NCBI GenBank assembly: GCA_965243025.1 | Contig: CBDETY010000003.1 | Span: 4,672,001-4,736,000 of the forward strand | Source: Candidatus Latescibacterota bacterium | Lineage (GTDB): Bacteria; Latescibacterota; UBA2968; UBA8231 | DNA: 64,000 nucleotides | Direction: 5' to 3' | In this document: in pieces, positions 1-64,000 of the stretch | How positions within the stretch are numbered: the first letter of the stretch is position 1 | Layout: every line of letters begins with the position of its first letter | The notes under the pieces: model-generated | What the model saw: only the letters and a program-made list of their open reading frames with translations | What the model was told of the DNA's origin: nothing | Databases searched by the model: none | Position numbers and translations under genes: made by a program

Positions 1-1891
1 CGTCCTCGTCGGTGACGTCCTCGCACAGGCAGACGAAGCGTTTGCCGGAGCAGGACGGCAGCGGTGGCGGGGGTTCTCCGGAAGCGGCCGGTGGCAGCGT
101 CGCGGGAGATCGGGCCGCACCCGGCCCGGCGGCGGCAGATGCCGTAGGCGTCCCGCGTGGGGAAACGGAGCCCTGCCAGCGAGGAGATGAGGCGCGGTCA
201 GAAGCGCCTGCAAAGGAGGAGGCCGCGGCCCCGGCGGCGGCACCGTCGGCGGCCTGGGCTTCGACCCCTTCGACCCCGCGGCAGCGGCCGGCGTTGAAGA
301 GGCCGGCGGGCAGCTCTCCGAGCCGGAACTCCCCTGAAGCGTCGTCGAAGCGGCCGCGGGCCCCGGCCATGAACAGCAGCTCGTTGGCAGGGGCGAAGCG
401 CCCCCTGACGACGATGGAATCGCACGGGACCTCGAGCGTCGGGCCGGACCCGCTGGCGTTCCCGGCAGTTCCTCCGGCGGGCGAATCCGCTGATTCCGCC
501 GGCCTGGCGGCCCCTCCGGCAGCTCGGACGGCGTCGGGATCGGCTGCTTTCGCTGACCCGGCGGCGGCCCCTCGGGCAACTCCGGCGGCGGTCGGGCGGG
601 CTGCTTCTGATGACCCGGCGGCGACTGCTTCAACCTCCCCGGCTCCCGCTGCATCGGCGGCCGGATCCGCTGTTTCAACTGACGTTGCCGCGGCTGCGCC
701 AAGCCCCCCGGCTCCCGCAGCCTCGGCAGCCGGCCCGATGAGTGCGGCCTTCACCGATCCGCGGCCCCGCGCTCCGACGATCCTGCTGCCGAGGTGGACG
801 GCGGCACCCGCGGCCCGCAGGGCCGGCTCGAACTCGTTGGCAACCGCCTCTCTCTCGTCGACGAGGGCGGCGATCTCGACGCCGGCCTCACTCAGCTCGG
901 CGGCCAGCCGCCACCCCTCGTCGTCCCCCGCCTCGACGACGGTCCGCCTGCCGGGAAGCACCCCGTGCAGGTGCAGCAGCCGCTGCGCGGCGCCGGCGAG
1001 CAGGATGCCGGGCAGGTCGTTGCCGGCGAACAGCCCCGGGGATTCCACCGCACCGGCGGCGGCGACGATGGCGCGGGCGCGGACCTTCAGCAGCCGGTTC
1101 CCCCGGAACGCCGCCAGCCAGTTGTCCTGGTACCAGCCGACGACCGCGGTGTCGAGATGGAGGACGGCGTTTCCGGCGCGCTCGATCTCCGCCAGCGCGG
1201 TCTGCACTGCCTCATCGGCGGCGGCCATTCCACCGGGGCGGCAGCGCAGGTGTCCTCCCGCTTCGGGGTTCTCGTCGAACAGCAGCACCCGCGCCCCCTC
1301 CCGGGCCGCGGCCGCGGCCGCGGCGATTCCCGCGGGTCCGGCGCCGACCACGGCGACGTCGGCGTGCAGGTACTGCTTGTCCCCCTCACCGGGGACCGCC
1401 TCCTCGTCGACGCTGCCGAGCCCGGCGGCGCGGCGCAGCACGCGCTCGTAGAGCGGCCACAACCGCGCCGGCCTGATGAAGGTCTTGTAGTAGAAGCCGA
1501 CCGGCATGAGCGGCGCCCCGAGACCGGCGAGGGACATGAGGTCGCGGTCGAGCGAGGGCCAGGCGTTCTGGGAGCGCACCTCCATGCCCGCCTCGACCGG
1601 CCGCCGGCAGGCGCGCACGTTCGCTTCGCCGCCGATCTGCACCAGGCAGTTCGGGCAGTGGCCGGCGCAGCAGAGCAGGCCGCGGGGGCGGTGGTACTTG
1701 AACGAGCGGCTGAGCGTCTTCACCCCGGCGGCGGCCAGCGCCGAGCCGACGGTGTCGCCGGGATGGGCCCGGTGCTTCACCCCGTCGAAGGTGAACTCGA
1801 TCAGCCCGGAGCGGTCTATCGCCTCGCCGGGGCGGGCCTCCGGGCGGCGCAGGGGCCAGTCTCCGGGCTGCAGGGGATCAGCCATTTTCAT
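1..1891 (-). CDS. soxA: Sarcosine oxidase alpha-subunit-like protein (2Fe-2S-like N-terminus plus FAD/NAD domain), 3'-truncated by the window edge
   Basis: Not in the ORF track because it runs off the left end. Manual minus-strand translation gives MKMADP...IDRSGLIEFTFDG...GDTVGSAL...SRSFKYHRPRGLLCCAGHCPNCLV...GFYYKTF...DVAVVGAGPAG...GNDLPG...KRFVCLCEDVT. No in-frame stop found. Follows soxB-soxD; start at 1891 or 1885. Confidence 0.88.
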   Translation of the reverse strand, partial: MKMADPLQPGDWPLRRPEARPGEAIDRSGLIEFTFDGVKHRAHPGDTVGSALAAAGVKTLSRSFKYHRPRGLLCCAGHCPNCLVQIGGEANVRACRRPVEAGMEVRSQNAWPSLDRDLMSLAGLGAPLMPVGFYYKTFIRPARLWPLYERVLRRAAGLGSVDEEAVPGEGDKQYLHADVAVVGAGPAGIAAAAAAAREGARVLLFDENPEAGGHLRCRPGGMAAADEAVQTALAEIERAGNAVLHLDTAVVGWYQDNWLAAFRGNRLLKVRARAIVAAAGAVESPGLFAGNDLPGILLAGAAQRLLHLHGVLPGRRTVVEAGDDEGWRLAAELSEAGVEIAALVDEREAVANEFEPALRAAGAAVHLGSRIVGARGRGSVKAALIGPAAEAAGAGGLGAAAATSVETADPAADAAGAGEVEAVAAGSSEAARPTAAGVARGAAAGSAKAADPDAVRAAGGAARPAESADSPAGGTAGNASGSGPTLEVPCDSIVVRGRFAPANELLFMAGARGRFDDASGEFRLGELPAGLFNAGRCRGVEGVEAQAADGAAAGAAASSFAGASDRASSPRWQGSVSPRGTPTASAAAGPGAARSPATLPPAASGEPPPPLPSCSGKRFVCLCEDVTDED

Positions 1892-2153
1892 CCTCCGAAG
1901 GCCGCCATTCCCAGGCGCGGATCACCTCGTTGCTCCCGCGGTCGCGCTCGATCAGGAACCACAGGCCGCACCCGGACGCGTGCAGCCACCACTCGGTCTG
2001 CGGGCCCATCGGGTTGGCGCGCAGGTAGAGATAGCGGATCCACTCCTCATCCGGGGTTTCCTGCGGCCGGGACGGCCTCGGGTGGCTCTCGCCGCCGTAG
2101 CGGAACTCGCTGGCGTTGCGCTCGCCGCAGTTGGGGCAGGGAATCAGCAGCAT
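1878..2153 (-). CDS. soxD: Sarcosine oxidase delta subunit
   Basis: MLLIPCPNCGER..EFRYGG...EWWLHASGCGLWF..RD Zn-binding signature; located between soxB and soxA. Confidence 0.92.
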   Translation of the reverse strand: MLLIPCPNCGERNASEFRYGGESHPRPSRPQETPDEEWIRYLYLRANPMGPQTEWWLHASGCGLWFLIERDRGSNEVIRAWEWRPSEDENG

Positions 2154-2157
2154 CGCG

Positions 2158-3396
2158 TCAATGGCCTACCGAGGCCGCCCCTTTCTCGCCGACCTGGTCG
2201 AACTCGGAGAAGCGGGACAGCCGGAACGGGGCGATCAGCTCCGGGGTGCGCTTCGTTGCGATCAGCTCGGCCATGGTCCTGCCGCAGATCGGGGATGCCT
2301 TGAAGCCGTAGGTCCCCCAGCCGACGTCGAGGAGGAAGCCGTCTACCGGGGTGACCCCCATCAGGGGGCTGAAGTCCGGCGGCATCTCGCACAGCCCCGC
2401 CCACTGGCGCAGCACCTTGACCTCGCCGAGGAAGGGGAACAGCTCCAGCACGTGGCCGGCGATCCCCTCGAGGAAATCGAGGGAAGAGTCGACGGAGTAG
2501 GAGGTGAACGGGTCGATGCTTGCCCCCATCACCAGCTCGCCGCGGTCGGACTGGCTGACGTACACGTGCAGGCTGCCCGAGACCACGACGACGTCGAGAA
2601 ACGGTTTCAGCGGCTCGGTGACGCAGGCCTGCAGGGGGAAGGTCTCCATCGGCAGCTCGAGGCCGACCATGCGGGCTATGTTGGAACCCCAGCCCGCGGT
2701 GGCGTTGAGCACCGTTTCCGCCTCGACGAAGCCGCGGTTGGTGTGCACCCCGGCGACGGCTCCGTTGCGCACCTCGATGCCGGTGACCTCGGTCTGCTGG
2801 TGGATGTGCACGCCGCGCCTGTCGGCGTGGTGGGCGAACCCCCAGACCACGGCGTCGTGGCGGATGATGCCCCCCGGCGGGTGGTAGAGGGCGGCGAGTA
2901 CGGGGAAGCGCGGATGGTCGCTGAGGTCGAGCTGGGGGCATAGCCTGGAGAGCTCGTCGGGCCAGACGAGACGGGAGTCGACCCCCTCGAGGCGGTTTAC
3001 TTCGGCACGACGCCGCATCGTCCGCACCGAGCCGTCGTTGTGGGCGAGGGTGAGGTGGCCGCGCTGCGAAAACATGACGTTGAAATCGAGCTCGACCGAC
3101 AGCTTCTCGTACAGCTTGACGCTGCGGTCGTAGAAGCGCACCCCTTCCGAAGTCAGGTAGTTCGAGCGGATGATGGCTGTGTTGCGGCCGCTGCCCCCCG
3201 AGCCGATGTAGCTCTTCTCCAGCACCGCGACGTCGGTGATCCCGTGCTCCTTGGCCAGGTAGTAGGCGCAGGCCAGACCGTGGGCGCCGCCGCCGATGAT
3301 GACGGCGTCGTAGCGGCGCTCCAGGTCGCGGGACCGCCACATGCGTCCGGCGGGCCTGCCCCCGTTCAGGGCCTGACGGATCAGCTTGAGGGACAT
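2158..3396 (-). CDS. soxB: Sarcosine oxidase beta subunit (FAD-dependent oxidoreductase)
   Basis: Motifs IIGGGAHGLACAYYLAKEHG, GSGGSGRNTAIIRSNY, HDAVVWGFA, GWGTYGFKASP, and C-terminal EKGAASVGH. Confidence 0.93.
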   Translation of the reverse strand: MSLKLIRQALNGGRPAGRMWRSRDLERRYDAVIIGGGAHGLACAYYLAKEHGITDVAVLEKSYIGSGGSGRNTAIIRSNYLTSEGVRFYDRSVKLYEKLSVELDFNVMFSQRGHLTLAHNDGSVRTMRRRAEVNRLEGVDSRLVWPDELSRLCPQLDLSDHPRFPVLAALYHPPGGIIRHDAVVWGFAHHADRRGVHIHQQTEVTGIEVRNGAVAGVHTNRGFVEAETVLNATAGWGSNIARMVGLELPMETFPLQACVTEPLKPFLDVVVVSGSLHVYVSQSDRGELVMGASIDPFTSYSVDSSLDFLEGIAGHVLELFPFLGEVKVLRQWAGLCEMPPDFSPLMGVTPVDGFLLDVGWGTYGFKASPICGRTMAELIATKRTPELIAPFRLSRFSEFDQVGEKGAASVGH

Positions 3397-3636
3397 TTGT
3401 GCGGGACCCGCGAGGCGGGCGGGGTGAACGCAGGGGTGCGCAGGGGAGACTTGCCGGCGGAGTTCAATGGTGTGCGGTGGAGAGAGGTTTTCGAGGCCCC
3501 CGGTCAGGGCGGCAGGGAACTACCGATGGTAGGCCACCGGCGGGGACTCATCAAGGCGCGAAACCGGTTTCCCGCGCCGGCGGAATTGCCGGCAGGCGGG
3601 GTATTTGCCTAGTGTTGCTGCGATGGGACGGCGCTC

Positions 3637-5451
3637 GTGAAAAACCTCGGATCCTTTATCCGGCTGCTCGAGAGAGAAGGGGAACTGGCGCGGGTCGAAG
3701 CCCCGGTCGACTCCGACCTCGAGCTCGCCGAAATCCATCGCCGCGTCATCGCCGCGGGGGGACCGGCGCTGCTGTTCGAGCGCGTCGAAGGGGCGGACTT
3801 CCCCGCGGTCACCAACCTTTTCGGCACCTCCCGCCGGGTCGACCTGGCGTTCGGGCCGCGGCCTGAGCGCTTCCTGAGAGAGCTGGTCGAGGTGGCCCAC
3901 CAGCTATCCTCGCTGGCACCGCGCAAGCTCTGGGGCCACCGCGGGCTGGCGCGGGAAGCGATGCGGCTCGGCCTGCGCACCGTCCGCGGCGGCCCGGTCC
4001 TCGAATGCCGGCAGGCCGCCCCCGACCTGCGCCGCCTGCCGCTGATCAAGACCTGGCCCGAGGACGGCGGCCACTTCATCACCCTGCCGCTGGTCTACAC
4101 CGAGCACCCGGACAGCGGCCAGCACAACCTCGGCATCTACCGCATTCAGCGTCACGACCCGCGCACCCTCGGGGTGCACTGGCAGATCCAGAAGGGGGGC
4201 GGGTTCCACTACCACGTCGCCGAGCAACGGGATGAAGCCCTGCCGCTGGCGATCTTCGTCGGCGGGCCGCCGGCGCTGATCCTGTCCGCCATCGCGCCGC
4301 TGCCCGAGGGGATGCCGGAGCTGGTGCTCGCCTCCCTGCTGCAGGGCGGCAAGCTCCAGCGCGTGCGCGACCCCGGCGGTCCGCTGCCCCTGCTCGCCGA
4401 GGCGGAGTTCGCCGTCACCGGCAGGGTGCCGCCGCACCGGCGCCTGCCCGAGGGGCCTTTCGGCGACCATTTCGGGTACTACTCGCTGCGCCACGACTAC
4501 CCCTTCCTCGAGGTCGGAAACGTCTACCACCGGCGAGGCGCCGTCTTCCCCGCCACCGTCGTCGGCAAGCCGCCGCAGGAGGACCTCTACCTCGGCAACT
4601 ACATCCAGAAGCTGATGGAGCCGTTGACCGGCCTCGTCATGCCGGCGATCAAGGGGATCTGGAGCTACGGCGAGACCGGCTACCACTGCCTGTCGAGCAT
4701 CCTCGTCGAGGAACGCTACCCCCGCGAGGCGATGAAGTTCGCCTTCCGCATCTTCGGCGAGGACGGAGGGCAGCTGGCGCTGACCAAGTTCCTGGTCGTC
4801 CTCGACGGGGCCGGCGTCGAGCTGCGGGACTTCCGCCAGGTGCTGGAGCACGTGCTGGCGCGCGCCCGGTTCGAGACCGACCTGTTCGTCATCGCCAACC
4901 TCGCCATGGACACCCTCGACTACTCGGGGCCGGCGGTGAACGAGGGCAGCAAGGGGATCCTGCTGGGCGTCGGGGAGCCGCACCGCACCCTGCCGGCGGA
5001 GTTCGCCGGACCGCTGCCGGCCGGGGCCGCGGACGCGCAGCCGTACTGCGCCGGATGCCTGGCGGTCGCCGGTCCGGGGTACGCCGCCGACCCGGACTAC
5101 GGGCAGCGGCTGGCAGCCGATCCCGCGGTTGCGGAATGGCCGCTGATCTTCCTCGCCGACGACGCCGGGATCGTCGCCAGCAACGTCCGCTTTCTGTGGA
5201 CGGCGTTCACCCGCTTCGAGCCGGCGGCCGACGTCAGCGCCGCCGGGGTCCGCCTGCACCGGCACCACCCCTGCTTCACCGCTCCCGTGGTCTTCGACTG
5301 CCGCCTCAAGCCCGGATTCCCCGACGAGCTGGTGGCCGACGAGGAGATCACGCGGCGGGTGACCTCCCGCTGGGACGAGTACTTTCCCGGGGGGGGCGTC
5401 GAGGGGGAGGAGGACCGGTTCGGGTACGGGGGATTCCGGCGCCTGGACTGA
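3637..5451 (+). CDS. UbiD-family (prenyl-FMN-dependent) decarboxylase, long form
   Basis: Motifs N-terminal GELARVEAPVDSDLELAEI, WPEDGGHFITLPLV, NLGIYR, EGPFGDHFGYY, ATVVGKPPQED; GTG start. Confidence 0.9.
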   Translation: MKNLGSFIRLLEREGELARVEAPVDSDLELAEIHRRVIAAGGPALLFERVEGADFPAVTNLFGTSRRVDLAFGPRPERFLRELVEVAHQLSSLAPRKLWGHRGLAREAMRLGLRTVRGGPVLECRQAAPDLRRLPLIKTWPEDGGHFITLPLVYTEHPDSGQHNLGIYRIQRHDPRTLGVHWQIQKGGGFHYHVAEQRDEALPLAIFVGGPPALILSAIAPLPEGMPELVLASLLQGGKLQRVRDPGGPLPLLAEAEFAVTGRVPPHRRLPEGPFGDHFGYYSLRHDYPFLEVGNVYHRRGAVFPATVVGKPPQEDLYLGNYIQKLMEPLTGLVMPAIKGIWSYGETGYHCLSSILVEERYPREAMKFAFRIFGEDGGQLALTKFLVVLDGAGVELRDFRQVLEHVLARARFETDLFVIANLAMDTLDYSGPAVNEGSKGILLGVGEPHRTLPAEFAGPLPAGAADAQPYCAGCLAVAGPGYAADPDYGQRLAADPAVAEWPLIFLADDAGIVASNVRFLWTAFTRFEPAADVSAAGVRLHRHHPCFTAPVVFDCRLKPGFPDELVADEEITRRVTSRWDEYFPGGGVEGEEDRFGYGGFRRLD

Positions 5452-5577
5452 GAGGCGAGGCTGTCAACTCGAGGTTCAGGCCAATTCGTTCAACGATTCT
5501 GTTGTCAACGGATTTGTTGAAAAGGGGCCGCGGTCGAGCTGCCATTGACTGAGCAGGCAGGGGTCAAACCCGGCTTC

Positions 5578-6372
5578 TCAACTCGTCCCCCACAGCTCGG
5601 GGCGGAACTCTACGGCCTTGACCGCCTTGGCCCTGCCGTTCTCTTCCTCCAGCTCGAACTCGATCGTGGTGCCGCGCGTCTTGAACTGGGCGAACAGGGC
5701 GTTGGTCACCGCGCCGCCCTTCACCGTCTGCAGATCGGAGATGTGCAGGAAGACATCCTCGCGCACGCTGTCGAGCTCCATGCCGGTCCGCACCGTGAGG
5801 AAGCCGAACCCCTTTTCCTCGTTGACCATGTGCAGGATCCCCCTGACGCGCCGGTCGGGGCCGCGGTCGTCGGGAAGGATCCCGGGCACCAGGTAGCCGG
5901 AGAAGTGGTTGTCCACCTCCTGGCGCAGGTCCCTGCTGGTGTTCATGAACGACAGCAGATCGACCCGCTTGCCCCTGTTCTGCAAGGCCCGCACGAGGCG
6001 CACGAAGTCGCCGTCGCCGCTGCCGAGCAGCACGTAGTCGAGGTTGGCCGACTGCAGCAGGGCGTCCACGGCCAGCTCGAGGTCGGCGTTGGCCTTGATG
6101 ATGACCTGGCCCTCCGGATCGCGGTACTGCTTCACCTCCTTGAGCACCAAGTGGAATCCTTCCCGCCGCACCCGGGTGCGGTACTCCTCCCTCCTCTGTT
6201 GGTACTCCATGTCCACGCTTTCGCGCTCGCTGTTGATCGCCATGTAGGCATTGGCCCGCAGGACCATCCCCCCCTGGCCCTCGACCAGGGCCCTGACCTG
6301 GCGGAACTGGAGGGCGTAGCCCCCGCAGCGGCTCAGGTTGTCCATGTCGAGGAAAATCCCGGCTTTCAGCAC
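5578..6372 (-). CDS. NYN (LabA/DUF88, PIN-like) domain protein fused to a C-terminal cold-shock (CSD/OB) domain
   Basis: NYN motifs IFLDMDNL...KANADLELAVD...LGSGDGDFVRLVRALQNRGKRV, then CSD motifs NEEKGFGFL...DVFLHISDL...RAKAVKA. GTG start at 6372 preceded by AAAGGAAG. Confidence 0.85.
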   Translation of the reverse strand: MLKAGIFLDMDNLSRCGGYALQFRQVRALVEGQGGMVLRANAYMAINSERESVDMEYQQRREEYRTRVRREGFHLVLKEVKQYRDPEGQVIIKANADLELAVDALLQSANLDYVLLGSGDGDFVRLVRALQNRGKRVDLLSFMNTSRDLRQEVDNHFSGYLVPGILPDDRGPDRRVRGILHMVNEEKGFGFLTVRTGMELDSVREDVFLHISDLQTVKGGAVTNALFAQFKTRGTTIEFELEEENGRAKAVKAVEFRPELWGTS

Positions 6373-6643
6373 TGCTCTTCCTTTCGGCTTCGATGGCCTG
6401 CGCACGGTTGAGGGCGCACCGCAGTCCTTTCCGGACGCCCGCTTCGTTCTTGAACCCGGTCTTCCGGATACGTTAAGATATGCCGCTGTCCGGCGCTGTT
6501 CGGTCCCGGTCCAACACCGAACCGAACCTCTGGCCGTCCTCGGTCCCCCCGCCCCGGCCGGCCCCTGAACGCCAGCCCTGCCGGACACCTGAAGCGGTGA
6601 AACGGCCGGGCTCCAGGTCCCGAATCAAGAGCGAGGAAATAAC

Positions 6644-7648
6644 ATGACATCCCCCTCCCTGCTGAACGCCGCGGTGATCGGCTGCGGCGGCCACGCCCAG
6701 GGCCACTTCCGGATGATCGCCGACGAACCCCGGCTGCACCTGAAGGCTATCGCCGAGATCGACCCCGAGCGGCTGCGCCGGAACAACGAAGAGCACGGTC
6801 CCGAAGCCGCCTTTACCGATTACCGGCAAATGCTCGACGAGTGCGACCTCGACGTCGTCCACGTCGTCACCATGCCGGGGCACCTGCTGCCGATCGTCAC
6901 CGACTGCCTCGAACGCGGCCTCCATGTCTCGGTCGAGAAATCGCCCGGCATGAACAGCGCCGAAACCGAGGCGATGGCCGCGGCGGCGCGCGCCTCTGGC
7001 GGCGTGGCGATGGTCTCATTCAACCGCCGCTACTTCCCGGAGGTGCTCGCCGTGCGCCGGCTGGTTCAGGAACGGGGCGGCGCCGTCCACTGCTCCGGGA
7101 CCTACAACAAACCGGTGACCCCGCTCGGTTACGGCGACATGGCCGCGACCACCCCGCCGGCGCTGGTCTGCGACGCCATCCATCACGTCGACCTGATCCG
7201 CTGGCTCGCCGGCGCGAGCCCGGAGAGCGCCGCGGTTCCGACCGCCGTGCACGCCTCGACCAACCACGGCCCCCGGGAAGGCTGCGACCGCCACAACGGC
7301 GTCGTCCACTTCGACACCGGGGCCATCGGGGTGATGATGAGCCATTACGGCGTCGGCTTCCGCATTCAGCGCGCCGAGGTCCACGCCGAGGATTTTTCCG
7401 CCTACCTCGACATGACGCGGGGTCCCCGCATCGAGCTGTACGAGGCAAGCTCCGGGAACGGACGGTTCAGGGGCGAGCCCATGGGGGACCTCGACCTCGA
7501 GGCGGTGGGCGGGCCCGGATTCAACGAGACCACCCACTTCGTCGACTGCATCCTCGGCGGCACCGAGCCCTGGTCGACACTGGACGACGCGGTGCACACC
7601 ATGCGCCTTTGCGAGGCGATCCTGCGCGGCCACCAGGGCGCGCTGTGA
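6644..7648 (+). CDS. Gfo/Idh/MocA family oxidoreductase
   Basis: VIGCGG Rossmann start, EKSP motif, FNRRY, DAIHHVD; GAGG RBS upstream. Confidence 0.88.
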   Translation: MTSPSLLNAAVIGCGGHAQGHFRMIADEPRLHLKAIAEIDPERLRRNNEEHGPEAAFTDYRQMLDECDLDVVHVVTMPGHLLPIVTDCLERGLHVSVEKSPGMNSAETEAMAAAARASGGVAMVSFNRRYFPEVLAVRRLVQERGGAVHCSGTYNKPVTPLGYGDMAATTPPALVCDAIHHVDLIRWLAGASPESAAVPTAVHASTNHGPREGCDRHNGVVHFDTGAIGVMMSHYGVGFRIQRAEVHAEDFSAYLDMTRGPRIELYEASSGNGRFRGEPMGDLDLEAVGGPGFNETTHFVDCILGGTEPWSTLDDAVHTMRLCEAILRGHQGAL

Positions 7649-7673
7649 ACCATTCACCCTGGGAGTCTGCAAC

Positions 7674-8534
7674 GTGAAGCTGAGCCTGTCCGTGCGCGTC
7701 GCCGAGAGCTTCGGCGACAAGACCAGGGCCGACATGACCCTGGAGGGGCTGGCCGGCCTCGCCCTGACCCACGGCTACCACGCCCTGTGCATGCGCGCCT
7801 CGCAGCTGGGAATCCAATCCGCCGCCGAACAGGTGCGGGCGGCGCGCGCCATGCTGGACGGCAACGGCCTCGCCGTGTCGATGGTCACCGGCGATTTCCC
7901 GATCCCGCAGAACAGCGACGCCGAAGGACCGCAGGCGCTGCGCAACATCACCCCCTACCTCGACCTCGCCGAGGGGCTGGGGGCCGACCTGCTGCGCATC
8001 TGCATGAAAACCGGGGCCGACATCCCCCATGCCCGCAGCGCCTGCGACGAGGCGGCCGAGCGCGGCATGCGCCTCGCCCACCAGTGCCACACCAGCAGCC
8101 TGTTCGAGGAGGTCGAGCGCTCCCTCGAGGTGGTGCGGCAGGTCGGCAGGCCCAACTTCGGGATCATCTACGAGCCGGTGAACCTCGATGCCTGCGGCCA
8201 GGATTACGGGCGGGAGACGATTGAGCGGTTCGCCCCCCACCTCTTCAACGTCTACCTGCAGAACCACGTCGAGAACCCGCAGGGAGAGGGAAGGCTCAAC
8301 ACCTGGTGCCGGGGCCCAGTCCGCTTCGACCACATCCCGGTCTGGGAGCCGGGGGGCATGGACTTCCCCGGGGTTTTCGCCGCCCTGCGGGAGATCGGCT
8401 ACGACGGTTACGTCACCATCCACCAGGCCTTCGCCGGTCTGCGCGGGCCCGCCGAAGCCGCCGAGCGCAGCGCCGCCTACCTGCGTTCGCTGGCGCCGTT
8501 CGAGGACCCCCTCCCCGGAGGGACCTCCCCGTGA
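7674..8534 (+). CDS. Sugar-phosphate isomerase/epimerase (xylose-isomerase-like TIM barrel)
   Basis: Motifs VGRPNFGIIYEPVN and ALREIGYDGYVTIH; operonic with the oxidoreductase and amidase. Confidence 0.78.
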   Translation: MKLSLSVRVAESFGDKTRADMTLEGLAGLALTHGYHALCMRASQLGIQSAAEQVRAARAMLDGNGLAVSMVTGDFPIPQNSDAEGPQALRNITPYLDLAEGLGADLLRICMKTGADIPHARSACDEAAERGMRLAHQCHTSSLFEEVERSLEVVRQVGRPNFGIIYEPVNLDACGQDYGRETIERFAPHLFNVYLQNHVENPQGEGRLNTWCRGPVRFDHIPVWEPGGMDFPGVFAALREIGYDGYVTIHQAFAGLRGPAEAAERSAAYLRSLAPFEDPLPGGTSP

Positions 8535-9958
8535 GCCCGGCCCTCGAACCTTTTCCCACCATAGCAGGTTTGGCCCCGGCCCTCGAGAAGCGCCAGCTCT
8601 CCCCGGTCGAGGTCGCCGGGTACTACCTCGACCGCATCGGCAGCCGCAACGAGGAGCTCAACGCCTACCTCTGCATCACCGCCGACCGCGCCCTGGCCGC
8701 GGCGCGCGCCGCGGAGACCGCGATCCAGGGCGGGCACTACATCGGCCCCCTCCACGGCATCCCGCTGGCGGTCAAGGACCTGGTCGATATTTCCGGGCTG
8801 CCGACGACGGGGGGGTCGCTGCTGTTCCGCGACAAGGTCGCCGCCCGGGACGCGACCTGCGCCCGCAGGCTCTGGGAAGCCGGCGCGGTGCTGCTCGGCA
8901 AGACCGGCCTGGTCGAGTTCGCCTTCGGCGGCACCGGGGTCAACCACCATTACGGGACCCCCTGGAACCCCTGGGACGCCGGGGTTCACCGTCTTCCGGG
9001 CGGCTCGAGCAGCGGCTCCGGGGTCGCCGTGGCCGCCGACCTGGCGCCGGCGGCCATCGGCAGCGACACCGGGGGCTCGGTGCGTATCCCCGCCTCGTTC
9101 TGCGGCATCGTCGGCCTCAAGCCGACTTTCGGACGCCTGAGCAACTCCGGGGTCCTCCCTCTCGACAGCGCCCTCGACTCGGTCGGGCCGATGACCCGCT
9201 GCGTGCGCGACGCGGCGCTACTGTACCGCGTCCTGGCGGGGCCCGATCCGGCCGACCCGGACACCTGGGATCAACCGGTCGACGCGGTCTTCGACGAGCT
9301 GGAAGGGGACGTTGGAGGCATGCGCGTCTGCCTGCCGCGGGAGTACTTCTGGGAAGAGGTCGACCCGGAGGTCGAAGCCGCGGTCCGCGCCTGCGTGCAA
9401 GTCTTCGCCGACCAGGGGGTCGACGTCGACGAGGTCTCGGTCGAGGAGCTCGACGAGCTGGCCGAGCTGCAGCCGTGGCGCATGACCTCGGTCGAAACCT
9501 ACCTCCGGCTCCGCGAATACCTCGAAGACGATCCGGCAGCTTTCGACCCGGTCGTGGCGGGCCGCATACTCGCAGGCAGGGACATGACGGCGTGCGAATA
9601 CCTGCACATGCAGCGGCGCCGCGAGGAGCTGCGGCGGTCGGCCCTGAGGCGGCTCGACGGCATCGACGCCCTGCTGGCGCCCACCACGGCGGTCGCGGCG
9701 CCCACCCTCGAAGAGACCGACACCGACGAGAACTACGGCCCGGTGAACCTGATGGCCCTGCGCAACACGCTGCCCGTCAACCAACTGGGGCTGTGCGCGG
9801 TGTCGCTGCCCTGCGGGCTGACGCGGGGGGGGCTGCCGGTGGGGCTGCAGCTGATCGGCAAGCCCTACGGAGAGGGGCGCCTTCTCAGGCTGGCGCGCGC
9901 CTTCGAGGACGCCACCGAGTGGCACCTTCTGCACCCGGAGGTCGAGCTGTTCGACTAG
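8531..9958 (+). CDS. Amidase-signature family enzyme (GatA-like amidase)
   Basis: Motifs GPLHGIPLAVKDL, PGGSSSGSG, IGSDTGGSVRIPASFCGIVGLKPTFG, GLPVGLQLIG. GTG at 8531 overlaps the upstream stop (GTGA). Confidence 0.92.
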   Translation: MSPALEPFPTIAGLAPALEKRQLSPVEVAGYYLDRIGSRNEELNAYLCITADRALAAARAAETAIQGGHYIGPLHGIPLAVKDLVDISGLPTTGGSLLFRDKVAARDATCARRLWEAGAVLLGKTGLVEFAFGGTGVNHHYGTPWNPWDAGVHRLPGGSSSGSGVAVAADLAPAAIGSDTGGSVRIPASFCGIVGLKPTFGRLSNSGVLPLDSALDSVGPMTRCVRDAALLYRVLAGPDPADPDTWDQPVDAVFDELEGDVGGMRVCLPREYFWEEVDPEVEAAVRACVQVFADQGVDVDEVSVEELDELAELQPWRMTSVETYLRLREYLEDDPAAFDPVVAGRILAGRDMTACEYLHMQRRREELRRSALRRLDGIDALLAPTTAVAAPTLEETDTDENYGPVNLMALRNTLPVNQLGLCAVSLPCGLTRGGLPVGLQLIGKPYGEGRLLRLARAFEDATEWHLLHPEVELFD

Positions 9959-10148
9959 CGGCAGCGCCCCCCGGCCGCAGAAAGGCGACCTGGAGCCAGG
10001 CCGTTGGCGGGCTCGCCGGAGCCGGGGGAAAAATCCCCGCTCACCGCCGGACCGTGGCGGTTCCGGGCCCTGATGCCGGAGCTCGGCCGCCCCGATCGGT
10101 ATGGGGCTAACTGCATACCAGGGCCGTGCTTACACGCTTTGCCCAAAA

Positions 10149-10177
10149 TTGCCACTGCCTGCTTCCCCCTCTATATT
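10149..10177 (+). promoter_or_regulatory. Putative sigma70 promoter of tRNA-Glu
   Basis: TTGCCA-N17-TATATT, about 35 nt upstream of the tRNA. Confidence 0.6.
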
Positions 10178-10211
10178 CAGCCGCTGCCTGAAACTGAAAC
10201 CATCCGTTTTT

Positions 10212-10286
10212 GCTCCCATCGTCTAGCGGTCAGGACCCAGGGTTTTCAACCCTGTAACCGGAGTTCGACTCTCCGTGGGAGCACCA
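10212..10286 (+). tRNA. tRNA-Glu (anticodon TTC)
   Basis: GCTCCCA/TGGGAGC acceptor stem, anticodon stem CAGGG/CCCTG with loop TT-TTC-AA, GTTCGAC T-loop, encoded CCA. Confidence 0.97.
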
Positions 10287-10290
10287 GAAC

Positions 10291-10325
10291 AAAGCCTCCG
10301 GAACCGATGCTCCGGGGGCTTTTTC
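10291..10325. terminator. Intrinsic, probably bidirectional, terminator between tRNA-Glu and the convergent CNNM gene
   Basis: AAAGCCTCCGGA-loop-TCCGGGGGCTTTTT hairpin with A-run before and T-run after. Confidence 0.8.
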
Positions 10326-10330
10326 TTGCT

Positions 10331-11356
10331 TCAGGCGTCGAGGGTGCGCTCGCGGCGACGGCGGGCGAGCTCGCGCAGGTCGGCCACCCTGTCGAACTCG
10401 TCGACGATCTCCTGTCCGAGGATTTCCTCGATCACGTCCTCGAGAGTCACCACCCCGGCGAGGCCGCCGAACTCGTCCAGAACTATCAGCAGGTGCTGGC
10501 GCTTTTCCATGAACATGCGCAGCAGCCTGTCGAGCCCCACCGATTCGGCGACGAAATCCACGGGGCGCATCATCTCCTCGAGCCTGGCCTCCCCCGAACC
10601 CCCTGCCATGGCGGCGAGCACCTCCCGCCCCAGGACGATCCCCACCACGTCGTCGGGGTTCTTGTCGTACACGGGGATGCGGCTGTGCTCGAAAGTGCCG
10701 CGCGTGCGTAGCTCCTCCAGGGTCGTGGAGGCATGCAGGGCGAACACCACGGTGCGCGGGGTCATGATGTCGCGCACCGACTTGTCCTGCAGGGTGAGGA
10801 TGTTGGCGATCACCGCGGCCTGGTCGGACTCGAGGGCGCCGGTCTGCTGCCCCATGCGCGCCAGCCCTAGAATTTCCTCCTCCGACACGTGCTCCGGCTC
10901 GCGGCCCTGCGACACCACGCGGGTTACCATGCCGCACAGCCAGATCAGGGGGCGGAACAGCCACACCAGCAGTGCCAGGGGCGGCGCCACCACCAAGGCC
11001 AGCGGCCGGTTGTAGACCACCCCCGCGGTTTTTGGAATCACCTCGGAGAACATCAGGATGGCCAGTGTGAAGGCCGCGGAGAAGTAGCCCACCCAGGCCT
11101 CGCCGAAGACGCTGGCGGCCGCGGCCCCGGCGACCGCGGCGCCGGCGGTGTTGGCGATGGTGTTGAGCGACAGGATGGCCGCGATCGGACGGTCGACGTT
11201 TTCCCGCAGGCGCTGCAGGATGCGGCCCGCCTTGCGGTCGGCATTCGCCAGCGATTCGATGTGCCCCACCGGCACCGAGTAGAGCACGGCCTCGAACAGG
11301 GAGCACATCGCCGAGATCAGCACCGCCGCGGCGACGGCGACTATCAGTTCTGCCAT
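10331..11356 (-). CDS. CNNM/HlyC-CorC family membrane protein (DUF21 plus tandem CBS domains)
   Basis: Motifs SLFEAVLYS, ILSLNTIAN, FSEVIPKT, VRDIMTPR, HSRIPVY, VLDEFGGLAGVVTLEDVIEEILG. Confidence 0.92.
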   Translation of the reverse strand: MAELIVAVAAAVLISAMCSLFEAVLYSVPVGHIESLANADRKAGRILQRLRENVDRPIAAILSLNTIANTAGAAVAGAAAASVFGEAWVGYFSAAFTLAILMFSEVIPKTAGVVYNRPLALVVAPPLALLVWLFRPLIWLCGMVTRVVSQGREPEHVSEEEILGLARMGQQTGALESDQAAVIANILTLQDKSVRDIMTPRTVVFALHASTTLEELRTRGTFEHSRIPVYDKNPDDVVGIVLGREVLAAMAGGSGEARLEEMMRPVDFVAESVGLDRLLRMFMEKRQHLLIVLDEFGGLAGVVTLEDVIEEILGQEIVDEFDRVADLRELARRRRERTLDA

Positions 11357-11517
11357 GAGGGTTCTTCAGTTTGAGAGGAGTTTGGACTGTTCCGCGGTCG
11401 ACCGTGGAGAAGGCAGGCCGCGGATCGATGGACTATTGCTACCGGCTCAGTACCTTGTAAAATACCTGCCTGATTCAGCATGTCATCTCTGTTTTCTGAC
11501 GACAGGGGCCTCCTCCC

Positions 11518-12348
11518 TTGAAACTATCCGTATTCACCGACGAGATCTCCCCTTCTCCTTCCCGCGCCTTGGAGCTGGCTGCGGCGTGGGGCATCTCCCA
11601 CATCGAGGTGCGCGGTTTCGAAGGTGGCCGTTTCCCCCGCGTCGGGGATGCCGAGCTGCAGGACTTCCAGCGCCGTTTCGAGGATGCCGGGCTCGCGGTG
11701 TCCGGCGTCTCCCCCGGCCTTTTCAAGTGCCGGCTGGACGACCCCTCGATTGACCGCGAAATGACCGAGGTTCTCCCGCGCGCCTGCGAATGGGCGCTGC
11801 GCTGGGGGACGGACCGGGTTTCCTGCTTCGCCTTCCGCCCTGGCGGGGAAACGCAGATGCCGGCCGAGGTGGTGGACCGGCTCGCCGCCATGTGCGAGAT
11901 CGCCGGCGGCGCCGGCTGCCGGCTGCTGCTGGAGAACGAGGCCGGGTGCTGGGGCGGCACCGGCCTCCAGGCCGCCGCAATCATCCGCCGGGTCGGAAGG
12001 GAACGCCTCGGCCTGTGCTGGGACCCGGGAAACGCCGCCCGCGCCGGTTCGGCCAGTCCCTACCCGGATGAATTCGAAGAACTGCGCGACCCGGACGGGC
12101 CGACGATCGGCTGCGTGCACATGAAAAACTACGTCTCCGCGGCCGGAGCATGGGGTTTGCTGGAAGGACCCGACATCGACTGGCGGGCCCTGCTTCAAGC
12201 CTTGAAAGGGGACGGAAACGAAGGTTTTGTCGTTGTCGAGACGCACACCGACAGACTGCACGAGACGTTCGGCCCGGTCGACGAAAGTCTGACCCCGAGG
12301 GAGTCGAACACGTTGCGCAATATCGAATTCGCACGCGCGTGTCTGTAG
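11518..12348 (+). CDS. Sugar-phosphate isomerase/epimerase (TIM barrel)
   Basis: Motifs MKLSVFTDEI, LLLENE, WDPGN, VHMKN, VVETH (metal-binding pattern); TTG start. Confidence 0.82.
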   Translation: MKLSVFTDEISPSPSRALELAAAWGISHIEVRGFEGGRFPRVGDAELQDFQRRFEDAGLAVSGVSPGLFKCRLDDPSIDREMTEVLPRACEWALRWGTDRVSCFAFRPGGETQMPAEVVDRLAAMCEIAGGAGCRLLLENEAGCWGGTGLQAAAIIRRVGRERLGLCWDPGNAARAGSASPYPDEFEELRDPDGPTIGCVHMKNYVSAAGAWGLLEGPDIDWRALLQALKGDGNEGFVVVETHTDRLHETFGPVDESLTPRESNTLRNIEFARACL

Positions 12349-13841
12349 AGTCCGGCCGCTCCCTGTCGACGCGCGCCCTGCGCGGGGTGTTGTGGACGGC
12401 CAGCCCCTTCGCCCTGCAGCTGTTCATCGGGGTGCTGTTCTACGCCTTCATCCCCACGGAGGAGATGGGGCGTTTCGAGTACGCCCTGATCGTCGTCATG
12501 GTCCTCGCGCTGGTCGCCGACCTCGGCCTGGGATCGGCCCTGGTTCAGCACCGGAACACCTCCGAGGAGCACTTCGACTCCGCCTTCTGGACCAACCTCG
12601 CCGCCGGCGCGGCCCTGACCGCTGGCCTCGCCGCCGCCGCTCCCCAGCTGGCGCGCCTGAGCGGCGCCGAGGACCCTGAGCAGTTCGCCCGCGTCACCCG
12701 GGTCCTGGTTCTGCTGGTCCCCTTCGCCGCGGTCTCCGGCGTCTTTCGCGGCAGGCTGCAAAAGGACCTCCGCTTCCGCCAGATGGCCGCGGCCGAGGTG
12801 TTCTCCATCCTCGTCTACACCGCCGCCGCCATCCTCCTGCTGCGCCGGTACGGAGTCATGGCCGCCGTTATCAGCGCGGTGGTACGCGAGCTGGCGCTGC
12901 TCGCCGGATTGTGGCGCGCCAGCTCCTGGACGCCGCGGCCCCGCTTCCGGCTGTCCGCCCTCGGCGACCTGTTTCGCTTCGGGATCAACCTGACCGGTTC
13001 GCGCTGCCTGAACTACGCCGGCCACAACCTCGCCGGGTTCGTCATCTTCCCCCTGCTCGGGGAAACGGCGCTGGGGTACTACCGCTTCGCCCATCGCCTC
13101 ACCCTGATGCCGCTCGTGCGTATTTCGGCGGTCGTCATGCGCGTCTTCTTTCCGACCTTCTCCGCCATCCAGGAAGACGACGCGCTGCTGCGGCGCGGCT
13201 ACCTGCGCGCGGTGCAGTCGATCGCCCTCTTCTTCTGGCCGCTGCTCGCGGTCTTCGTCTTCGCCCCGGAAGCGCTCGAGCTGCTCAGGCGGGTGGACGG
13301 ACGCGACCTCCGCCCGGCCGCCCTGCCGCTGCAGCTGCTGGCCGCCGCCGCCCTGTTCAAGGGGGCCGGCTGCGCAGTCGGCTCGATCTTCCTCGCCAAG
13401 GGGAGGTCCAACTGGCTGCTGTACTGGTCGATCTTCAGTCTCGCGGTGCTGCTTCCCGTGCTCTTCGCGTGCGTCTCCCACGGCGTCGCCTGGGCAACGG
13501 CGGCCATCGCCGGAACCGCCCTCCTCTTTCTCCTCCTTTCGCAGCACCTTACCAACCGACTGATCGGCCTGACCTTCGTTGACTTCGCCGGCGCCCTGGC
13601 GCGGCCGGCAGGGGTCACGGCGCTGGTGCTGGCGGTCCTGGTGCCGGTGCGCAGCCTGGCAACCGCCGACGCCCTCGCCGCCTGTGCCGCAGGCGCCCTG
13701 GCCTGGGTCGCCGCGACGCTGATCGGGATGCGGCTGCTCGCCTGGGAGTTGTGCCGCGAACTGTGGCGCACCGCCCGCGGCCGCTCTTCCCGGAAGCCTG
13801 CGGACCACGCGGGGCCGGAGGATTCTCCGCACCTGCCGTAG
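12339..13841 (+). CDS. Wzx/MOP-family polysaccharide flippase (lipopolysaccharide biosynthesis protein)
   Basis: LSTRALRGVLWT, DLGLGSALVQ, SAFWTNL, LGYYRFA, FPTFSAIQED; multiple TM helices. GTG start at 12339 overlaps the upstream gene. Confidence 0.85.
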   Translation: MSVESGRSLSTRALRGVLWTASPFALQLFIGVLFYAFIPTEEMGRFEYALIVVMVLALVADLGLGSALVQHRNTSEEHFDSAFWTNLAAGAALTAGLAAAAPQLARLSGAEDPEQFARVTRVLVLLVPFAAVSGVFRGRLQKDLRFRQMAAAEVFSILVYTAAAILLLRRYGVMAAVISAVVRELALLAGLWRASSWTPRPRFRLSALGDLFRFGINLTGSRCLNYAGHNLAGFVIFPLLGETALGYYRFAHRLTLMPLVRISAVVMRVFFPTFSAIQEDDALLRRGYLRAVQSIALFFWPLLAVFVFAPEALELLRRVDGRDLRPAALPLQLLAAAALFKGAGCAVGSIFLAKGRSNWLLYWSIFSLAVLLPVLFACVSHGVAWATAAIAGTALLFLLLSQHLTNRLIGLTFVDFAGALARPAGVTALVLAVLVPVRSLATADALAACAAGALAWVAATLIGMRLLAWELCRELWRTARGRSSRKPADHAGPEDSPHLP

Positions 13842-13944
13842 AGACTCTTCCTTTGCGCCGCTCCGGGGTCTGGAGTATTTTCTTCGCCCTTCAGTCCCGG
13901 AAGTCGTGAACTACACTCTCGCAGTCACTTAAGGGGATTTACCA

Positions 13945-14850
13945 ATGAGCGAAAAGACCAACGGACAGCCGGCATCGGGAACCTTCAGGCTCAAGACCGG
14001 CCTCGCCGAAATGCTCAAGGGGGGCGTCATAATGGACGTCACGGACGCCGACCAGGCCCGCATCGCCGAGGACGCGGGCGCCGCATCGGTAATGGCCCTG
14101 GAACGCGTCCCCGCCGATATCCGCAAGGATGGGGGCGTCGCCCGCATGGCGAGCATCCGCAAGATCCGCGAGATCATGGAGGCGGTCACGATTCCGGTCA
14201 TGGCCAAGGTGCGCATCGGCCATTTCGCCGAAGCCCAGGTGCTGCAGTCGGTCGGCGTCGACTACATCGACGAAAGCGAGGTCCTGACTCCCGCCGACGA
14301 GAATTTCCACGTCGACAAGTTCGCCTTCGACGTCCCCTTCGTGTGCGGGGCGCGCAACCTCGGGGAAGCCCTGCGCCGCATCGGCGAGGGAGCGGCCATG
14401 ATCCGCACCAAGGGGGAAGCCGGCTCCGGCAACATCGTCGAGGCCGTCCGCCACATGCGCTCGGTCGTCGGCGAGATGCGCCGCCTGACCACCCTGGGGC
14501 CCGAGGAGCTGATGACCGCGGCCAAGGAGCTCGGGGCGCCGTACGAGCTCGTCCGCATGGTCGCCGCCGAGGGCAAGCTGCCGGTCCCCAACTTCGCCGC
14601 CGGCGGCGTAGCCACCCCGGCTGACGCGTCGCTGATGATGCAGCTCGGGGCCGAGGCGATCTTCGTCGGCTCCGGCGTCTTCAAGTCGAGCGACCCGCCG
14701 AAGCGGGCCAAGGCGATCGTCGAAGCGACCACCCACTACCTCGACGCCGAGGTGCTGGCCCGGGTCTCCGAGGAGCTCGGGGAAGCCATGCCCGGTATCG
14801 AGATCGGCTCGCTGGAAGACGGGCAACTGCTGCAGACGCGCGGGTGGTAG
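13945..14850 (+). CDS. pdxS: Pyridoxal 5'-phosphate synthase lyase subunit PdxS
   Basis: [47 protein letters not shown], ending RGW. Confidence 0.97.
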
Positions 14851-14897
14851 CCGAACCGGAACCCGCCGGCAGCGCCCGGCAACCGACCGCTTCGGAG

Positions 14898-15500
14898 ATG
14901 GGGAAAGAGCCCGATCGGGTCAGCCGGGGGCCGCTGGGAATCCTCGGTCTGCAGGGGGATTTCGCCGCGCACGGGCGCGCCCTCGCCGCCATCGGCGTCG
15001 ACTCGGCCATCGTCAAGCAGCCGCCGCAGCTCGACGCCGTCGACGGCCTTATCCTTCCGGGCGGCGAAAGCACGACCCTGATCAAGCTGATGGACACGTG
15101 GGGCTTCTGGGAGCCGCTGCGCGAATTCATCGACTCGGGCCGCCCGGTGTTCGGCACCTGCGCCGGGCTCATCCTGCTCGCCGCCGAGGTCGTCAACCCC
15201 CCGCAGAAATCGCTGGCCGCCATCGACGTCACCGTCGAGCGCAACAGCTACGGACGCCAGCGCGAGAGCTTCGAGGCGCTCGGCACCTTCGCCGCCAACG
15301 GCCGCGGCCGCGACCTGCCGATGGTCTTCATCCGCGCCCCGCGGATCCTGCGCCTGGGGGCAGGGGTCGAACCCCTCGCTCATTGCCGCGGCGATGTCGT
15401 CATGGCCCGCAGCGGCAACGTGCTCGCCGCGAGCTTCCACCCGGAGCTCACCCCGGACAGCGCCGTCCACCGCTACTTCGCTGGCATGGCCGCCGGCTGA
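14898..15500 (+). CDS. pdxT: PLP synthase glutaminase subunit PdxT
   Basis: GILGLQGDF, LILPGGESTT, GTCAG, RNSYGRQRESF, FIRAP, SFHPEL. Start uncertain (14844 or 14898). Confidence 0.95.
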   Translation: MGKEPDRVSRGPLGILGLQGDFAAHGRALAAIGVDSAIVKQPPQLDAVDGLILPGGESTTLIKLMDTWGFWEPLREFIDSGRPVFGTCAGLILLAAEVVNPPQKSLAAIDVTVERNSYGRQRESFEALGTFAANGRGRDLPMVFIRAPRILRLGAGVEPLAHCRGDVVMARSGNVLAASFHPELTPDSAVHRYFAGMAAG

Positions 15501-15523
15501 GGCCGGGGGGAGGCCGGAAAACA

Positions 15524-15557
15524 GAAGGGGGACCCGGTATTCCGGATCCCCCTTTTT
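15524..15557. terminator. Intrinsic terminator between the convergent pdxT and OMP genes
   Basis: GAAGGGGGA-CCCGG-TATT-CCGG-ATCCCCCTTTTT hairpin. Confidence 0.75.
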
Positions 15558-15579
15558 CATTTCGAGCCGGTGCGGCGGC

Positions 15580-16185
15580 TCAGAAGTTGACCTGCACCCG
15601 CGCGGAAAAGCGGTTGATGGAGATGTCGTCGTCGGCAAAGATGAAGTCGCGCTGGTAGCGGAGCCCCACCTGCAGGCGGTCGCCGATGAACATCTCCGCC
15701 CCGGCACCCGGCACGATTCCGAACTTGACGTCTCCCCCGGACGGCGAGTAGAGCTCGGCGTCGAGAGAGAAGAAGTAGTTGAACGGCCTCAGGTCGAGGG
15801 AGTTCCGCATCCCGGCGCTGAACAGGTCGGCCGCCGAGTCGCCCCCGATGCGGCCGTACCCGGCCTGGAAGGACAGCCACTCCTCGATCTTGTAGCCGAG
15901 GTAGAGACCGGACATCAGGTCGGTGCTGGAGATCCCCTCCTCCTCCACGTCCGCCGGGTCGATGTCGACCATCGCCGCCCCGAAGAACCCCTCGGCGTAG
16001 AACTGCCCCACGCGGCCGTAGTAGGGGTAGCCCCCCTTGCCGTACTCGCTCCCCTCCTCTCCGTCGGTGCGCCCCGGTTCCGGCGCCGCGGAAACAGGGC
16101 CGGCGCCGAGGAGGCAGGCCAGCGCCAGGCCGACCAGGGCGCGCGCCGGGATGGCGCGCTGTGAGAATGGCTCATGCCTCTTCAT
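15580..16185 (-). CDS. Outer-membrane beta-barrel protein (OmpA-like/PorT-like small barrel)
   Basis: Signal peptide, amphipathic beta strands (GLYLGYKI, LQVGLRYQRDF), C-terminal aromatic beta-signal ARVQVNF. Confidence 0.7.
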   Translation of the reverse strand: MKRHEPFSQRAIPARALVGLALACLLGAGPVSAAPEPGRTDGEEGSEYGKGGYPYYGRVGQFYAEGFFGAAMVDIDPADVEEEGISSTDLMSGLYLGYKIEEWLSFQAGYGRIGGDSAADLFSAGMRNSLDLRPFNYFFSLDAELYSPSGGDVKFGIVPGAGAEMFIGDRLQVGLRYQRDFIFADDDISINRFSARVQVNF

Positions 16186-16230
16186 GGTAGCTCCCCTTCC
16201 GGCAACGGAAGCCGTGAGTCAGCGGTGACC

Positions 16231-16836
16231 TCACAGTCCGATGCTCCTCTTCTTGAAGTGCTTGACGATCTCCTTGTGATCCGTCCACAGGATCTCCGCG
16301 GTCTCGATGTCGGTCAGCTCGAAGGTCGCCTTGTAGTACACCGCCTTGTTGGGTCCGACCTGCTGCACGTTGGAGGTGATCACGCCGCCGAGCAGGAACC
16401 CGGCCGCCTTCTGGTTCCCCGGGCCTTTCGCCTCGTCGGGGTCGACGTACCCCGACTGCTGGTACTCGTACTCCTCGGCGATCTCGAGCCGGGCACCCTT
16501 GTCGAGGAATCCGAAACGGCCGCTCTGGATCAGCGCCGTCTTGACGTGATCGTAGAGCGCTCCCATGTCGATGCGCTCGCTGGTGCGGTTCTTCGGCCGT
16601 TCGAGAATGATCAGCGGTTTGCCCTCCAGTCCCGCGGTGGTTTTCCACTTGTCGAGCGAGTTGACCACTGTCTTGGCGACCAGCTGCATGTCGTTCTGGT
16701 TCCAGCGGTCGTCGAGCATGCTGATCTCTTCGGGGTCGCCGTATTCACCCCGGGTGAAAGCGCGCGGCCCGGCGCAGGCCGACAGCAGTGCGGCGAGGCC
16801 CGCCAGCGCGAGGCCTGATTTCGTCCAGCGGCTCAT
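16231..16836 (-). CDS. LpoB-like (penicillin-binding protein activator/CsgG-like fold) lipoprotein
   Basis: Lipobox LSAC; motifs NRTSERID, SGRFGFLD..R, EYEYQQSG, YYKATFELTDIETAEILW...I.K. Confidence 0.8.
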   Translation of the reverse strand: MSRWTKSGLALAGLAALLSACAGPRAFTRGEYGDPEEISMLDDRWNQNDMQLVAKTVVNSLDKWKTTAGLEGKPLIILERPKNRTSERIDMGALYDHVKTALIQSGRFGFLDKGARLEIAEEYEYQQSGYVDPDEAKGPGNQKAAGFLLGGVITSNVQQVGPNKAVYYKATFELTDIETAEILWTDHKEIVKHFKKRSIGL

Positions 16837-16855
16837 CGTTAGGTCCTCCTGTCTT

Positions 16856-17707
16856 TCAGTCCCACTCGCATTCGAAATGCGACCGCTGCATGTGCCAGCG
16901 GTCCGGCAGCATGGCGTCCTGCCGGTAGAGCACCAGCAGCCGGCACGACTGCTGCAGCGAGCTCGAGGGGTATTCGAAGGTGAATTCCATCGCCTGTTTC
17001 CGGTCGGCGACCGGAATGTCGGCGGAAGTGTAGATGTCGGGCTTGGTCGAGGCGAACACGAGCGCCTTCTTGGTCCCGTGCTTCTTGAGGGGAACGCGCG
17101 CGGTGAAGGTCACGCGGCGCACCTTTTTCGGCAGCAGCAGGTCGGTGCGGTCGACGAGCTCGTCCCGCTGCCAGCTGCCGGCGAGTATCGCCTGCAAGTT
17201 ACCGAGAAAGACGCGCTCCCGCCCGCCGTCCGGGACGATGAGGTAGAGGTACCCCCGGCGCGCCTGCGTCGACACTCCCTTTTCCCCGCCGAGACCCTCG
17301 AAATCGAGGGCTATGGTCAGGTCGACGTAGCGGTTCGGGGGCAGGGCATGCAGGGAAAGGGCCCCCAGCACGGTCTCGGATACCCCTGCTTCGCGAAGCT
17401 CGACGAGAGCGTCGACGGAGACGTCGCAGGCGCACCGCCGCTGCTTCAGCATGTCGACGATGGACGCGTCGCTGAACTTGCCGGCGACGAGCTTGCGCAG
17501 GTCTTCGAGGGTGATCGGAAGCTGGTCGGAGCGCTCGTAGATCGGCGGCAGGGGCCCGCCGTCCCAGTCGATGATGTTGTAGACCGCCCCTTCGTCGAGA
17601 ACCCGGGCGGCGGCTCCCTGCAGAGTCGGCCCCGGTTCGGTTGGCGCCGCCGAAACCGCGGAAACGGCCCCGGCAACCAGCGCGAGAACTGCGGCACATC
17701 TTCTCAT
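16856..17707 (-). CDS. Hypothetical exported protein
   Basis: Signal-peptide-like MRRCAAVLALVAGAVSAVSA; codon usage typical of the genome; operonic between the two lipoprotein genes. Confidence 0.7.
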   Translation of the reverse strand: MRRCAAVLALVAGAVSAVSAAPTEPGPTLQGAAARVLDEGAVYNIIDWDGGPLPPIYERSDQLPITLEDLRKLVAGKFSDASIVDMLKQRRCACDVSVDALVELREAGVSETVLGALSLHALPPNRYVDLTIALDFEGLGGEKGVSTQARRGYLYLIVPDGGRERVFLGNLQAILAGSWQRDELVDRTDLLLPKKVRRVTFTARVPLKKHGTKKALVFASTKPDIYTSADIPVADRKQAMEFTFEYPSSSLQQSCRLLVLYRQDAMLPDRWHMQRSHFECEWD

Positions 17708-17720
17708 GATCTCGTCCTTG

Positions 17721-19100
17721 TCACTGAAAGCTGCGGCGGCTGAGCACCACGGGACCGCTGCCCTGAAGCTCGATTTCCTCGAAGCGGTGGCTGTCGACGA
17801 CGCGGCCCCCAGCATTGAGAAACTCCAGATCGAGGTCAACGGTTCCCGGCGGCAACCACAGACGCACCATCCAAATCGTTTTCGGCAAAGACAGCCAGCC
17901 GCGGGTGTCGGCCGCCTCGACCGAAGATCCGAGGAGGTTGAATACCGTCCCCAGGACCGAGCTCTCCTCTTCTATCTTCTTGACGGCCAGGTATTTGGCA
18001 AGGGCGCGGGCAACGGTTCGCAGCAGCACCGTCCCCTCCTTCTCGGCGAAACTCTCGATGGCGATGGCGTCCAGGTCCTCCATGAGCACTCCCTGAACCC
18101 TGTTGCCGGCCCCCGACAGCCTCACCCCGGCGACCTGCGAGCGCACCGGCTCGTACTCCGGCAGGGCGACGCGCAGCCAGTAGTCGACCTTGTGGTAGCG
18201 GGCGCGGGGGTGATGGTAGCGATGCACGGCCCTTTCCGAAACCTCCCAGACCTTCCCGTCATCCTCCTCGAGGATCGGAATCGAGATCTCGCGCTGCCGC
18301 TTGCGGGCGATGAACCCGCTTTCGGCGAACACGATGACCTCGACCCCCTGCGGCTGCGCCAGATCGCCGGGCTGCAGGTGAAAGCGCTCGCTGAACTCCT
18401 CGACGTCCTCCTCGTACCCCAGCGCCGCGGCCAGGCCGGTGATGTCCCGCTGCAGCGCGGTGGGGGTCTTCATCCCGAACGTCTCGCGGTAGGCGCCGTA
18501 CCCCTTGAGCGCGTCCTTGTACGAGATGTAGGCGTCGTTCCACTCCCCTTCCGCCTCGTACAGGAGACCGGTCAGGTACTGCAGGAAGGCGTCGTTCCGG
18601 TAGGTCAGCTCGTACTCGGCCTCGGCGGCGAAGTCCCGCAGCCTGAGATTGGCCTTGCGGCACTCGACCAGGGCGTTCTCCGTGTTTCCGAGGTACAGGC
18701 TGTTGAGGGCGCGGTAGTAGTGGATGAGGGCGCGCTCGTACTCCTCGCCGCTGTAGGCGCGGACCGCGTCGTTGGTCAGGAACGCTCCCACCTCCCGCAC
18801 CACCGAGCGGGTGAAATGCTTGTCGATCAGCCGTTCCGCCTTTTCGAACTGCCGGTCCGACGCTTCGTACTTCCCCTGGTAGTGGAGGATGAGTCCGCGC
18901 TCCAGCCGGTACAGGAGCATGTCGGTGTCCCCGGCCGGTTTGTTCAGCTTGTCCAGGGCCCCCTCGTAGTCGCCCCTTTCCAGCCGCTTCAGGGGGGACT
19001 TCATGAAGCCGGAATAGGCGGCGCCGCAACCGGTCTCGAGAAAGGCGGCGAGACAGATCGCGAGCGCGCAGAGGCGAGCGGTTCTCTTCTTCGGAATCAA
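17721..19100 (-). CDS. COG3014-like TPR lipoprotein
   Basis: Lipobox ETGC; LLYRLERG, Y.GEEYE..LIHYY.ALN.L, NALVECRK, EAADTRGW.SLP. TTG start inferred. Confidence 0.78.
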   Translation of the reverse strand: MIPKKRTARLCALAICLAAFLETGCGAAYSGFMKSPLKRLERGDYEGALDKLNKPAGDTDMLLYRLERGLILHYQGKYEASDRQFEKAERLIDKHFTRSVVREVGAFLTNDAVRAYSGEEYERALIHYYRALNSLYLGNTENALVECRKANLRLRDFAAEAEYELTYRNDAFLQYLTGLLYEAEGEWNDAYISYKDALKGYGAYRETFGMKTPTALQRDITGLAAALGYEEDVEEFSERFHLQPGDLAQPQGVEVIVFAESGFIARKRQREISIPILEEDDGKVWEVSERAVHRYHHPRARYHKVDYWLRVALPEYEPVRSQVAGVRLSGAGNRVQGVLMEDLDAIAIESFAEKEGTVLLRTVARALAKYLAVKKIEEESSVLGTVFNLLGSSVEAADTRGWLSLPKTIWMVRLWLPPGTVDLDLEFLNAGGRVVDSHRFEEIELQGSGPVVLSRRSFQ

Positions 19101-19312
19101 GGTTCGATCTTCACGGTCCCGAGGGGGGCCGGCCGTACCCGGTCGCTGCTCCAGTAGGATGCCCCTTCCCCGGCGGATGTTCCCGCAACCGGCCCGGTGG
19201 CGGCCCGGGAGGCGGGAGCCGCTTCCGTCCGGGGAGGCCATCCCCTGCTTGCAGGGGGTCATTGCGGCGCGTAACATTGCCGCTTTCCGCGGCAAGCGCA
19301 ATCAACCGGGCC

Positions 19313-20356
19313 ATGCCCCAGTCACCTCCCATCAACGCTGTCGTCGTCGGCTTCGGAGTCGCCGGACGGCAGTTCCACTGCTACCTGATCGGCCTCGTCC
19401 CGGAGCTCAACCTCTACGGCGTGGTCAGCCGCCGCCCCGAGGCGGACCCCGGGATCGGGAAGCTCGGCGCCCGCCGCTTCCCCCGTCTCGAGGAGGCCCT
19501 CGCCGACGAGCGGGTCGACCTCGTGGTGCTGGCGACCCCGAACGACCTGCACGCCCCGCAGGCGCTGGCCGCCCTGGCCGCCGGAAAGCACGTCGTCACC
19601 GACAAGCCGATGGCCCTCGATGCGGAAGAGGCGCAGAGCATGGCCGCGGCCGCCGGGCGCAGCGGCCGGCTCCTGACCTGCTTTCAGAACCGGCGCTGGG
19701 ACGGGGACTTCCTCACCGTGCGGAAAGCCCTCGCCGAGGGAGCTGTCGGCGAGCTGGTCTCCCTCGAAACCTCCTGGAACGACCCGAGGAAACCCCGCAC
19801 CTGGCGCAGCGAGGCCGCCCGCGGGGGCGGCCGCTGGATCGACCTCGGCTCCCATCTCGTCGACCAGGCCCTGCTGCTGGCCGGCGCCCCGGTCGAGCGG
19901 GTGTACGCCCAGTTCCGCACGGGGGTCCACGACAACGACGTCGAGGATCACGCCATCTGCCTGCTGACCTTCGCCAACGGCGTGCTGGCGCAGGTTACCA
20001 CCTCCTCGGTCGCCCGGGTGCCGAAACGGCGCTGGTTCCTCGCCGGCACCTCCGGCACCCTCATCCAGCGCGGCTTCGACCCCCAGGAAGAGGCGATGAA
20101 GGCCGGCGACATCGACGCCGCCCGCCCCTCGCCCCGGGACGGGGCCAGCCTCTTCCGCGACTGCGGCGGCGAGACCCGGCAGACCGCGGTCGAGCCGGTT
20201 CCCGGCCGCTGGCGCAGCTACTACGAGAACGTCGCGGCGGCCCTGCTCGGCCGGGAGGAACCCGCGGTCACCTGCGAAAGCGTCTGCGAAGTGGTGCGCG
20301 TCCTCGAAGCCGCGGCGGAATCCGCGGCCCGGGGGGAAGCGGTCACCCTTTCCTAG
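19313..20356 (+). CDS. Gfo/Idh/MocA oxidoreductase (YdgJ/IolW-like)
   Basis: VVGFGVAG..FH, LATPNDLH, GKHVVTDKP, FQNRRWDGDFLTV, DLGSHLVDQ. Confidence 0.9.
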   Translation: MPQSPPINAVVVGFGVAGRQFHCYLIGLVPELNLYGVVSRRPEADPGIGKLGARRFPRLEEALADERVDLVVLATPNDLHAPQALAALAAGKHVVTDKPMALDAEEAQSMAAAAGRSGRLLTCFQNRRWDGDFLTVRKALAEGAVGELVSLETSWNDPRKPRTWRSEAARGGGRWIDLGSHLVDQALLLAGAPVERVYAQFRTGVHDNDVEDHAICLLTFANGVLAQVTTSSVARVPKRRWFLAGTSGTLIQRGFDPQEEAMKAGDIDAARPSPRDGASLFRDCGGETRQTAVEPVPGRWRSYYENVAAALLGREEPAVTCESVCEVVRVLEAAAESAARGEAVTLS

Positions 20357-20489
20357 TGTCCCGTCGCAGAAATATCTCGACACCGGGATGCCGATCCATC
20401 CCGGCTCGCGGCGTTGCCTTCGCTCGCCGTACACCCTCGGTACGACTCGCTCAGGCGCCTTGTGAGCCGGGCGCCTCGGCATCCCGATT

Positions 20490-21089
20490 TTGTCAATCTA
20501 TCTCTGCGACGGGACAATAGAGGCCGGGTTGCGGCGCCGGGAGGACGGCTGGGAAGAGACGCGGTTCGAGGTCCGCAGCCGCGACTCGCCGCTGCCGCTG
20601 GAGGAGTACCGGCGGCTGCCGAAGTTCCCGGTCACCCTCGTCCTCGACAACCTGCGCAGCGCCTTCAACGTCGGCTCGATCTTCCGCACCGCCGACACCG
20701 CCCGCATCGAGCGCGTCATCACCTGCGGCTACACCGCCCACCCGCCTCACCCGAGGCTGGAGAAAACCGCCCTGGGCACCCTCGGCTACGTCGAGACGTC
20801 GCACCGCGGCTCGGCGCTGCTCGCCGTCGAGGAGCTGCGGCGGGCGGGAACCCCGGTCTGGGCCCTCGAGACGACGTCGCGGAGCCGGACCCACACCTCG
20901 GTGCACTACCCCCGGCCGGTCGCCCTGGTCCTCGGCAACGAGGCCCTCGGCGTCGGCGACGAGGTGCTGCGCGCCTGCGACGAGCTCGTCGAGATACCGG
21001 TCTTCGGCTTCAAGAACTCCCTCAACGTCGCCAGCGCCTGCGCGGTGGTGCTGTTCGAGATCCTGAGACAGTGGGAGGAGCTTTCCTGA
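20490..21089 (+). CDS. SpoU/TrmH-family RNA methyltransferase
   Basis: VLDNLRSAFNVGSIFRTAD, LVLGNEALGV, EIPVFG.KNSLNVA. Confidence 0.92.
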   Translation: MSIYLCDGTIEAGLRRREDGWEETRFEVRSRDSPLPLEEYRRLPKFPVTLVLDNLRSAFNVGSIFRTADTARIERVITCGYTAHPPHPRLEKTALGTLGYVETSHRGSALLAVEELRRAGTPVWALETTSRSRTHTSVHYPRPVALVLGNEALGVGDEVLRACDELVEIPVFGFKNSLNVASACAVVLFEILRQWEELS

Positions 21090-21116
21090 ACCCGGGGCCG
21101 CACGGCCGGATACCGA

Positions 21117-22358
21117 CTACCGCGGCAGGCGGTACGGGTTGCCCTCGTAGCCCGCGGCCAGTTCGTGGCTGTTCCCGTGCGCGGGCAGCTCGCGGACACG
21201 GGCGTAGCGCGCCAGCGCCTCCTCGCGGCGCCCGAGAGCGTCGAGAGCCATGCCGAGGAAGAGGTTGGACAGGGCCACGTAGCCGCCGGTTTCCTGGTCC
21301 CCGGGGCGCTCGCCCAAACCGCGGCTGAGGCTGTCGGCCGCGGTCAGGGGCGGTACCACCTCCGCTGGCCGGTTGCGGATGAAGGCGAAATTTCCCTGGT
21401 AGTAGAGGGCCTCGATATGGGCGCGCCGGTGGTACCCCCTCGCCCCCGCCTCGCAGCGTTCGACGACCTCGCGGTACAGGGGCAGGGCGCGGTCCCAACG
21501 GTTGAGGGAGGCGTAGGTCCTGGCAGTGTAGCGATGAAAGATCGAGTTGGGCGGGTAGCGTGAGCGCAGCTCCTCGAGATAAGGCAGGGCCTTGGCGTAG
21601 TCCTCCTCGAAAAGGCGGTAGATCTGCGCCAGAAAGTACTTCGCCTCCGCCTTTGCGTAGCGACCTTCAGCGGCGACTTCCCGCAGCTGCCGCAGTCCGG
21701 TCTCGCGGTCTCCGTCCTTCAGCATCCAGATGACGGCGCGGACGATCGGGTACTTCTGCGGGATCACATCGCGGAAGTAGTTGTAGATCCCCTGTCCGAA
21801 CAGGATGTCCTTGTTGGCCGGCTCCATTTTGCGGCTGCGCTCGAGCAGCGGCAGGCTGCGCAGCCCGTCCTGCGCCGCCCGCAGCATCTGCCGCCGGTCG
21901 CCGCGCAGGCGCCCGCGAAAGCCGATGGACCCTCCCTTGAAGAGGATGGCGTCGAAATCGTCGGGGTCGATGCGCAGGCGCGCGTCGCAGATCTCGATGC
22001 ACTCGCCGATGCGCCGGTAGAACGCCTCGTCGTGCGAGGTGTCGTCGAGGTCGATCAACACCCGCCACCAGGCCACCATCGCCCGGAAGAAGTAGCCGAG
22101 GGGGTTGTCGGGGTACGAGGCGACGAGGTCGTCGAAGTAGCGGTCCGCTTCCTCGAAGCGGAGATTGTATATGAGATCGACGCCGCGCTGCACGCGCTCG
22201 TCGTACACCCGCATGGTCAGCGTCGGCGGCGGCTCTGCCGGGGCGGCCGCCGGAGGGACCAGCAGCAGGGCTGCTGCCGCCATGCAGAAAGCGAACCGGG
22301 CAAGTGGCATGCGGTCCGGTTTCGGGGGATTGCGGCGAGTCGTTCCGAGTCGGTTCAT
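21117..22358 (-). CDS. Exported tetratricopeptide-repeat protein
   Basis: Signal peptide followed by helical TPR-like repeats (YNLRFEEA, GIYNY, GDRETGLRQL, EAKYFLAQIY). Exact start uncertain. Confidence 0.75.
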   Translation of the reverse strand: MNRLGTTRRNPPKPDRMPLARFAFCMAAAALLLVPPAAAPAEPPPTLTMRVYDERVQRGVDLIYNLRFEEADRYFDDLVASYPDNPLGYFFRAMVAWWRVLIDLDDTSHDEAFYRRIGECIEICDARLRIDPDDFDAILFKGGSIGFRGRLRGDRRQMLRAAQDGLRSLPLLERSRKMEPANKDILFGQGIYNYFRDVIPQKYPIVRAVIWMLKDGDRETGLRQLREVAAEGRYAKAEAKYFLAQIYRLFEEDYAKALPYLEELRSRYPPNSIFHRYTARTYASLNRWDRALPLYREVVERCEAGARGYHRRAHIEALYYQGNFAFIRNRPAEVVPPLTAADSLSRGLGERPGDQETGGYVALSNLFLGMALDALGRREEALARYARVRELPAHGNSHELAAGYEGNPYRLPR

Positions 22359-22422
22359 GGTGCTCCGGCAATTATAACTTCATTATCAGCTTCCCGAACT
22401 TTCATCACACCGAACGGCAGAC

Positions 22423-23802
22423 ATGTCTGAACGAACCCACGACGTAATCGTCATCGGCGGCGGCTCCGCCGGATACGCGGCCGCCGCCGCCGCCCGGGAC
22501 GGCGGCGCCGACGTCGCCATCGTCGATCACGGCCCTCTCGGCGGCCTCTGCATCCTGCGCGGCTGCATGCCGAGCAAGACCATCCTGCGCTCTTCCGACA
22601 TCATGGCGCTGATGCGCAGGGCGCCGGAGTTCGGCCTGCTGCCTGTCGAAGCCGGCGCCGACCTGGCGGCGATCATCGGCCGCAAGGAGCGCCTCGTCCG
22701 CTCCTTCGCCGACTACCGCATCGAGCAGCTGCGCAGCCCGGGATTCACCCTTTACGAGGAACGCGCCGTTTTCGAGGACCCCCACCGCCTGCGGGCCGGG
22801 GAAAACGTCCTCGAGGCGGCCAGCTTCATCGTCGCCACCGGCTCGGTAGCGACCCGGCCGGCGATTCCCGGGCTCGACGAGGCCGGCTGCCTGACCAGTG
22901 ACGAGCTGCTCGAGCTGCGCGAGCAGCCCGAATCCCTGCTCGTTCTCGGAGGAGGGCCGGTGGCGGTCGAGCTGGCGCAGTTCTTCCAGCGCATCGGCAC
23001 CGAGGTCACCCTGCTGCAGCGCAGCGGCCACATCCTGTCGAAGGGGGACGAGGACCTGGCGCGGCCGGTCGAGGAGGCCTTCCGCGAGGACGGAATGCGG
23101 CTGTTCACCGGCACGCAGCTGCACCGCTTCAGCGCGGATGGAAAGGCGGTAACCGCCCACTTCTCCCACGAGGGGGAGGAGCGCACCGCCTCCGCGCAGC
23201 TGGTGTTTCAGGCCCTGGGGCGGCGGCCCAACACCGACGGCCTCGGGCTCGGGGCCGCCGGGGTCGAGAGCGGCCGCGCCATAACCGTCGACGAGGAGAT
23301 GCGCACCAGCCAGCCGCACATCTTCGCGGTCGGGGACGTCAACGGCGAGCACGAAATCGTCCATATCGCCGTTCAGCAGGGGGAGATCGCCGGCCACAAC
23401 GCGGTCTGCGGCCAGCGCCCGGCGAAGCGCATGGATTCGCGGCTGAGCGCCCAGGTCGTCTTCACCGATCCGGCGGTCGCCGGCGTCGGCCGCTCGGAAA
23501 AGGAGTGCCGCGCCGAAGGGATCCCCCACCTCACCGCCTCCTACCCGTTCGACGACCACGGCAAGTCGATGACCATGGGGGCGACCCACGGTCACGTGAA
23601 GCTGATCTGCGACCCCGACAGCGGCGAGCTGCTCGGCGGCCACATCGTCGGCCCCGAGGCCGGGGAGCTGATCCACGAGCTGATCGCGGTGATGTACTTC
23701 CGCGGCACCGTCGGCGACCTCGCGAACATCCCCCACTATCACCCGACGCTGGCCGAGATCGTCACCTACCCGGCCGAAGAACTGGCGGAGAAGCTGCCGT
23801 GA
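22423..23802 (+). CDS. Pyridine nucleotide-disulfide oxidoreductase, class I (dihydrolipoamide dehydrogenase-like)
   Basis: IGGGSAG, redox-active GGLCILRGCMPSK, GGGPVAVE, TSQPHIFAVGD, HPTLAE; lacks the MerA C-terminal Cys pair. Confidence 0.9.
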   Translation: MSERTHDVIVIGGGSAGYAAAAAARDGGADVAIVDHGPLGGLCILRGCMPSKTILRSSDIMALMRRAPEFGLLPVEAGADLAAIIGRKERLVRSFADYRIEQLRSPGFTLYEERAVFEDPHRLRAGENVLEAASFIVATGSVATRPAIPGLDEAGCLTSDELLELREQPESLLVLGGGPVAVELAQFFQRIGTEVTLLQRSGHILSKGDEDLARPVEEAFREDGMRLFTGTQLHRFSADGKAVTAHFSHEGEERTASAQLVFQALGRRPNTDGLGLGAAGVESGRAITVDEEMRTSQPHIFAVGDVNGEHEIVHIAVQQGEIAGHNAVCGQRPAKRMDSRLSAQVVFTDPAVAGVGRSEKECRAEGIPHLTASYPFDDHGKSMTMGATHGHVKLICDPDSGELLGGHIVGPEAGELIHELIAVMYFRGTVGDLANIPHYHPTLAEIVTYPAEELAEKLP

Positions 23803-24611
23803 ACCCGCCCGACGTCTTCAACAACCCCCTACGCTCCTGGACGGAACGCCACCTCGGGCTGCCCCTGGCCGCCCTGGGGGGCGACCCGGTTCCGGTGGTG
23901 GAAATCGAACCGGGGGCCGTCTGCGGCCCCCTGGTGGCGCTCAAGCTCGAGGGCCGCTGCGCCGTGGCCTCCCGGGCCGACTGGATGGAGGAGCTGCGCT
24001 CACTCGCCGCCCGCCTGCCGATGGAGATGATCTTCTCCCCCTTCGGCTGCGCCGAGCTCGCGCGGATCACCCTGCCGCACGGCTACGGCATCTGGGGGCC
24101 GACGTGGTACCTGTTCGGGGACGAATCCTCGGTGGGGCCGGGCGGGGACGATCGCCCCAGCCGCTTCACCCCGGACGACATGCGGGGCATCGACTACGAC
24201 CTCTTCTGGCACTGCGCCCCCGAGGCGGTCGCCGGCTTCGGCATCGCCGAGGAAGGCCGGCTCACCGCCCTGGCCGTGGTCACCGGCCGCGGCGATCCGG
24301 TCTGGGAGATCGGCATGGACGTGATCCCCGAAGCCAAGGGACGCGGCCTCGGCCGCGCCGTCGTCGCCGCCGCCGCCCACTGGATCCTCGGAATGGGCGG
24401 CATTCCCATGGCCACGGTGGGGCCGTTCAACGTGCCCTCGGTGCGGACCCTGCGGGCCGTCGGCCTGCGCTATGCGTTCACGACCTCCGTGGCGATGGAG
24501 GGCCCGTTCAAAATCCCGCCGCAGATGCTCGGCTCGCCGCTGCCGGACGCCGAGGTGTACGACTACTACCCGCGCTGGGCGATGAACCGGAAGATCAGGC
24601 CGAGGCCATAG
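23799..24611 (+). CDS. GNAT-family N-acetyltransferase
   Basis: WEIGMDVIPEAKGRGLGRAVV acetyl-CoA motif and NVPSVRT...VG; GTG start overlaps the upstream stop. Confidence 0.8.
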   Translation: MNPPDVFNNPLRSWTERHLGLPLAALGGDPVPVVEIEPGAVCGPLVALKLEGRCAVASRADWMEELRSLAARLPMEMIFSPFGCAELARITLPHGYGIWGPTWYLFGDESSVGPGGDDRPSRFTPDDMRGIDYDLFWHCAPEAVAGFGIAEEGRLTALAVVTGRGDPVWEIGMDVIPEAKGRGLGRAVVAAAAHWILGMGGIPMATVGPFNVPSVRTLRAVGLRYAFTTSVAMEGPFKIPPQMLGSPLPDAEVYDYYPRWAMNRKIRPRP

Positions 24612-24937
24612 TCCAGCCTGGGGGTGTCCCGTCGAATGACCGTCTCCCCTGACCGGGTGTGGGAAACCATCCATGCACCCCTGTCCGGACAGGGAGCATT
24701 GCCATCGCCCTCCCGCTGCAGCCGTTTTTCTTGCTCATGTTTTCCCGACCCCTGTTCTTGACAACCGGAAGGGAAGCGAGATCACCGTCCGCGCCCGGGG
24801 TTTCCAGAGCGCCGAATCGAGGAGTTGAGCCTCCCGGTCGGGCGCCGCAAGCTCAGCCACCGGGAAGGGCCGGGTGACACGGCACGCATCTCGCCCGGGC
24901 GGAATCGGGAACGCGTCGAGATACAGGTGGGAACATC

Positions 24938-26287
24938 ATGCCTGCGAATAACAGGATCTTCCCCGGGGAGCGCGCCGGGCCCTTCGAATCCCCTGGCAGC
25001 ACCCGTCCCGGCGGGGGCCTCGGCATGGACCGCAGAATCGAGAAGCGGCGCTTCACGACGCGGCGGGTCGCCCTCGGCGCCTCGCTTCTGCTGCTGGCGG
25101 GGCTGTGCGGTTACGCCCTGCTCGCCGATTTCGGTGTGCGCAGGCTGAACGTCCAGCGCGAACGGCTGACCCTGTCGGCGGTCGAGTCGGGGCCTTTCAA
25201 GGAATACATCCCGGTGCGCGGCACCGTGCTGCCGCTGCACACCGTGTACCTCGACGCCCTGGAGAGCGGCCAGGTGGTGCAGGTGTTCGTCGAAGAAGGG
25301 GCCCTGGTGGTGGAGGGCGATCCGCTGCTGCGCCTCGCCAACCCCGACCTCGAGCTGACCACCCTGCAGCAGGAAGCAGAGCAGGAGCGCAGCAGGGAGG
25401 CGCTGCTCAACGGCCGCCTGACCATGGAGCAGAACCTGCTGGCCTCGCGCAAGGCGCTGATGGAGATCGAGTACCGGCTCGCCGTCGACAAGCGCAACTT
25501 CGAGCGCTACCGGGACCTTCCCGCCGAGGATCTGGCCGCCATCATGTCGCGCCAGGAATACGAGCGCCTGCGCGACGAGTACGAGTACAGCGCCCGCCGC
25601 ATGGCCCTGACCCGGGAGACCCTCACCCAGGACTCGCTGCTGGCGGCGAGCAGGGTGGCGCAGCTGGTCTCCGCCGTCGAGCGCACCGAGCGCGATCTCG
25701 CGATCGTCCGGAGACAGCTGGACAACCTGACCGTGCGGGCCCCCGCGGCCGGGCAGCTGACCACGCTCGAGGCGGAGATCGGAGAGAGCAAGGAGGCCGG
25801 GGTGCGCCTGGGACAGATCGACATGACCGAGGGCTTCAAGGTGCGGGCAACCATCGACGAGCATTACATCGGCCGCGTCGGCCGCGGGCAGCGGGGCAGC
25901 TTCGACAGCGGCGGCGAGACCTACGGCCTGTCGATCCGCAAGGTCTACCCCGAGGTCAGGGAGGGCGGTTTCGAGGTCGACCTCCTGTTCGAGGGGGAAG
26001 CGCCCGGGGGGATCCGCCGCGGCCAGACCCTGCTCGTGCGCCTGGAGCTGGGCAACCTCGAGGAGGCGGTGCAGGTGGCGCGCGGCGGGTTCTACCAGTC
26101 GACCGGGGGCCACTGGGCCTACGTGCTCGACGCCTCCGGCGATCGGGCGGCGCGGCGCTCCATCAGGCTCGGGCGCCAGAACCCCCGGGTCTACGAGGTG
26201 CTGGAGGGACTCGAGCCCGGGGAACGGGTGATCACCTCGAGCTACGAGAGCTTCGGGGAAAACATCGACGTGCTGGTGCTGCGGTAA
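24938..26287 (+). CDS. Efflux transporter periplasmic adaptor (membrane-fusion protein)
   Basis: GMDRRIEK, N-terminal TM, barrel-sandwich G.V....VEEG..V..GD.L, coiled coil, EVLEGLEPGERVITSSY. Confidence 0.88.
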   Translation: MPANNRIFPGERAGPFESPGSTRPGGGLGMDRRIEKRRFTTRRVALGASLLLLAGLCGYALLADFGVRRLNVQRERLTLSAVESGPFKEYIPVRGTVLPLHTVYLDALESGQVVQVFVEEGALVVEGDPLLRLANPDLELTTLQQEAEQERSREALLNGRLTMEQNLLASRKALMEIEYRLAVDKRNFERYRDLPAEDLAAIMSRQEYERLRDEYEYSARRMALTRETLTQDSLLAASRVAQLVSAVERTERDLAIVRRQLDNLTVRAPAAGQLTTLEAEIGESKEAGVRLGQIDMTEGFKVRATIDEHYIGRVGRGQRGSFDSGGETYGLSIRKVYPEVREGGFEVDLLFEGEAPGGIRRGQTLLVRLELGNLEEAVQVARGGFYQSTGGHWAYVLDASGDRAARRSIRLGRQNPRVYEVLEGLEPGERVITSSYESFGENIDVLVLR

Positions 26288-26312
26288 GCGCACACTGAAG
26301 GAGAAGAGCAAG

Positions 26313-27056
26313 ATGGCCGAACACGCGGCGCACACCGGAAACGGCAAGGCAACGCTGATCCGCACCGTGGGGCTGCGCAAGGTCTACACCACCGAGGAGG
26401 TGGAGACGACCGCCCTCGACAACGTCAACCTCGAGATCGCCGACGGGGAGTTCGCCGCCGTCATGGGGCCGTCCGGCTGCGGCAAGTCGACGCTGCTCAA
26501 CCTGCTCGGCCTGCTCGACAACCCGACAGGAGGGGAGTACTGGCTGCTGGAGGAAGAGGTCTCGACCTACTCCGAGCGCCTGCGGGCAAACCTGCGCAAG
26601 GGGACGATCGGCTTCGTCTTCCAGTCCTACAACCTGATCAACGAGCTGACCGTCCACGAGAACGTCGAGCTGCCCCTGCTCTACATGGGCCTGCCGGGCC
26701 GGGAGCGCCGGGAGCGGGTGAGGTCGATCCTCGACCGGATGCAGATCACCCACCGCGGCAAGCACTTTCCGCAGCAGCTGTCGGGGGGGCAGCAGCAGCG
26801 GGTGGCGGTGGCGAGGGCGCTGGTCTCGGAGCCGAAGCTGGTGCTCGCCGACGAGCCGACGGGCAACCTCGACTCGCGCCACGGCGACGAGGTCATGGAG
26901 ATGCTCACCGGGATCAACCGGTACGGCACCACCGTGGTGATGGTGACCCACTCACCTGCCTACGCCGACTTCGCCCACCGGGTCATCCACCTGTTCGACG
27001 GCCGCATCGCGACCGGGAACACCGCCGGGGGGCAGCCTTGCTCAGACACCACCTGA
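26313..27056 (+). CDS. ABC transporter ATP-binding protein (MacB/LolD-like)
   Basis: Walker A GPSGCGKST, signature LSGGQQQRVA, LADEPTGNLD, VTH. Confidence 0.95.
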   Translation: MAEHAAHTGNGKATLIRTVGLRKVYTTEEVETTALDNVNLEIADGEFAAVMGPSGCGKSTLLNLLGLLDNPTGGEYWLLEEEVSTYSERLRANLRKGTIGFVFQSYNLINELTVHENVELPLLYMGLPGRERRERVRSILDRMQITHRGKHFPQQLSGGQQQRVAVARALVSEPKLVLADEPTGNLDSRHGDEVMEMLTGINRYGTTVVMVTHSPAYADFAHRVIHLFDGRIATGNTAGGQPCSDTT

Positions 27057-29428
27057 CCCTGGCGCTTCGCCAGATCCGCCTCCAGTTCGGATACGTCGTA
27101 CTGAACGTTCTCGGACTGTCGGTGGGGCTTGCCAGTGCGGTTCTCAGCCTGCTCTACATCCAGGACGAGCTGGCCTACGATCGTTACGAGAACGGGGACC
27201 GGATCTACAAACTTCTGCGGCGACAACAGCTCGGGGGGCAGGATCCGGTGCTGAGAGAGGGAACCTCAGGCCTGCTCGGTCCGACGCTCAAATCGGAGTT
27301 CGCCGAAGTCGAGGAATTCATTCGTGTCCTCAACTCCGGCGGGTGGTTCGATTACGAAGGGAAATCCTTGCGCGGGAGGTTGTGTTCCGCCGACCCGGCC
27401 ATCATCGATATGTTCGACTTGCGCCTGGTCGGAGGGGAGCGACCGACTCCCGCAGACGGCTCGGCGCTGGTCACGGAAAGCGCCGCACTCCGGTTTTTCG
27501 GCTCCGAAGACCCGATCGGAAAAGTCGTGACCTCCAGGAACAGCTGGACGGGAGGAACCTATTCGATTGTCGGCATTGTCGAGGACCTCCCGCCGCAGAG
27601 CTACGGCCTCGGATCCTTCGACTTTCTGACCTCGACGCCGCCCGCCAATCCCTACGAGTGGTACTGGGAAGTCTGGGTCCGGGATTACCCATCCGCACTC
27701 TCGACCTACGTGTTGCTCAAGCCCGGCGCTTCGGCCGCTTCTCTTCAGGAGAAGCTTCCCTCCCTGGCGGCCCGCCATATGGGAGCCGAGTTCGCGAGCA
27801 GGAACACCTTGCTGCTGCAGCAGTTCTCGAGAATCTACCTGTATCACAACGTCGATTTCGCACAGCCCGGATTTGCCCGCATCGAGGTCGTCTACCTGTT
27901 CGCGGCCATAGCGGGATTCGTGCTGCTGCTGGCCTGTATCAACTTCACGAACCTGGCCACGGCCAGTGCCAGCCGCCGCGCCCGGGAGATCGGTTTGCGC
28001 AAGGCCCTGGGCGCCACCCGCGGGCGCCTGACGGGTCAGTTCCTGGGCGAGTCCGTCTTCATGGCGTTGGTCGCTTCGGCAGTCGGACTCCTCCTGGCAT
28101 ACCTGGTCCTTCCGAGCTACAACGATCTCGCGAACAAGCAACTCAGCCTTTCGTCGCTGCTGAGCCCGTCGCATGCCCTCTTTCTCCTGGCGCTGACCCT
28201 CTCGACCGGTCTGTTGGCCGGATGCTACCCGGCGCTGTTTGTCTCTGCTTTCAACCCCGTCCCGGTGCTGAAGGGGGGTTCTGTCATCTCCGGCGGGGAA
28301 AAGAGACTGATGCGGGTGCTCGTGGTCAGCCAGTTCGCCATCGCCTCGGCGCTGATCTCCACCACGATCGTCGTCAGGGATCAGATCGAATATGTCAGCA
28401 ACAAGAGACTGGGGTTCGACTCGGAGCATGTGTACGTGCTCCCGGTCTACGCCCTCAGCAAGAGGATCGACAAGCCTCGAATCAGAGACTACAACGCCTG
28501 GAAGCGATTGTTTCTCGAGCATCCGGACATTCTCGCCGGAAGCGCTTCCCAGACGCTGATCGGTTGGGGCGGAATGCTGCACAGCGTCTACCCGGAGGGT
28601 TTCGAGCCCGATACGATGCAGATGTGGATCATGGGTGTCGATGAGGACTTCCTCGACGTCCACGATATTCCCCTGGTTGCCGGCCGCTTCATTTCGGAGG
28701 CGGACACCACCAATGCCTATGTCCTCAACGAGACTGCGGTGAAGTCGCTCGGCTGGGACGATCCCCTTGGCAAAGGCTTCGGCTGGCACAAGAACAGGAA
28801 CGGATTCGTCGTCGGCGTCGTAAAGGACTTTCACAGTCACTCCCTGCACGAGCCGATCTCACCGGTCGTCCTCACCAAATGGACCAGCTCAAACAACAAC
28901 CTGAGCCTGAAAATCAGCGGCGAGAGCATTCCCGAAACCCTGGATTTCATGAAGGAAGTCTGGCTCGGGATCCACCCGGACAAGCCTTTTGACGGGTGGT
29001 TTCTCGACGACACGATCGACGGCCTGTACGCGAATGAGGCCGCCCTTGCCAGGACGGCGCGGATGTCGGCGGCACTCGCCGTGTTCGTGGCCTGTCTCGG
29101 CCTTTTCGGCCTGTCGTCATTTGCGGCACAGAAACGTCTCCGTGAGATCGCCATTCGCAAGGTCCTGGGGGCGTCCTCGACGGTCCTCGTTTACCTCGTT
29201 TCCAGGGAGTTTCTTCTGCTGGTCCTGATCGCCAACATCGTCGCGTTGCCGGTGGTCCACGTGCTGATGACGGAATGGCTGGACAATTTTGCCTACCACG
29301 CCGATCTGGCAGTCCGCCCGTTTGCGACAAGCTGCTTGCTGTCTGTCGGCATCGCTGTCGCCACTGTGAGTTATCACGCAGCAAGGGGTGCCTGGTTGAA
29401 TCCTGCCGAGACATTGCGGGACGAGTAA
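27038..29428 (+). CDS. ABC transporter permease, duplicated MacB/FtsX type
   Basis: LNVLGLSVG, LLACINFTNL...RAREIGLRKALGA, QFLGES, ACLGLFGL, REIAIRKVLGA, ending NPAETLRDE; TTG start. Confidence 0.92.
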   Translation: MLRHHLTLALRQIRLQFGYVVLNVLGLSVGLASAVLSLLYIQDELAYDRYENGDRIYKLLRRQQLGGQDPVLREGTSGLLGPTLKSEFAEVEEFIRVLNSGGWFDYEGKSLRGRLCSADPAIIDMFDLRLVGGERPTPADGSALVTESAALRFFGSEDPIGKVVTSRNSWTGGTYSIVGIVEDLPPQSYGLGSFDFLTSTPPANPYEWYWEVWVRDYPSALSTYVLLKPGASAASLQEKLPSLAARHMGAEFASRNTLLLQQFSRIYLYHNVDFAQPGFARIEVVYLFAAIAGFVLLLACINFTNLATASASRRAREIGLRKALGATRGRLTGQFLGESVFMALVASAVGLLLAYLVLPSYNDLANKQLSLSSLLSPSHALFLLALTLSTGLLAGCYPALFVSAFNPVPVLKGGSVISGGEKRLMRVLVVSQFAIASALISTTIVVRDQIEYVSNKRLGFDSEHVYVLPVYALSKRIDKPRIRDYNAWKRLFLEHPDILAGSASQTLIGWGGMLHSVYPEGFEPDTMQMWIMGVDEDFLDVHDIPLVAGRFISEADTTNAYVLNETAVKSLGWDDPLGKGFGWHKNRNGFVVGVVKDFHSHSLHEPISPVVLTKWTSSNNNLSLKISGESIPETLDFMKEVWLGIHPDKPFDGWFLDDTIDGLYANEAALARTARMSAALAVFVACLGLFGLSSFAAQKRLREIAIRKVLGASSTVLVYLVSREFLLLVLIANIVALPVVHVLMTEWLDNFAYHADLAVRPFATSCLLSVGIAVATVSYHAARGAWLNPAETLRDE

Positions 29429-29687
29429 CGCCATGGCACGTGTGCCTGCGGCCGCCTGCCCTGATGCACGGCGTGACCCGGGAACCTTCGAGCAGCTTCG
29501 GCAAGGCGATCCGCAGTTTCGGGGCCGCTGTACGCAAGGACCTGGTTTCGATTCATACGAAACGAAGGGTTTCTCAACCCTCGACCGGTCGGTGTGAATT
29601 CGGCGAACCTGTCTCGATACCCCCGCAGCGGTTTCCCCCCCGGGCGGGGAAATCCCCCGGCTGCTCTCGAATGAAAGGACGGCCTCC

Positions 29688-31955
29688 ATGATACCCCCGC
29701 AGCTTCCATCGGCCGTAGTCGCTTCCGCCCTGGCCGGGTCCGCGGCGCTCGCCGAAGAACCCGCCGTCTACTGGCTCTCCGCCCCGGTTCAGCCCGGGGA
29801 GACCGCCATGGTGTGCGGCTTTTTCCCCCAGCACGAGGCCATGGAAGTTGCCCTGGAGCGGCTTCCGGACGGAAACCCCGGCGAGCCTTCCGGACGGCCC
29901 TGGAAGCCCTCCGGAGACCGCGTCCCCCCCGAAGCGGTGAAGCCCCTGCAGGCGAGCGAGACCGCCCTGATGTTCGAGCTGCCCGGCAGCGGGCCTGGCG
30001 TGTACGGCTACGCCCTGCATTCCCGCGCCGGGGCCGCCAGCTCCGGGCGCCTCAACCTGCCGGCGCCCTGGTGGACGCTCGGCGACGCCGTCACCGACCG
30101 CACCCCGTTCGGCGAGTGGCGCCTCGAGGACGGCGTCGTCCATGCCGGGGGCGGCCTGCGGATCATCGGGCGCTGCCTGAAGCTGGGCGAGAAGGAGCCG
30201 GCCGTGGCCCTGCGCTCGGGGGACGGGCGCGTGACCCTGCTGGACCCGGTGAAAGCCGAGCCCTTCTGCCTCGCGGTGACGGTGCCGGAAGAGCTGACCC
30301 CGGGCCGCTACGAGCTGTTCGTGCACAACGGCTACGGCGGCGAGCAGGCCTGGAGCGAAGCGCTCGACCTCGCGGTCCTTCCCCGGCAGGAAGAGAAGGA
30401 ACAACCCCTGCTGAACGCCGCCCATTTCGGGGCGGACGGAGACGACGGAGAGGACGACACCGAGGCGATCAAGGCGGCGCTGAAGGAGGCGGGCGAGCGC
30501 GGCGGAGGAGTCGTGCTGGTGCCTCGGGGCCGCTTCGTCGTCAGCGAGAAGCTGGTGATCCCGCCGCACGTCACCCTGCGCGGGGCCGGGCGCGAGCTGA
30601 CCGCCCTCTGCATGGCCGACACCGACGATCCGCCCGACGCCTGGGTCGAGGGCTCCCACCACTTCGCCATCGAGGACCTCACCCTCTACTGCAACCACCA
30701 CTTCCACGTCATCTCCAACAACACCGCCGCGGCGGTCCACACCCCGGCGGCTCCCATCGAGGACCCGGAGACCGCCGGCCACGTGCGCCTGACCCGGGTG
30801 CGCGTGCGCGCCGACTCGTTCCGGGGCCACCTGCCGCCGGACAAGCAGGAGGAGCGCGGCCGCACCCCCGGGCCGCGCGACACCATCCGCCTGAGCGGCC
30901 CCGACATCCGCATTACCGACTGCGACGTGTACGGCTCGGAGCGCTCCATCTACCTCCACTACGCGGTCGGGGCCCTGGTGGCCGGCAACACCTTCTACAA
31001 CGGGCGCTCCGGCTGGATGAACTTCAACGGCTGCGAGAACGTCGTCTTCGAGCGCAACCGCATCGCCGGCGCCGACCTGATGGCCACCGGGGGCGGCTAC
31101 GCCTGCTTCACCCGGGGGGTATCCCGCAACATCTACACCGCCCACAACAGCTACGAGAACATGAACGGCTGGGACCGGGAGGCGTTCACCTCCGACGCCG
31201 GCGGCGGCGCCTACTTCGGCCCCGTGGCAGCGGTCGAGGGGGACTGGATCCTGCTCGCCGGCGACCCGAAGTGGCAGCACCGGCACTGGACCGGCACCCT
31301 CGTCGCCGTCATCGCCGGCCGCGGTCGCGGCCAGTACCGCTCGGTGAAGTCCTGGGACGGCAGGCGTGTGCAGCTCGACCGGCCGTTCGACGTTGCGCTC
31401 GACGAGACCTCGCGGGTCACAGTCACCATGACGCACCGGCGCTACATCTTCTACGACAACGAGACCCGCGACGCCGGCATCGCCATCCAGTTCTACGGCA
31501 CCGCCACCGAGCACATCGTCGCCGACAACCGCAGCTGGCGGAGCGACGGTTTCCGCGCCTACGGGTTCTCCTACACGGGAGGAGTCCAGCCCAACCTCTA
31601 CCTCCAGTTCCTCGGCAACGAGATCCGCGAGGGCAACTGCTACCGCTTCGAGGATCCCCTGGTCTATCCTGCCCGCCTCAGCGTCGAGGGAACCCTGCCG
31701 AGCCTCCACTTCGGCTCCGTCCTGCGCAACAACCGCCTCCACAACAACGCCCGCCTCGAGGTGGTGGTCGGCGCCAACAGCGACGGGGCTACGGAGAACG
31801 TGGTGGTCGAGGGGAACCGGGTGGAGAACTCCGATATCGGGATACTGGTGGACGCGGGATGCCGGAACGTGCTGCTGCGGGGGAACCGGATGGAAGGCTG
31901 CCTCGTGCCGCTGCAGGACGACCGTGCGCAGCAGCCGGGGCGTTCGAGGCAATGA
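29688..31955 (+). CDS. Secreted right-handed parallel beta-helix protein (pectate-lyase-3/GH28/GH55-like), putative glycan-degrading enzyme
   Basis: Signal peptide; FGADGDDGEDDTEAIKAAL..AGERGGGVVLVPRGRF...VTLRGAG motif; Asn-rich beta-helix repeats. Confidence 0.75.
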   Translation: MIPPQLPSAVVASALAGSAALAEEPAVYWLSAPVQPGETAMVCGFFPQHEAMEVALERLPDGNPGEPSGRPWKPSGDRVPPEAVKPLQASETALMFELPGSGPGVYGYALHSRAGAASSGRLNLPAPWWTLGDAVTDRTPFGEWRLEDGVVHAGGGLRIIGRCLKLGEKEPAVALRSGDGRVTLLDPVKAEPFCLAVTVPEELTPGRYELFVHNGYGGEQAWSEALDLAVLPRQEEKEQPLLNAAHFGADGDDGEDDTEAIKAALKEAGERGGGVVLVPRGRFVVSEKLVIPPHVTLRGAGRELTALCMADTDDPPDAWVEGSHHFAIEDLTLYCNHHFHVISNNTAAAVHTPAAPIEDPETAGHVRLTRVRVRADSFRGHLPPDKQEERGRTPGPRDTIRLSGPDIRITDCDVYGSERSIYLHYAVGALVAGNTFYNGRSGWMNFNGCENVVFERNRIAGADLMATGGGYACFTRGVSRNIYTAHNSYENMNGWDREAFTSDAGGGAYFGPVAAVEGDWILLAGDPKWQHRHWTGTLVAVIAGRGRGQYRSVKSWDGRRVQLDRPFDVALDETSRVTVTMTHRRYIFYDNETRDAGIAIQFYGTATEHIVADNRSWRSDGFRAYGFSYTGGVQPNLYLQFLGNEIREGNCYRFEDPLVYPARLSVEGTLPSLHFGSVLRNNRLHNNARLEVVVGANSDGATENVVVEGNRVENSDIGILVDAGCRNVLLRGNRMEGCLVPLQDDRAQQPGRSRQ

Positions 31956-32034
31956 GACCCCACCCCGGACTTCTGCAGCCGCCCCGGTTTATCGTTCCGG
32001 TCTTCTGAAGGCCCTGTAGCCCTGCCGCCCGGAC

Positions 32035-33177
32035 TCATCCCCCTCCCGGGCTCCGCCGCAGGAAATCCACCGCGCGCGGTATGGCATCTCTCAACGCGAA
32101 GATGTGGTGACCGCCTCCCTCGTAGATGAACGCCTCGAATTCGGGGGGTTCACGCTCCAGCGCTTCCATGGCCCGGATCAGGGAACGGGCCTGGCTTACG
32201 GAGACGGTTTCGTCCCTGTCGCCGTGGTGGAGCTGAACTGCGGGCAGGTCCCCGGCGAACAGGACCGGGGAGCGGCGCACCAGCTCGAGGCGGACTTCCG
32301 CGAGGCCGATTTCACCTCTCATGTAGGGCTGGATGAAGGTCGAATCGATGTGGGCGACCCCGGTCAGGTCGCGCGGAAAGCCCATGGCCGCTTCCCGCGC
32401 AATCTCCCGGACCCAGTCGTCGAAGAAGTCGGTGGGTCCGAAGAAGGCCACGATTTTCTCGATGCGCTCGTCGCGGATCCCGGCCAGCATGGCGACCCCT
32501 GCTCCCCGGCTGCCGCCGACGATGCTCAGGCCTTCGATACTCGCCTGCGGCGTCAACTCCAATGCGACGTTGAGGAGCGCCAGGGCGTCGTCCACGTCGT
32601 AGTCCCAGTGACCGCCGGGCCCCGTCGAAACCCACTCCCGGTCCTCGTACTCCAGCGGTTCGCTGCGAAAGGACGGGACCACGTAGACGAAACTGCCGCG
32701 CCGTTCGCCCAGGGCGAAAACCACGAGGTCGATGTCATCCACCTCGACGCCGCCGTCGCCCCCGTGCAGGTACATCAGGATGGGCAAGCTGCCAGCAGCC
32801 GCGGAGTCGGGGGCGAGGATCGCTCCGTAGTGGAGTACCTCCCCCACCCTGTGGGATACGACGCGCAGGGTCGCGGGGATCCCGTCCAGCGGATACGACC
32901 CGGTGTGTTCGACGGCCGCCCCGGCCGCCGAAATGTCGCGCCGGGCCCAGTCGGCGCGGACGGCCTCCACCTCGGCGGGGGTCGCAGGCGCGAAGAGGTC
33001 GTCGAGCCTGGTCTCCAGGATCGGATCGGCAACGGGCTCCCCCGGATCGACGGACTGATCGCATCCCCCCAGCAGCCCAGGCAGGAGCACCGCCAGCAGT
33101 CGAAGGCGACGCCGCGAGCCGGGATGGGTCGGCCCCCCGGCCAGCGCATGAGCCCTGTGGCCTCGCCTGGGAACCAT
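32035..33177 (-). CDS. Alpha/beta-hydrolase lipoprotein (prolyl oligopeptidase/esterase-like)
   Basis: Lipobox LLGGC; YLHGG, nucleophile GGSRG, HHGDRDETV, YEGGGH. ATG at 33177 chosen as start. Confidence 0.82.
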   Translation of the reverse strand: MVPRRGHRAHALAGGPTHPGSRRRLRLLAVLLPGLLGGCDQSVDPGEPVADPILETRLDDLFAPATPAEVEAVRADWARRDISAAGAAVEHTGSYPLDGIPATLRVVSHRVGEVLHYGAILAPDSAAAGSLPILMYLHGGDGGVEVDDIDLVVFALGERRGSFVYVVPSFRSEPLEYEDREWVSTGPGGHWDYDVDDALALLNVALELTPQASIEGLSIVGGSRGAGVAMLAGIRDERIEKIVAFFGPTDFFDDWVREIAREAAMGFPRDLTGVAHIDSTFIQPYMRGEIGLAEVRLELVRRSPVLFAGDLPAVQLHHGDRDETVSVSQARSLIRAMEALEREPPEFEAFIYEGGGHHIFALRDAIPRAVDFLRRSPGGG

Positions 33178-33218
33178 CGCCCCGACCGGTCCGTCCCCGG
33201 CCCCCCGGTCCCGCCGGT

Positions 33219-33285
33219 TCAGTCGTAGTACTCGTGGCCGAGGTGGGTGATCAGGTCCTCGCCCTGCAGGTAGCGCAGCGTGTTC
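33219..33285 (-). repeat. 67-bp perfect direct repeat: orphan copy of the ino1 3' end (NTLRYLQGEDLITHLGHEYYD-stop)
   Basis: Identical base for base to 34107..34173. Confidence 0.97.
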
Positions 33286-33345
33286 GGCGAGTGAGGGCAC
33301 GCGGAATTGCGCCTCCCTGTGCAGACGCGGACAGGCGCCCCGGCA

Positions 33346-33597
33346 CTATCCCTCCGGTTCGTCTTCCGGCAGCGGGGGCTCGTCGGGGGCGGCGTCCAGG
33401 AACGGGAGCATGTCCCCGGGCTCGGCATCTCCAGCGCGCTGCTGGAGGAACTCGGAGGCGGTCTCGACAGCTCCGATCTTCTGCGCTACAGCCGCGGAGA
33501 TCCACTGGTTGAGGGAGACGCCGTCCTTTTTGGCAAGCCGCTGGGCCGCGGATTTCACCGAGGCGGGCAGTTTGAGCGGGTATGCGGATTTGCTCAT
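33346..33597 (-). CDS. Ribbon-helix-helix (HicB-like) antitoxin
   Basis: MSKSAYPLKLPASVKSAAQRLAKKDGVSLNQWISAAVAQK with an acidic tail; ATGA overlap with the toxin stop codon. Confidence 0.85.
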   Translation of the reverse strand: MSKSAYPLKLPASVKSAAQRLAKKDGVSLNQWISAAVAQKIGAVETASEFLQQRAGDAEPGDMLPFLDAAPDEPPLPEDEPEG

Positions 33598-34019
33598 CCT
33601 TCGACCTCCTCCAGCAACCGGCCCGGGGTGAGGGTTCGCAAACCGAAGCGCCGGGCGGCAGGGGCAAGGTGCCTGAGGTTGTGGGTTACCAGTGCGTCCG
33701 CCTGTCCGTTGATTGCGGCTTCGAGAACCATCTCGTCGCCCGGATCCTTCAACTGCGGCCGCCAACGAAACCGCGCCTCCACTGGCTGACAGGAACTGGC
33801 GAAGGCGCTGAGAAACCTGCGGATCCCGCCCGGATCGAGCCCGTGAGCCAGCCGCTGCTCCGGCCTGCTCAGAACCTCCTCGTACTCGAGAAACAGAGCG
33901 ACGGTCACCAGCGGAATCAACTGCTGCCTGGCGACAAGGCGAAGCACCTCGTTGCTTGCCCCGGTCCTGCTCCTCAGGGCGGCTACGACCACCGAGGTGT
34001 CCAGCACGACGCGGAGCAT
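33594..34019 (-). CDS. PIN-domain (VapC-like) toxin
   Basis: RVVLDTSVVVAA, LEYEEVL, DPGDEMVLEAA....AD.LVTHN. Confidence 0.9.
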   Translation of the reverse strand: MLRVVLDTSVVVAALRSRTGASNEVLRLVARQQLIPLVTVALFLEYEEVLSRPEQRLAHGLDPGGIRRFLSAFASSCQPVEARFRWRPQLKDPGDEMVLEAAINGQADALVTHNLRHLAPAARRFGLRTLTPGRLLEEVEG

Positions 34020-34026
34020 GTCTTAT

Positions 34027-34054
34027 AGGATATCACATCTCATAGGATGTGCAA
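34027..34054 (-). promoter_or_regulatory. TA operon promoter with overlapping operator
   Basis: Minus strand TTGCAC-N16-TATCCT ends 7 nt before the toxin ATG. CACATC-N6-GATGTG inverted repeat at 34034..34051 and tandem TCTYATAGGAT repeats overlap it. Confidence 0.65.
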
Positions 34055-34106
34055 CCCGGGAGGTGTCTTCCCCGTTCCTTCCTGACCGGCAGCACCTCGG
34101 TTCCCG

Positions 34107-35420
34107 TCAGTCGTAGTACTCGTGGCCGAGGTGGGTGATCAGGTCCTCGCCCTGCAGGTAGCGCAGCGTGTTCTTCAGCTTCATCAGCTGAATGAACAGA
34201 TCGTGCTCCGGGTACAGCCCCGGGGCCGTCTGCGGGCTCTTGAAATAGAACGACAGCCACTCCTGGACGCCGTGCATCCCGGCGCGCTGGGCGAGGTCGG
34301 CGAAGAGCACGAGATCGAGCACCAGCGGCGCCGCCAGGATGCTGTCGCGGCAGAGCAGGTCGACCTTGATCTGCATCGGGTACCCGAGCCAGCCGAAGAT
34401 GTCGATGTTGTCCCAGCCCTCCTTCTCGTCGCCGCGCGGCGGGTAGTAGTTGATGCGCACCTTGTGGTACAGCTCGCCGTAGAGCGACGGGTACAGGTGC
34501 GGCTGCAGGATGTAGTCGAGGACCCCGAGCTTCGACTCCTCCTTGGTCTTGAAGGAGTCCGGGTCGTCGAGCACCTCGCCGTCCCGGTTGCCGAGGATGT
34601 TGGTGGAGAACCAGCCGCGCACCCCCAGCATCCGCGCCTTGAGGCCGGGGGCCAGCAGCGTCTTCATCAGGGTCTGTCCGGTCTTGAAGTCCTTGCCGGC
34701 GACCGGCACCCGGTTGGCCTTCGCCAGCTCGACCATCGCCGGGATGTCGACGGTGAGGTTGGGCGCTCCGTTGAGGTAGGGCACCCCCTCGCTGAGCGCC
34801 GCGTACGCGTAGATCATGCTCGGGGCGATCGACGGGTCGTTCTCGCGCAGCCCCTTCTCGAACGCCTCGACGCTGGCGTGCGCCCTGCCCCCTTCGAGGA
34901 AGACCTCGGTGCTGCCGCACCAGATCATCACCGCCCGTTCGAGGCCGTTGGCGCTCTTGAAGCGCTGGATGTCCTCGCGCGTCTGCTGGGCCATGTCCCA
35001 CTTGTTCTTCCCCTGCTTCACGTGCGAGCCCTCGAGCCGCTTGACGTAATCGCGGTCGAAAACCGCCTTCATCGGGGTGACCGCCGCCAGCGGATCCTTC
35101 AGCTGGTCGAGTGTCTTCTGCTCGATCACCCCGGCGTGGGTCGCCGCCTCCCAGGCGTCGTCGGGGAAGACGTCCCAGCCGCCGAATACGAGATCCTCCA
35201 GGGCGGCCAGGGGTACGAACTCCCTGATGAGAGGGGAGCGGTCCTCGGTGCGCCTGCCGAGGCGGATGGCGCCCATCTGGGACAGCGATCCGACCGGTTC
35301 GCCGAGGCCGGCCTTGATCGCCTCGACCCCGGCTATGAAGGTGGTGGCGACGGCCCCCATTCCCGGGATGAGCACGCCGAGTTTCCCGTCCGGGGGAGCG
35401 ATGGTTTCCGGTTTGTTCAT
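34107..35420 (-). CDS. ino1: myo-Inositol-1-phosphate (inositol-3-phosphate) synthase
   Basis: GMGAVATT, VFGGWD, STE, NGAPN, GKDFKTGQT.MK, STNILGNRDG, YYPPRGDEKEGWD, CRDSILAAPLVLDL. Confidence 0.95.
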   Translation of the reverse strand: MNKPETIAPPDGKLGVLIPGMGAVATTFIAGVEAIKAGLGEPVGSLSQMGAIRLGRRTEDRSPLIREFVPLAALEDLVFGGWDVFPDDAWEAATHAGVIEQKTLDQLKDPLAAVTPMKAVFDRDYVKRLEGSHVKQGKNKWDMAQQTREDIQRFKSANGLERAVMIWCGSTEVFLEGGRAHASVEAFEKGLRENDPSIAPSMIYAYAALSEGVPYLNGAPNLTVDIPAMVELAKANRVPVAGKDFKTGQTLMKTLLAPGLKARMLGVRGWFSTNILGNRDGEVLDDPDSFKTKEESKLGVLDYILQPHLYPSLYGELYHKVRINYYPPRGDEKEGWDNIDIFGWLGYPMQIKVDLLCRDSILAAPLVLDLVLFADLAQRAGMHGVQEWLSFYFKSPQTAPGLYPEHDLFIQLMKLKNTLRYLQGEDLITHLGHEYYD

Positions 35421-35482
35421 TCGTTCGATTCCTCCTGGGTTCGTTGGCGGTTCGAAGCTACGGAACGGCTGCCATAAGACAA

Positions 35483-35519
35483 ATCGATAATGACTATATT
35501 ATCGATAGATATTCTCTAT
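35483..35519. promoter_or_regulatory. LysR-type operator region between the divergent ino1 and LysR genes
   Basis: ATAG-N7-CTAT (T-N11-A box) at 35505..35519 and ATCGATAAT-N6-ATTATCGAT palindrome at 35483..35506, within an AT-rich patch. Confidence 0.75.
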
Positions 35520-35536
35520 AATTATCCGGCACCATC

Positions 35537-36469
35537 ATGAACCTCCACCACCTCCGCTATTTCCTGGCGGTCGCCAGGACAAGCGGTTTCACCCGGGCGG
35601 CCAGGGACCTCCGCGTCACCCAGCCGACCGTCAGCAGCGGGATCGCCGAGTTGGAACGACTCCTCGGGACGCGGTTGTTCGACCGCGCGGGGCGTCGAGT
35701 CGATCTCACCCTGGAGGGCCGGGCCCTGCTGACCTACGCCCTTCAGATAGAAGACCTCGTCGACGAAGCGGTGGAGCGGGTGCGCAAGGGGGACGCCCTC
35801 GCGGAGCAGGGGTTCCGCTTCGGCGCCATCGACGCGGCCGTCATCTACCTGCTGCCCGAGGTCCTGCAGTCCTACAGGGAGTCCCACCCCCGGGTCGAGC
35901 TGACCACGCAGGTCGCCTCGTCGCGCTACCTCGTCGAGGACCTGCTGATGAACCGCTCGGAGTTCGCCGTCATCACCCTGCCGTTCGAGCACCCGCGCAT
36001 TGCGACGCTCTCCCTCGTCCGGGACGAGATGCCGCTCGTCGCCGGCGCCGGCCACCGGCTTGCCGGACGCGCCGCGGTTGCCGCCGAAGTCGCCGCCGAA
36101 CCGCTGATCCTGTTCCACTCCGAGTCGGTGTCGCGCCGGATCGTCGACGAGCGCTTCGCCGAACTGGGGATCGCGCCGCGGGTCGCCATGGAGATGCGCT
36201 CCCCCGAAGCGATGCGCATGCTCGTCGAGTCCGGCATGGGGATCTCGTTCCTGCCGCGCATGACCGCGGCGGAGTCGCTGGCGGCCGGGACCCTGTGCCT
36301 GGTGCCGGCCCCGGAGCTGCGCTTCGAGCGCGAGATCGGCCTGGCGTGGAGAAAGGGGCGTTACTTCGGCCCGGCGATCCGCGGTCTCATCGACGCCGTC
36401 GCCGACCGCTTCGGCAAGCTCGAACTGCTGCGGGAGGGCCTGGTCTCAACCGACGCAGGAGGAAGCTGA
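35537..36469 (+). CDS. LysR-family transcriptional regulator
   Basis: MNLHHLRYFLAVA...FTRAA..L.VTQPTVS..I..LE..LG..LFDR HTH, followed by a substrate-binding domain. Confidence 0.95.
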   Translation: MNLHHLRYFLAVARTSGFTRAARDLRVTQPTVSSGIAELERLLGTRLFDRAGRRVDLTLEGRALLTYALQIEDLVDEAVERVRKGDALAEQGFRFGAIDAAVIYLLPEVLQSYRESHPRVELTTQVASSRYLVEDLLMNRSEFAVITLPFEHPRIATLSLVRDEMPLVAGAGHRLAGRAAVAAEVAAEPLILFHSESVSRRIVDERFAELGIAPRVAMEMRSPEAMRMLVESGMGISFLPRMTAAESLAAGTLCLVPAPELRFEREIGLAWRKGRYFGPAIRGLIDAVADRFGKLELLREGLVSTDAGGS

Positions 36470-36602
36470 GCGGGTGGGCGGGTCAATCGACGGCCAGCCG
36501 GATCCGAGGGACCAGCAGCGCGGAGGAGCAGGTGGTGCGGCGCCACAACCGACGGGAGACGAATCCCTGCCCCGACCTGCGCCGCCATTTCCGGTACGGG
36601 TA

Positions 36603-36792
36603 TCAACCGCCGGCGTCGAGCCGGACCGGAGGGACGCCGGCTTCGCCGCGAGAATCCCCCCCAAAGCTCGCCCCACGAAGGGCGAACGGCTCGATATCCA
36701 GGCTCCACGAAGCAAGTCACGCATCGTCCCGACACTTTTCTCCAGCCCTTCCCCCGAAAGAACGCGGAGGCCTCGCTCGCCGCCCCTGATGA
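36603..36792 (-). pseudogene. Diverged, frameshifted orphan copy of the 3' part of the DUF309 gene
   Basis: Fragments ERGLRVLSGEGLEK / SGRCVTCFV / LDIEPFA / VPPVRLDAGG-stop align to intact ERGFRLLSGNGLEK / AGRCGRCFM / LDIEGFA / IPPIRLDLGG-stop. Confidence 0.85.
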
Positions 36793-36831
36793 CCGGGATC
36801 GCCGCGACTGCAGTGTGGGGCCCGGGGTGGA

Positions 36832-37362
36832 TCAACCGCCGAGGTCGAGCCGGATCGGCGGAATGGCGGCGGCCCCGGATACCCCGCCGCCGCGAAACTC
36901 CCGCCAGGCAGCGGCGAAGCCCTCGATATCCAGCCCCATGAAGCATCTCCCGCACCGTCCCGCCGCTTCCTCCAGCTTCTCCAGGCCGTTCCCGGAGAGA
37001 AGCCGGAATCCGCGCTCGTTTCCCTGGTGCTGCTTGATCGCCGCCGCGGCGAGCTGGATCAGCCCCTGCAGGAACAGCCCCTCGGCGGTCCGCGGCCCGG
37101 CGCGCTGCCACTTCGGCTCCCACTGCTCGTGCGCTTCCCACCAGAAGCCGTGGTTGTAGAGGTCGACCCCGAGCAGGTACGCCTTGTCGTCGCGCCAGCC
37201 GGCGCTTTCAGAGACGGTCTCCTCGAAGGGGTCGCCGAAGCGGTGACCCTGCGGATGCCTGTGCGGGTGGGGGGTTTCGCCGGGCAGGTGGCGGTAGCTC
37301 GGAAAGGGGACCTCGGGAACGTAGCGGACGACGCCGGCAGGAGAGGGCTTTTGCTCAGCCAC
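36832..37362 (-). CDS. DUF309 domain protein
   Basis: GVDLYNHGFWWEAHEQWE...LQGLIQLAAA; GTG start at 37362 inferred. Confidence 0.85.
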   Translation of the reverse strand: MAEQKPSPAGVVRYVPEVPFPSYRHLPGETPHPHRHPQGHRFGDPFEETVSESAGWRDDKAYLLGVDLYNHGFWWEAHEQWEPKWQRAGPRTAEGLFLQGLIQLAAAAIKQHQGNERGFRLLSGNGLEKLEEAAGRCGRCFMGLDIEGFAAAWREFRGGGVSGAAAIPPIRLDLGG

Positions 37363-37378
37363 GGCTTCCCGTAGGAGG

Positions 37379-38413
37379 TCAGACCGCGACCGCAGAAACC
37401 GCCGGCCCGGACACACCCTCCGTCTCCGGCAGGGCGCCGGCCAGCTCTTCGAGGCGGTCCTCGACGGCGGCGGCCTCCCGGTACTGCGACAGCTCGGCGC
37501 GCAGGCGGGCGGCCTGGCGCAGGCCGCGGAAGTAGCCGCTGTAGTGGCGGCGCAGGGAGATCACCGCCTGGCGCTCGCCGCGCTCCCTGACGGCGAGGCG
37601 CAGGTGCTCGAGACAGACCTCGCTGCGCTCGCGCGCCGACGGGGCGGGCAGATGACTGCCGGTGGCGAGGAAGTGCCGCGACTCGCGGAACACCCAGGGG
37701 TGGCGGATGGCGCCGCGGCCGATCATCACCGCGTCGCACCCGGTGTCGGCGAACGCGGCGGCGACCTCCTCGGCCCGCGTCAGGTCCCCGTTGAGGATGA
37801 CGGGTATGGAGACCGCCTCCTTGATCATGGGGATGTAGCGGTAATCGACCTCCCCCTTGTGGCCCTGGGCCCGGGTGCGGCAGTGCACGGCGAGGGCCCG
37901 CACCCCGATCCCCTCGAGCATGCGCGCCACCTCGACGATGCGGATCGAGCCGGCGTCCCAGCCGAGCCGCGTCTTCACCGTGACCGGCAGATGGGTCGCC
38001 GACTGCACCCGCGACACCACCTCCCTCATGCGCGGCAGGTCGCGCAGCAGGCCGGCGCCGGCGCCGCGCAGGGCGACGTTGCTGACCCAGCAGCCGCAGT
38101 TGATGTCGATGAGATCGGGCCCGGCGGAGGTGGCGATTTCGGCGGCCCTCTCCATCGACAGCTCCGAGGCGCCGTAGATCTGGATGCCGAACGGCCGCTC
38201 CTCCGGGAGGAACTTCAGCTTGTCGTGGGTGCGCCGCCGGCCGCTCTCCAGCTCGCGCACCAGCCCCTCGGCGTTGACGAACTCGGTGTAGACGATGTCG
38301 GCCCCGAGGCGCCGGCAGATGACGCGGAACGGCAGGTCGGAGACGTCCTCCATCGGCGCCAGCAGCAGCCCCGGGGAAACGCGGACCGCGCCGATGGTCA
38401 GGGAGGGGGCCAT
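37379..38413 (-). CDS. dusB: tRNA-dihydrouridine synthase B
   Basis: LAPMEDVSD, TEFV, QIYG, IDINCGC, GAGAGL, PVTVKTRLGW, VHCRTR, NGD, MIGRGA..HPW. Confidence 0.9.
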   Translation of the reverse strand: MAPSLTIGAVRVSPGLLLAPMEDVSDLPFRVICRRLGADIVYTEFVNAEGLVRELESGRRRTHDKLKFLPEERPFGIQIYGASELSMERAAEIATSAGPDLIDINCGCWVSNVALRGAGAGLLRDLPRMREVVSRVQSATHLPVTVKTRLGWDAGSIRIVEVARMLEGIGVRALAVHCRTRAQGHKGEVDYRYIPMIKEAVSIPVILNGDLTRAEEVAAAFADTGCDAVMIGRGAIRHPWVFRESRHFLATGSHLPAPSARERSEVCLEHLRLAVRERGERQAVISLRRHYSGYFRGLRQAARLRAELSQYREAAAVEDRLEELAGALPETEGVSGPAVSAVAV

Positions 38414-38429
38414 CGAAACTCCGGCGCCG

Positions 38430-38735
38430 TCAGCGGCCCCCGGCCCTGGCCTGCTTCATGATGCGCACCTCGCGCCGCCGTATGGTGGCGCGGATGGCGT
38501 CGACGATCTTCATCCACTCGGGGGAGCTGTAGTACGTCTCTATCGCCTTGTCGCGCGCCTTGTGGTTCGCGAACGAGCGCATCCAGACGAACTCGTCCTC
38601 GCGGTCCTCGTTCTCCCAGGCGTCGACGAAGGTGACCCCGTACTTCTCCATGAACTTCCGCGCCTTCCGGAACTCGCGCAGGAAATCCTTCTTCGTTCCC
38701 GGGTGCAGTCGGTAGATCCTCAGCTCGTAAATCAC
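38430..38735 (-). CDS. NIPSNAP-family protein
   Basis: VIYELRIY...PG...F...W....EFVWMRSF...RDKA...Y.SPEW; GTG start overlaps the upstream stop. Confidence 0.8.
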   Translation of the reverse strand: MIYELRIYRLHPGTKKDFLREFRKARKFMEKYGVTFVDAWENEDREDEFVWMRSFANHKARDKAIETYYSSPEWMKIVDAIRATIRRREVRIMKQARAGGR

Positions 38736-39322
38736 GGCTTTTCTCCTTTCGGTCCGGTCCGGTAGATGTTCCGCTCCGTCAGCACGATGCCGACGGGGGT
38801 GTCGTGCGCTTCGGCCGGCACGGCGCCGACGACGAACTCTTCGTAGACCAGCGCCACGGCGGGAACCCGCAGCGCCCGCAGCATGCGGTCGTAATGGCCG
38901 CCCCCCATGCCGAGGCGGTTGCCCTCGCGGTCGCAGGCGACCGCGGGCACGAGGACGGCGTCGACCGGCGGCAGCGCCGAGCCGGCCGCGGGCTGCAGGA
39001 TGCCGAGCGGTCCGCGCCTCAGCTCGTCGAGGCTGCCGATCCCGGCGTGCAGCAGCGGCCGTCCGGGCTTGCCGACCACCGGGACCACGATCCGCTTCCC
39101 CAGGTCGAGGAGGGCGGCGATTATCCCGCGGGTCGCCACCTCGTTCGGCAGGCTGTCGACGTACGTGTGGACGGCAGCGGCAGCGGCCACTTCCTCGAGG
39201 TCGAGGGCGCGGGCGGCGATCGCCCTGCTGAGGCCCGAGGCCCGCTCCACACTCATCGAGCGGCGCCTTTGCAGGCACTCGGCCCGCATCCGGGCCTTGG
39301 CGATTTTGGCGCCTGCCGTCAT
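38732..39322 (-). CDS. 5-formyltetrahydrofolate cyclo-ligase
   Basis: K..MR...LQRR, NEVAT, GILQP, VLVPAVACDREGNRLGMGGGHYDRML, EAHD.PV..VLTE. Confidence 0.93.
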   Translation of the reverse strand: MTAGAKIAKARMRAECLQRRRSMSVERASGLSRAIAARALDLEEVAAAAAVHTYVDSLPNEVATRGIIAALLDLGKRIVVPVVGKPGRPLLHAGIGSLDELRRGPLGILQPAAGSALPPVDAVLVPAVACDREGNRLGMGGGHYDRMLRALRVPAVALVYEEFVVGAVPAEAHDTPVGIVLTERNIYRTGPKGEKP

Positions 39323-39761
39323 CGCCGGTACAATCCCTCCGGGCTATTCGAGTGTCAAGGCAGCTGCCAGGTCCGGCAGGCCGCTCTCCGCCCGCATCCG
39401 GCAGCCGGGCAACCCGGTTACCGTTCCGCTGTTTCCGCGGTTCGGGAACAACAATGCAGGGTACTGGGTCGTCAGTGCTGACAGCCGCGTTTACAGCCGC
39501 CGATATGGTCGCTCTGCGGCAGCCGGGTCATGGCGGTCGAGGAAATGGTTCGCGACCGGGCCGAATCGCATGAGATTCGGGGAGGAAGCCCAACATACGG
39601 CCCGCCAGGGCCCGCCGTCAGCCTGGATGGATTTTCAAAGGGCGGTGTAATTGCGAGTCGGAACCGCAGCCGGTAGATTGGATTCTTCAGCCCCGCCCGC
39701 CGGTCTCGCCACGGTCCAGCGTTTTCGCCACCCACTCACCGATTCCCGCAATCCACATCCA

Positions 39762-40532
39762 GTGAAAGAAGAGATCTCCGATCCGCGGCACGACGAAGAG
39801 GACGTACGCGTCCAGGCGAAGCTGAAGGAGCACGGCAACCTTCCCCGCCACATCGCCATCATCATGGACGGCGACCGCCGCTGGGCTAAGGAGCAGAATC
39901 TGCCGGTTACCGAAGGGCACCGGCACGGCCGCGAGTCGGTGCGCGACATCGTGCGGGCCTGCGGCCAGCTCGGCACCGAAGCGCTGACCCTCTACACCTT
40001 CTCCACCGAGAACTGGAGCCGGCCGAGAACCGAAGTCTCCACCCTGATGAGGTGGCTGCGCGAGTCGCTCCGGGACGAGACCCCGGAGCTGCACCGGAAC
40101 AACGTGCGACTCAACGCCATCGGCCGCCTCCACGGCCTTCCCGGGCCGGTGCGGTCGGCTCTCGACAAGGCCCTGCGGGACACCGCCTCCAACGACGGCC
40201 TGCTGCTCAACCTCGCGCTCAACTACGGCGGCCGCGGCGAGCTGGTCGACGCCTGCCGGACGCTGGCCGCCCGGGCCCGGGACGGGGCGGTCGACCCGGG
40301 CGACATCGAAGAAGAGGATATCAGCGCCGCCCTCTATACCGTCGGCATCCCCGACCCGGACCTGCTGATCCGCTGCAGCGGCGAGATGCGGCTGAGCAAC
40401 TTCCTCCCCTGGCAGATGATTTACACCGAGATCTGGTTCACCCCCGTGTACTGGCCCGACTTCCGGCGCCACCACCTCTACCGGGCGATCCGCGACTTCC
40501 AGCAGCGCCAGCGACGTTTCGGCGGCGCATGA
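39762..40532 (+). CDS. uppS: Undecaprenyl-diphosphate synthase (cis-prenyltransferase)
   Basis: PRHIAIIMDGDRRWA, YTFSTENWSRP, ALNYGGR, PDLLIRCSGEMRLSNFL.WQ, RRFGG. GTG start inferred. Confidence 0.95.
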   Translation: MKEEISDPRHDEEDVRVQAKLKEHGNLPRHIAIIMDGDRRWAKEQNLPVTEGHRHGRESVRDIVRACGQLGTEALTLYTFSTENWSRPRTEVSTLMRWLRESLRDETPELHRNNVRLNAIGRLHGLPGPVRSALDKALRDTASNDGLLLNLALNYGGRGELVDACRTLAARARDGAVDPGDIEEEDISAALYTVGIPDPDLLIRCSGEMRLSNFLPWQMIYTEIWFTPVYWPDFRRHHLYRAIRDFQQRQRRFGGA

Positions 40533-40553
40533 GATTGCCCGGGAGTCATCGAC

Positions 40554-41393
40554 ATGACAGGTCCCGGGCCGAACCTCGCGCGCAGAACCGCCTCGGCCTG
40601 CGTTCTCGTGCCCGGGGTCCTCGCCCTGACGTGGGCCGGCGGCTGGGCCCTGTTCGCGCTGGTCGCCGCCATCGTCGGCAGGTCGAGCTGGGAGTTCTAC
40701 CACCTGGCGGCCAACGCCGGGTACCGGCCCCTGAAATCGTTGGGGATACTCCTGTGCCTCGGGCTTTGCGCCCTTGTCCACCTCGCCGGGACCGGCCACC
40801 TGCCGCTGGCGATGGTGCTGGCGACGGCGGTCGTTCTCGCCGCCGCCCTGCGCGGGGGGACCGCCGGGTTCGCGGCCAGCGCCGCCGTGACCCTGGCAGG
40901 GGTTCTCTACACCGGGCTGCTGGGCAGCGTACCGCTCCTGATGGCAGCCGACCGCGAGCTGCTGCGCGGCGAGCCCGGGGTCCTGCTGGGACTGATCTTC
41001 GTCAGCCTGTGGATAACGGATACCGCCGCCTACGGCGCCGGGCTCCTGTGGGGCAGGCGCAAGCTCGTTCCCGCAATCAGCCCGAACAAGACCGTGACCG
41101 GAGCTGCCGCCGGGTTGCTGGCCGGGCTGCTGCCGGCGCTGTTGCAGCCGTTCGCCCCTGGCTTCTCCCACCTGGAGCTGGCCGGACTTTTCCTGGTGGT
41201 CGCCGCCAGCGCCCAGACCGGCGACCTCGTTCAGTCGGCGCTCAAGCGGGACTTCGGTGTCAAGGACGCCCCCGCCCTCATACCCGGCCACGGCGGTTTC
41301 CTCGACCGCTTCGACTCCTACTTTTTCTGTTTTCCTTTCGCCTGGGCCTACCTCCTTCTCCAGCAGCAACTGCATGCCCCGGGGCCCGGCTGA
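40554..41393 (+). CDS. cdsA: Phosphatidate cytidylyltransferase
   Basis: WITDTAAY..G, ISPNKT..G, GDLVQS.LKR.FGVKD...IPGHGG.LDRFDS. Confidence 0.95.
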   Translation: MTGPGPNLARRTASACVLVPGVLALTWAGGWALFALVAAIVGRSSWEFYHLAANAGYRPLKSLGILLCLGLCALVHLAGTGHLPLAMVLATAVVLAAALRGGTAGFAASAAVTLAGVLYTGLLGSVPLLMAADRELLRGEPGVLLGLIFVSLWITDTAAYGAGLLWGRRKLVPAISPNKTVTGAAAGLLAGLLPALLQPFAPGFSHLELAGLFLVVAASAQTGDLVQSALKRDFGVKDAPALIPGHGGFLDRFDSYFFCFPFAWAYLLLQQQLHAPGPG

Positions 41394-41402
41394 CCTGACA
41401 TC

Positions 41403-42719
41403 ATGCTCTACTTCCTGATCGCCCTCGGCATTCTCATCTTCGTGCACGAGCTGGGCCACTTCCTCGTCGCCAAGGGCGCCGGCATCCGCGTCGAGCGCTT
41501 CTCCCTCGGCTTCCCGCCGAGAATGATCGGTTTCCGCTGGAAGGAGACCGACTACTGCCTGTCCTGGATACCGTTCGGCGGCTACGTGAAGGTTGCCGGC
41601 ATGGCCGACGTCGGCAGCGAGGAGGCAACGGGAGCCGACTGGGAATTCCCCTCCAAGCCGATCTGGGTCCGCATGGCCGTCATCGCCGCCGGCCCGGCGA
41701 TGAACCTGCTTTTCGCTTACGCCGCCTTCCTCTTCCTCTACTCGGCCTACGGCGTCGGCAGCGTCGATTCGACGGCGGTCGATCCCCTCGAGGGTTCCCC
41801 TGCCGCCATCGCCGGGCTGCGCCACGGCGACGCCGTCGTCCGCGTCGGAGAGCGGCCGGTGGCCAACTACCACGAGCTCAAGCGGGAGCTGGAAAAGGCG
41901 GCCGGGGCGGCGGTGACCGTCGACGCCGAACGCGACGGCCGCACCCTGGCCTTCGACCTGCCGCGCGAGACCGCAGCCGACCGGGACGAAGACTCCTCCG
42001 ACATGCCGTACGGACTGTCGCTGCTGTACCCCACCGTGGTCGGCGGGGTAGTGGAGGGGATGCCGGCGGAAGCGGCCGGCCTGCAGGAGGGAGACCGCAT
42101 CACCCGCGTCGCCGGGGCCGATGTGAGGACCTGGGACCAGATGCGGGAGCAGATCAGCCGCCACCCGGGAGAGGAGATCGAAATCGCCTGGCTCCGCGGC
42201 GGCGAGCCGATGTCGGTGCTGATCACGCCGGAGCCGCGCCCCGCGGAGGGGGCCACCATCGGCCAGATCGGCATCGGACCGCACACATCGACGGCCGAAG
42301 TCCCGTTCGGGGAGGCGGCCTCCCTGAGCGCCGCCAGCCTGGTCAACTCAGCCGGTCTCATCCTCGAGTTCATCGGCAACATCTTCCAGGAGGACCGCTA
42401 CAAGGAGCTCGGCGGACCGATCCTGATCGCCAAGATGGCCGACGATACCGCGGAACGGGGCCTCGAGCATTTCATCTATTTCCTCTCCCTGCTGAGTGTG
42501 AACCTCGCCATCCTCAACCTCATGCCGATCCCCGCCCTCGACGGCGGACACCTCGTCTTTCTCGCCCTCGAAACGGTGATGCGAAGGCCGCTGTCGCAGC
42601 GCAAGAGGGAGTTCTGCCAGCAGGTCGGCCTCGTTCTGATCCTCGGGCTGATGATCCTGGTGACCTTCAACGACCTCAACCGTCTCGTCTTTCCCTACAT
42701 CTCCGAGCTGTTCCAGTAG
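41403..42719 (+). CDS. rseP: RIP metalloprotease RseP with two PDZ domains
   Basis: HELGH, FSLGF, GGYVK, AGPAMN, NLMPIPALDGG. Confidence 0.95.
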   Translation: MLYFLIALGILIFVHELGHFLVAKGAGIRVERFSLGFPPRMIGFRWKETDYCLSWIPFGGYVKVAGMADVGSEEATGADWEFPSKPIWVRMAVIAAGPAMNLLFAYAAFLFLYSAYGVGSVDSTAVDPLEGSPAAIAGLRHGDAVVRVGERPVANYHELKRELEKAAGAAVTVDAERDGRTLAFDLPRETAADRDEDSSDMPYGLSLLYPTVVGGVVEGMPAEAAGLQEGDRITRVAGADVRTWDQMREQISRHPGEEIEIAWLRGGEPMSVLITPEPRPAEGATIGQIGIGPHTSTAEVPFGEAASLSAASLVNSAGLILEFIGNIFQEDRYKELGGPILIAKMADDTAERGLEHFIYFLSLLSVNLAILNLMPIPALDGGHLVFLALETVMRRPLSQRKREFCQQVGLVLILGLMILVTFNDLNRLVFPYISELFQ

Positions 42720-42765
42720 TCGGGCCGCTTTCGCCGGCGCGCAACCGCGCTTCCCCAGCCCAGCC

Positions 42766-43962
42766 ATGAGCCCCAGGAAAAGAGCAGACAGCTCCGGCGG
42801 GGAGCAGGCGCGGCTGACCGCCTCGATCCGCGGCCGCGCCGGCGCTCTCGGGTTCGACCTGTTCGGCGTCACCCCGGCCGAACCGCTGGCTGGCAGCGAC
42901 TTCTACGCCCGCTGGGTCGCCCTCGGGTACGCCGGGGAGATGGAGTACCTCCAGCGCAACCGGGAAAAGCGCGGCGACCCGCGCCTCCTGGTGCCGGGTG
43001 CCTCCAGCGTCATCTGCGTCGGCATGAACTACCACCCCGGCCGGCAGGACCCTCCGGGGGGCGGCGATTCCCCCCGACTGCCGGGGCGGATCTCGGTGTA
43101 CGCCCGGGGCGACGACTACCACGACGTGGTGAAAAAGCGCCTCGCCGAGCTGTGGCGCTTCATCGAGGAGGAAGCCGGCAGGCCGGTCCGGGGCCGCTGC
43201 TACGTCGACACCGCCCCGGTCCTCGAGCGGGAACTGGCTCAGCGCGCCGGCCTGGGGTGGTGGGGGAAGAACACCTGCCTGATCAACAAGCGGCAGGGCT
43301 CCTGGTTCTTCCTCGGGGAGATCGTCACCGACCTCGAACTGCTGTTCGACGAGCCCGCCGTCGACCATTGCGGCACCTGCACCCGGTGCCTCGACGCCTG
43401 CCCCACCGACGCCTTCCCGGAACCGTACGTCCTCGATTCCCGCCGCTGCATCTCCTACCTGACCATCGAGCTGCGAACCTCCATTCCGCCAGCGCTGCGG
43501 CCCGGTATCGGCGACTGGGTGTTCGGGTGCGACGTCTGCCAGGAGGTCTGCCCGTGGAACCGCAAGGCCGCGCCGGCTCGCGAGGCCGCCTTCTCATCCC
43601 GCCCGGGTCTTGAACAGCCCGATCTCGAGGAGCTGATGAAGCTCGACGCGGAGGGATTCAACCGCCTTTTCAGGAAAAACCCGGTCAAGAGGCCCAAGCG
43701 CGCCGGGTTCCTGCGAAACGTCGCCGTGGCGCTGGGAAACTCGTGCCGGCCCGAGGCTGTGGGAGTGCTGATCCCGGCGCTCAGGCACGAAGAGCCCCTG
43801 GTGCGGGGGCATGCCGCATGGGCCCTGGGGCGGCTGGGCGGCCCCGAGGCGGAGGACGCCTTGCGGGACGCCATGGCGGAAGAACGGGACAGCGGAGTCC
43901 GGGAGGAGATCTCCGAGGCGCTGGACCGCTGCGGCGAGCCCCGGCAGAAGAATGCGCACTGA
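42766..43962 (+). CDS. queG: Epoxyqueuosine reductase QueG with C-terminal HEAT repeats
   Basis: YARGDDYH, VDTAPVLER, GKNT, CGTCTRCLDACPT, RCISYLTIE, GCDVCQEVCPWN. Confidence 0.95.
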   Translation: MSPRKRADSSGGEQARLTASIRGRAGALGFDLFGVTPAEPLAGSDFYARWVALGYAGEMEYLQRNREKRGDPRLLVPGASSVICVGMNYHPGRQDPPGGGDSPRLPGRISVYARGDDYHDVVKKRLAELWRFIEEEAGRPVRGRCYVDTAPVLERELAQRAGLGWWGKNTCLINKRQGSWFFLGEIVTDLELLFDEPAVDHCGTCTRCLDACPTDAFPEPYVLDSRRCISYLTIELRTSIPPALRPGIGDWVFGCDVCQEVCPWNRKAAPAREAAFSSRPGLEQPDLEELMKLDAEGFNRLFRKNPVKRPKRAGFLRNVAVALGNSCRPEAVGVLIPALRHEEPLVRGHAAWALGRLGGPEAEDALRDAMAEERDSGVREEISEALDRCGEPRQKNAH

Positions 43963-44042
43963 AAGCCGGGTGGATGGACTCCGGTCTTTTCGAACGGATC
44001 GGGGCCCGTTTCCGGGCGCGGCCGAGTTGCCTTGCCGGGAGG

Positions 44043-44960
44043 CTAACCCGATACGGAATCCGGAAGGAGCGCCTCGACGAAAGCCTCCGGGTGGAACGGC
44101 TGCAGGTCCTCCAGCTGCTCTCCAACACCGATCATCCGGATCGGCAGGCCGAGCTCCTGCACGAGCGCAAACGCGATTCCCCCCCTGGCGGTCCCGTCGA
44201 GCTTGGTGAGCACGATGCCGTCGACCCCGACGGCGCCGTGAAACTCGCGCGCCTGGGCGAGCGCGTTCTGCCCGGTGGTGGCGTCCAGCACCAGCAGGGT
44301 CTCGTGGGGGGCGCCGGCCACCTTCCTGCCCAGGGAGCGCTTCACCTTCTTCAGCTCCTCCATCAGGTTGACCTTGGTGTGCAGGCGGCCTGCCGTGTCG
44401 ACGATCAGCACGTCGATGGCGCGCGCCGCTGCCGCCGCCGCCGCGTCGAAAGCGACGGCAGCGGGATCCGCCCCCTGCTGCGAGCGCACGATCTCCGCTC
44501 CGGAGCGGTCGGCCCATACCTCCAGCTGCGGCAGCGCGGCGGCGCGGAAGGTGTCGCATGCCGCCAGCAGCACCGAGCGGCCGGCGGCTTTGTGGCGGGC
44601 GGCCAGCTTGCCGATGGTCGTCGTCTTGCCGGCGCCGTTGACCCCGGCGACGAGAATGGCATGGGGCCGGGCTGATGGAGGCCCGGGTTCGGCCCCGGGC
44701 CCGGACGCGGCCTCCGTCAGGTGTCGGCGCAGCTCGGAAAACAGCTCGTCTGCCCCCTCCTGCGAGCGCAACCGGCCGCGCAGGGAATCGACGATGTCCG
44801 TCGCCGTCCCGACGCCGACGTCCGCCTGGATCAGGATCGCCTCGATCTCCTCGAGCGCCTCTTCGTCGACCGGCCCCGAAACCGCCGCCGTGATGCCGTC
44901 GACGAGCAGGGATCGCGTCCTGGAAAGACCGCTGCGAAAGCGGTCGCGCAGACTCGGCAA
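44043..44960 (-). CDS. ftsY: SRP receptor FtsY (NG domain only)
   Basis: [52 protein letters not shown]. Confidence 0.96.
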
Positions 44961-45143
44961 ATGCAGCCTTCGAAATCGAGGAATTGCGTTTCAGGGCGCC
45001 CCCTGGAATGAGGGAGCCCCTGGAGGTCGCGGACCCGGTGGACAGCAAGCGTACCATCCTGCAATTCTTCACGTCAAGTATTCGGTGACCTTCCGGAAAA
45101 GAACGGGCGCCCCCCTGGCAAGAATCCCCGCCAGTCGCCGCGC

Positions 45144-45172
45144 TTGACGGTTTCCGGGGTGGCGGCTAGATT
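45144..45172 (+). promoter_or_regulatory. Putative sigma70 promoter of the S55-protease/rib operon
   Basis: TTGACG-N17-TAGATT, 30 nt upstream of the ORF start. Confidence 0.55.
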
Positions 45173-45202
45173 GTCGCTTTCGCCCAAGGAAACTGTACTG
45201 AA

Positions 45203-46978
45203 TTGCCGCACAAAGAGTTACAGCCATTCACCCGCAGCGCCGCCGCGCTTGCCCTCTGGCTCCTGTCCGGGGCCGCCGCCGCTTTCTCCGTGGAGTTTTT
45301 TCCCCAGGACGAGGTGCGCCCCGGTCTCTTCGGGATCGGCAAGTCCGTCTTTCGCGGAACCGCCATCGACACCTTCGGCGTCGAGATCATCGGCCTCGAG
45401 CGCAACCGCCTCCGTCCCGGGAAGAACCTCGTACTGGCGCGCCTGTCGGGGGCTGGACTCGAGGAGACAGGGGTGATTCGCGGCATGAGCGGCAGTCCGG
45501 TTTACATCGAGGGCCGGCTGCTGGGAGCGGTTTCCTACGCCTGGGCGTTTTCAAAGGAGCCGATCTGCGGAATCACCCCTGTCGCCGACATGCTTGAGGT
45601 GATGCAGCGCGGCCTCGAGACGGGCGGAGAGGATGGGGATCGCGCCGGATTCGAGGAGGAAAGGGGCGGGGGCGGACGGCAATCCCATCCGGGCTCGCTC
45701 GAGCCGCTGGCGACTCCCCTTTCGCTGAGCGGCTTCTCGCCGACAGCGACGCGGATGCTCGACGAATTCATGGCCGAATACGGCTTCGCAACCGCCTCCG
45801 GGCCGGCTGCCGGGGGACAATCCGGACCTGAGGATGCCGGCTCGATGCAACCTGGAGCGGCGTTGGGGGTCCCTTTCGTCAGCGGCGATTTCAGCGCCGT
45901 CGCCATCGGCACTCTCACCCATCGCGACGGCGACCGCCTCGTCGGCTTCGGACACCCGCTTCTCGAGCTGGGGGCTGTCGACCTGCCGCTCTCCGGTGCG
46001 CGGATTCACGGCGTGCTTCCGAGCCGGTTCGTCTCGTTCAAGCTGGGTGCCGCCGGCGCCGAAATCGGAGCCCTGCGCCAGGATCGCTGGGCCGGCGTTG
46101 CCGGCGTTGCCGGCGCCCGTGCCTCGGTGTTGCCGCTGGCTCTCGAACTGTCCGGCACCGCCGACGGCGAGCGCTTTTCGTTCGAGCTGCTGCGGCACGA
46201 CCTGCTCACCCCCTTTCTCGCCCGGGCCGTCATCCTCTCCGCTCTCGAGCCGGCTGCCAGTCTGACCGGGGAATCCAGCCTGATCGCCGATGCGACCCTG
46301 TACCTCGAAAACGGCGCCCGTGTCGAGCGCGCCAATCTCTACGCCGGCCGCGGCGCGGTGTTCGACGCCGCCCGCGAGCTGGCCGAGCCGCTGCGCCTGG
46401 CGCTGGGGGGTCCATTCGAGCGCATCGGCGTCGATTCGCTGGATCTCGCCGTCGAGGTCGTGGAGGAATCGCGGCGGGCCGAGATCGCCGAAGCGCGCCT
46501 CGCGGCGGCGGCCGCCTCCCCTGGGGACGCGGTATCGGTGCGCGTGCTGCTGCGTCCTCACCGGCAAACGGCAGAGGAGCAGGTGTTGGAGGTGAAGATT
46601 CCGCCGACCGCCGTGTCCGGCCCCGTCGAGGTGCGGATCGGCAGCGGCCGCAGTGCCCTGGCATGGGAGATGGCCCGGCGCCCGGACGGGTTCCGCCCCC
46701 GCAACAGCGAGCAGCTTGTCCGGCTGCTCAACCGCAGCGCCCGCCGCGACGACCTGGTGGTCGAGCTGTTCCGCCCCGAGCCGGCGATGAGCGTCGACGG
46801 CCGCGAGCTGCCCGGACTGCCGCCGTCGGCTCACGCCGTGCTGTCGGCGGACACCGGAAGCGGGCGCGTTGCCCCTGTCAGCGGACGGGTCGTGGCGCGG
46901 AGCCGGGTGCGCACCCGCTATGCGCTGGCCGGGGAACGGACCCTGCCCCTGGAGATCCGGCGGCGCACTGCCGAGTGA
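45203..46978 (+). CDS. Secreted SpoIVB/peptidase S55-domain protein (apparently circularly permuted) with C-terminal beta-rich domains
   Basis: Signal peptide; GVIRGMSGSPVYIEGRLLGAVSY near the N-terminus and AIGTLTHRDGDRLVGFGHP downstream. Confidence 0.85.
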   Translation: MPHKELQPFTRSAAALALWLLSGAAAAFSVEFFPQDEVRPGLFGIGKSVFRGTAIDTFGVEIIGLERNRLRPGKNLVLARLSGAGLEETGVIRGMSGSPVYIEGRLLGAVSYAWAFSKEPICGITPVADMLEVMQRGLETGGEDGDRAGFEEERGGGGRQSHPGSLEPLATPLSLSGFSPTATRMLDEFMAEYGFATASGPAAGGQSGPEDAGSMQPGAALGVPFVSGDFSAVAIGTLTHRDGDRLVGFGHPLLELGAVDLPLSGARIHGVLPSRFVSFKLGAAGAEIGALRQDRWAGVAGVAGARASVLPLALELSGTADGERFSFELLRHDLLTPFLARAVILSALEPAASLTGESSLIADATLYLENGARVERANLYAGRGAVFDAARELAEPLRLALGGPFERIGVDSLDLAVEVVEESRRAEIAEARLAAAAASPGDAVSVRVLLRPHRQTAEEQVLEVKIPPTAVSGPVEVRIGSGRSALAWEMARRPDGFRPRNSEQLVRLLNRSARRDDLVVELFRPEPAMSVDGRELPGLPPSAHAVLSADTGSGRVAPVSGRVVARSRVRTRYALAGERTLPLEIRRRTAE

Positions 46979-47078
46979 GAACGGTTCAAATGAAACGAAA
47001 CCCCGAAAGAAACCAGCCCCCGCCCGGGACGGGATGGAACGGCGAATGAAGAGGCGTTCCAAACCCGGAGAGGTACAC

Positions 47079-49178
47079 GTGACACCGCCCCGAGCCCTGG
47101 CCCGGCACGGCCTGTGGACCGGCGTTCTCGCCATCACCCTGCTGATGCCGCCTTCAGCCGGCGCCGTGCTCCCGCGGAACCTCGAGCACAGCAGCTTCGA
47201 GGAGTTTGCCGCAGGAAAGGCGCGGGGAGTCGGTATCGACTCGGAGGGGGTGCTGCGCGCCGCCCCGGCCCTGGTTCGATTCGCCGACCTCGATGCCGAG
47301 CGGGTCTGGACCCTGGCCGGCGGCCCGGACGGCTCTCTCTACGCCGGTACCGGCGACGGGGGCCGGGTCGTGCGCGTCCGAGAATCCGGGGAAACCGATC
47401 TGTTTTTCGATTCTCCGGAAATCGCCGTGCACGCCGCCCTATTCGACCGCCGGGGACACCTGGCGATCGGCACCTCGCCCGGAGGCCTCGTCTACCGGCT
47501 CGACGCTGACGGGAACCCCGCCCTCACCGTCGAGACCGGAAGCCGCTACGTGTGGGACCTCGCTCTCGACGAAAAGGGGCGCCTCCTTGCCGCCCTCGGG
47601 GAGCCCGGCGGAGTGGTCAGGTTGAGTGCCGACGGCCGGCTCGACACCCTGTGGAACAGCTCGGAACGCCACGTGATGGCCTTGCTGCCGAGGGGAAAGC
47701 GTCTGTTTGCCTCCACCGCGGGACCGCGCCAGGACGCCGAAGAAAACGGCGGAGAAATGGACCCCGACGGGGGCGTATACGCCGGCCGGCTCTACGAGCT
47801 GGGGCCCGAACCGGGCCGGCATCGCCTGGTTTGCGAGAGCGCGTTCGACGAAGTCAACCGCATCGCCGCGGCCGAGGAGGGCAAACTCCTGATCAGCGCC
47901 CTTTCCGAACGTTCCGGATCCGATGAGGAGAAGACCCGTTCGGCGGTTCTTCTCGTCCACGCAACCGGTGCCCTGACCACTCTCTGGCAGACCGGGGCCC
48001 CGATCTTCGATCTGCAACCGGAAGCGAGCGGCAGCTTCCTCGCCGCCGCCGGCGGCGACGGTCAGCTGGTGCGGCTGTTCCCGGAGCGGGGTGAGTTCGA
48101 GGTGGTGGCGCGGCTGGACTCGCTGTCGCCCAACCGGCTCCTGGCAAATCCCCAAGGCACCTTCGTCGGGGCGGGGCAGTCCGGTGACATCTGGAGGCTG
48201 TCGCCCCGTTTCGCCGACGGGGAGTTCCTTTCGCAGGTGGAAGATCTCGAGCTCAACTCCCGCTGGGGCCGCATCGAGTGGGACGCCGACACCCCGGCCG
48301 GTACCGGGCTTTCGGTGCAGACCCGTTCGGGAAACAGCGCCGAGCCGGACCCGACATGGAGCGAGTGGTCCCCGAAGCTGCGCATGGGCGGCCCGATCAC
48401 CAGCCCCCCGGCACGCTACCTGCAGTACCGCCTCATTTTCCACGCCAGCCCCGATGCCAGCCCTGAAGTCCGGCGCGTCGCCTTCAGCGCCCAGCAGACC
48501 AATCTCGCGCCGCGGATCGTCGAGCTGCGGACGTACCCCTTCCGGCCGCGTCAGTCCGGCGGCGACGGCTCTCCCGAACAGGTTGCGGCCAGGGCCGCCA
48601 GCCAGGGCCGGGACCCGGGGCGGCCGGCGCAGCGAAAAAGCCTGCGCATGGTCCGCTGGCAGGCCCGGGATCCCAACGGGGACAAACTCACCTACGACAT
48701 CTTCCTGCGCGGAGACGGGCAATCGGAATGGAAGCTGGTCAAGGAAAACACGGCCCGGAACTCCCTGCTCTGGGACACGGAGCACATGCCCGAGGGACGC
48801 ACGCAGTTGAAGCTCGTCGTCTCCGACCGCCCGGACAACCCGGCCGAAAGCGCCCTGCAGCACGAGCGCATCAGCGACCCGTTCCTTCTCGACAACAGCC
48901 CTCCGGTGGTCGAGCTGAGGGCCGTGGGCAGGCGCACTCCGGAGGTCGAGGTGGAAATCACCGACCGCGTCAGCGATGTCAGGCGCGCCCAGTATTCCAT
49001 CGATTACGGTGAAACGGTGTACCAGATCGAGCCGGCCGACGGCATGTTCGACTCTCCCCGCGAGAGCGCCCGCTTCACCCTGGAAAACCTGACTCCCGGG
49101 GAGCACGTGATCGCGGTGCAGGCCTGGGACCGGCTCGACAACATCGGATCCCGGCAGGTGATCGTGAACGTCGAGTGA
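47079..49178 (+). CDS. Secreted beta-propeller (WD40/NHL-like) protein with C-terminal Ig/FN3-like domains
   Basis: Signal peptide; repeats [38 protein letters not shown]; TRSGNS..PD.TWSEWS; W.A.DPNGD.L.Y; DNSPP. GTG start after GGAGAGG. Confidence 0.75.
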
Positions 49179-50269
49179 AAGGGGACCAGCTCCACATGCG
49201 CCGCGCCCTTTCCCTGGCGAGGCGAGGGCGGGGGCGGGTCAGTCCGGGAGCCCTGGTCGGAGCGGTGGTCGTGCGCGACGGCGAAGTCATCGGGGAAGGG
49301 GCCTACCGCAGCCGGGGCGGAGCCCACGCCGAGGCCGAGGCCCTCGCCGCCGCAGGAGAACGCTGCCGGAACGCCACCCTCTACGTAACCCTGGAGCCGT
49401 GCGCCCATCACGGGACCACTCCCCCTTGCGCCGAGGCCGTGGTTGCCGCGGGAATCAGCCGGGTCGTCTGCGCCCTGGAAGATCCCGACGAACGGGTGAG
49501 GGGACGCGGGTTCGCCCGCCTCCGAGATGCGGGCATCGACGTCGAGGTGGGACTCCTCGCCGCCGATGCCGAACGGGACAATGCCGCTTTCCTCACCCAC
49601 CGCCGGACGGGAAGGCCGTGGGTCGTCCTCAAGCTTGCGCAGAGCCTCGACGGACGCATTGCCACGAGAACCGGCGCCTCGCGGTGGATCACCGGAAAGC
49701 AGGCCCGCCGCCACGCCCATCGCCGGCGTTCCTGGGTCGACGGCGTCGTCGTAGGGGCGGGGACCGTTGTTTCCGACGATCCCGAGCTTACGGTTCGCCA
49801 CGTGCGCGGCCGCCACCCCCGCCCGATGGTGGTCGACGGAAGACTCCGGGTTTCGCCCCGGGCCGCCCTCTTTCGGCGGGGGACCGGGGTGCTGATCACC
49901 GCGGACTCCATTCCGGAGAAGCGGCGCCGCGAGTTCGAGGCCGCAGGCGCCGAGATCTGGACTTTCCCCGCCGAATCCGGCCGCCTCGACCTCCGCCTGC
50001 TGGCCCGCGCCGCCGGGGAGCGCGGCATGATCAGCCTGCTGATCGAAGGGGGGCGGGGTCTGGCCACGGCCGCGCTCGCCGACCGGATCGTCGACGAGTT
50101 GATGCTCTACATGGGGCCGCGCCTGCTCGGCGCCGGGATCAGCGGCGTGGGTGACCTGGGGATCGAACTGGTCGACAAGGGAATCACCCTCGATCGAATG
50201 GAATTGAAGCGGCTCGGCGACGACGCGCTCATCTCGGGCAAGGTTCTCTATCCATGTTCACCGGACTGA
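49175..50269 (+). CDS. ribD: Bifunctional riboflavin deaminase/reductase RibD
   Basis: [36 protein letters not shown]. Confidence 0.95.
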
Positions 50270-50841
50270 TCGAAGAAGTCGGCACGGTTCGCAGGGTGGA
50301 ACGCCAGACGGCCTTTCAACGCCTGGAGATCGCCTCGAACCTGCCTCTCGACGGCACCGCGGTCGGCGACAGCATCAGCATGAACGGAGCCTGCCAGACG
50401 GTCGTCGGGCGTGCGGATGACAGCTTCCGGGTCGAATCCGTCGAGGAGACCCTGCGGCGCACCAATCTCGGCTCACTGGATCCGGGGGATGCCGTCAATC
50501 TCGAGCGCTCGATGCGGGCCGACGGCCGGCTCGGGGGTCACGTGGTGCTGGGACACGTCGACGGCGTCGGATCGCTGCGCCGTTTCGATCGCGACGGGGA
50601 AAACCGGATCCTCGAAATCGAGATGCCGGTGGAGCTTCGCCGCTTCGTCGCCGGCAAGGGTTCGGTCGCCGTCGACGGTATCAGCCTGACCGTCGTCGAG
50701 GTATCGGAAACCTCCTTTACCGCCGCAATCATACCCCATACCTTACGAAACACGAACCTTTCGGAGCGGCGAGCCGGAGATGCCGTCAACCTCGAAATCG
50801 ACGTCCTGGCGCGTTACGTGGCACGCCTTCTGGAGACCTGA
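50254..50841 (+). CDS. ribE: Riboflavin synthase (alpha chain)
   Basis: [55 protein letters not shown]. Confidence 0.96.
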
Positions 50842-50916
50842 GGATGTCCGACAGGTTCGACGCCGATCCTTTGACCTGCCCTTCCCAGCCGCACCCGCAA
50901 TCCCGCTGACAGCGCC

Positions 50917-52200
50917 GTGTCCGATTTCAACACCATCGAAGAGGCAGTCGAGGAGCTCCAGGCGGGGCGGATGATCGTCCTCGTGGACGAGCGCGCCACC
51001 GATGTCGACGGGACCGAGCTGGTGGGCGAGGGCGAACTGGTTATGGTCGCCGAGCTCGCCGACGCCGAGGCGATCAACTTCATGACCCGGCACAGCGGCG
51101 GGCCCCTGTACGTCACCGCGGGACAGGAGCGCCTCGGGGCGCTCGGGATCGACACGTTCCAGGCGGGAAGCCACGGGCCTCGGGGCGCGGCGATCATGAC
51201 CCCTGTAAACGCCGCCGACGTCCAGGGCACCGGTGTCTCCGCACAGGACCGCGCCAGAACGGTCGCCAGACTGTCGGATCCGCGGTCGCAGCCGGGCGAT
51301 TTCGTGCAACCAGGCCACGTCACGCCCTTGCGGGCCCAGCCGGGAGGGGTCTTGCGGCGGGCAGGACATACCGAGGCATCCGTCGACCTGGCGACCATGG
51401 CCGATTGCCAGCCCTTCGCCCTGATAGCCGCCATCCTCGACGACGAAGGAGAGCTGGCGCCCACCCCCTACCTGCTCTCCTTCGCGGAGCGCCACGGCTT
51501 CAAGATCGCCACGATCCGCGACCTGATCGCCTACCGCCGCCGCACTGAAAAGCTGATCACCCTCGAAGCGCGCGCCCGCTTGCCTACCCGGCACGGGGAG
51601 TTCGCGGCCTACGGCTACCGCAGCCTGGTCGACGGCTCGCCCTACCTGGCGCTGGTAATGGGGGAGCTCGACGGAGAGGACACTCTGGTGCGCATGCACT
51701 CCTGCTGCGTGACCGGCGACGCCCTCGGCTCCTACCTGTGCGACTGCGGCGAACAGCTGGAGCGATCCTTCGAGATGATCGCCGCCGAGGGGCGGGGCGT
51801 CATCGTCTACATCCAGAGCCACGAGGGACGCGGCATCGGCCTGATTCACAAGCTGAAAGCCTACGAGCTGCAGCAGGAAGAGGGGCTGGACACCATCGAA
51901 GCCAACCACGCCCTCGGCCTCCCGGCCGACGCGCGGGATTACGGGGTCGGCGCCCAGGTGCTCTACGACCTCGGCCTGCGGCGGGTCCGTTTCCTGACCA
52001 ACAACCCGCGGAAACGGGTCGGCCTCGAGGGCTACGGACTGACCGTCGTCGAGCAGGTGCCGATCGCCGTGTCGCCGAACCCGCACAACATCGACTACCT
52101 GCAGACCAAGCGCGACAAGCTGGGCCACCTCACCATCCTGCGGAAGCAGATGGAAGGCGGCGATCCCAAAGGAAACACGGGTAATGCCCGAGGGGCATGA
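50917..52200 (+). CDS. ribBA: RibBA fusion: degenerate DHBP-synthase domain plus GTP cyclohydrolase II
   Basis: N-domain keeps TGVSA.DR, PGH..PL, RAGHTE. C-domain has RMHSCC.TGD..GS..CDCG.QL, EGRGIGL..K, TNNPRK, YL.TK..KLGH. Confidence 0.9.
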   Translation: MSDFNTIEEAVEELQAGRMIVLVDERATDVDGTELVGEGELVMVAELADAEAINFMTRHSGGPLYVTAGQERLGALGIDTFQAGSHGPRGAAIMTPVNAADVQGTGVSAQDRARTVARLSDPRSQPGDFVQPGHVTPLRAQPGGVLRRAGHTEASVDLATMADCQPFALIAAILDDEGELAPTPYLLSFAERHGFKIATIRDLIAYRRRTEKLITLEARARLPTRHGEFAAYGYRSLVDGSPYLALVMGELDGEDTLVRMHSCCVTGDALGSYLCDCGEQLERSFEMIAAEGRGVIVYIQSHEGRGIGLIHKLKAYELQQEEGLDTIEANHALGLPADARDYGVGAQVLYDLGLRRVRFLTNNPRKRVGLEGYGLTVVEQVPIAVSPNPHNIDYLQTKRDKLGHLTILRKQMEGGDPKGNTGNARGA

Positions 52201-52651
52201 ACCCCGGCTCGACGCCGCCGGGCACACCTTCGCGGTGGTCGTCAGCCGCTTCAACCACTCCATCACCCGCCGTTTGCTCGACGGCGCGCTCGACGGATTG
52301 AAGCGCTACGGATGTTTCGACAGGGACATCGAGGTCCACTGGGTTCCCGGTTCCTTCGAGCTTCCCATCGCCGCGCAAAAACTGGCGGGCAGCGGAAGGT
52401 TCGACGTCGTGATCTGCCTGGGGGCGGTCATACGATCGGACACCCCCCACTTCGATTTCGTGGCCGCCGAAACCGCCCGCGGGATCTCCCGCGTCGGTCT
52501 CGATACCGGCGTCCCTGTTACCTTCGGGGTCCTGACCACCGACAACGTCGACCAGGCTGTCGCGCGGGCTGGAGGCGCCGCTGGAAACCGGGGCTGGGAC
52601 GCCGCCCTCAACGCCATCGAAATGGCCGGACTGATGGCGGAGTTGAGATAG
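52184..52651 (+). CDS. ribH: 6,7-dimethyl-8-ribityllumazine synthase
   Basis: VVSRFNH.IT..LL.GA, VPGSFELP, LGAVIRSDTPHFDFV, FGVLTT. Confidence 0.96.
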   Translation: MPEGHEPRLDAAGHTFAVVVSRFNHSITRRLLDGALDGLKRYGCFDRDIEVHWVPGSFELPIAAQKLAGSGRFDVVICLGAVIRSDTPHFDFVAAETARGISRVGLDTGVPVTFGVLTTDNVDQAVARAGGAAGNRGWDAALNAIEMAGLMAELR

Positions 52652-52709
52652 TGCCGGCACCTGCGGTCCCGGTCGCCGGCATCCGCCACGCCCCTGATTT
52701 CCGGGTTCC

Positions 52710-53216
52710 GTGACCACTCCCCACCCCGACCGCGGCGAGTACCGCGAGGCTCCCATCCTTTTTCCGGAGCAGGAGGAGTCCTCCTGGACCGACAAGCCGC
52801 TTGCCGACACCCGGAACGGCGCCCGTCAGCTGGCTCTGCAGGTTCAGTACTGGGAAGCCAGCTCCCCGGGCGACGCCGAGAAAGCCCTGGCCGATCTCGG
52901 ATCGAGACGCGGGATTGCCGGGGGAAATCTCGAATTCGCCTCCGCCCTGGTGCGCACCTCCCTGGGTCACCGGGAGGAACTCGACGACCTGGTCGCCGCC
53001 ACCGCTACCAACTGGAACCGCGAGCGTCTGGCGCGGCTGGACGCGCTCATTCTCAGGCAGGCGGCGGCCGAGATCATCCACTTCGACGACATTCCGGAAA
53101 AGGTGTCGATCGACGAGGCGGTCGAACTGGCCAAGGCCTACGGCTCCGAGCGCTCCTACGCCTTCGTCAACGGGGTTCTCGACGCTATCGTCCGGCAGCT
53201 CGAGCGGCAAGCGTGA
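52710..53216 (+). CDS. nusB: Transcription antitermination factor NusB
   Basis: RNGARQLALQ, W...RL..LD..ILR, VSIDEAVELAK.YG...S..FVNGVLD. Confidence 0.93.
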   Translation: MTTPHPDRGEYREAPILFPEQEESSWTDKPLADTRNGARQLALQVQYWEASSPGDAEKALADLGSRRGIAGGNLEFASALVRTSLGHREELDDLVAATATNWNRERLARLDALILRQAAAEIIHFDDIPEKVSIDEAVELAKAYGSERSYAFVNGVLDAIVRQLERQA

Positions 53217-53556
53217 ATCCGACGCGGCTTCCGGGAGCCGGCGGCCTCGATGCACATTCCTGCAACTGATTTCCCGACGCCAGCGGCGTCCCGGCCCTGT
53301 TCGAGAGGCTGCCCGCGAAATCCCCGGTACCAGGCTGTGCGCCGACGTCCTGCTCCCGGGGCGGGGCAGTCATCCATACGCGGCTGACCTCACCGGCATC
53401 CTCTGCCGTGGCGGACTTGGGGATCTGACATACTTTCTATTCTTTGCACCTCGGCGAACAGGACGGAGAGCGTGAGCCGCGGTCGAGCCCCCTGACCCGG
53501 ACCGCTGCGCTGCGAGATCCCGCCTGCCGGAACCCGACCGACACACTTCCTTGTCC

Positions 53557-56859
<3,303 letters not shown>

Positions 56860-56889
56860 AAACCGCCCGTCCCCCTCCGCTGCCGCAGC

Positions 56890-58368
56890 ATGGACCTCGA
56901 CAACTGGCAGATTGCCTGCCTCTCCTTCTATTGCTTCATCGTGGCGGTACTCAGCCTTTACGGCTTTCACCGCTGGTTCATGCTCAGGCTGTACTTCAAG
57001 CACCGCGGCGATTCTACTGCCCCGCGCTCCCGCTTTCCGGAGCTTCCCGGGGTGACCGTGCAGCTGCCCCTCTACAACGAGTACCACGTCGTCGACCGCC
57101 TGCTCACCGCGGTCGGCGAGCTCGACTACCCCCGTGACAGACTGCAGGTGCAGGTTCTCGACGACTCCGTCGACGAGACCCAGGAGCGCGCCCGCCGGGC
57201 GGTCGAGCGGCTGGCCGCGGAGGGGTTGAACATCGAGTACCTGCACCGGGATTCCCGGGCCGGATTCAAGGCGGGAGCCCTCGCCGCCGGTCTCGGGCGC
57301 GCCGAGCACGACTTCATCCTCGTGCTCGACGCCGACTTCGTACCCCGGCCCGACCTGCTGCAGCGCGCCATTCACTACTTCACCGACCCGGAAATCGGCA
57401 TGGTTCAGATGCGCTGGGGGCATCTGAACCGCGACTACTCCCTGCTGACCCGGATTCAGTCGATCTTCCTCGACGGCCATCTCGTCATCGAGCACACCGC
57501 ACGCAACCGCTCGGGCCGCTTTTTCAACTTCAACGGCACCGCGGGTATCTGGAGAAAGCGCAGCATCCTCGATGCCGGCGGCTGGGAGCACGACACCCTG
57601 ACCGAGGATCTCGACCTGAGCTACCGCGCCCAGCTGGCGGGATGGAAGTTCCTGTTCCTTCCCGAAGTCGAGGTCCCCGCCGAGCTCCCCGTCGAGATCA
57701 ACGCCTTCAAGTCCCAGCAGCACCGCTGGACCAAGGGAGCGGTGCAGACGGCGAGAAAAATCCTGCCGCGGGTGTGGCGCAGTCCCGTCCCGCTCGCCGT
57801 CAAGATCGAAGCCACCTTTCACCTGACGGCAAACAGCACCTACCTGCTGATGCTGGCGATGGCCCTGCTGATGCTGCCGGTGTTCGAGATTCGCGCCGAG
57901 CTCGACTGGCGTCAGCGCATGTTCATCATCGACCTGCCGCTGTTCTCGATGGCGACGATGGCAATCTCCGGTTTTTACCTGGTCTCGCAGAAGGCGCTCT
58001 ACGTCGACTGGAAGAAGCAGATAAAGTTCCTTCCGGCTCTGATGGCGATCGGCATCAGTCTCTGCATCAACAATGCGCGCGCGGTTCTGGAGGCGCTGGT
58101 GGGCCACCAGAGCTCCTTCCGGCGCACTCCGAAATACGGGGTCGGGAAGACGCGGATAACGGGGAGGAAATACGTCGGTTCGAAGACGTTGCTGGCAGGG
58201 GTCGAAATGTCGATGGCCGTCTACTTTGCAACCATCCTTCAGGAAGCCTGGTCAGTCGGCCTGTACTTCGGAATCCCTTTCCTGTTGCTGTTCCAGACCG
58301 GGTTCCTGTACACGGGAATCCTGTCGGCGTTCCAGCCCTGGATGATGCAAAAAGGCCTCCGTTCCTGA
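56890..58368 (+). CDS. Processive GT2 glycosyltransferase (cellulose-synthase-like/CslA-type)
   Basis: VTVQLPLYNE, QVLDDS, GFKAGAL, DADF, FNFNGTAG, TEDLDLS, QQHRW (QxxRW) plus TM helices. Confidence 0.92.
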   Translation: MDLDNWQIACLSFYCFIVAVLSLYGFHRWFMLRLYFKHRGDSTAPRSRFPELPGVTVQLPLYNEYHVVDRLLTAVGELDYPRDRLQVQVLDDSVDETQERARRAVERLAAEGLNIEYLHRDSRAGFKAGALAAGLGRAEHDFILVLDADFVPRPDLLQRAIHYFTDPEIGMVQMRWGHLNRDYSLLTRIQSIFLDGHLVIEHTARNRSGRFFNFNGTAGIWRKRSILDAGGWEHDTLTEDLDLSYRAQLAGWKFLFLPEVEVPAELPVEINAFKSQQHRWTKGAVQTARKILPRVWRSPVPLAVKIEATFHLTANSTYLLMLAMALLMLPVFEIRAELDWRQRMFIIDLPLFSMATMAISGFYLVSQKALYVDWKKQIKFLPALMAIGISLCINNARAVLEALVGHQSSFRRTPKYGVGKTRITGRKYVGSKTLLAGVEMSMAVYFATILQEAWSVGLYFGIPFLLLFQTGFLYTGILSAFQPWMMQKGLRS

Positions 58369-58465
58369 AAGACCGGATCCGGTCGTTCGGGAACGAAGGC
58401 CCGAAGTTTTTCCAGCTGGTTCCGAGGCTGCTCGAGCGGCTGAGTCAGCCTCCCTTCTCCAAATC

Positions 58466-58954
58466 TTATTTTGCCGGGAACGGCCAGATCAGGGCGTATT
58501 CGGCCTCGTAATCGAGACCCTTGCGCGCCAGCAGCACTTCGATCGAGGGATAGAAGCGGTCCGCGATGTCGCGGCGCAGGTTCCGGAAGCCGATGGCGAC
58601 CGAATGGGCCTGTCTCCTGAGATCCCCGGTGCGATCCTGCGCCAGCCGCCTGGCGTCATTGAACGAACGCTTGTAAAGACCGTGCGAATGGCGCAAGGTG
58701 TTGTCGTCCGGATCCTCCACGCCGTTCACCACCGCGGCATAGTCCTCGAGCAGCTGGCGGGCATCTGCGACGTGCTGCTCGTTGAGATCGAACGCCGGGT
58801 CGTCCAGGTTGGACAGGTAGTATTGAACCTTCTCGTTGTATGGATGGAATTTCTGGATCGCCATGACGTACGTCTTCAACTCCTCGACCTGGGCCTCGTC
58901 ACTGCATCCAGATAGACCCAGTATCAATGCGCATGCCGCAAGCCCCCGAAACAT
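58466..58954 (-). CDS. Hypothetical lipoprotein (helical)
   Basis: Lipobox LSGC after a hydrophobic stretch; GGGGAG RBS upstream. Confidence 0.75.
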   Translation of the reverse strand: MFRGLAACALILGLSGCSDEAQVEELKTYVMAIQKFHPYNEKVQYYLSNLDDPAFDLNEQHVADARQLLEDYAAVVNGVEDPDDNTLRHSHGLYKRSFNDARRLAQDRTGDLRRQAHSVAIGFRNLRRDIADRFYPSIEVLLARKGLDYEAEYALIWPFPAK

Positions 58955-59270
58955 CGTAAATCTCCCCGTTGAGGTATTTGTTCAGTAGAAGTAAGGCGAA
59001 ATACGCGCTCGGCCGCGCGCCCTCCCCGACTGGGACTCAAACAGCTGTCGAACTCCCCGTCAGTCAGCAAATTTCCGGCGTAACGTACGTCTGATCCGGA
59101 CGAAAATCAAGATAGCCCGTCCGCCCGGGCTGGTCCCCGGGCAGGTTTGACGCTGTTTGCGGTGGCAGTACCTTTCCTCTGCCCTGGGCCGGCGCCGGCT
59201 CGCAAGTATCGATGGCAGCCCTTGCCTGCCATCCACCTCGATCTCACCCTGCCATGCGGAGTTCGCACCG

Positions 59271-60242
59271 ATGATCCCTCGCGAAAAACTGTACGATCAG
59301 CTCGACAACTGCCTCCTGGACGCCCGTTTCGAACGCTGGGAATCCTGTTACAAGCAGGGCAAGGTCCGCGACATGTACCTCCTCGAGGACAAGCGCATTC
59401 TGATCACCACGGATCGCCAGAGTGCGTTCGACCATGTTCTGGGCACCATTCCGCTCAAGGGGCAGGTGTTGAACCGCATCGCCAAGCACTGGTTCGACCG
59501 GACCAGCGATATTGCGCCGAATCAGGTGATCGATGTTCCGGACGACAACGTCACCGTCGCCGAAGAGCTGGCGATGATTCCGGTCGAGGTGGTGGTGCGC
59601 GCATACCTTACGGGCAGCACTGACACCTCCGTCTGGACCCATTACAACAGGGGGGTCCGCGACTTTTGCGGGTTGCGCCTTCCGGACGGAATGGTGAAAA
59701 ACCAGCCTTTCGAATCGCCGATCATCACTCCGACCACGAAATCCGAGGACCACGACGAGTCCATTTCACCAGAGCAGATCGTCGAACGGGGGCTCGTCGA
59801 GGCCGACACCTGGCAGGAGATCGAACGCCTTGCCCTCGCCCTCTTCGCCCGCGGCTCCGAGCTGGCTGCAAGGCAGGGACTGATTCTCGTGGACACGAAA
59901 TACGAGCTGGGGATCAATTCGCGGGGGGAAATCGCCGTTGCCGACGAAATCCACACTCCCGATTCCTCGCGCTACTGGATCGCCGAAACCTACCCCGAAC
60001 GCCACCAGCGCGGGGATGAGCCGGAGAGCCTCGACAAGGAATTCCTGCGGCTGTGGCTCCGGGAAAAAGGCATCTCCGACGACAACATTCCCGACCTGGA
60101 CAACGACATCCGCGTGCAGGTCGCCGAGCGCTACATCGACCTGTTCGAGCGCGTTACCGGCCAGCCCTTCGCGGTCGAGACCAGTTCCGCTCCGATCAGG
60201 GAGCGCATCGAAAAAGCGATCGCCCCGTATTTCCCGAACTAG
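59271..60242 (+). CDS. purC: SAICAR synthetase (long, Ade1-like type)
   Basis: GKVRDMY, TDRQSAFD, KGQVLN, PVEVVVRAYLTGS, TPTTK, LVDTKYE, DEIHTPDSSRYW, DKEFLRLW. Confidence 0.95.
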   Translation: MIPREKLYDQLDNCLLDARFERWESCYKQGKVRDMYLLEDKRILITTDRQSAFDHVLGTIPLKGQVLNRIAKHWFDRTSDIAPNQVIDVPDDNVTVAEELAMIPVEVVVRAYLTGSTDTSVWTHYNRGVRDFCGLRLPDGMVKNQPFESPIITPTTKSEDHDESISPEQIVERGLVEADTWQEIERLALALFARGSELAARQGLILVDTKYELGINSRGEIAVADEIHTPDSSRYWIAETYPERHQRGDEPESLDKEFLRLWLREKGISDDNIPDLDNDIRVQVAERYIDLFERVTGQPFAVETSSAPIRERIEKAIAPYFPN

Positions 60243-60462
60243 TTGCCCCCAGGCACCATTGATAAAAAACCTCGTCTCCGCAGCGCTGGTGCTCCGCCTC
60301 GAAACCAGGCAGGTCCCCCTCGATCTGGGACTGATCGCCCTGACCTGGTTGCGGCGGCCGGTGATCGAAATCGTGCTGAACCGAGCTTCGGAGAACGCCG
60401 TCCGGCTGCGCAGGAAACTCGACGAAGTCTACCCTTTCTGAGACTGCTTCTCAGATACCGGA

Positions 60463-60741
60463 ATGCTCCACCGTCAACTGCGTACTGCGCTCGAGGAAAT
60501 CTTCGGCGTCGAATTCGTCAGCGATGCCCTCGCCAACCCCGAGCTAGCCCAGGTCGTCATCTACGAATCTCCCGAGCGCTTCAAGGAGACGGTCCTCGGA
60601 TTTCAGCGGCTGAACTTTCGCGACGAGCAGGTGAAGTACGCCAATCAGCTGGAGCGGGACTTCGGCTTCGCTCTGATCTGCGCGCTTCTCGACGGCGGCA
60701 CCCGCGATCTCGTTGCGGAGCTCGGACTCAGCTATCTCTGA
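60463..60741 (+). CDS. Small hypothetical protein (92 aa)
   Basis: ATG-started ORF with genome-like codon usage and globular composition; no family recognised. Confidence 0.65.
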   Translation: MLHRQLRTALEEIFGVEFVSDALANPELAQVVIYESPERFKETVLGFQRLNFRDEQVKYANQLERDFGFALICALLDGGTRDLVAELGLSYL

Positions 60742-61056
60742 CTCGTTTCTTGACGATGCGTTCGGTTCTTCGAAGAACTGATGCTGAACGTGTCGGAACC
60801 CGCCCGCTCCCTGAACGTCCATGACTGAACATCGATCCCGGCAACCGGATGCCCCGGGGACCGGGGGCGTCGTGCCTTCGGCAAGCCCGGCTTTCGGCAG
60901 GTGGCAGTCCCTCGTCCACCCCCGCCGACCGCCAGGAGCTTCGCCGCCGATCGACGGGCAACCGACCCTCGATTTCGCTATCTTCCACCTCGATTTCGAC
61001 CTTCTCCCGGGACCGCCGGACAATGACCTCCGGTCCACCACCCCCGTTTACCCGCC

Positions 61057-61884
61057 GTGAGCTACAACCTCGCCGACCTCCACATGCACTCGTTTTGCTC
61101 CGACGGACTCCGCACCCCGGCGGAGGCGGTGGGAGAGGCGCTCCGGGCGGGAGTCCGCGCCATCAGCCTGACCGACCACGACACCGTCGAGGGTGTCGAA
61201 GAGGCGGTGGATGCCGGCCTGCGCCTCGGGATTCGGGTTATTCCCGGAATCGAACTGAGCGCCCACATCGGCGACCGCGAGGTCCATCTGCTCTCCTATT
61301 TCATCCACCGCCGCCACCCGGTACTGACCGATTACGTCGGTCTGCTGCGCCGGCGCCGGCGCGAGCGCGGCGTCGCCATGGTCGAACGCCTCAACGAGCT
61401 CGGGGTCGCCATTTCCATTGACGAAGTGATGCGTCACGCGACGAGCGGTCTCCTGGGAAGACCCCACATCGCCGCGGCGATGGTGGGCGTCGGGGCCGTC
61501 GCCTCGAAGGAAGAGGCCTTCGACCGCTACCTCGGGGACCGCCGTCCGGCCGCGGTGCCGAAACCGCGGTCCCCCGCTGCCGACGTGATCGCCATGGTCC
61601 ACCGCCTGGGGGGCGTCGCCGTCCTTGCGCACCCCGGAAACAGCTGCCCCCTGCCGATGCTGACCCAGCTCGTCAACTCAGGACTGGACGGCATCGAGGT
61701 CTTTCACCCGTCGCACCAGCCCGCCCAGATCGAACACTACACCCAACTTGCCGCGCGCTACGGACTCCTGCCGACAGGCGGCTCCGACAGCCACGGCGAA
61801 GAGTCGGGACCTCGCATAGGAGACTGTGGAATAGGCTGCGAGGCGATCGCGGCCCTCGAAGCGCGCGCCGCCGGGTATGCGTAG
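61057..61884 (+). CDS. PHP-domain phosphoesterase (TrpH/YciV-like)
   Basis: DLHMHSFCSDG, LTDHDT, GIELS, VHLLSY, GRPHIA, LAHPG, GLDGIEV, TGGSDSHG. Confidence 0.92.
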   Translation: MSYNLADLHMHSFCSDGLRTPAEAVGEALRAGVRAISLTDHDTVEGVEEAVDAGLRLGIRVIPGIELSAHIGDREVHLLSYFIHRRHPVLTDYVGLLRRRRRERGVAMVERLNELGVAISIDEVMRHATSGLLGRPHIAAAMVGVGAVASKEEAFDRYLGDRRPAAVPKPRSPAADVIAMVHRLGGVAVLAHPGNSCPLPMLTQLVNSGLDGIEVFHPSHQPAQIEHYTQLAARYGLLPTGGSDSHGEESGPRIGDCGIGCEAIAALEARAAGYA

Positions 61885-63574
61885 TCTGCTGCCGGTCCTG
61901 GCGATCGTTTCGGCAGCGACTCTGTCCCTCCAGGCGGCGGCGCCCGGTCTCCTCCCGCAAACCCCGCACCAGGAAGCCGTTCCTCCCGTTCCAGGCCTGC
62001 TCGGAACTGAAATCGGCGACATTGTCTGGAGCGGCCGCTACCTGTGGATCGCCACCGAACGCGGACTGGCGCGGCTCGACCCGACGGACAGCAACGGCCT
62101 CAAGGACAGCGACTGGGTTACCTTCACCGAAGCGCACGGACTCGGGCGCGGTGCGGTGAGCGCCCTGGCCGCGTCCGGCGACACCGTCTGGGCGGCAACT
62201 CTTTTCGACACGACGATCACCGGGATGGACAGATCTCCGCAGGTGGGCAACGGCCTCAGTTTCAGCGTCGACGGTGGCGAGTCGTGGCGGCACATCCCGA
62301 ACGAGACCATCTTCGATCCGTCGCGCCCCACGTTCGCGCGCGGCCCCTCCACTCCGGTCCACAACGCCTGTTTCGGGCTCGCCCTCGACGGCGACACAAT
62401 CTGGGCGGCCTTCTTCGCCGGCTCCTCGGTGCGCTCCCGCGACGCCGGCCGCACCTGGGAACGGGTCCTGCCGGACGGCGCGGATGAGATCGTCTATTTG
62501 CCCGGCGAAAACGATGCCGAGAAGTTTCGCATCCTGGCCGACAGCCTGGCCGACAGCGGCGACGCCGACGAGGAACGGGTGCGGGAAGCTCGCGCCGCCG
62601 CCGACAGTCTCGACCTGCAATCGTTCCTGCATCGCACCTTCTCGGCCCTCGCCTACGACGACACCGTCTGGATCGGGACCTCCGCCGGGGTTGCCCGCAG
62701 CTTCGATGGAGGAACCACCTGGAAGCAGTCCCGGGCCGCCTTCGACGAGTTCGGAGAGCGGCTGGCCGGCAGTCTGAGCGCCAACTGGGTGGTTGCCCTC
62801 GCCAGGCAGCGGCTCCCGGGCGGGGGCAGCGTGGTCTGGGCGGGTGCGAAGTTGGGGCCGGGCAACCTGGAAACGGCGGCCATCAACTTCAGCGCCGACA
62901 ACGGAGAATCCTGGCAGTTCTCGGGGCCGACCTTCGCATGGGGGTTCGCCTTCGCGGAGGATGCGGTCTGGGCCGCCGGCCACGACGGCCTGCTGCGCAG
63001 CGGCGACGCCGGCCTCACCTGGGAGACGGTGATCGTCGAGGACCTGCAGTCGCGGGATCAACTGCGCGAGCCCTTCGTCGGCGTGGAGACCGCGCCGAAC
63101 CCCGAGGGGGGAAGGACGCTCTGGGTCGGGGCGGAAAACGGACTCGCCCGGGGAGCGGTCGCCGACTCGAACGGCGAACCGGTCACCGACATCGAATGGC
63201 GGATCCTGGCGTTTCCCCTGAAAACGCGGGCCCTCGATTCGGGAGACTTCATCGGCGAAGGGGGCGCTGCCGATCCCGACAGCACCCTCACCTACGCGGC
63301 TCCGAGCCCCTTTGCCCCTTCCCGGGACGAGCACACCCGCATCGTCTTCGGACTTCAGAATCCCGCCGAGGTTTCGATTTCCCTCTACGATTTCGCCAGC
63401 CGCCCGGTGCGCGAACTCGTGGTGAACCAACCGCGTTCGGGACAGGGTTACCACTACATCAACTGGGATGGACGTGACGACGGCGGCGACCTCGTGGCCA
63501 ACGGCGTCTACTTCTACCGCCTGAGCACCGATGACGGCGGCCAGGCCTTCGGCAAGGTGGTGGTGCTGGATTGA
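61877..63574 (+). CDS. Secreted beta-propeller (BNR/Asp-box repeat) protein with C-terminal FlgD-Ig/T9SS-type-A-like domain
   Basis: Asp-boxes SVDGGESW, SRDAGRTW, SFDGGTTW, SADNGESW, SGDAGLTW; C-terminus YAAPSPF...IS.YD...R.V..L...WDGRDDGG..VANGVYFYRL...GKVVVL. Confidence 0.85.
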   Translation: MRSLLPVLAIVSAATLSLQAAAPGLLPQTPHQEAVPPVPGLLGTEIGDIVWSGRYLWIATERGLARLDPTDSNGLKDSDWVTFTEAHGLGRGAVSALAASGDTVWAATLFDTTITGMDRSPQVGNGLSFSVDGGESWRHIPNETIFDPSRPTFARGPSTPVHNACFGLALDGDTIWAAFFAGSSVRSRDAGRTWERVLPDGADEIVYLPGENDAEKFRILADSLADSGDADEERVREARAAADSLDLQSFLHRTFSALAYDDTVWIGTSAGVARSFDGGTTWKQSRAAFDEFGERLAGSLSANWVVALARQRLPGGGSVVWAGAKLGPGNLETAAINFSADNGESWQFSGPTFAWGFAFAEDAVWAAGHDGLLRSGDAGLTWETVIVEDLQSRDQLREPFVGVETAPNPEGGRTLWVGAENGLARGAVADSNGEPVTDIEWRILAFPLKTRALDSGDFIGEGGAADPDSTLTYAAPSPFAPSRDEHTRIVFGLQNPAEVSISLYDFASRPVRELVVNQPRSGQGYHYINWDGRDDGGDLVANGVYFYRLSTDDGGQAFGKVVVLD

Positions 63575-64000
63575 AGCGCGCGCACCGACTCCTGCAGCCC
63601 CTGGCCGCGACCGCGGCCATCCTCCTCACGGTCTGCCTGCCCGCAGCGGGCGATTACGCCGGTGCTTTTCTCGAGGGGGGCCTGGGAACGCGCGGCCCCG
63701 GAATGGGGAATGCCTTTTCCGCTGCCGTCGACGACGAGTCGGCGATCTACTGGAACACCGCGCGGCTCACACGCATCGCCGGACTCCACGCCTCGGCTTC
63801 CGTGCACGCGCTGAGCCTCGACCGCAGGCGGAACAGTCTGGCCGCAGCGTTCAACAGCCGCGGCGGCCTCGCTTTCGGCCTCGGCTGGATACACGCCTCG
63901 GTCGGCGGTCTCGAGGCGCGCACCGGGGCGGGGGATCCCTATGGCGAAATCGACGACAGCGAGAACGCCTACTTCTTCGCCCTGGGAATCCCTCTCGGCG
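63571..64000 (+). CDS. PorV/PorQ (FadL-like) outer-membrane protein, 3'-truncated by the window edge
   Basis: Not in the ORF track. Manual translation from TTG 63571 gives a signal peptide then AGAFLEGGLGTRGPGMGNAFSAAVDDESAIYWNTARL, matching the FL..g.gaR..gMG.a..A..dD.sa.ywNpA family N-terminal motif. Confidence 0.8.
   Translation, partial: MKRAHRLLQPLAATAAILLTVCLPAAGDYAGAFLEGGLGTRGPGMGNAFSAAVDDESAIYWNTARLTRIAGLHASASVHALSLDRRRNSLAAAFNSRGGLAFGLGWIHASVGGLEARTGAGDPYGEIDDSENAYFFALGIPLG

Follow-up and report, generated by a model that had tools for sequence, protein, structure and literature searches.

A toxin-antitoxin cassette between duplicated ends of the ino1 gene in a Latescibacterota genome

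How chromosomal toxin-antitoxin (TA) pairs move is an old open question; their distribution is patchy, they have clearly been transferred, and they often lie outside recognisable mobile elements. Amongst elements that enter the 3' end of a gene and bring a replacement tail, phage 21 and e14 integrate at icd and ICESt1 at fda, and elements of this type depend on a tyrosine integrase, their own or a borrowed one, that is specific for a single att site; the CIMEs are integrase-less derivatives of ICESt1. Restriction-modification systems were reportedly found by Nobusato et al. 2000 to insert with long target duplication. "Insertion with long target duplication" is also the term of Furuta, Abe and Kobayashi (2010; PMC2853133) for restriction-modification systems, and in the sections of that paper that deal with these cases a related genome has a single copy of the target without insert, the repeats in H. 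influenzae overlap gene 3' ends, the duplication is ascribed to DNA breakage by the restriction enzyme, and a cycle of invasion, repeat-mediated amplification and release is proposed. The review of Mruk and Kobayashi (2013; PMC3874152), in the parts that concern this mode, credits it to restriction-modification systems only.

Here a TA pair is described that lies between two copies of the end of a host gene, ino1. The locus is in a 64,000-nt window (positions 4,672,001 to 4,736,000 of contig CBDETY010000003.1, coordinates below being those of the window) of the 6.8-Mb genome of a Candidatus Latescibacterota bacterium (GCA_965243025.1, hereafter G000), which was compared with two sister species of the same genus, G001 and G002. 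Gene calls are crude, the 4420 ORFs in G000 having been picked by codon-position GC and covering 79% of the genome. A first-pass annotation of the window had proposed that a general, integrase-free process docks small cargo into gene 3' ends, with a young scar at ino1 and an old one at a DUF309 gene nearby.

Structure of the ino1 and DUF309 loci

The features of the ino1 locus are as follows.

29688..31955, plus strand: beta-helix protein gene, convergent; Pfam Beta_helix and pectate-lyase-like matches
32035..33177, minus strand: S9-like peptidase lipoprotein gene, native neighbour downstream of the orphan ino1 tail; weak Peptidase_S9 match
33101..33133, no strand assigned: 33-nt piece like the interior of a 165-nt multi-copy MITE, 91% identity to element positions 38-70
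33219..33285, minus strand: repeat copy 2, the orphan ino1 tail, 100% match to copy 1
33286..34106, minus strand: insert of 821 nt, with a leader (87 nt, including a promoter-like region), the toxin and antitoxin genes and a trailer (60 nt)
33346..33597, minus strand: antitoxin-like gene, 83 aa, its start overlapping the toxin stop by ATGA
33594..34019, minus strand: PIN_3 family toxin gene, 141 aa; PF13470 and TIGR00305
34107..34173, minus strand: repeat copy 1, the functional ino1 tail with stop codon, 100% identical to 33219-33285
34107..35420, minus strand: ino1 (myo-inositol-1-phosphate synthase), intact host gene; Pfam NAD_binding_5 342 bits, Inos-1-P_synth 110 bits
35537..36469, plus strand: LysR regulator gene between the ino1 and DUF309 loci, context only; Pfam HTH_1, LysR_substrate

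The repeat comprises the 67 nt at the 3' end of ino1, which include its stop codon, and the two copies (33219-33285 and 34107-34173) are identical throughout, lie 888 nt apart with the orphan downstream and are both in the sense of ino1; in a BLAST search against the whole 6.8-Mb genome the match has an E value of 3e-28. Each copy stops exactly at TGA, the base after it being A in one and C in the other. The ino1 protein shares 95% amino-acid identity with its orthologues in G001 and G002. That a perfect tail copy encloses a TA module had been noticed at first pass and is borne out, the 821-nt insert being, by its sequence, a PIN-toxin/antitoxin pair: the toxin scores 83.3 bits against PF13470 (cut-off 27) and 50.1 bits against TIGR00305 (NCBIfam cut-off 29.15), and the 83-aa partner, whose matches to HicB (20.3 bits against a cut-off of 21) and YlcI_YnfO_N (23.7 bits against 30) stay below threshold, is predicted to neutralise it. 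The insert is present as a single copy in its own genome. The supposed lack of a recombinase likewise held, as Pfam searches of the neighbouring genes found none in or beside the ino1 and DUF309 repeat pairs, and the six Phage_integrase matches of the genome are all at least 300 kb from the ino1 site, the nearest at about 306 kb.

Downstream of the orphan tail the peptidase gene keeps its synteny with the beta-helix gene in genus g14 (87.6% nucleotide identity), and was looked for in G001 and G002 and found in neither. The beta-helix gene is the far edge of a segment that is absent from both of these genomes, with similarity to both ending at 31924. The MITE that the 33-nt piece resembles has 93 BLAST matches in the genome.

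The second locus has the following features.

36488..36509, minus strand: weak third tail-like motif with hairpin and TGA, 22 nt at 77%
36603..36805, minus strand: orphan DUF309 tail, second unit of a tandem duplication, diverged, frameshifted and ending in TGA; 80% identity with indels
36806..36831, minus strand: stretch of 26 nt between the DUF309 stop and the copy, without cargo, by direct reading of the sequence
36832..37044, minus strand: functional DUF309 tail, first unit, from pairwise alignments
36832..37416, minus strand: DUF309 gene; Pfam PF03745, 60.8 bits

An old, frameshifted second 3' end in the same orientation, ending at a stop codon, is indeed present, the two copies being 80% identical in a MAFFT alignment and 70.5% in a blastn one and differing by several indels, amongst them an 8-nt gap. 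Its measures differ from those first given, as the repeat is about 205-213 nt long rather than about 190 bp and the stretch between the units is 26 nt rather than about 40 bp. The unit spacing is 229-239 nt. The stops of DUF309 and LysR are about 120 nt apart in G001 and G002 and 363 nt apart in G000, so there is no room in the sister species for a second tail and they have a single unit. The flank 3' of the orphan stop is homologous to the flank 3' of the DUF309 stop in G001 and G002, and the 26-nt stretch has weak homology to that flank. The copy resembles the product of slippage or unequal crossing-over, with units of about 230 nt that follow one another head to tail and enclose no foreign DNA, a second unit that adjoins the original downstream flank and sister species that lack it, and at least five other genes here have cargo-free tandem duplications spanning the stop codon, with spacings of 81-351 nt. 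On these alignments it is an ordinary cargo-free tandem duplication spanning the stop codon, and not an old docking scar. The one departure from the ordinary pattern is the third tail-like motif nearby, a weak similarity that is possibly a trace of an older round of duplication. A similar motif is found about 40 nt after the stop in G001.

Recurrence, single-copy sites and age of the insertion

Repeat-bracketed cassettes were found at further genes of G000.

hemL: repeat of 58 nt (86% identity) around ParE_toxin and an HTH antitoxin
Gene of a 648-aa protein: repeat of 99 nt (91% identity) around a YgiT/MqsA-type antitoxin
3-hydroxyacyl-CoA dehydrogenase gene: repeat of 97 nt (99% identity) around AbiEi and AbiEii
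A VapBC pair between 40-nt repeats

At the second of these the DUF4258 toxin partner is still kept in G002. Long flanking repeats at loci other than ino1 measure 58, 97, 99, 100, 397 and 457 nt, and in all there are at least nine independent sites, with unrelated repeat sequences of 40-457 nt and unrelated target genes. The small cargo placed at gene ends, with the end duplicated and no integrase, is thus a recurrent feature of this genome and its relatives, and the proposal of a general integrase-free process stands in this respect, with the DUF309 copy no longer one of its instances. It is not a process specific to tails, as was first supposed, since gene heads are also duplicated and the repeat pairs genome-wide number 71 of tail type and 65 of head type, with no excess of tails.

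Direct repeats bracket 5 of the 34 toxin loci in G000, compared with 17 of 300 random 350-nt segments (Fisher p 0.06); in the relatives they bracket 4 of 28 PIN_3 and 4 of 30 PIN loci, so that pooled with G000 the count is 13 of 92 (p 0.01 against the random segments), and 79 of the 92 are without a detectable flanking repeat. A stricter contrast gives 5/34 against 1/300, with thresholds that were set after the data were seen. Many of the bracketed inserts carry cargo that is non-TA or unidentified.

In five of the seven tail cases no more than 4 nt lie between the repeat boundary and the stop codon of the host gene, where 0.34 would be expected, although three of the seven were picked or noticed partly for ending at a stop; amongst those found by the census only, the figure is three of five (p 5e-4). 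The inserts share no terminal sequences with one another and are minimal TA units that hug their ORFs. None of those examined contains Phage_integrase, and the six genomic matches are at least 300 kb from the hemL, 648-aa-gene and dehydrogenase-gene sites also. One insert of 354 nt in G000 is about 8 kb in G001 with homologous edges, and this larger version has DDE transposases only and no integrase. Repeats that look young have 98-100% identity and a native GC content, whereas their inserts have a GC of 0.51-0.59 against 0.66-0.73 in the flanks. The dehydrogenase-gene insert starts with the truncated end of a resident MITE.

Empty single-tail alleles, which the first-pass annotation had looked to relatives for, are present in sister species at four loci, namely hemL, the dehydrogenase gene and the genes at loci L132 and L100. 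The hemL site is single-copy and without insert in G002, the L132 gene in G002 and G000, and the L100 gene in three of the four other genomes of its genus, the fourth being without a match. The dehydrogenase gene is insert-free in G002 and has the insert in its sister G001 and in the outgroup G000, which fits a precise loss between the repeats.

Comparison with these alleles bears on the origin of the tails. At hemL the functional tail equals that of G002 over the last 46 nt, with four changes that are all in the orphan, and at L100 every clear difference is peculiar to the orphan; with changes confined in this way there is no sign of a foreign tail, and a plain target duplication fits equally well. 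At L129 the orphan differs from the outgroup allele at 23/454 positions and the functional tail at 35/457, with 23 against 11 informative sites placing the orphan nearer the outgroup (p 0.058), and in G001 the pattern is reversed (21 against 15 sites). The 13 differences at L132 form complementary blocks, the arrangement expected from a single crossover (p 0.051). The claim that the element carries a replacement tail therefore finds no support at hemL and L100, where the functional tail is native, and may hold, with borderline support, at L129 and L132.

The ino1 insertion itself is not young, as it had been thought to be. A remnant of the last ~90 nt of the antitoxin gene lies directly after ino1 in both sister species (87% identity in G002, 75% in G001), so the insertion is older than their split; by this remnant it is an old insertion common to the sister species rather than a fresh scar. 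Nucleotide relatives of the insert are found elsewhere in genus g18 at 72-81% identity, with homologous antitoxin genes that persist (78-84% amino-acid identity) and a toxin that is lost or truncated, and at the nine ino1 loci from other genera no PIN or antitoxin match was found in the 1.5-kb flank, all nine having a single tail. A perfect repeat around an old insertion would need gene conversion, and from the hemL orphan, which has diverged to 86%, we infer that it has occurred at ino1.

Routes by which the cassettes may have arrived

The ino1 structure very probably belongs to the descriptive class of long-target-duplication insertions. The whole explanation, in which a single crossover places the TA cassette, is given an even chance. 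A small circle of cassette plus one copy of the target gene end, the first origin of which lies outside the model, would recombine with the chromosomal gene end in one homologous, Campbell-type crossover by host recombination functions, and the entry of the cassette would leave that end duplicated over a long stretch. As the crossover would be the host's own, the cassette could do without an integrase and use any conserved gene end. The upstream ino1 copy would then complete the gene and the downstream copy would be the displaced orphan, still adjoining its old peptidase neighbour. Later recombination between the repeats may homogenise the copies or release the unit again, by precise excision, as a circle of this kind. 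Because addictive cargo penalises loss, TA modules, like restriction-modification systems, would be over-represented amongst surviving insertions, and repeats that end at the stop in 5/7 cases are what homology-limited docking between diverged relatives predicts.

It is possible, if unlikely, that the copies are instead a true target-site duplication, with both derived from the recipient and an element without a tail entering through an event of illegitimate or replicative kind, for example staggered sister-chromosome breaks joined across a foreign fragment, or template switching. The hemL tail, native over its last 46 nt with the orphan alone changed, and the orphan-specific differences at L100 agree with this, as do native GC and 98-100% identity in repeats around GC-poor inserts, and the truncated MITE at the start of the dehydrogenase insert resembles the edge of a random genomic fragment more than that of a defined cassette. 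A break-based origin is also favoured for restriction-modification systems in the relevant sections of Furuta et al. 2010 (PMC2853133). Such a duplication leaves unexplained the repeat ends at the stop codon in 5/7 tail cases and the patterns at L129 and L132. Most of the toxins here, the PIN RNases and AbiEii, do not break DNA.

It is improbable that the repeats are attL and attR of a larger 3'-end element with a replacement tail, decayed until only the TA pair was left. Inserts do shrink, judging from the ~8-kb and 354-nt versions with homologous edges in G001 and G000, TA pairs are typical survivors when genomic islands decay, and the functional and the displaced native tail are different at L129, as at icd; yet no examined insert, the 8-kb one included, has Phage_integrase, the six matches are at least 300 kb from the four checked sites, the nine or more independent sites have unrelated repeats of 40-457 nt, gene heads are duplicated as well, and the inserts are minimal units hugging their ORFs. 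Two unrelated steps, in which a tandem duplication of the gene end served as a harmless landing pad for a cassette inserted later between its units, are very improbable. Cargo-free stop-spanning duplications are common here (DUF309 and at least five others), but this would require the cassette to have hit the precise junction of the units each time, the single-copy sister sites have one tail and no cargo-free duplication, and amongst the relatives searched none has a tail duplication without cassette at these loci. An assembly artefact or a chance repeat has a negligible probability, despite a metagenome-type assembly with an estimated contamination of 6%, as the perfect 67-nt match has an E value of 3e-28 and the same architecture occurs in other assemblies. 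The artefact, a concern from the start, was rejected on an independent metagenome contig of 1477 nt (run X1 of a different study), which spans window positions 32947-34413 with both repeats and the insert; it has 23 substitutions and 10 gap positions, and the orphan tail of its strain has a 1-nt insertion behind 33255.

A wider form of homology docking, that TA pairs, like restriction-modification systems, are autonomous cassettes with a cycle of loop-out, exit and re-docking, is put forward only tentatively. The gene end and its cargo would loop out as a circle, leave the cell, perhaps from cells killed by the loss, and re-dock at the same housekeeping gene end of a related species by the recipient's homologous recombination; repeats would end at stop or start codons because only coding sequence stays alignable between species. 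If true, this would be a general recombinase-free horizontal route for addiction modules and would explain their patchy, island-free distribution. As the toxins here mostly do not cut DNA, the mode would depend on addiction or host recombination rather than on restriction breaks. The architecture of the loci is concrete and can be put to the test, as filled and single-copy alleles both occur amongst sister species, and for annotation, short orphan gene tails or heads beside small GC-poor inserts mark such events rather than pseudogenes of unknown origin.

Comparison with known systems

The ino1 cassette has the features of the long-target-duplication class in being a complete addictive unit of less than 20 kb (the 821-nt insert), flanked by a direct duplication of more than 30 bp (67 nt at ino1, variable elsewhere), with a single copy and no insert in related genomes (9 of the 9 other-genus ino1 loci) and without a mobility gene in or beside the unit at ino1. 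The cargo is a TA pair and not a restriction-modification system, which places it outside the original definition, so that an insertion mode known only for restriction-modification systems would be extended to a second class of addiction module. Across the loci the cargo is type II and type IV TA pairs, most of whose toxins cannot supply DNA breakage. Repeat ends that cluster at stop codons, and tails that may be element-borne, do not appear amongst the findings in the relevant sections of Furuta et al. 2010.

Integrons of chromosomes also hold minimal TA units that need no transposase of their own in order to move and that stabilise the DNA around them, but their cassettes have attC sites, stand in arrays beside an integrase gene and have no duplicated host gene ends, whereas the ino1 cassette is single and between ordinary genes with no integrase nearby. 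With integration of the icd and fda type the loci share a gene kept intact by a second tail and an original tail displaced downstream as an orphan; they differ in having no integrase, no common att core, unrelated targets and duplicated gene heads too. The same product comes from Campbell-type insertion-duplication, in which a circular DNA with a chromosomal fragment integrates by a single crossover, as in suicide-plasmid mutagenesis; it gives fragment, insert and fragment, with one intact gene if the fragment includes the gene end, and recombination between the repeats can reverse it. This route is familiar as a laboratory tool, and is proposed here for natural TA circles of 0.4-2.5 kb with repeats down to 40-67 nt.

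The ino1 repeat and its neighbourhood

All of the genes of interest in the window lie on the minus strand, and the features that concern the repeated gene ends are as follows.

Repeated gene ends in the window
34107-35420, minus strand: ino1, with strong myo-inositol-1-phosphate synthase domains
33219-33285, minus strand: orphan (displaced) copy of the ino1 tail, the last 67 nt of the gene including the stop codon, 0 mismatches
36832-37044, minus strand: tail of the DUF309 gene, ~213 nt, copied at 36603-36805

The 67-nt ino1 match has an E value of 3e-28 against the whole genome, with TGA forming the exact end of both copies and the following base differing between them. Two genes lie in the 821 nt between the repeats. 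One encodes a PIN_3 toxin, with matches to PF13470 (83 bits) and TIGR00305 (50 bits); the other, which shares an ATGA overlap with the first, encodes an antitoxin-like protein of 83 aa. Downstream of the orphan tail is a gene for an S9-like peptidase lipoprotein. Within this genome (G000) no other copies of the cassette were found, only two weak matches of 39-44 nt, and the nearest of its six tyrosine-recombinase matches is ~306 kb from the ino1 site. An independent sponge-metagenome run (X1) supplied a 1477-nt contig that spans 32947-34413 with 23 substitutions and 10 gap positions; as this contig includes both repeats and the insert, the structure is not an assembly artefact and the tail duplication reported by the first-pass annotation is real. 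No joint skipping the insert was found on 32700-34700 in the contigs of runs X1, X2, X15 and X16, although contigs drop rare variants and are therefore uninformative on excision. The same 2-kb stretch is present in contigs of these sponge and marine runs, which come from several studies; related contigs at 90-95% identity are numerous over its ino1 part, which shows that relatives co-occur. Nucleotide relatives of the cassette (72-81%) are also found in another genus, g18, at five loci (L032, L034-L037) where the antitoxin gene is kept (78-84% amino-acid identity) and the PIN gene is absent or reduced to its last 38 codons, leaving orphan antitoxins.

The perfect repeat had been read as a young scar, a reading that the relatives do not bear out. 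Two species of the same genus, G001 and G002, are sisters (94% nucleotide identity) with G000 as their outgroup (89-91%), and their ino1 has 95% amino-acid identity to that of G000. In both, a spacer of 17-25 nt after ino1 leads into a remnant of the same antitoxin gene, its final ~90 nt (87% and 75% identity), and a convergent beta-helix gene comes ~58 nt further on, whilst the toxin gene, the 5' part of the antitoxin gene, the orphan ino1 tail and the peptidase gene are lacking. Synteny of the peptidase and beta-helix genes extends to a further genus, g14 (87.6% nucleotide identity), which argues that the segment was lost in the sister species and not gained by G000; ino1 was not found within 8 kb of the peptidase gene in g14. 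All 9 ino1 loci from other genera have just one tail, and neither the toxin nor the antitoxin is matched in their flanks. As judged from these sequences, entry of the cassette at ino1 is placed before the split of the three species. With the insertion older than the split and the antitoxin remnant common to both sisters, 100% identity between the repeats is no sign of youth. The orphan tail at hemL, which is no older than the ino1 insertion, is already down to 86% identity; the ino1 repeat has probably stayed perfect because its copies underwent gene conversion.

Around this site, ~1.3-1.4 kb of the window (31925-33345, with the peptidase gene and the orphan tail of ino1) is absent from the corresponding loci of both sister species (L005, L006), and their beta-helix gene differs from that of the window in its last seven codons, the match ending at residue 748 of 755. 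Distant PIN_3 and antitoxin pairs (~36% identity) adjoin the orthologous peptidase gene in three g14 genomes (L020, L021, L022, L027), in varying orientations, and the neighbourhood of the peptidase gene may be a repeated landing place.

The DUF309 gene had been offered as a second, older example of docking, and it is better explained without any cargo. Its two tail copies are ~80% identical with several indels, and only 26 nt separate the stop codon from the copy. G001 and G002 leave no room for a second tail, and the sequence 3' of their single stop is homologous to that 3' of the orphan stop, so the copies are the product of a tandem duplication of a ~230-nt unit across the stop codon. At least 5 other such duplications without cargo, at spacings of 81-351 nt, turned up in the self-comparison of the whole chromosome. 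Farther downstream of the DUF309 gene lies a third, weak motif that resembles the tail; G001 has one too, and it may represent an older round of duplication.

Recurrence at other genes and in relatives

The layout seen at ino1 recurs at other genes of the same genome, which upholds the earlier proposal that small cargo docks repeatedly at gene ends without an integrase, and it is found in relatives as well.

Further bracketed inserts in this genome (contig C3 where a position is given)
hemL, 5609973-5611256: repeat 58 nt, 86%; insert 766 nt, GC-poor; ParE_toxin and HTH antitoxin
Gene for a 648-aa protein, 3642570-3644516: repeat 99 nt, 91%; insert 354 nt; YgiT/MqsA-type antitoxin
3-hydroxyacyl-CoA dehydrogenase gene, ending at 2815123: repeat 97 nt, 99%; insert 2238 nt; AbiEi and AbiEii
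Host gene unclear: repeat 40 nt, 98%; insert 2242 nt; VapBC pair

Among the cases with named cargo at least, family matches indicate that the cargo consists of toxin-antitoxin modules. Alleles of a single copy and no insert were found for four host genes: hemL in G002, the dehydrogenase gene in G002, the host gene of L132 in both G002 and G000, and the host gene of L100 in 3 out of the 4 remaining genomes of its genus, with no match in the fourth. In G001 hemL has one tail followed by the sequence that lies behind the orphan in G000. The dehydrogenase insert is present between the same repeats in G001 and in the outgroup G000, and the most economical reading of these sequences would be one gain followed by precise loss between the repeats in G002. 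The insert at the 648-aa gene is present in all three species, with its DUF4258 toxin partner kept in G002 and lost in G000, and with an extra 8 kb of transposase-bearing DNA, free of integrase, in G001. It was also observed that G001 carries ~650 nt of other DNA, with no family match, ~108 nt downstream of hemL (L092, C9:330586-331238), whereas the ParE cassette of G000 sits right at the stop codon.

A locus was counted as bracketed when direct repeats of at least 30 nt flank it, and 300 random 350-nt segments served as control. Brackets were found at 5 of the 34 toxin loci of G000 (24 PIN, 3 further PIN_3, 3 ParE, 4 AbiEii) against 17 of the 300 random segments (Fisher p 0.06), the latter mostly low-identity repeats within large repetitive genes. 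At identity of at least 86% and a gap of at most 2.5 kb the figures are 5/34 against 1/300, with thresholds picked after seeing the data. Elsewhere in the family, brackets were seen at 4 of 28 PIN_3 loci, and in the two sister species at 4 of 30 PIN loci, giving 13/92 when pooled (p 0.01). The bracketed loci in relatives include tail cases at L100 (100 nt), L132 (397 nt) and L129 (457 nt), and gene heads are duplicated as well, with 48 nt across the start codon at L104 and 382 nt from the 5' portion of an ecfT-like gene at L040/L102. The VapBC pair with 40-nt repeats, L109, L142 and L146 were counted as bracketed and not as tail cases, because it is uncertain which gene is the host or what kind of repeat is involved. 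At 20 further repeat-bracketed loci the cargo is mostly without a Pfam or NCBIfam match.

A process specific to gene tails, as had been supposed, does not emerge genome-wide. With 4420 ORFs chosen by codon-position GC (79% of the genome, a crude method), ORF-end queries gave 421 nearby direct matches for tails and 426 for heads. An unbiased comparison of the genome with itself, run on 10-kb chunks, yielded 348 clusters comprising 2169 direct matches, most pairs being paralogue arrays or tandem duplications; the 71 tail-type pairs against 65 head-type pairs indicate that tails are not favoured overall.

Other repeats of this genome follow different patterns. A second AbiEi/AbiEii locus (L068, C3:6407200-6412500) has a 336-nt repeat at 98% that consists of the antitoxin gene's own 3' part, with a third partial copy 4 kb on, adjoining a DUF6036 nucleotidyltransferase gene; its repeat logic differs from that of the gene-end cases. 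Arrays of ~210-nt ORFs with a 354-nt period and 78-88% identity occur at C3:826600-830100, 910900-912200 and 2406600-2409200. A GC-poor region (0.55-0.61) at C3:5448000-5471100 has several perfect or near-perfect direct repeats of 71-295 nt, including a 71-78-nt unit at three places. On the 14.6-kb contig C1, positions 1-500 are repeated at 4879-5378 with further matches spaced ~4.95 kb, and C1 may represent a concatemeric assembly of a small circular element.

Routes of insertion

A search for a shared junction motif had been suggested as a check, and a comparison of nine inserts gave no match for common ends or inverted repeats. The absence of shared ends, the origin of the repeats in unrelated genes and the lack of a nearby recombinase together make a single site-specific enzyme unlikely. 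A 165-nt element with terminal inverted repeats (reference copy C3:1448747-1448911) has 93 BLAST matches across the genome, of which 29 are nearly full-length with at least 92% identity, and it behaves as a MITE, with one copy at about C3:2857018-2857131. Pieces of it lie in the 5' region of the peptidase gene (window 33101-33133) and in the dehydrogenase insert (C3:2815152-2815182), and are absent from the hemL, 648-aa-gene and DUF309 junctions. As the dehydrogenase insert starts with the last 31 nt of this resident MITE, its donor came from this lineage.

An element carrying its own copy of a gene end could dock by a single homologous crossover, and this is the route that we favour over target duplication, at about an even chance of being right. 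In the other, less likely model the recipient's own sequence is duplicated during illegitimate insertion. The evidence is mixed. hemL and L100 fit such plain target duplication equally well, since there the functional tail is native and unique changes are found in the orphan only. L129 in G002 points the other way, its orphan having 23/454 differences from the single allele of the outgroup against 35/457 for the functional tail; where the copies differ and one matches the outgroup, the orphan is native at 23 sites and the functional copy at 11 (p 0.058). In G001 the same locus shows the opposite, with 15 sites at which the orphan is native and 21 for the functional copy. The 13 differences at L132 form complementary blocks (p 0.051): up to column 85 it is the orphan that departs from the native allele, and in columns 82-289 the functional copy, as a single crossover with a diverged donor would predict.

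The position of the repeat ends also bears on the choice. In 5 of the 7 tail cases the end of the repeat is no more than 4 nt from the stop codon of the host gene, against 0.34 expected, and in the census-found tail cases alone the count is 3 of 5 (p 5e-4). We know of no DNA enzyme that reads stop codons. Homology between diverged relatives stops where the coding sequence stops, thus repeats ending at stop codons favour homology-driven docking, with trimming by deletions as the alternative for these ends. Cargo and host gene are co-oriented in 8 of 10 clear cases (p 0.11), and a claim of co-orientation was dropped.

Comparison with known systems

Integration with a replacement tail is known from integrase-bearing elements, such as phage 21 and e14 at icd and ICESt1 at fda. 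The present loci give a similar picture, although the integrase and att site that define that route were not found here.

A published analogue of the ino1-type architecture does exist among restriction-modification systems. Furuta, Abe and Kobayashi describe 'insertion with long target duplication' for such systems of all types, with repeats of tens to hundreds of bp, empty sites in relatives and no mobility genes, and two of their examples, from H. influenzae, have repeats overlapping the 3' ends of genes (PMC2853133). They hold a property like double-strand breakage responsible and put forward a cycle of invasion, repeat-mediated amplification and release (PMC2853133). A passage of Mruk and Kobayashi ascribes this mode to restriction-modification and not to toxin-antitoxin systems (PMC3874152). 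No report of toxin-antitoxin pairs inserted with a long duplication of the target emerged from a literature search that lay largely outside subscription journals. The present loci share every feature of long target duplication except the kind of cargo, which is toxin-antitoxin here and restriction-modification there.
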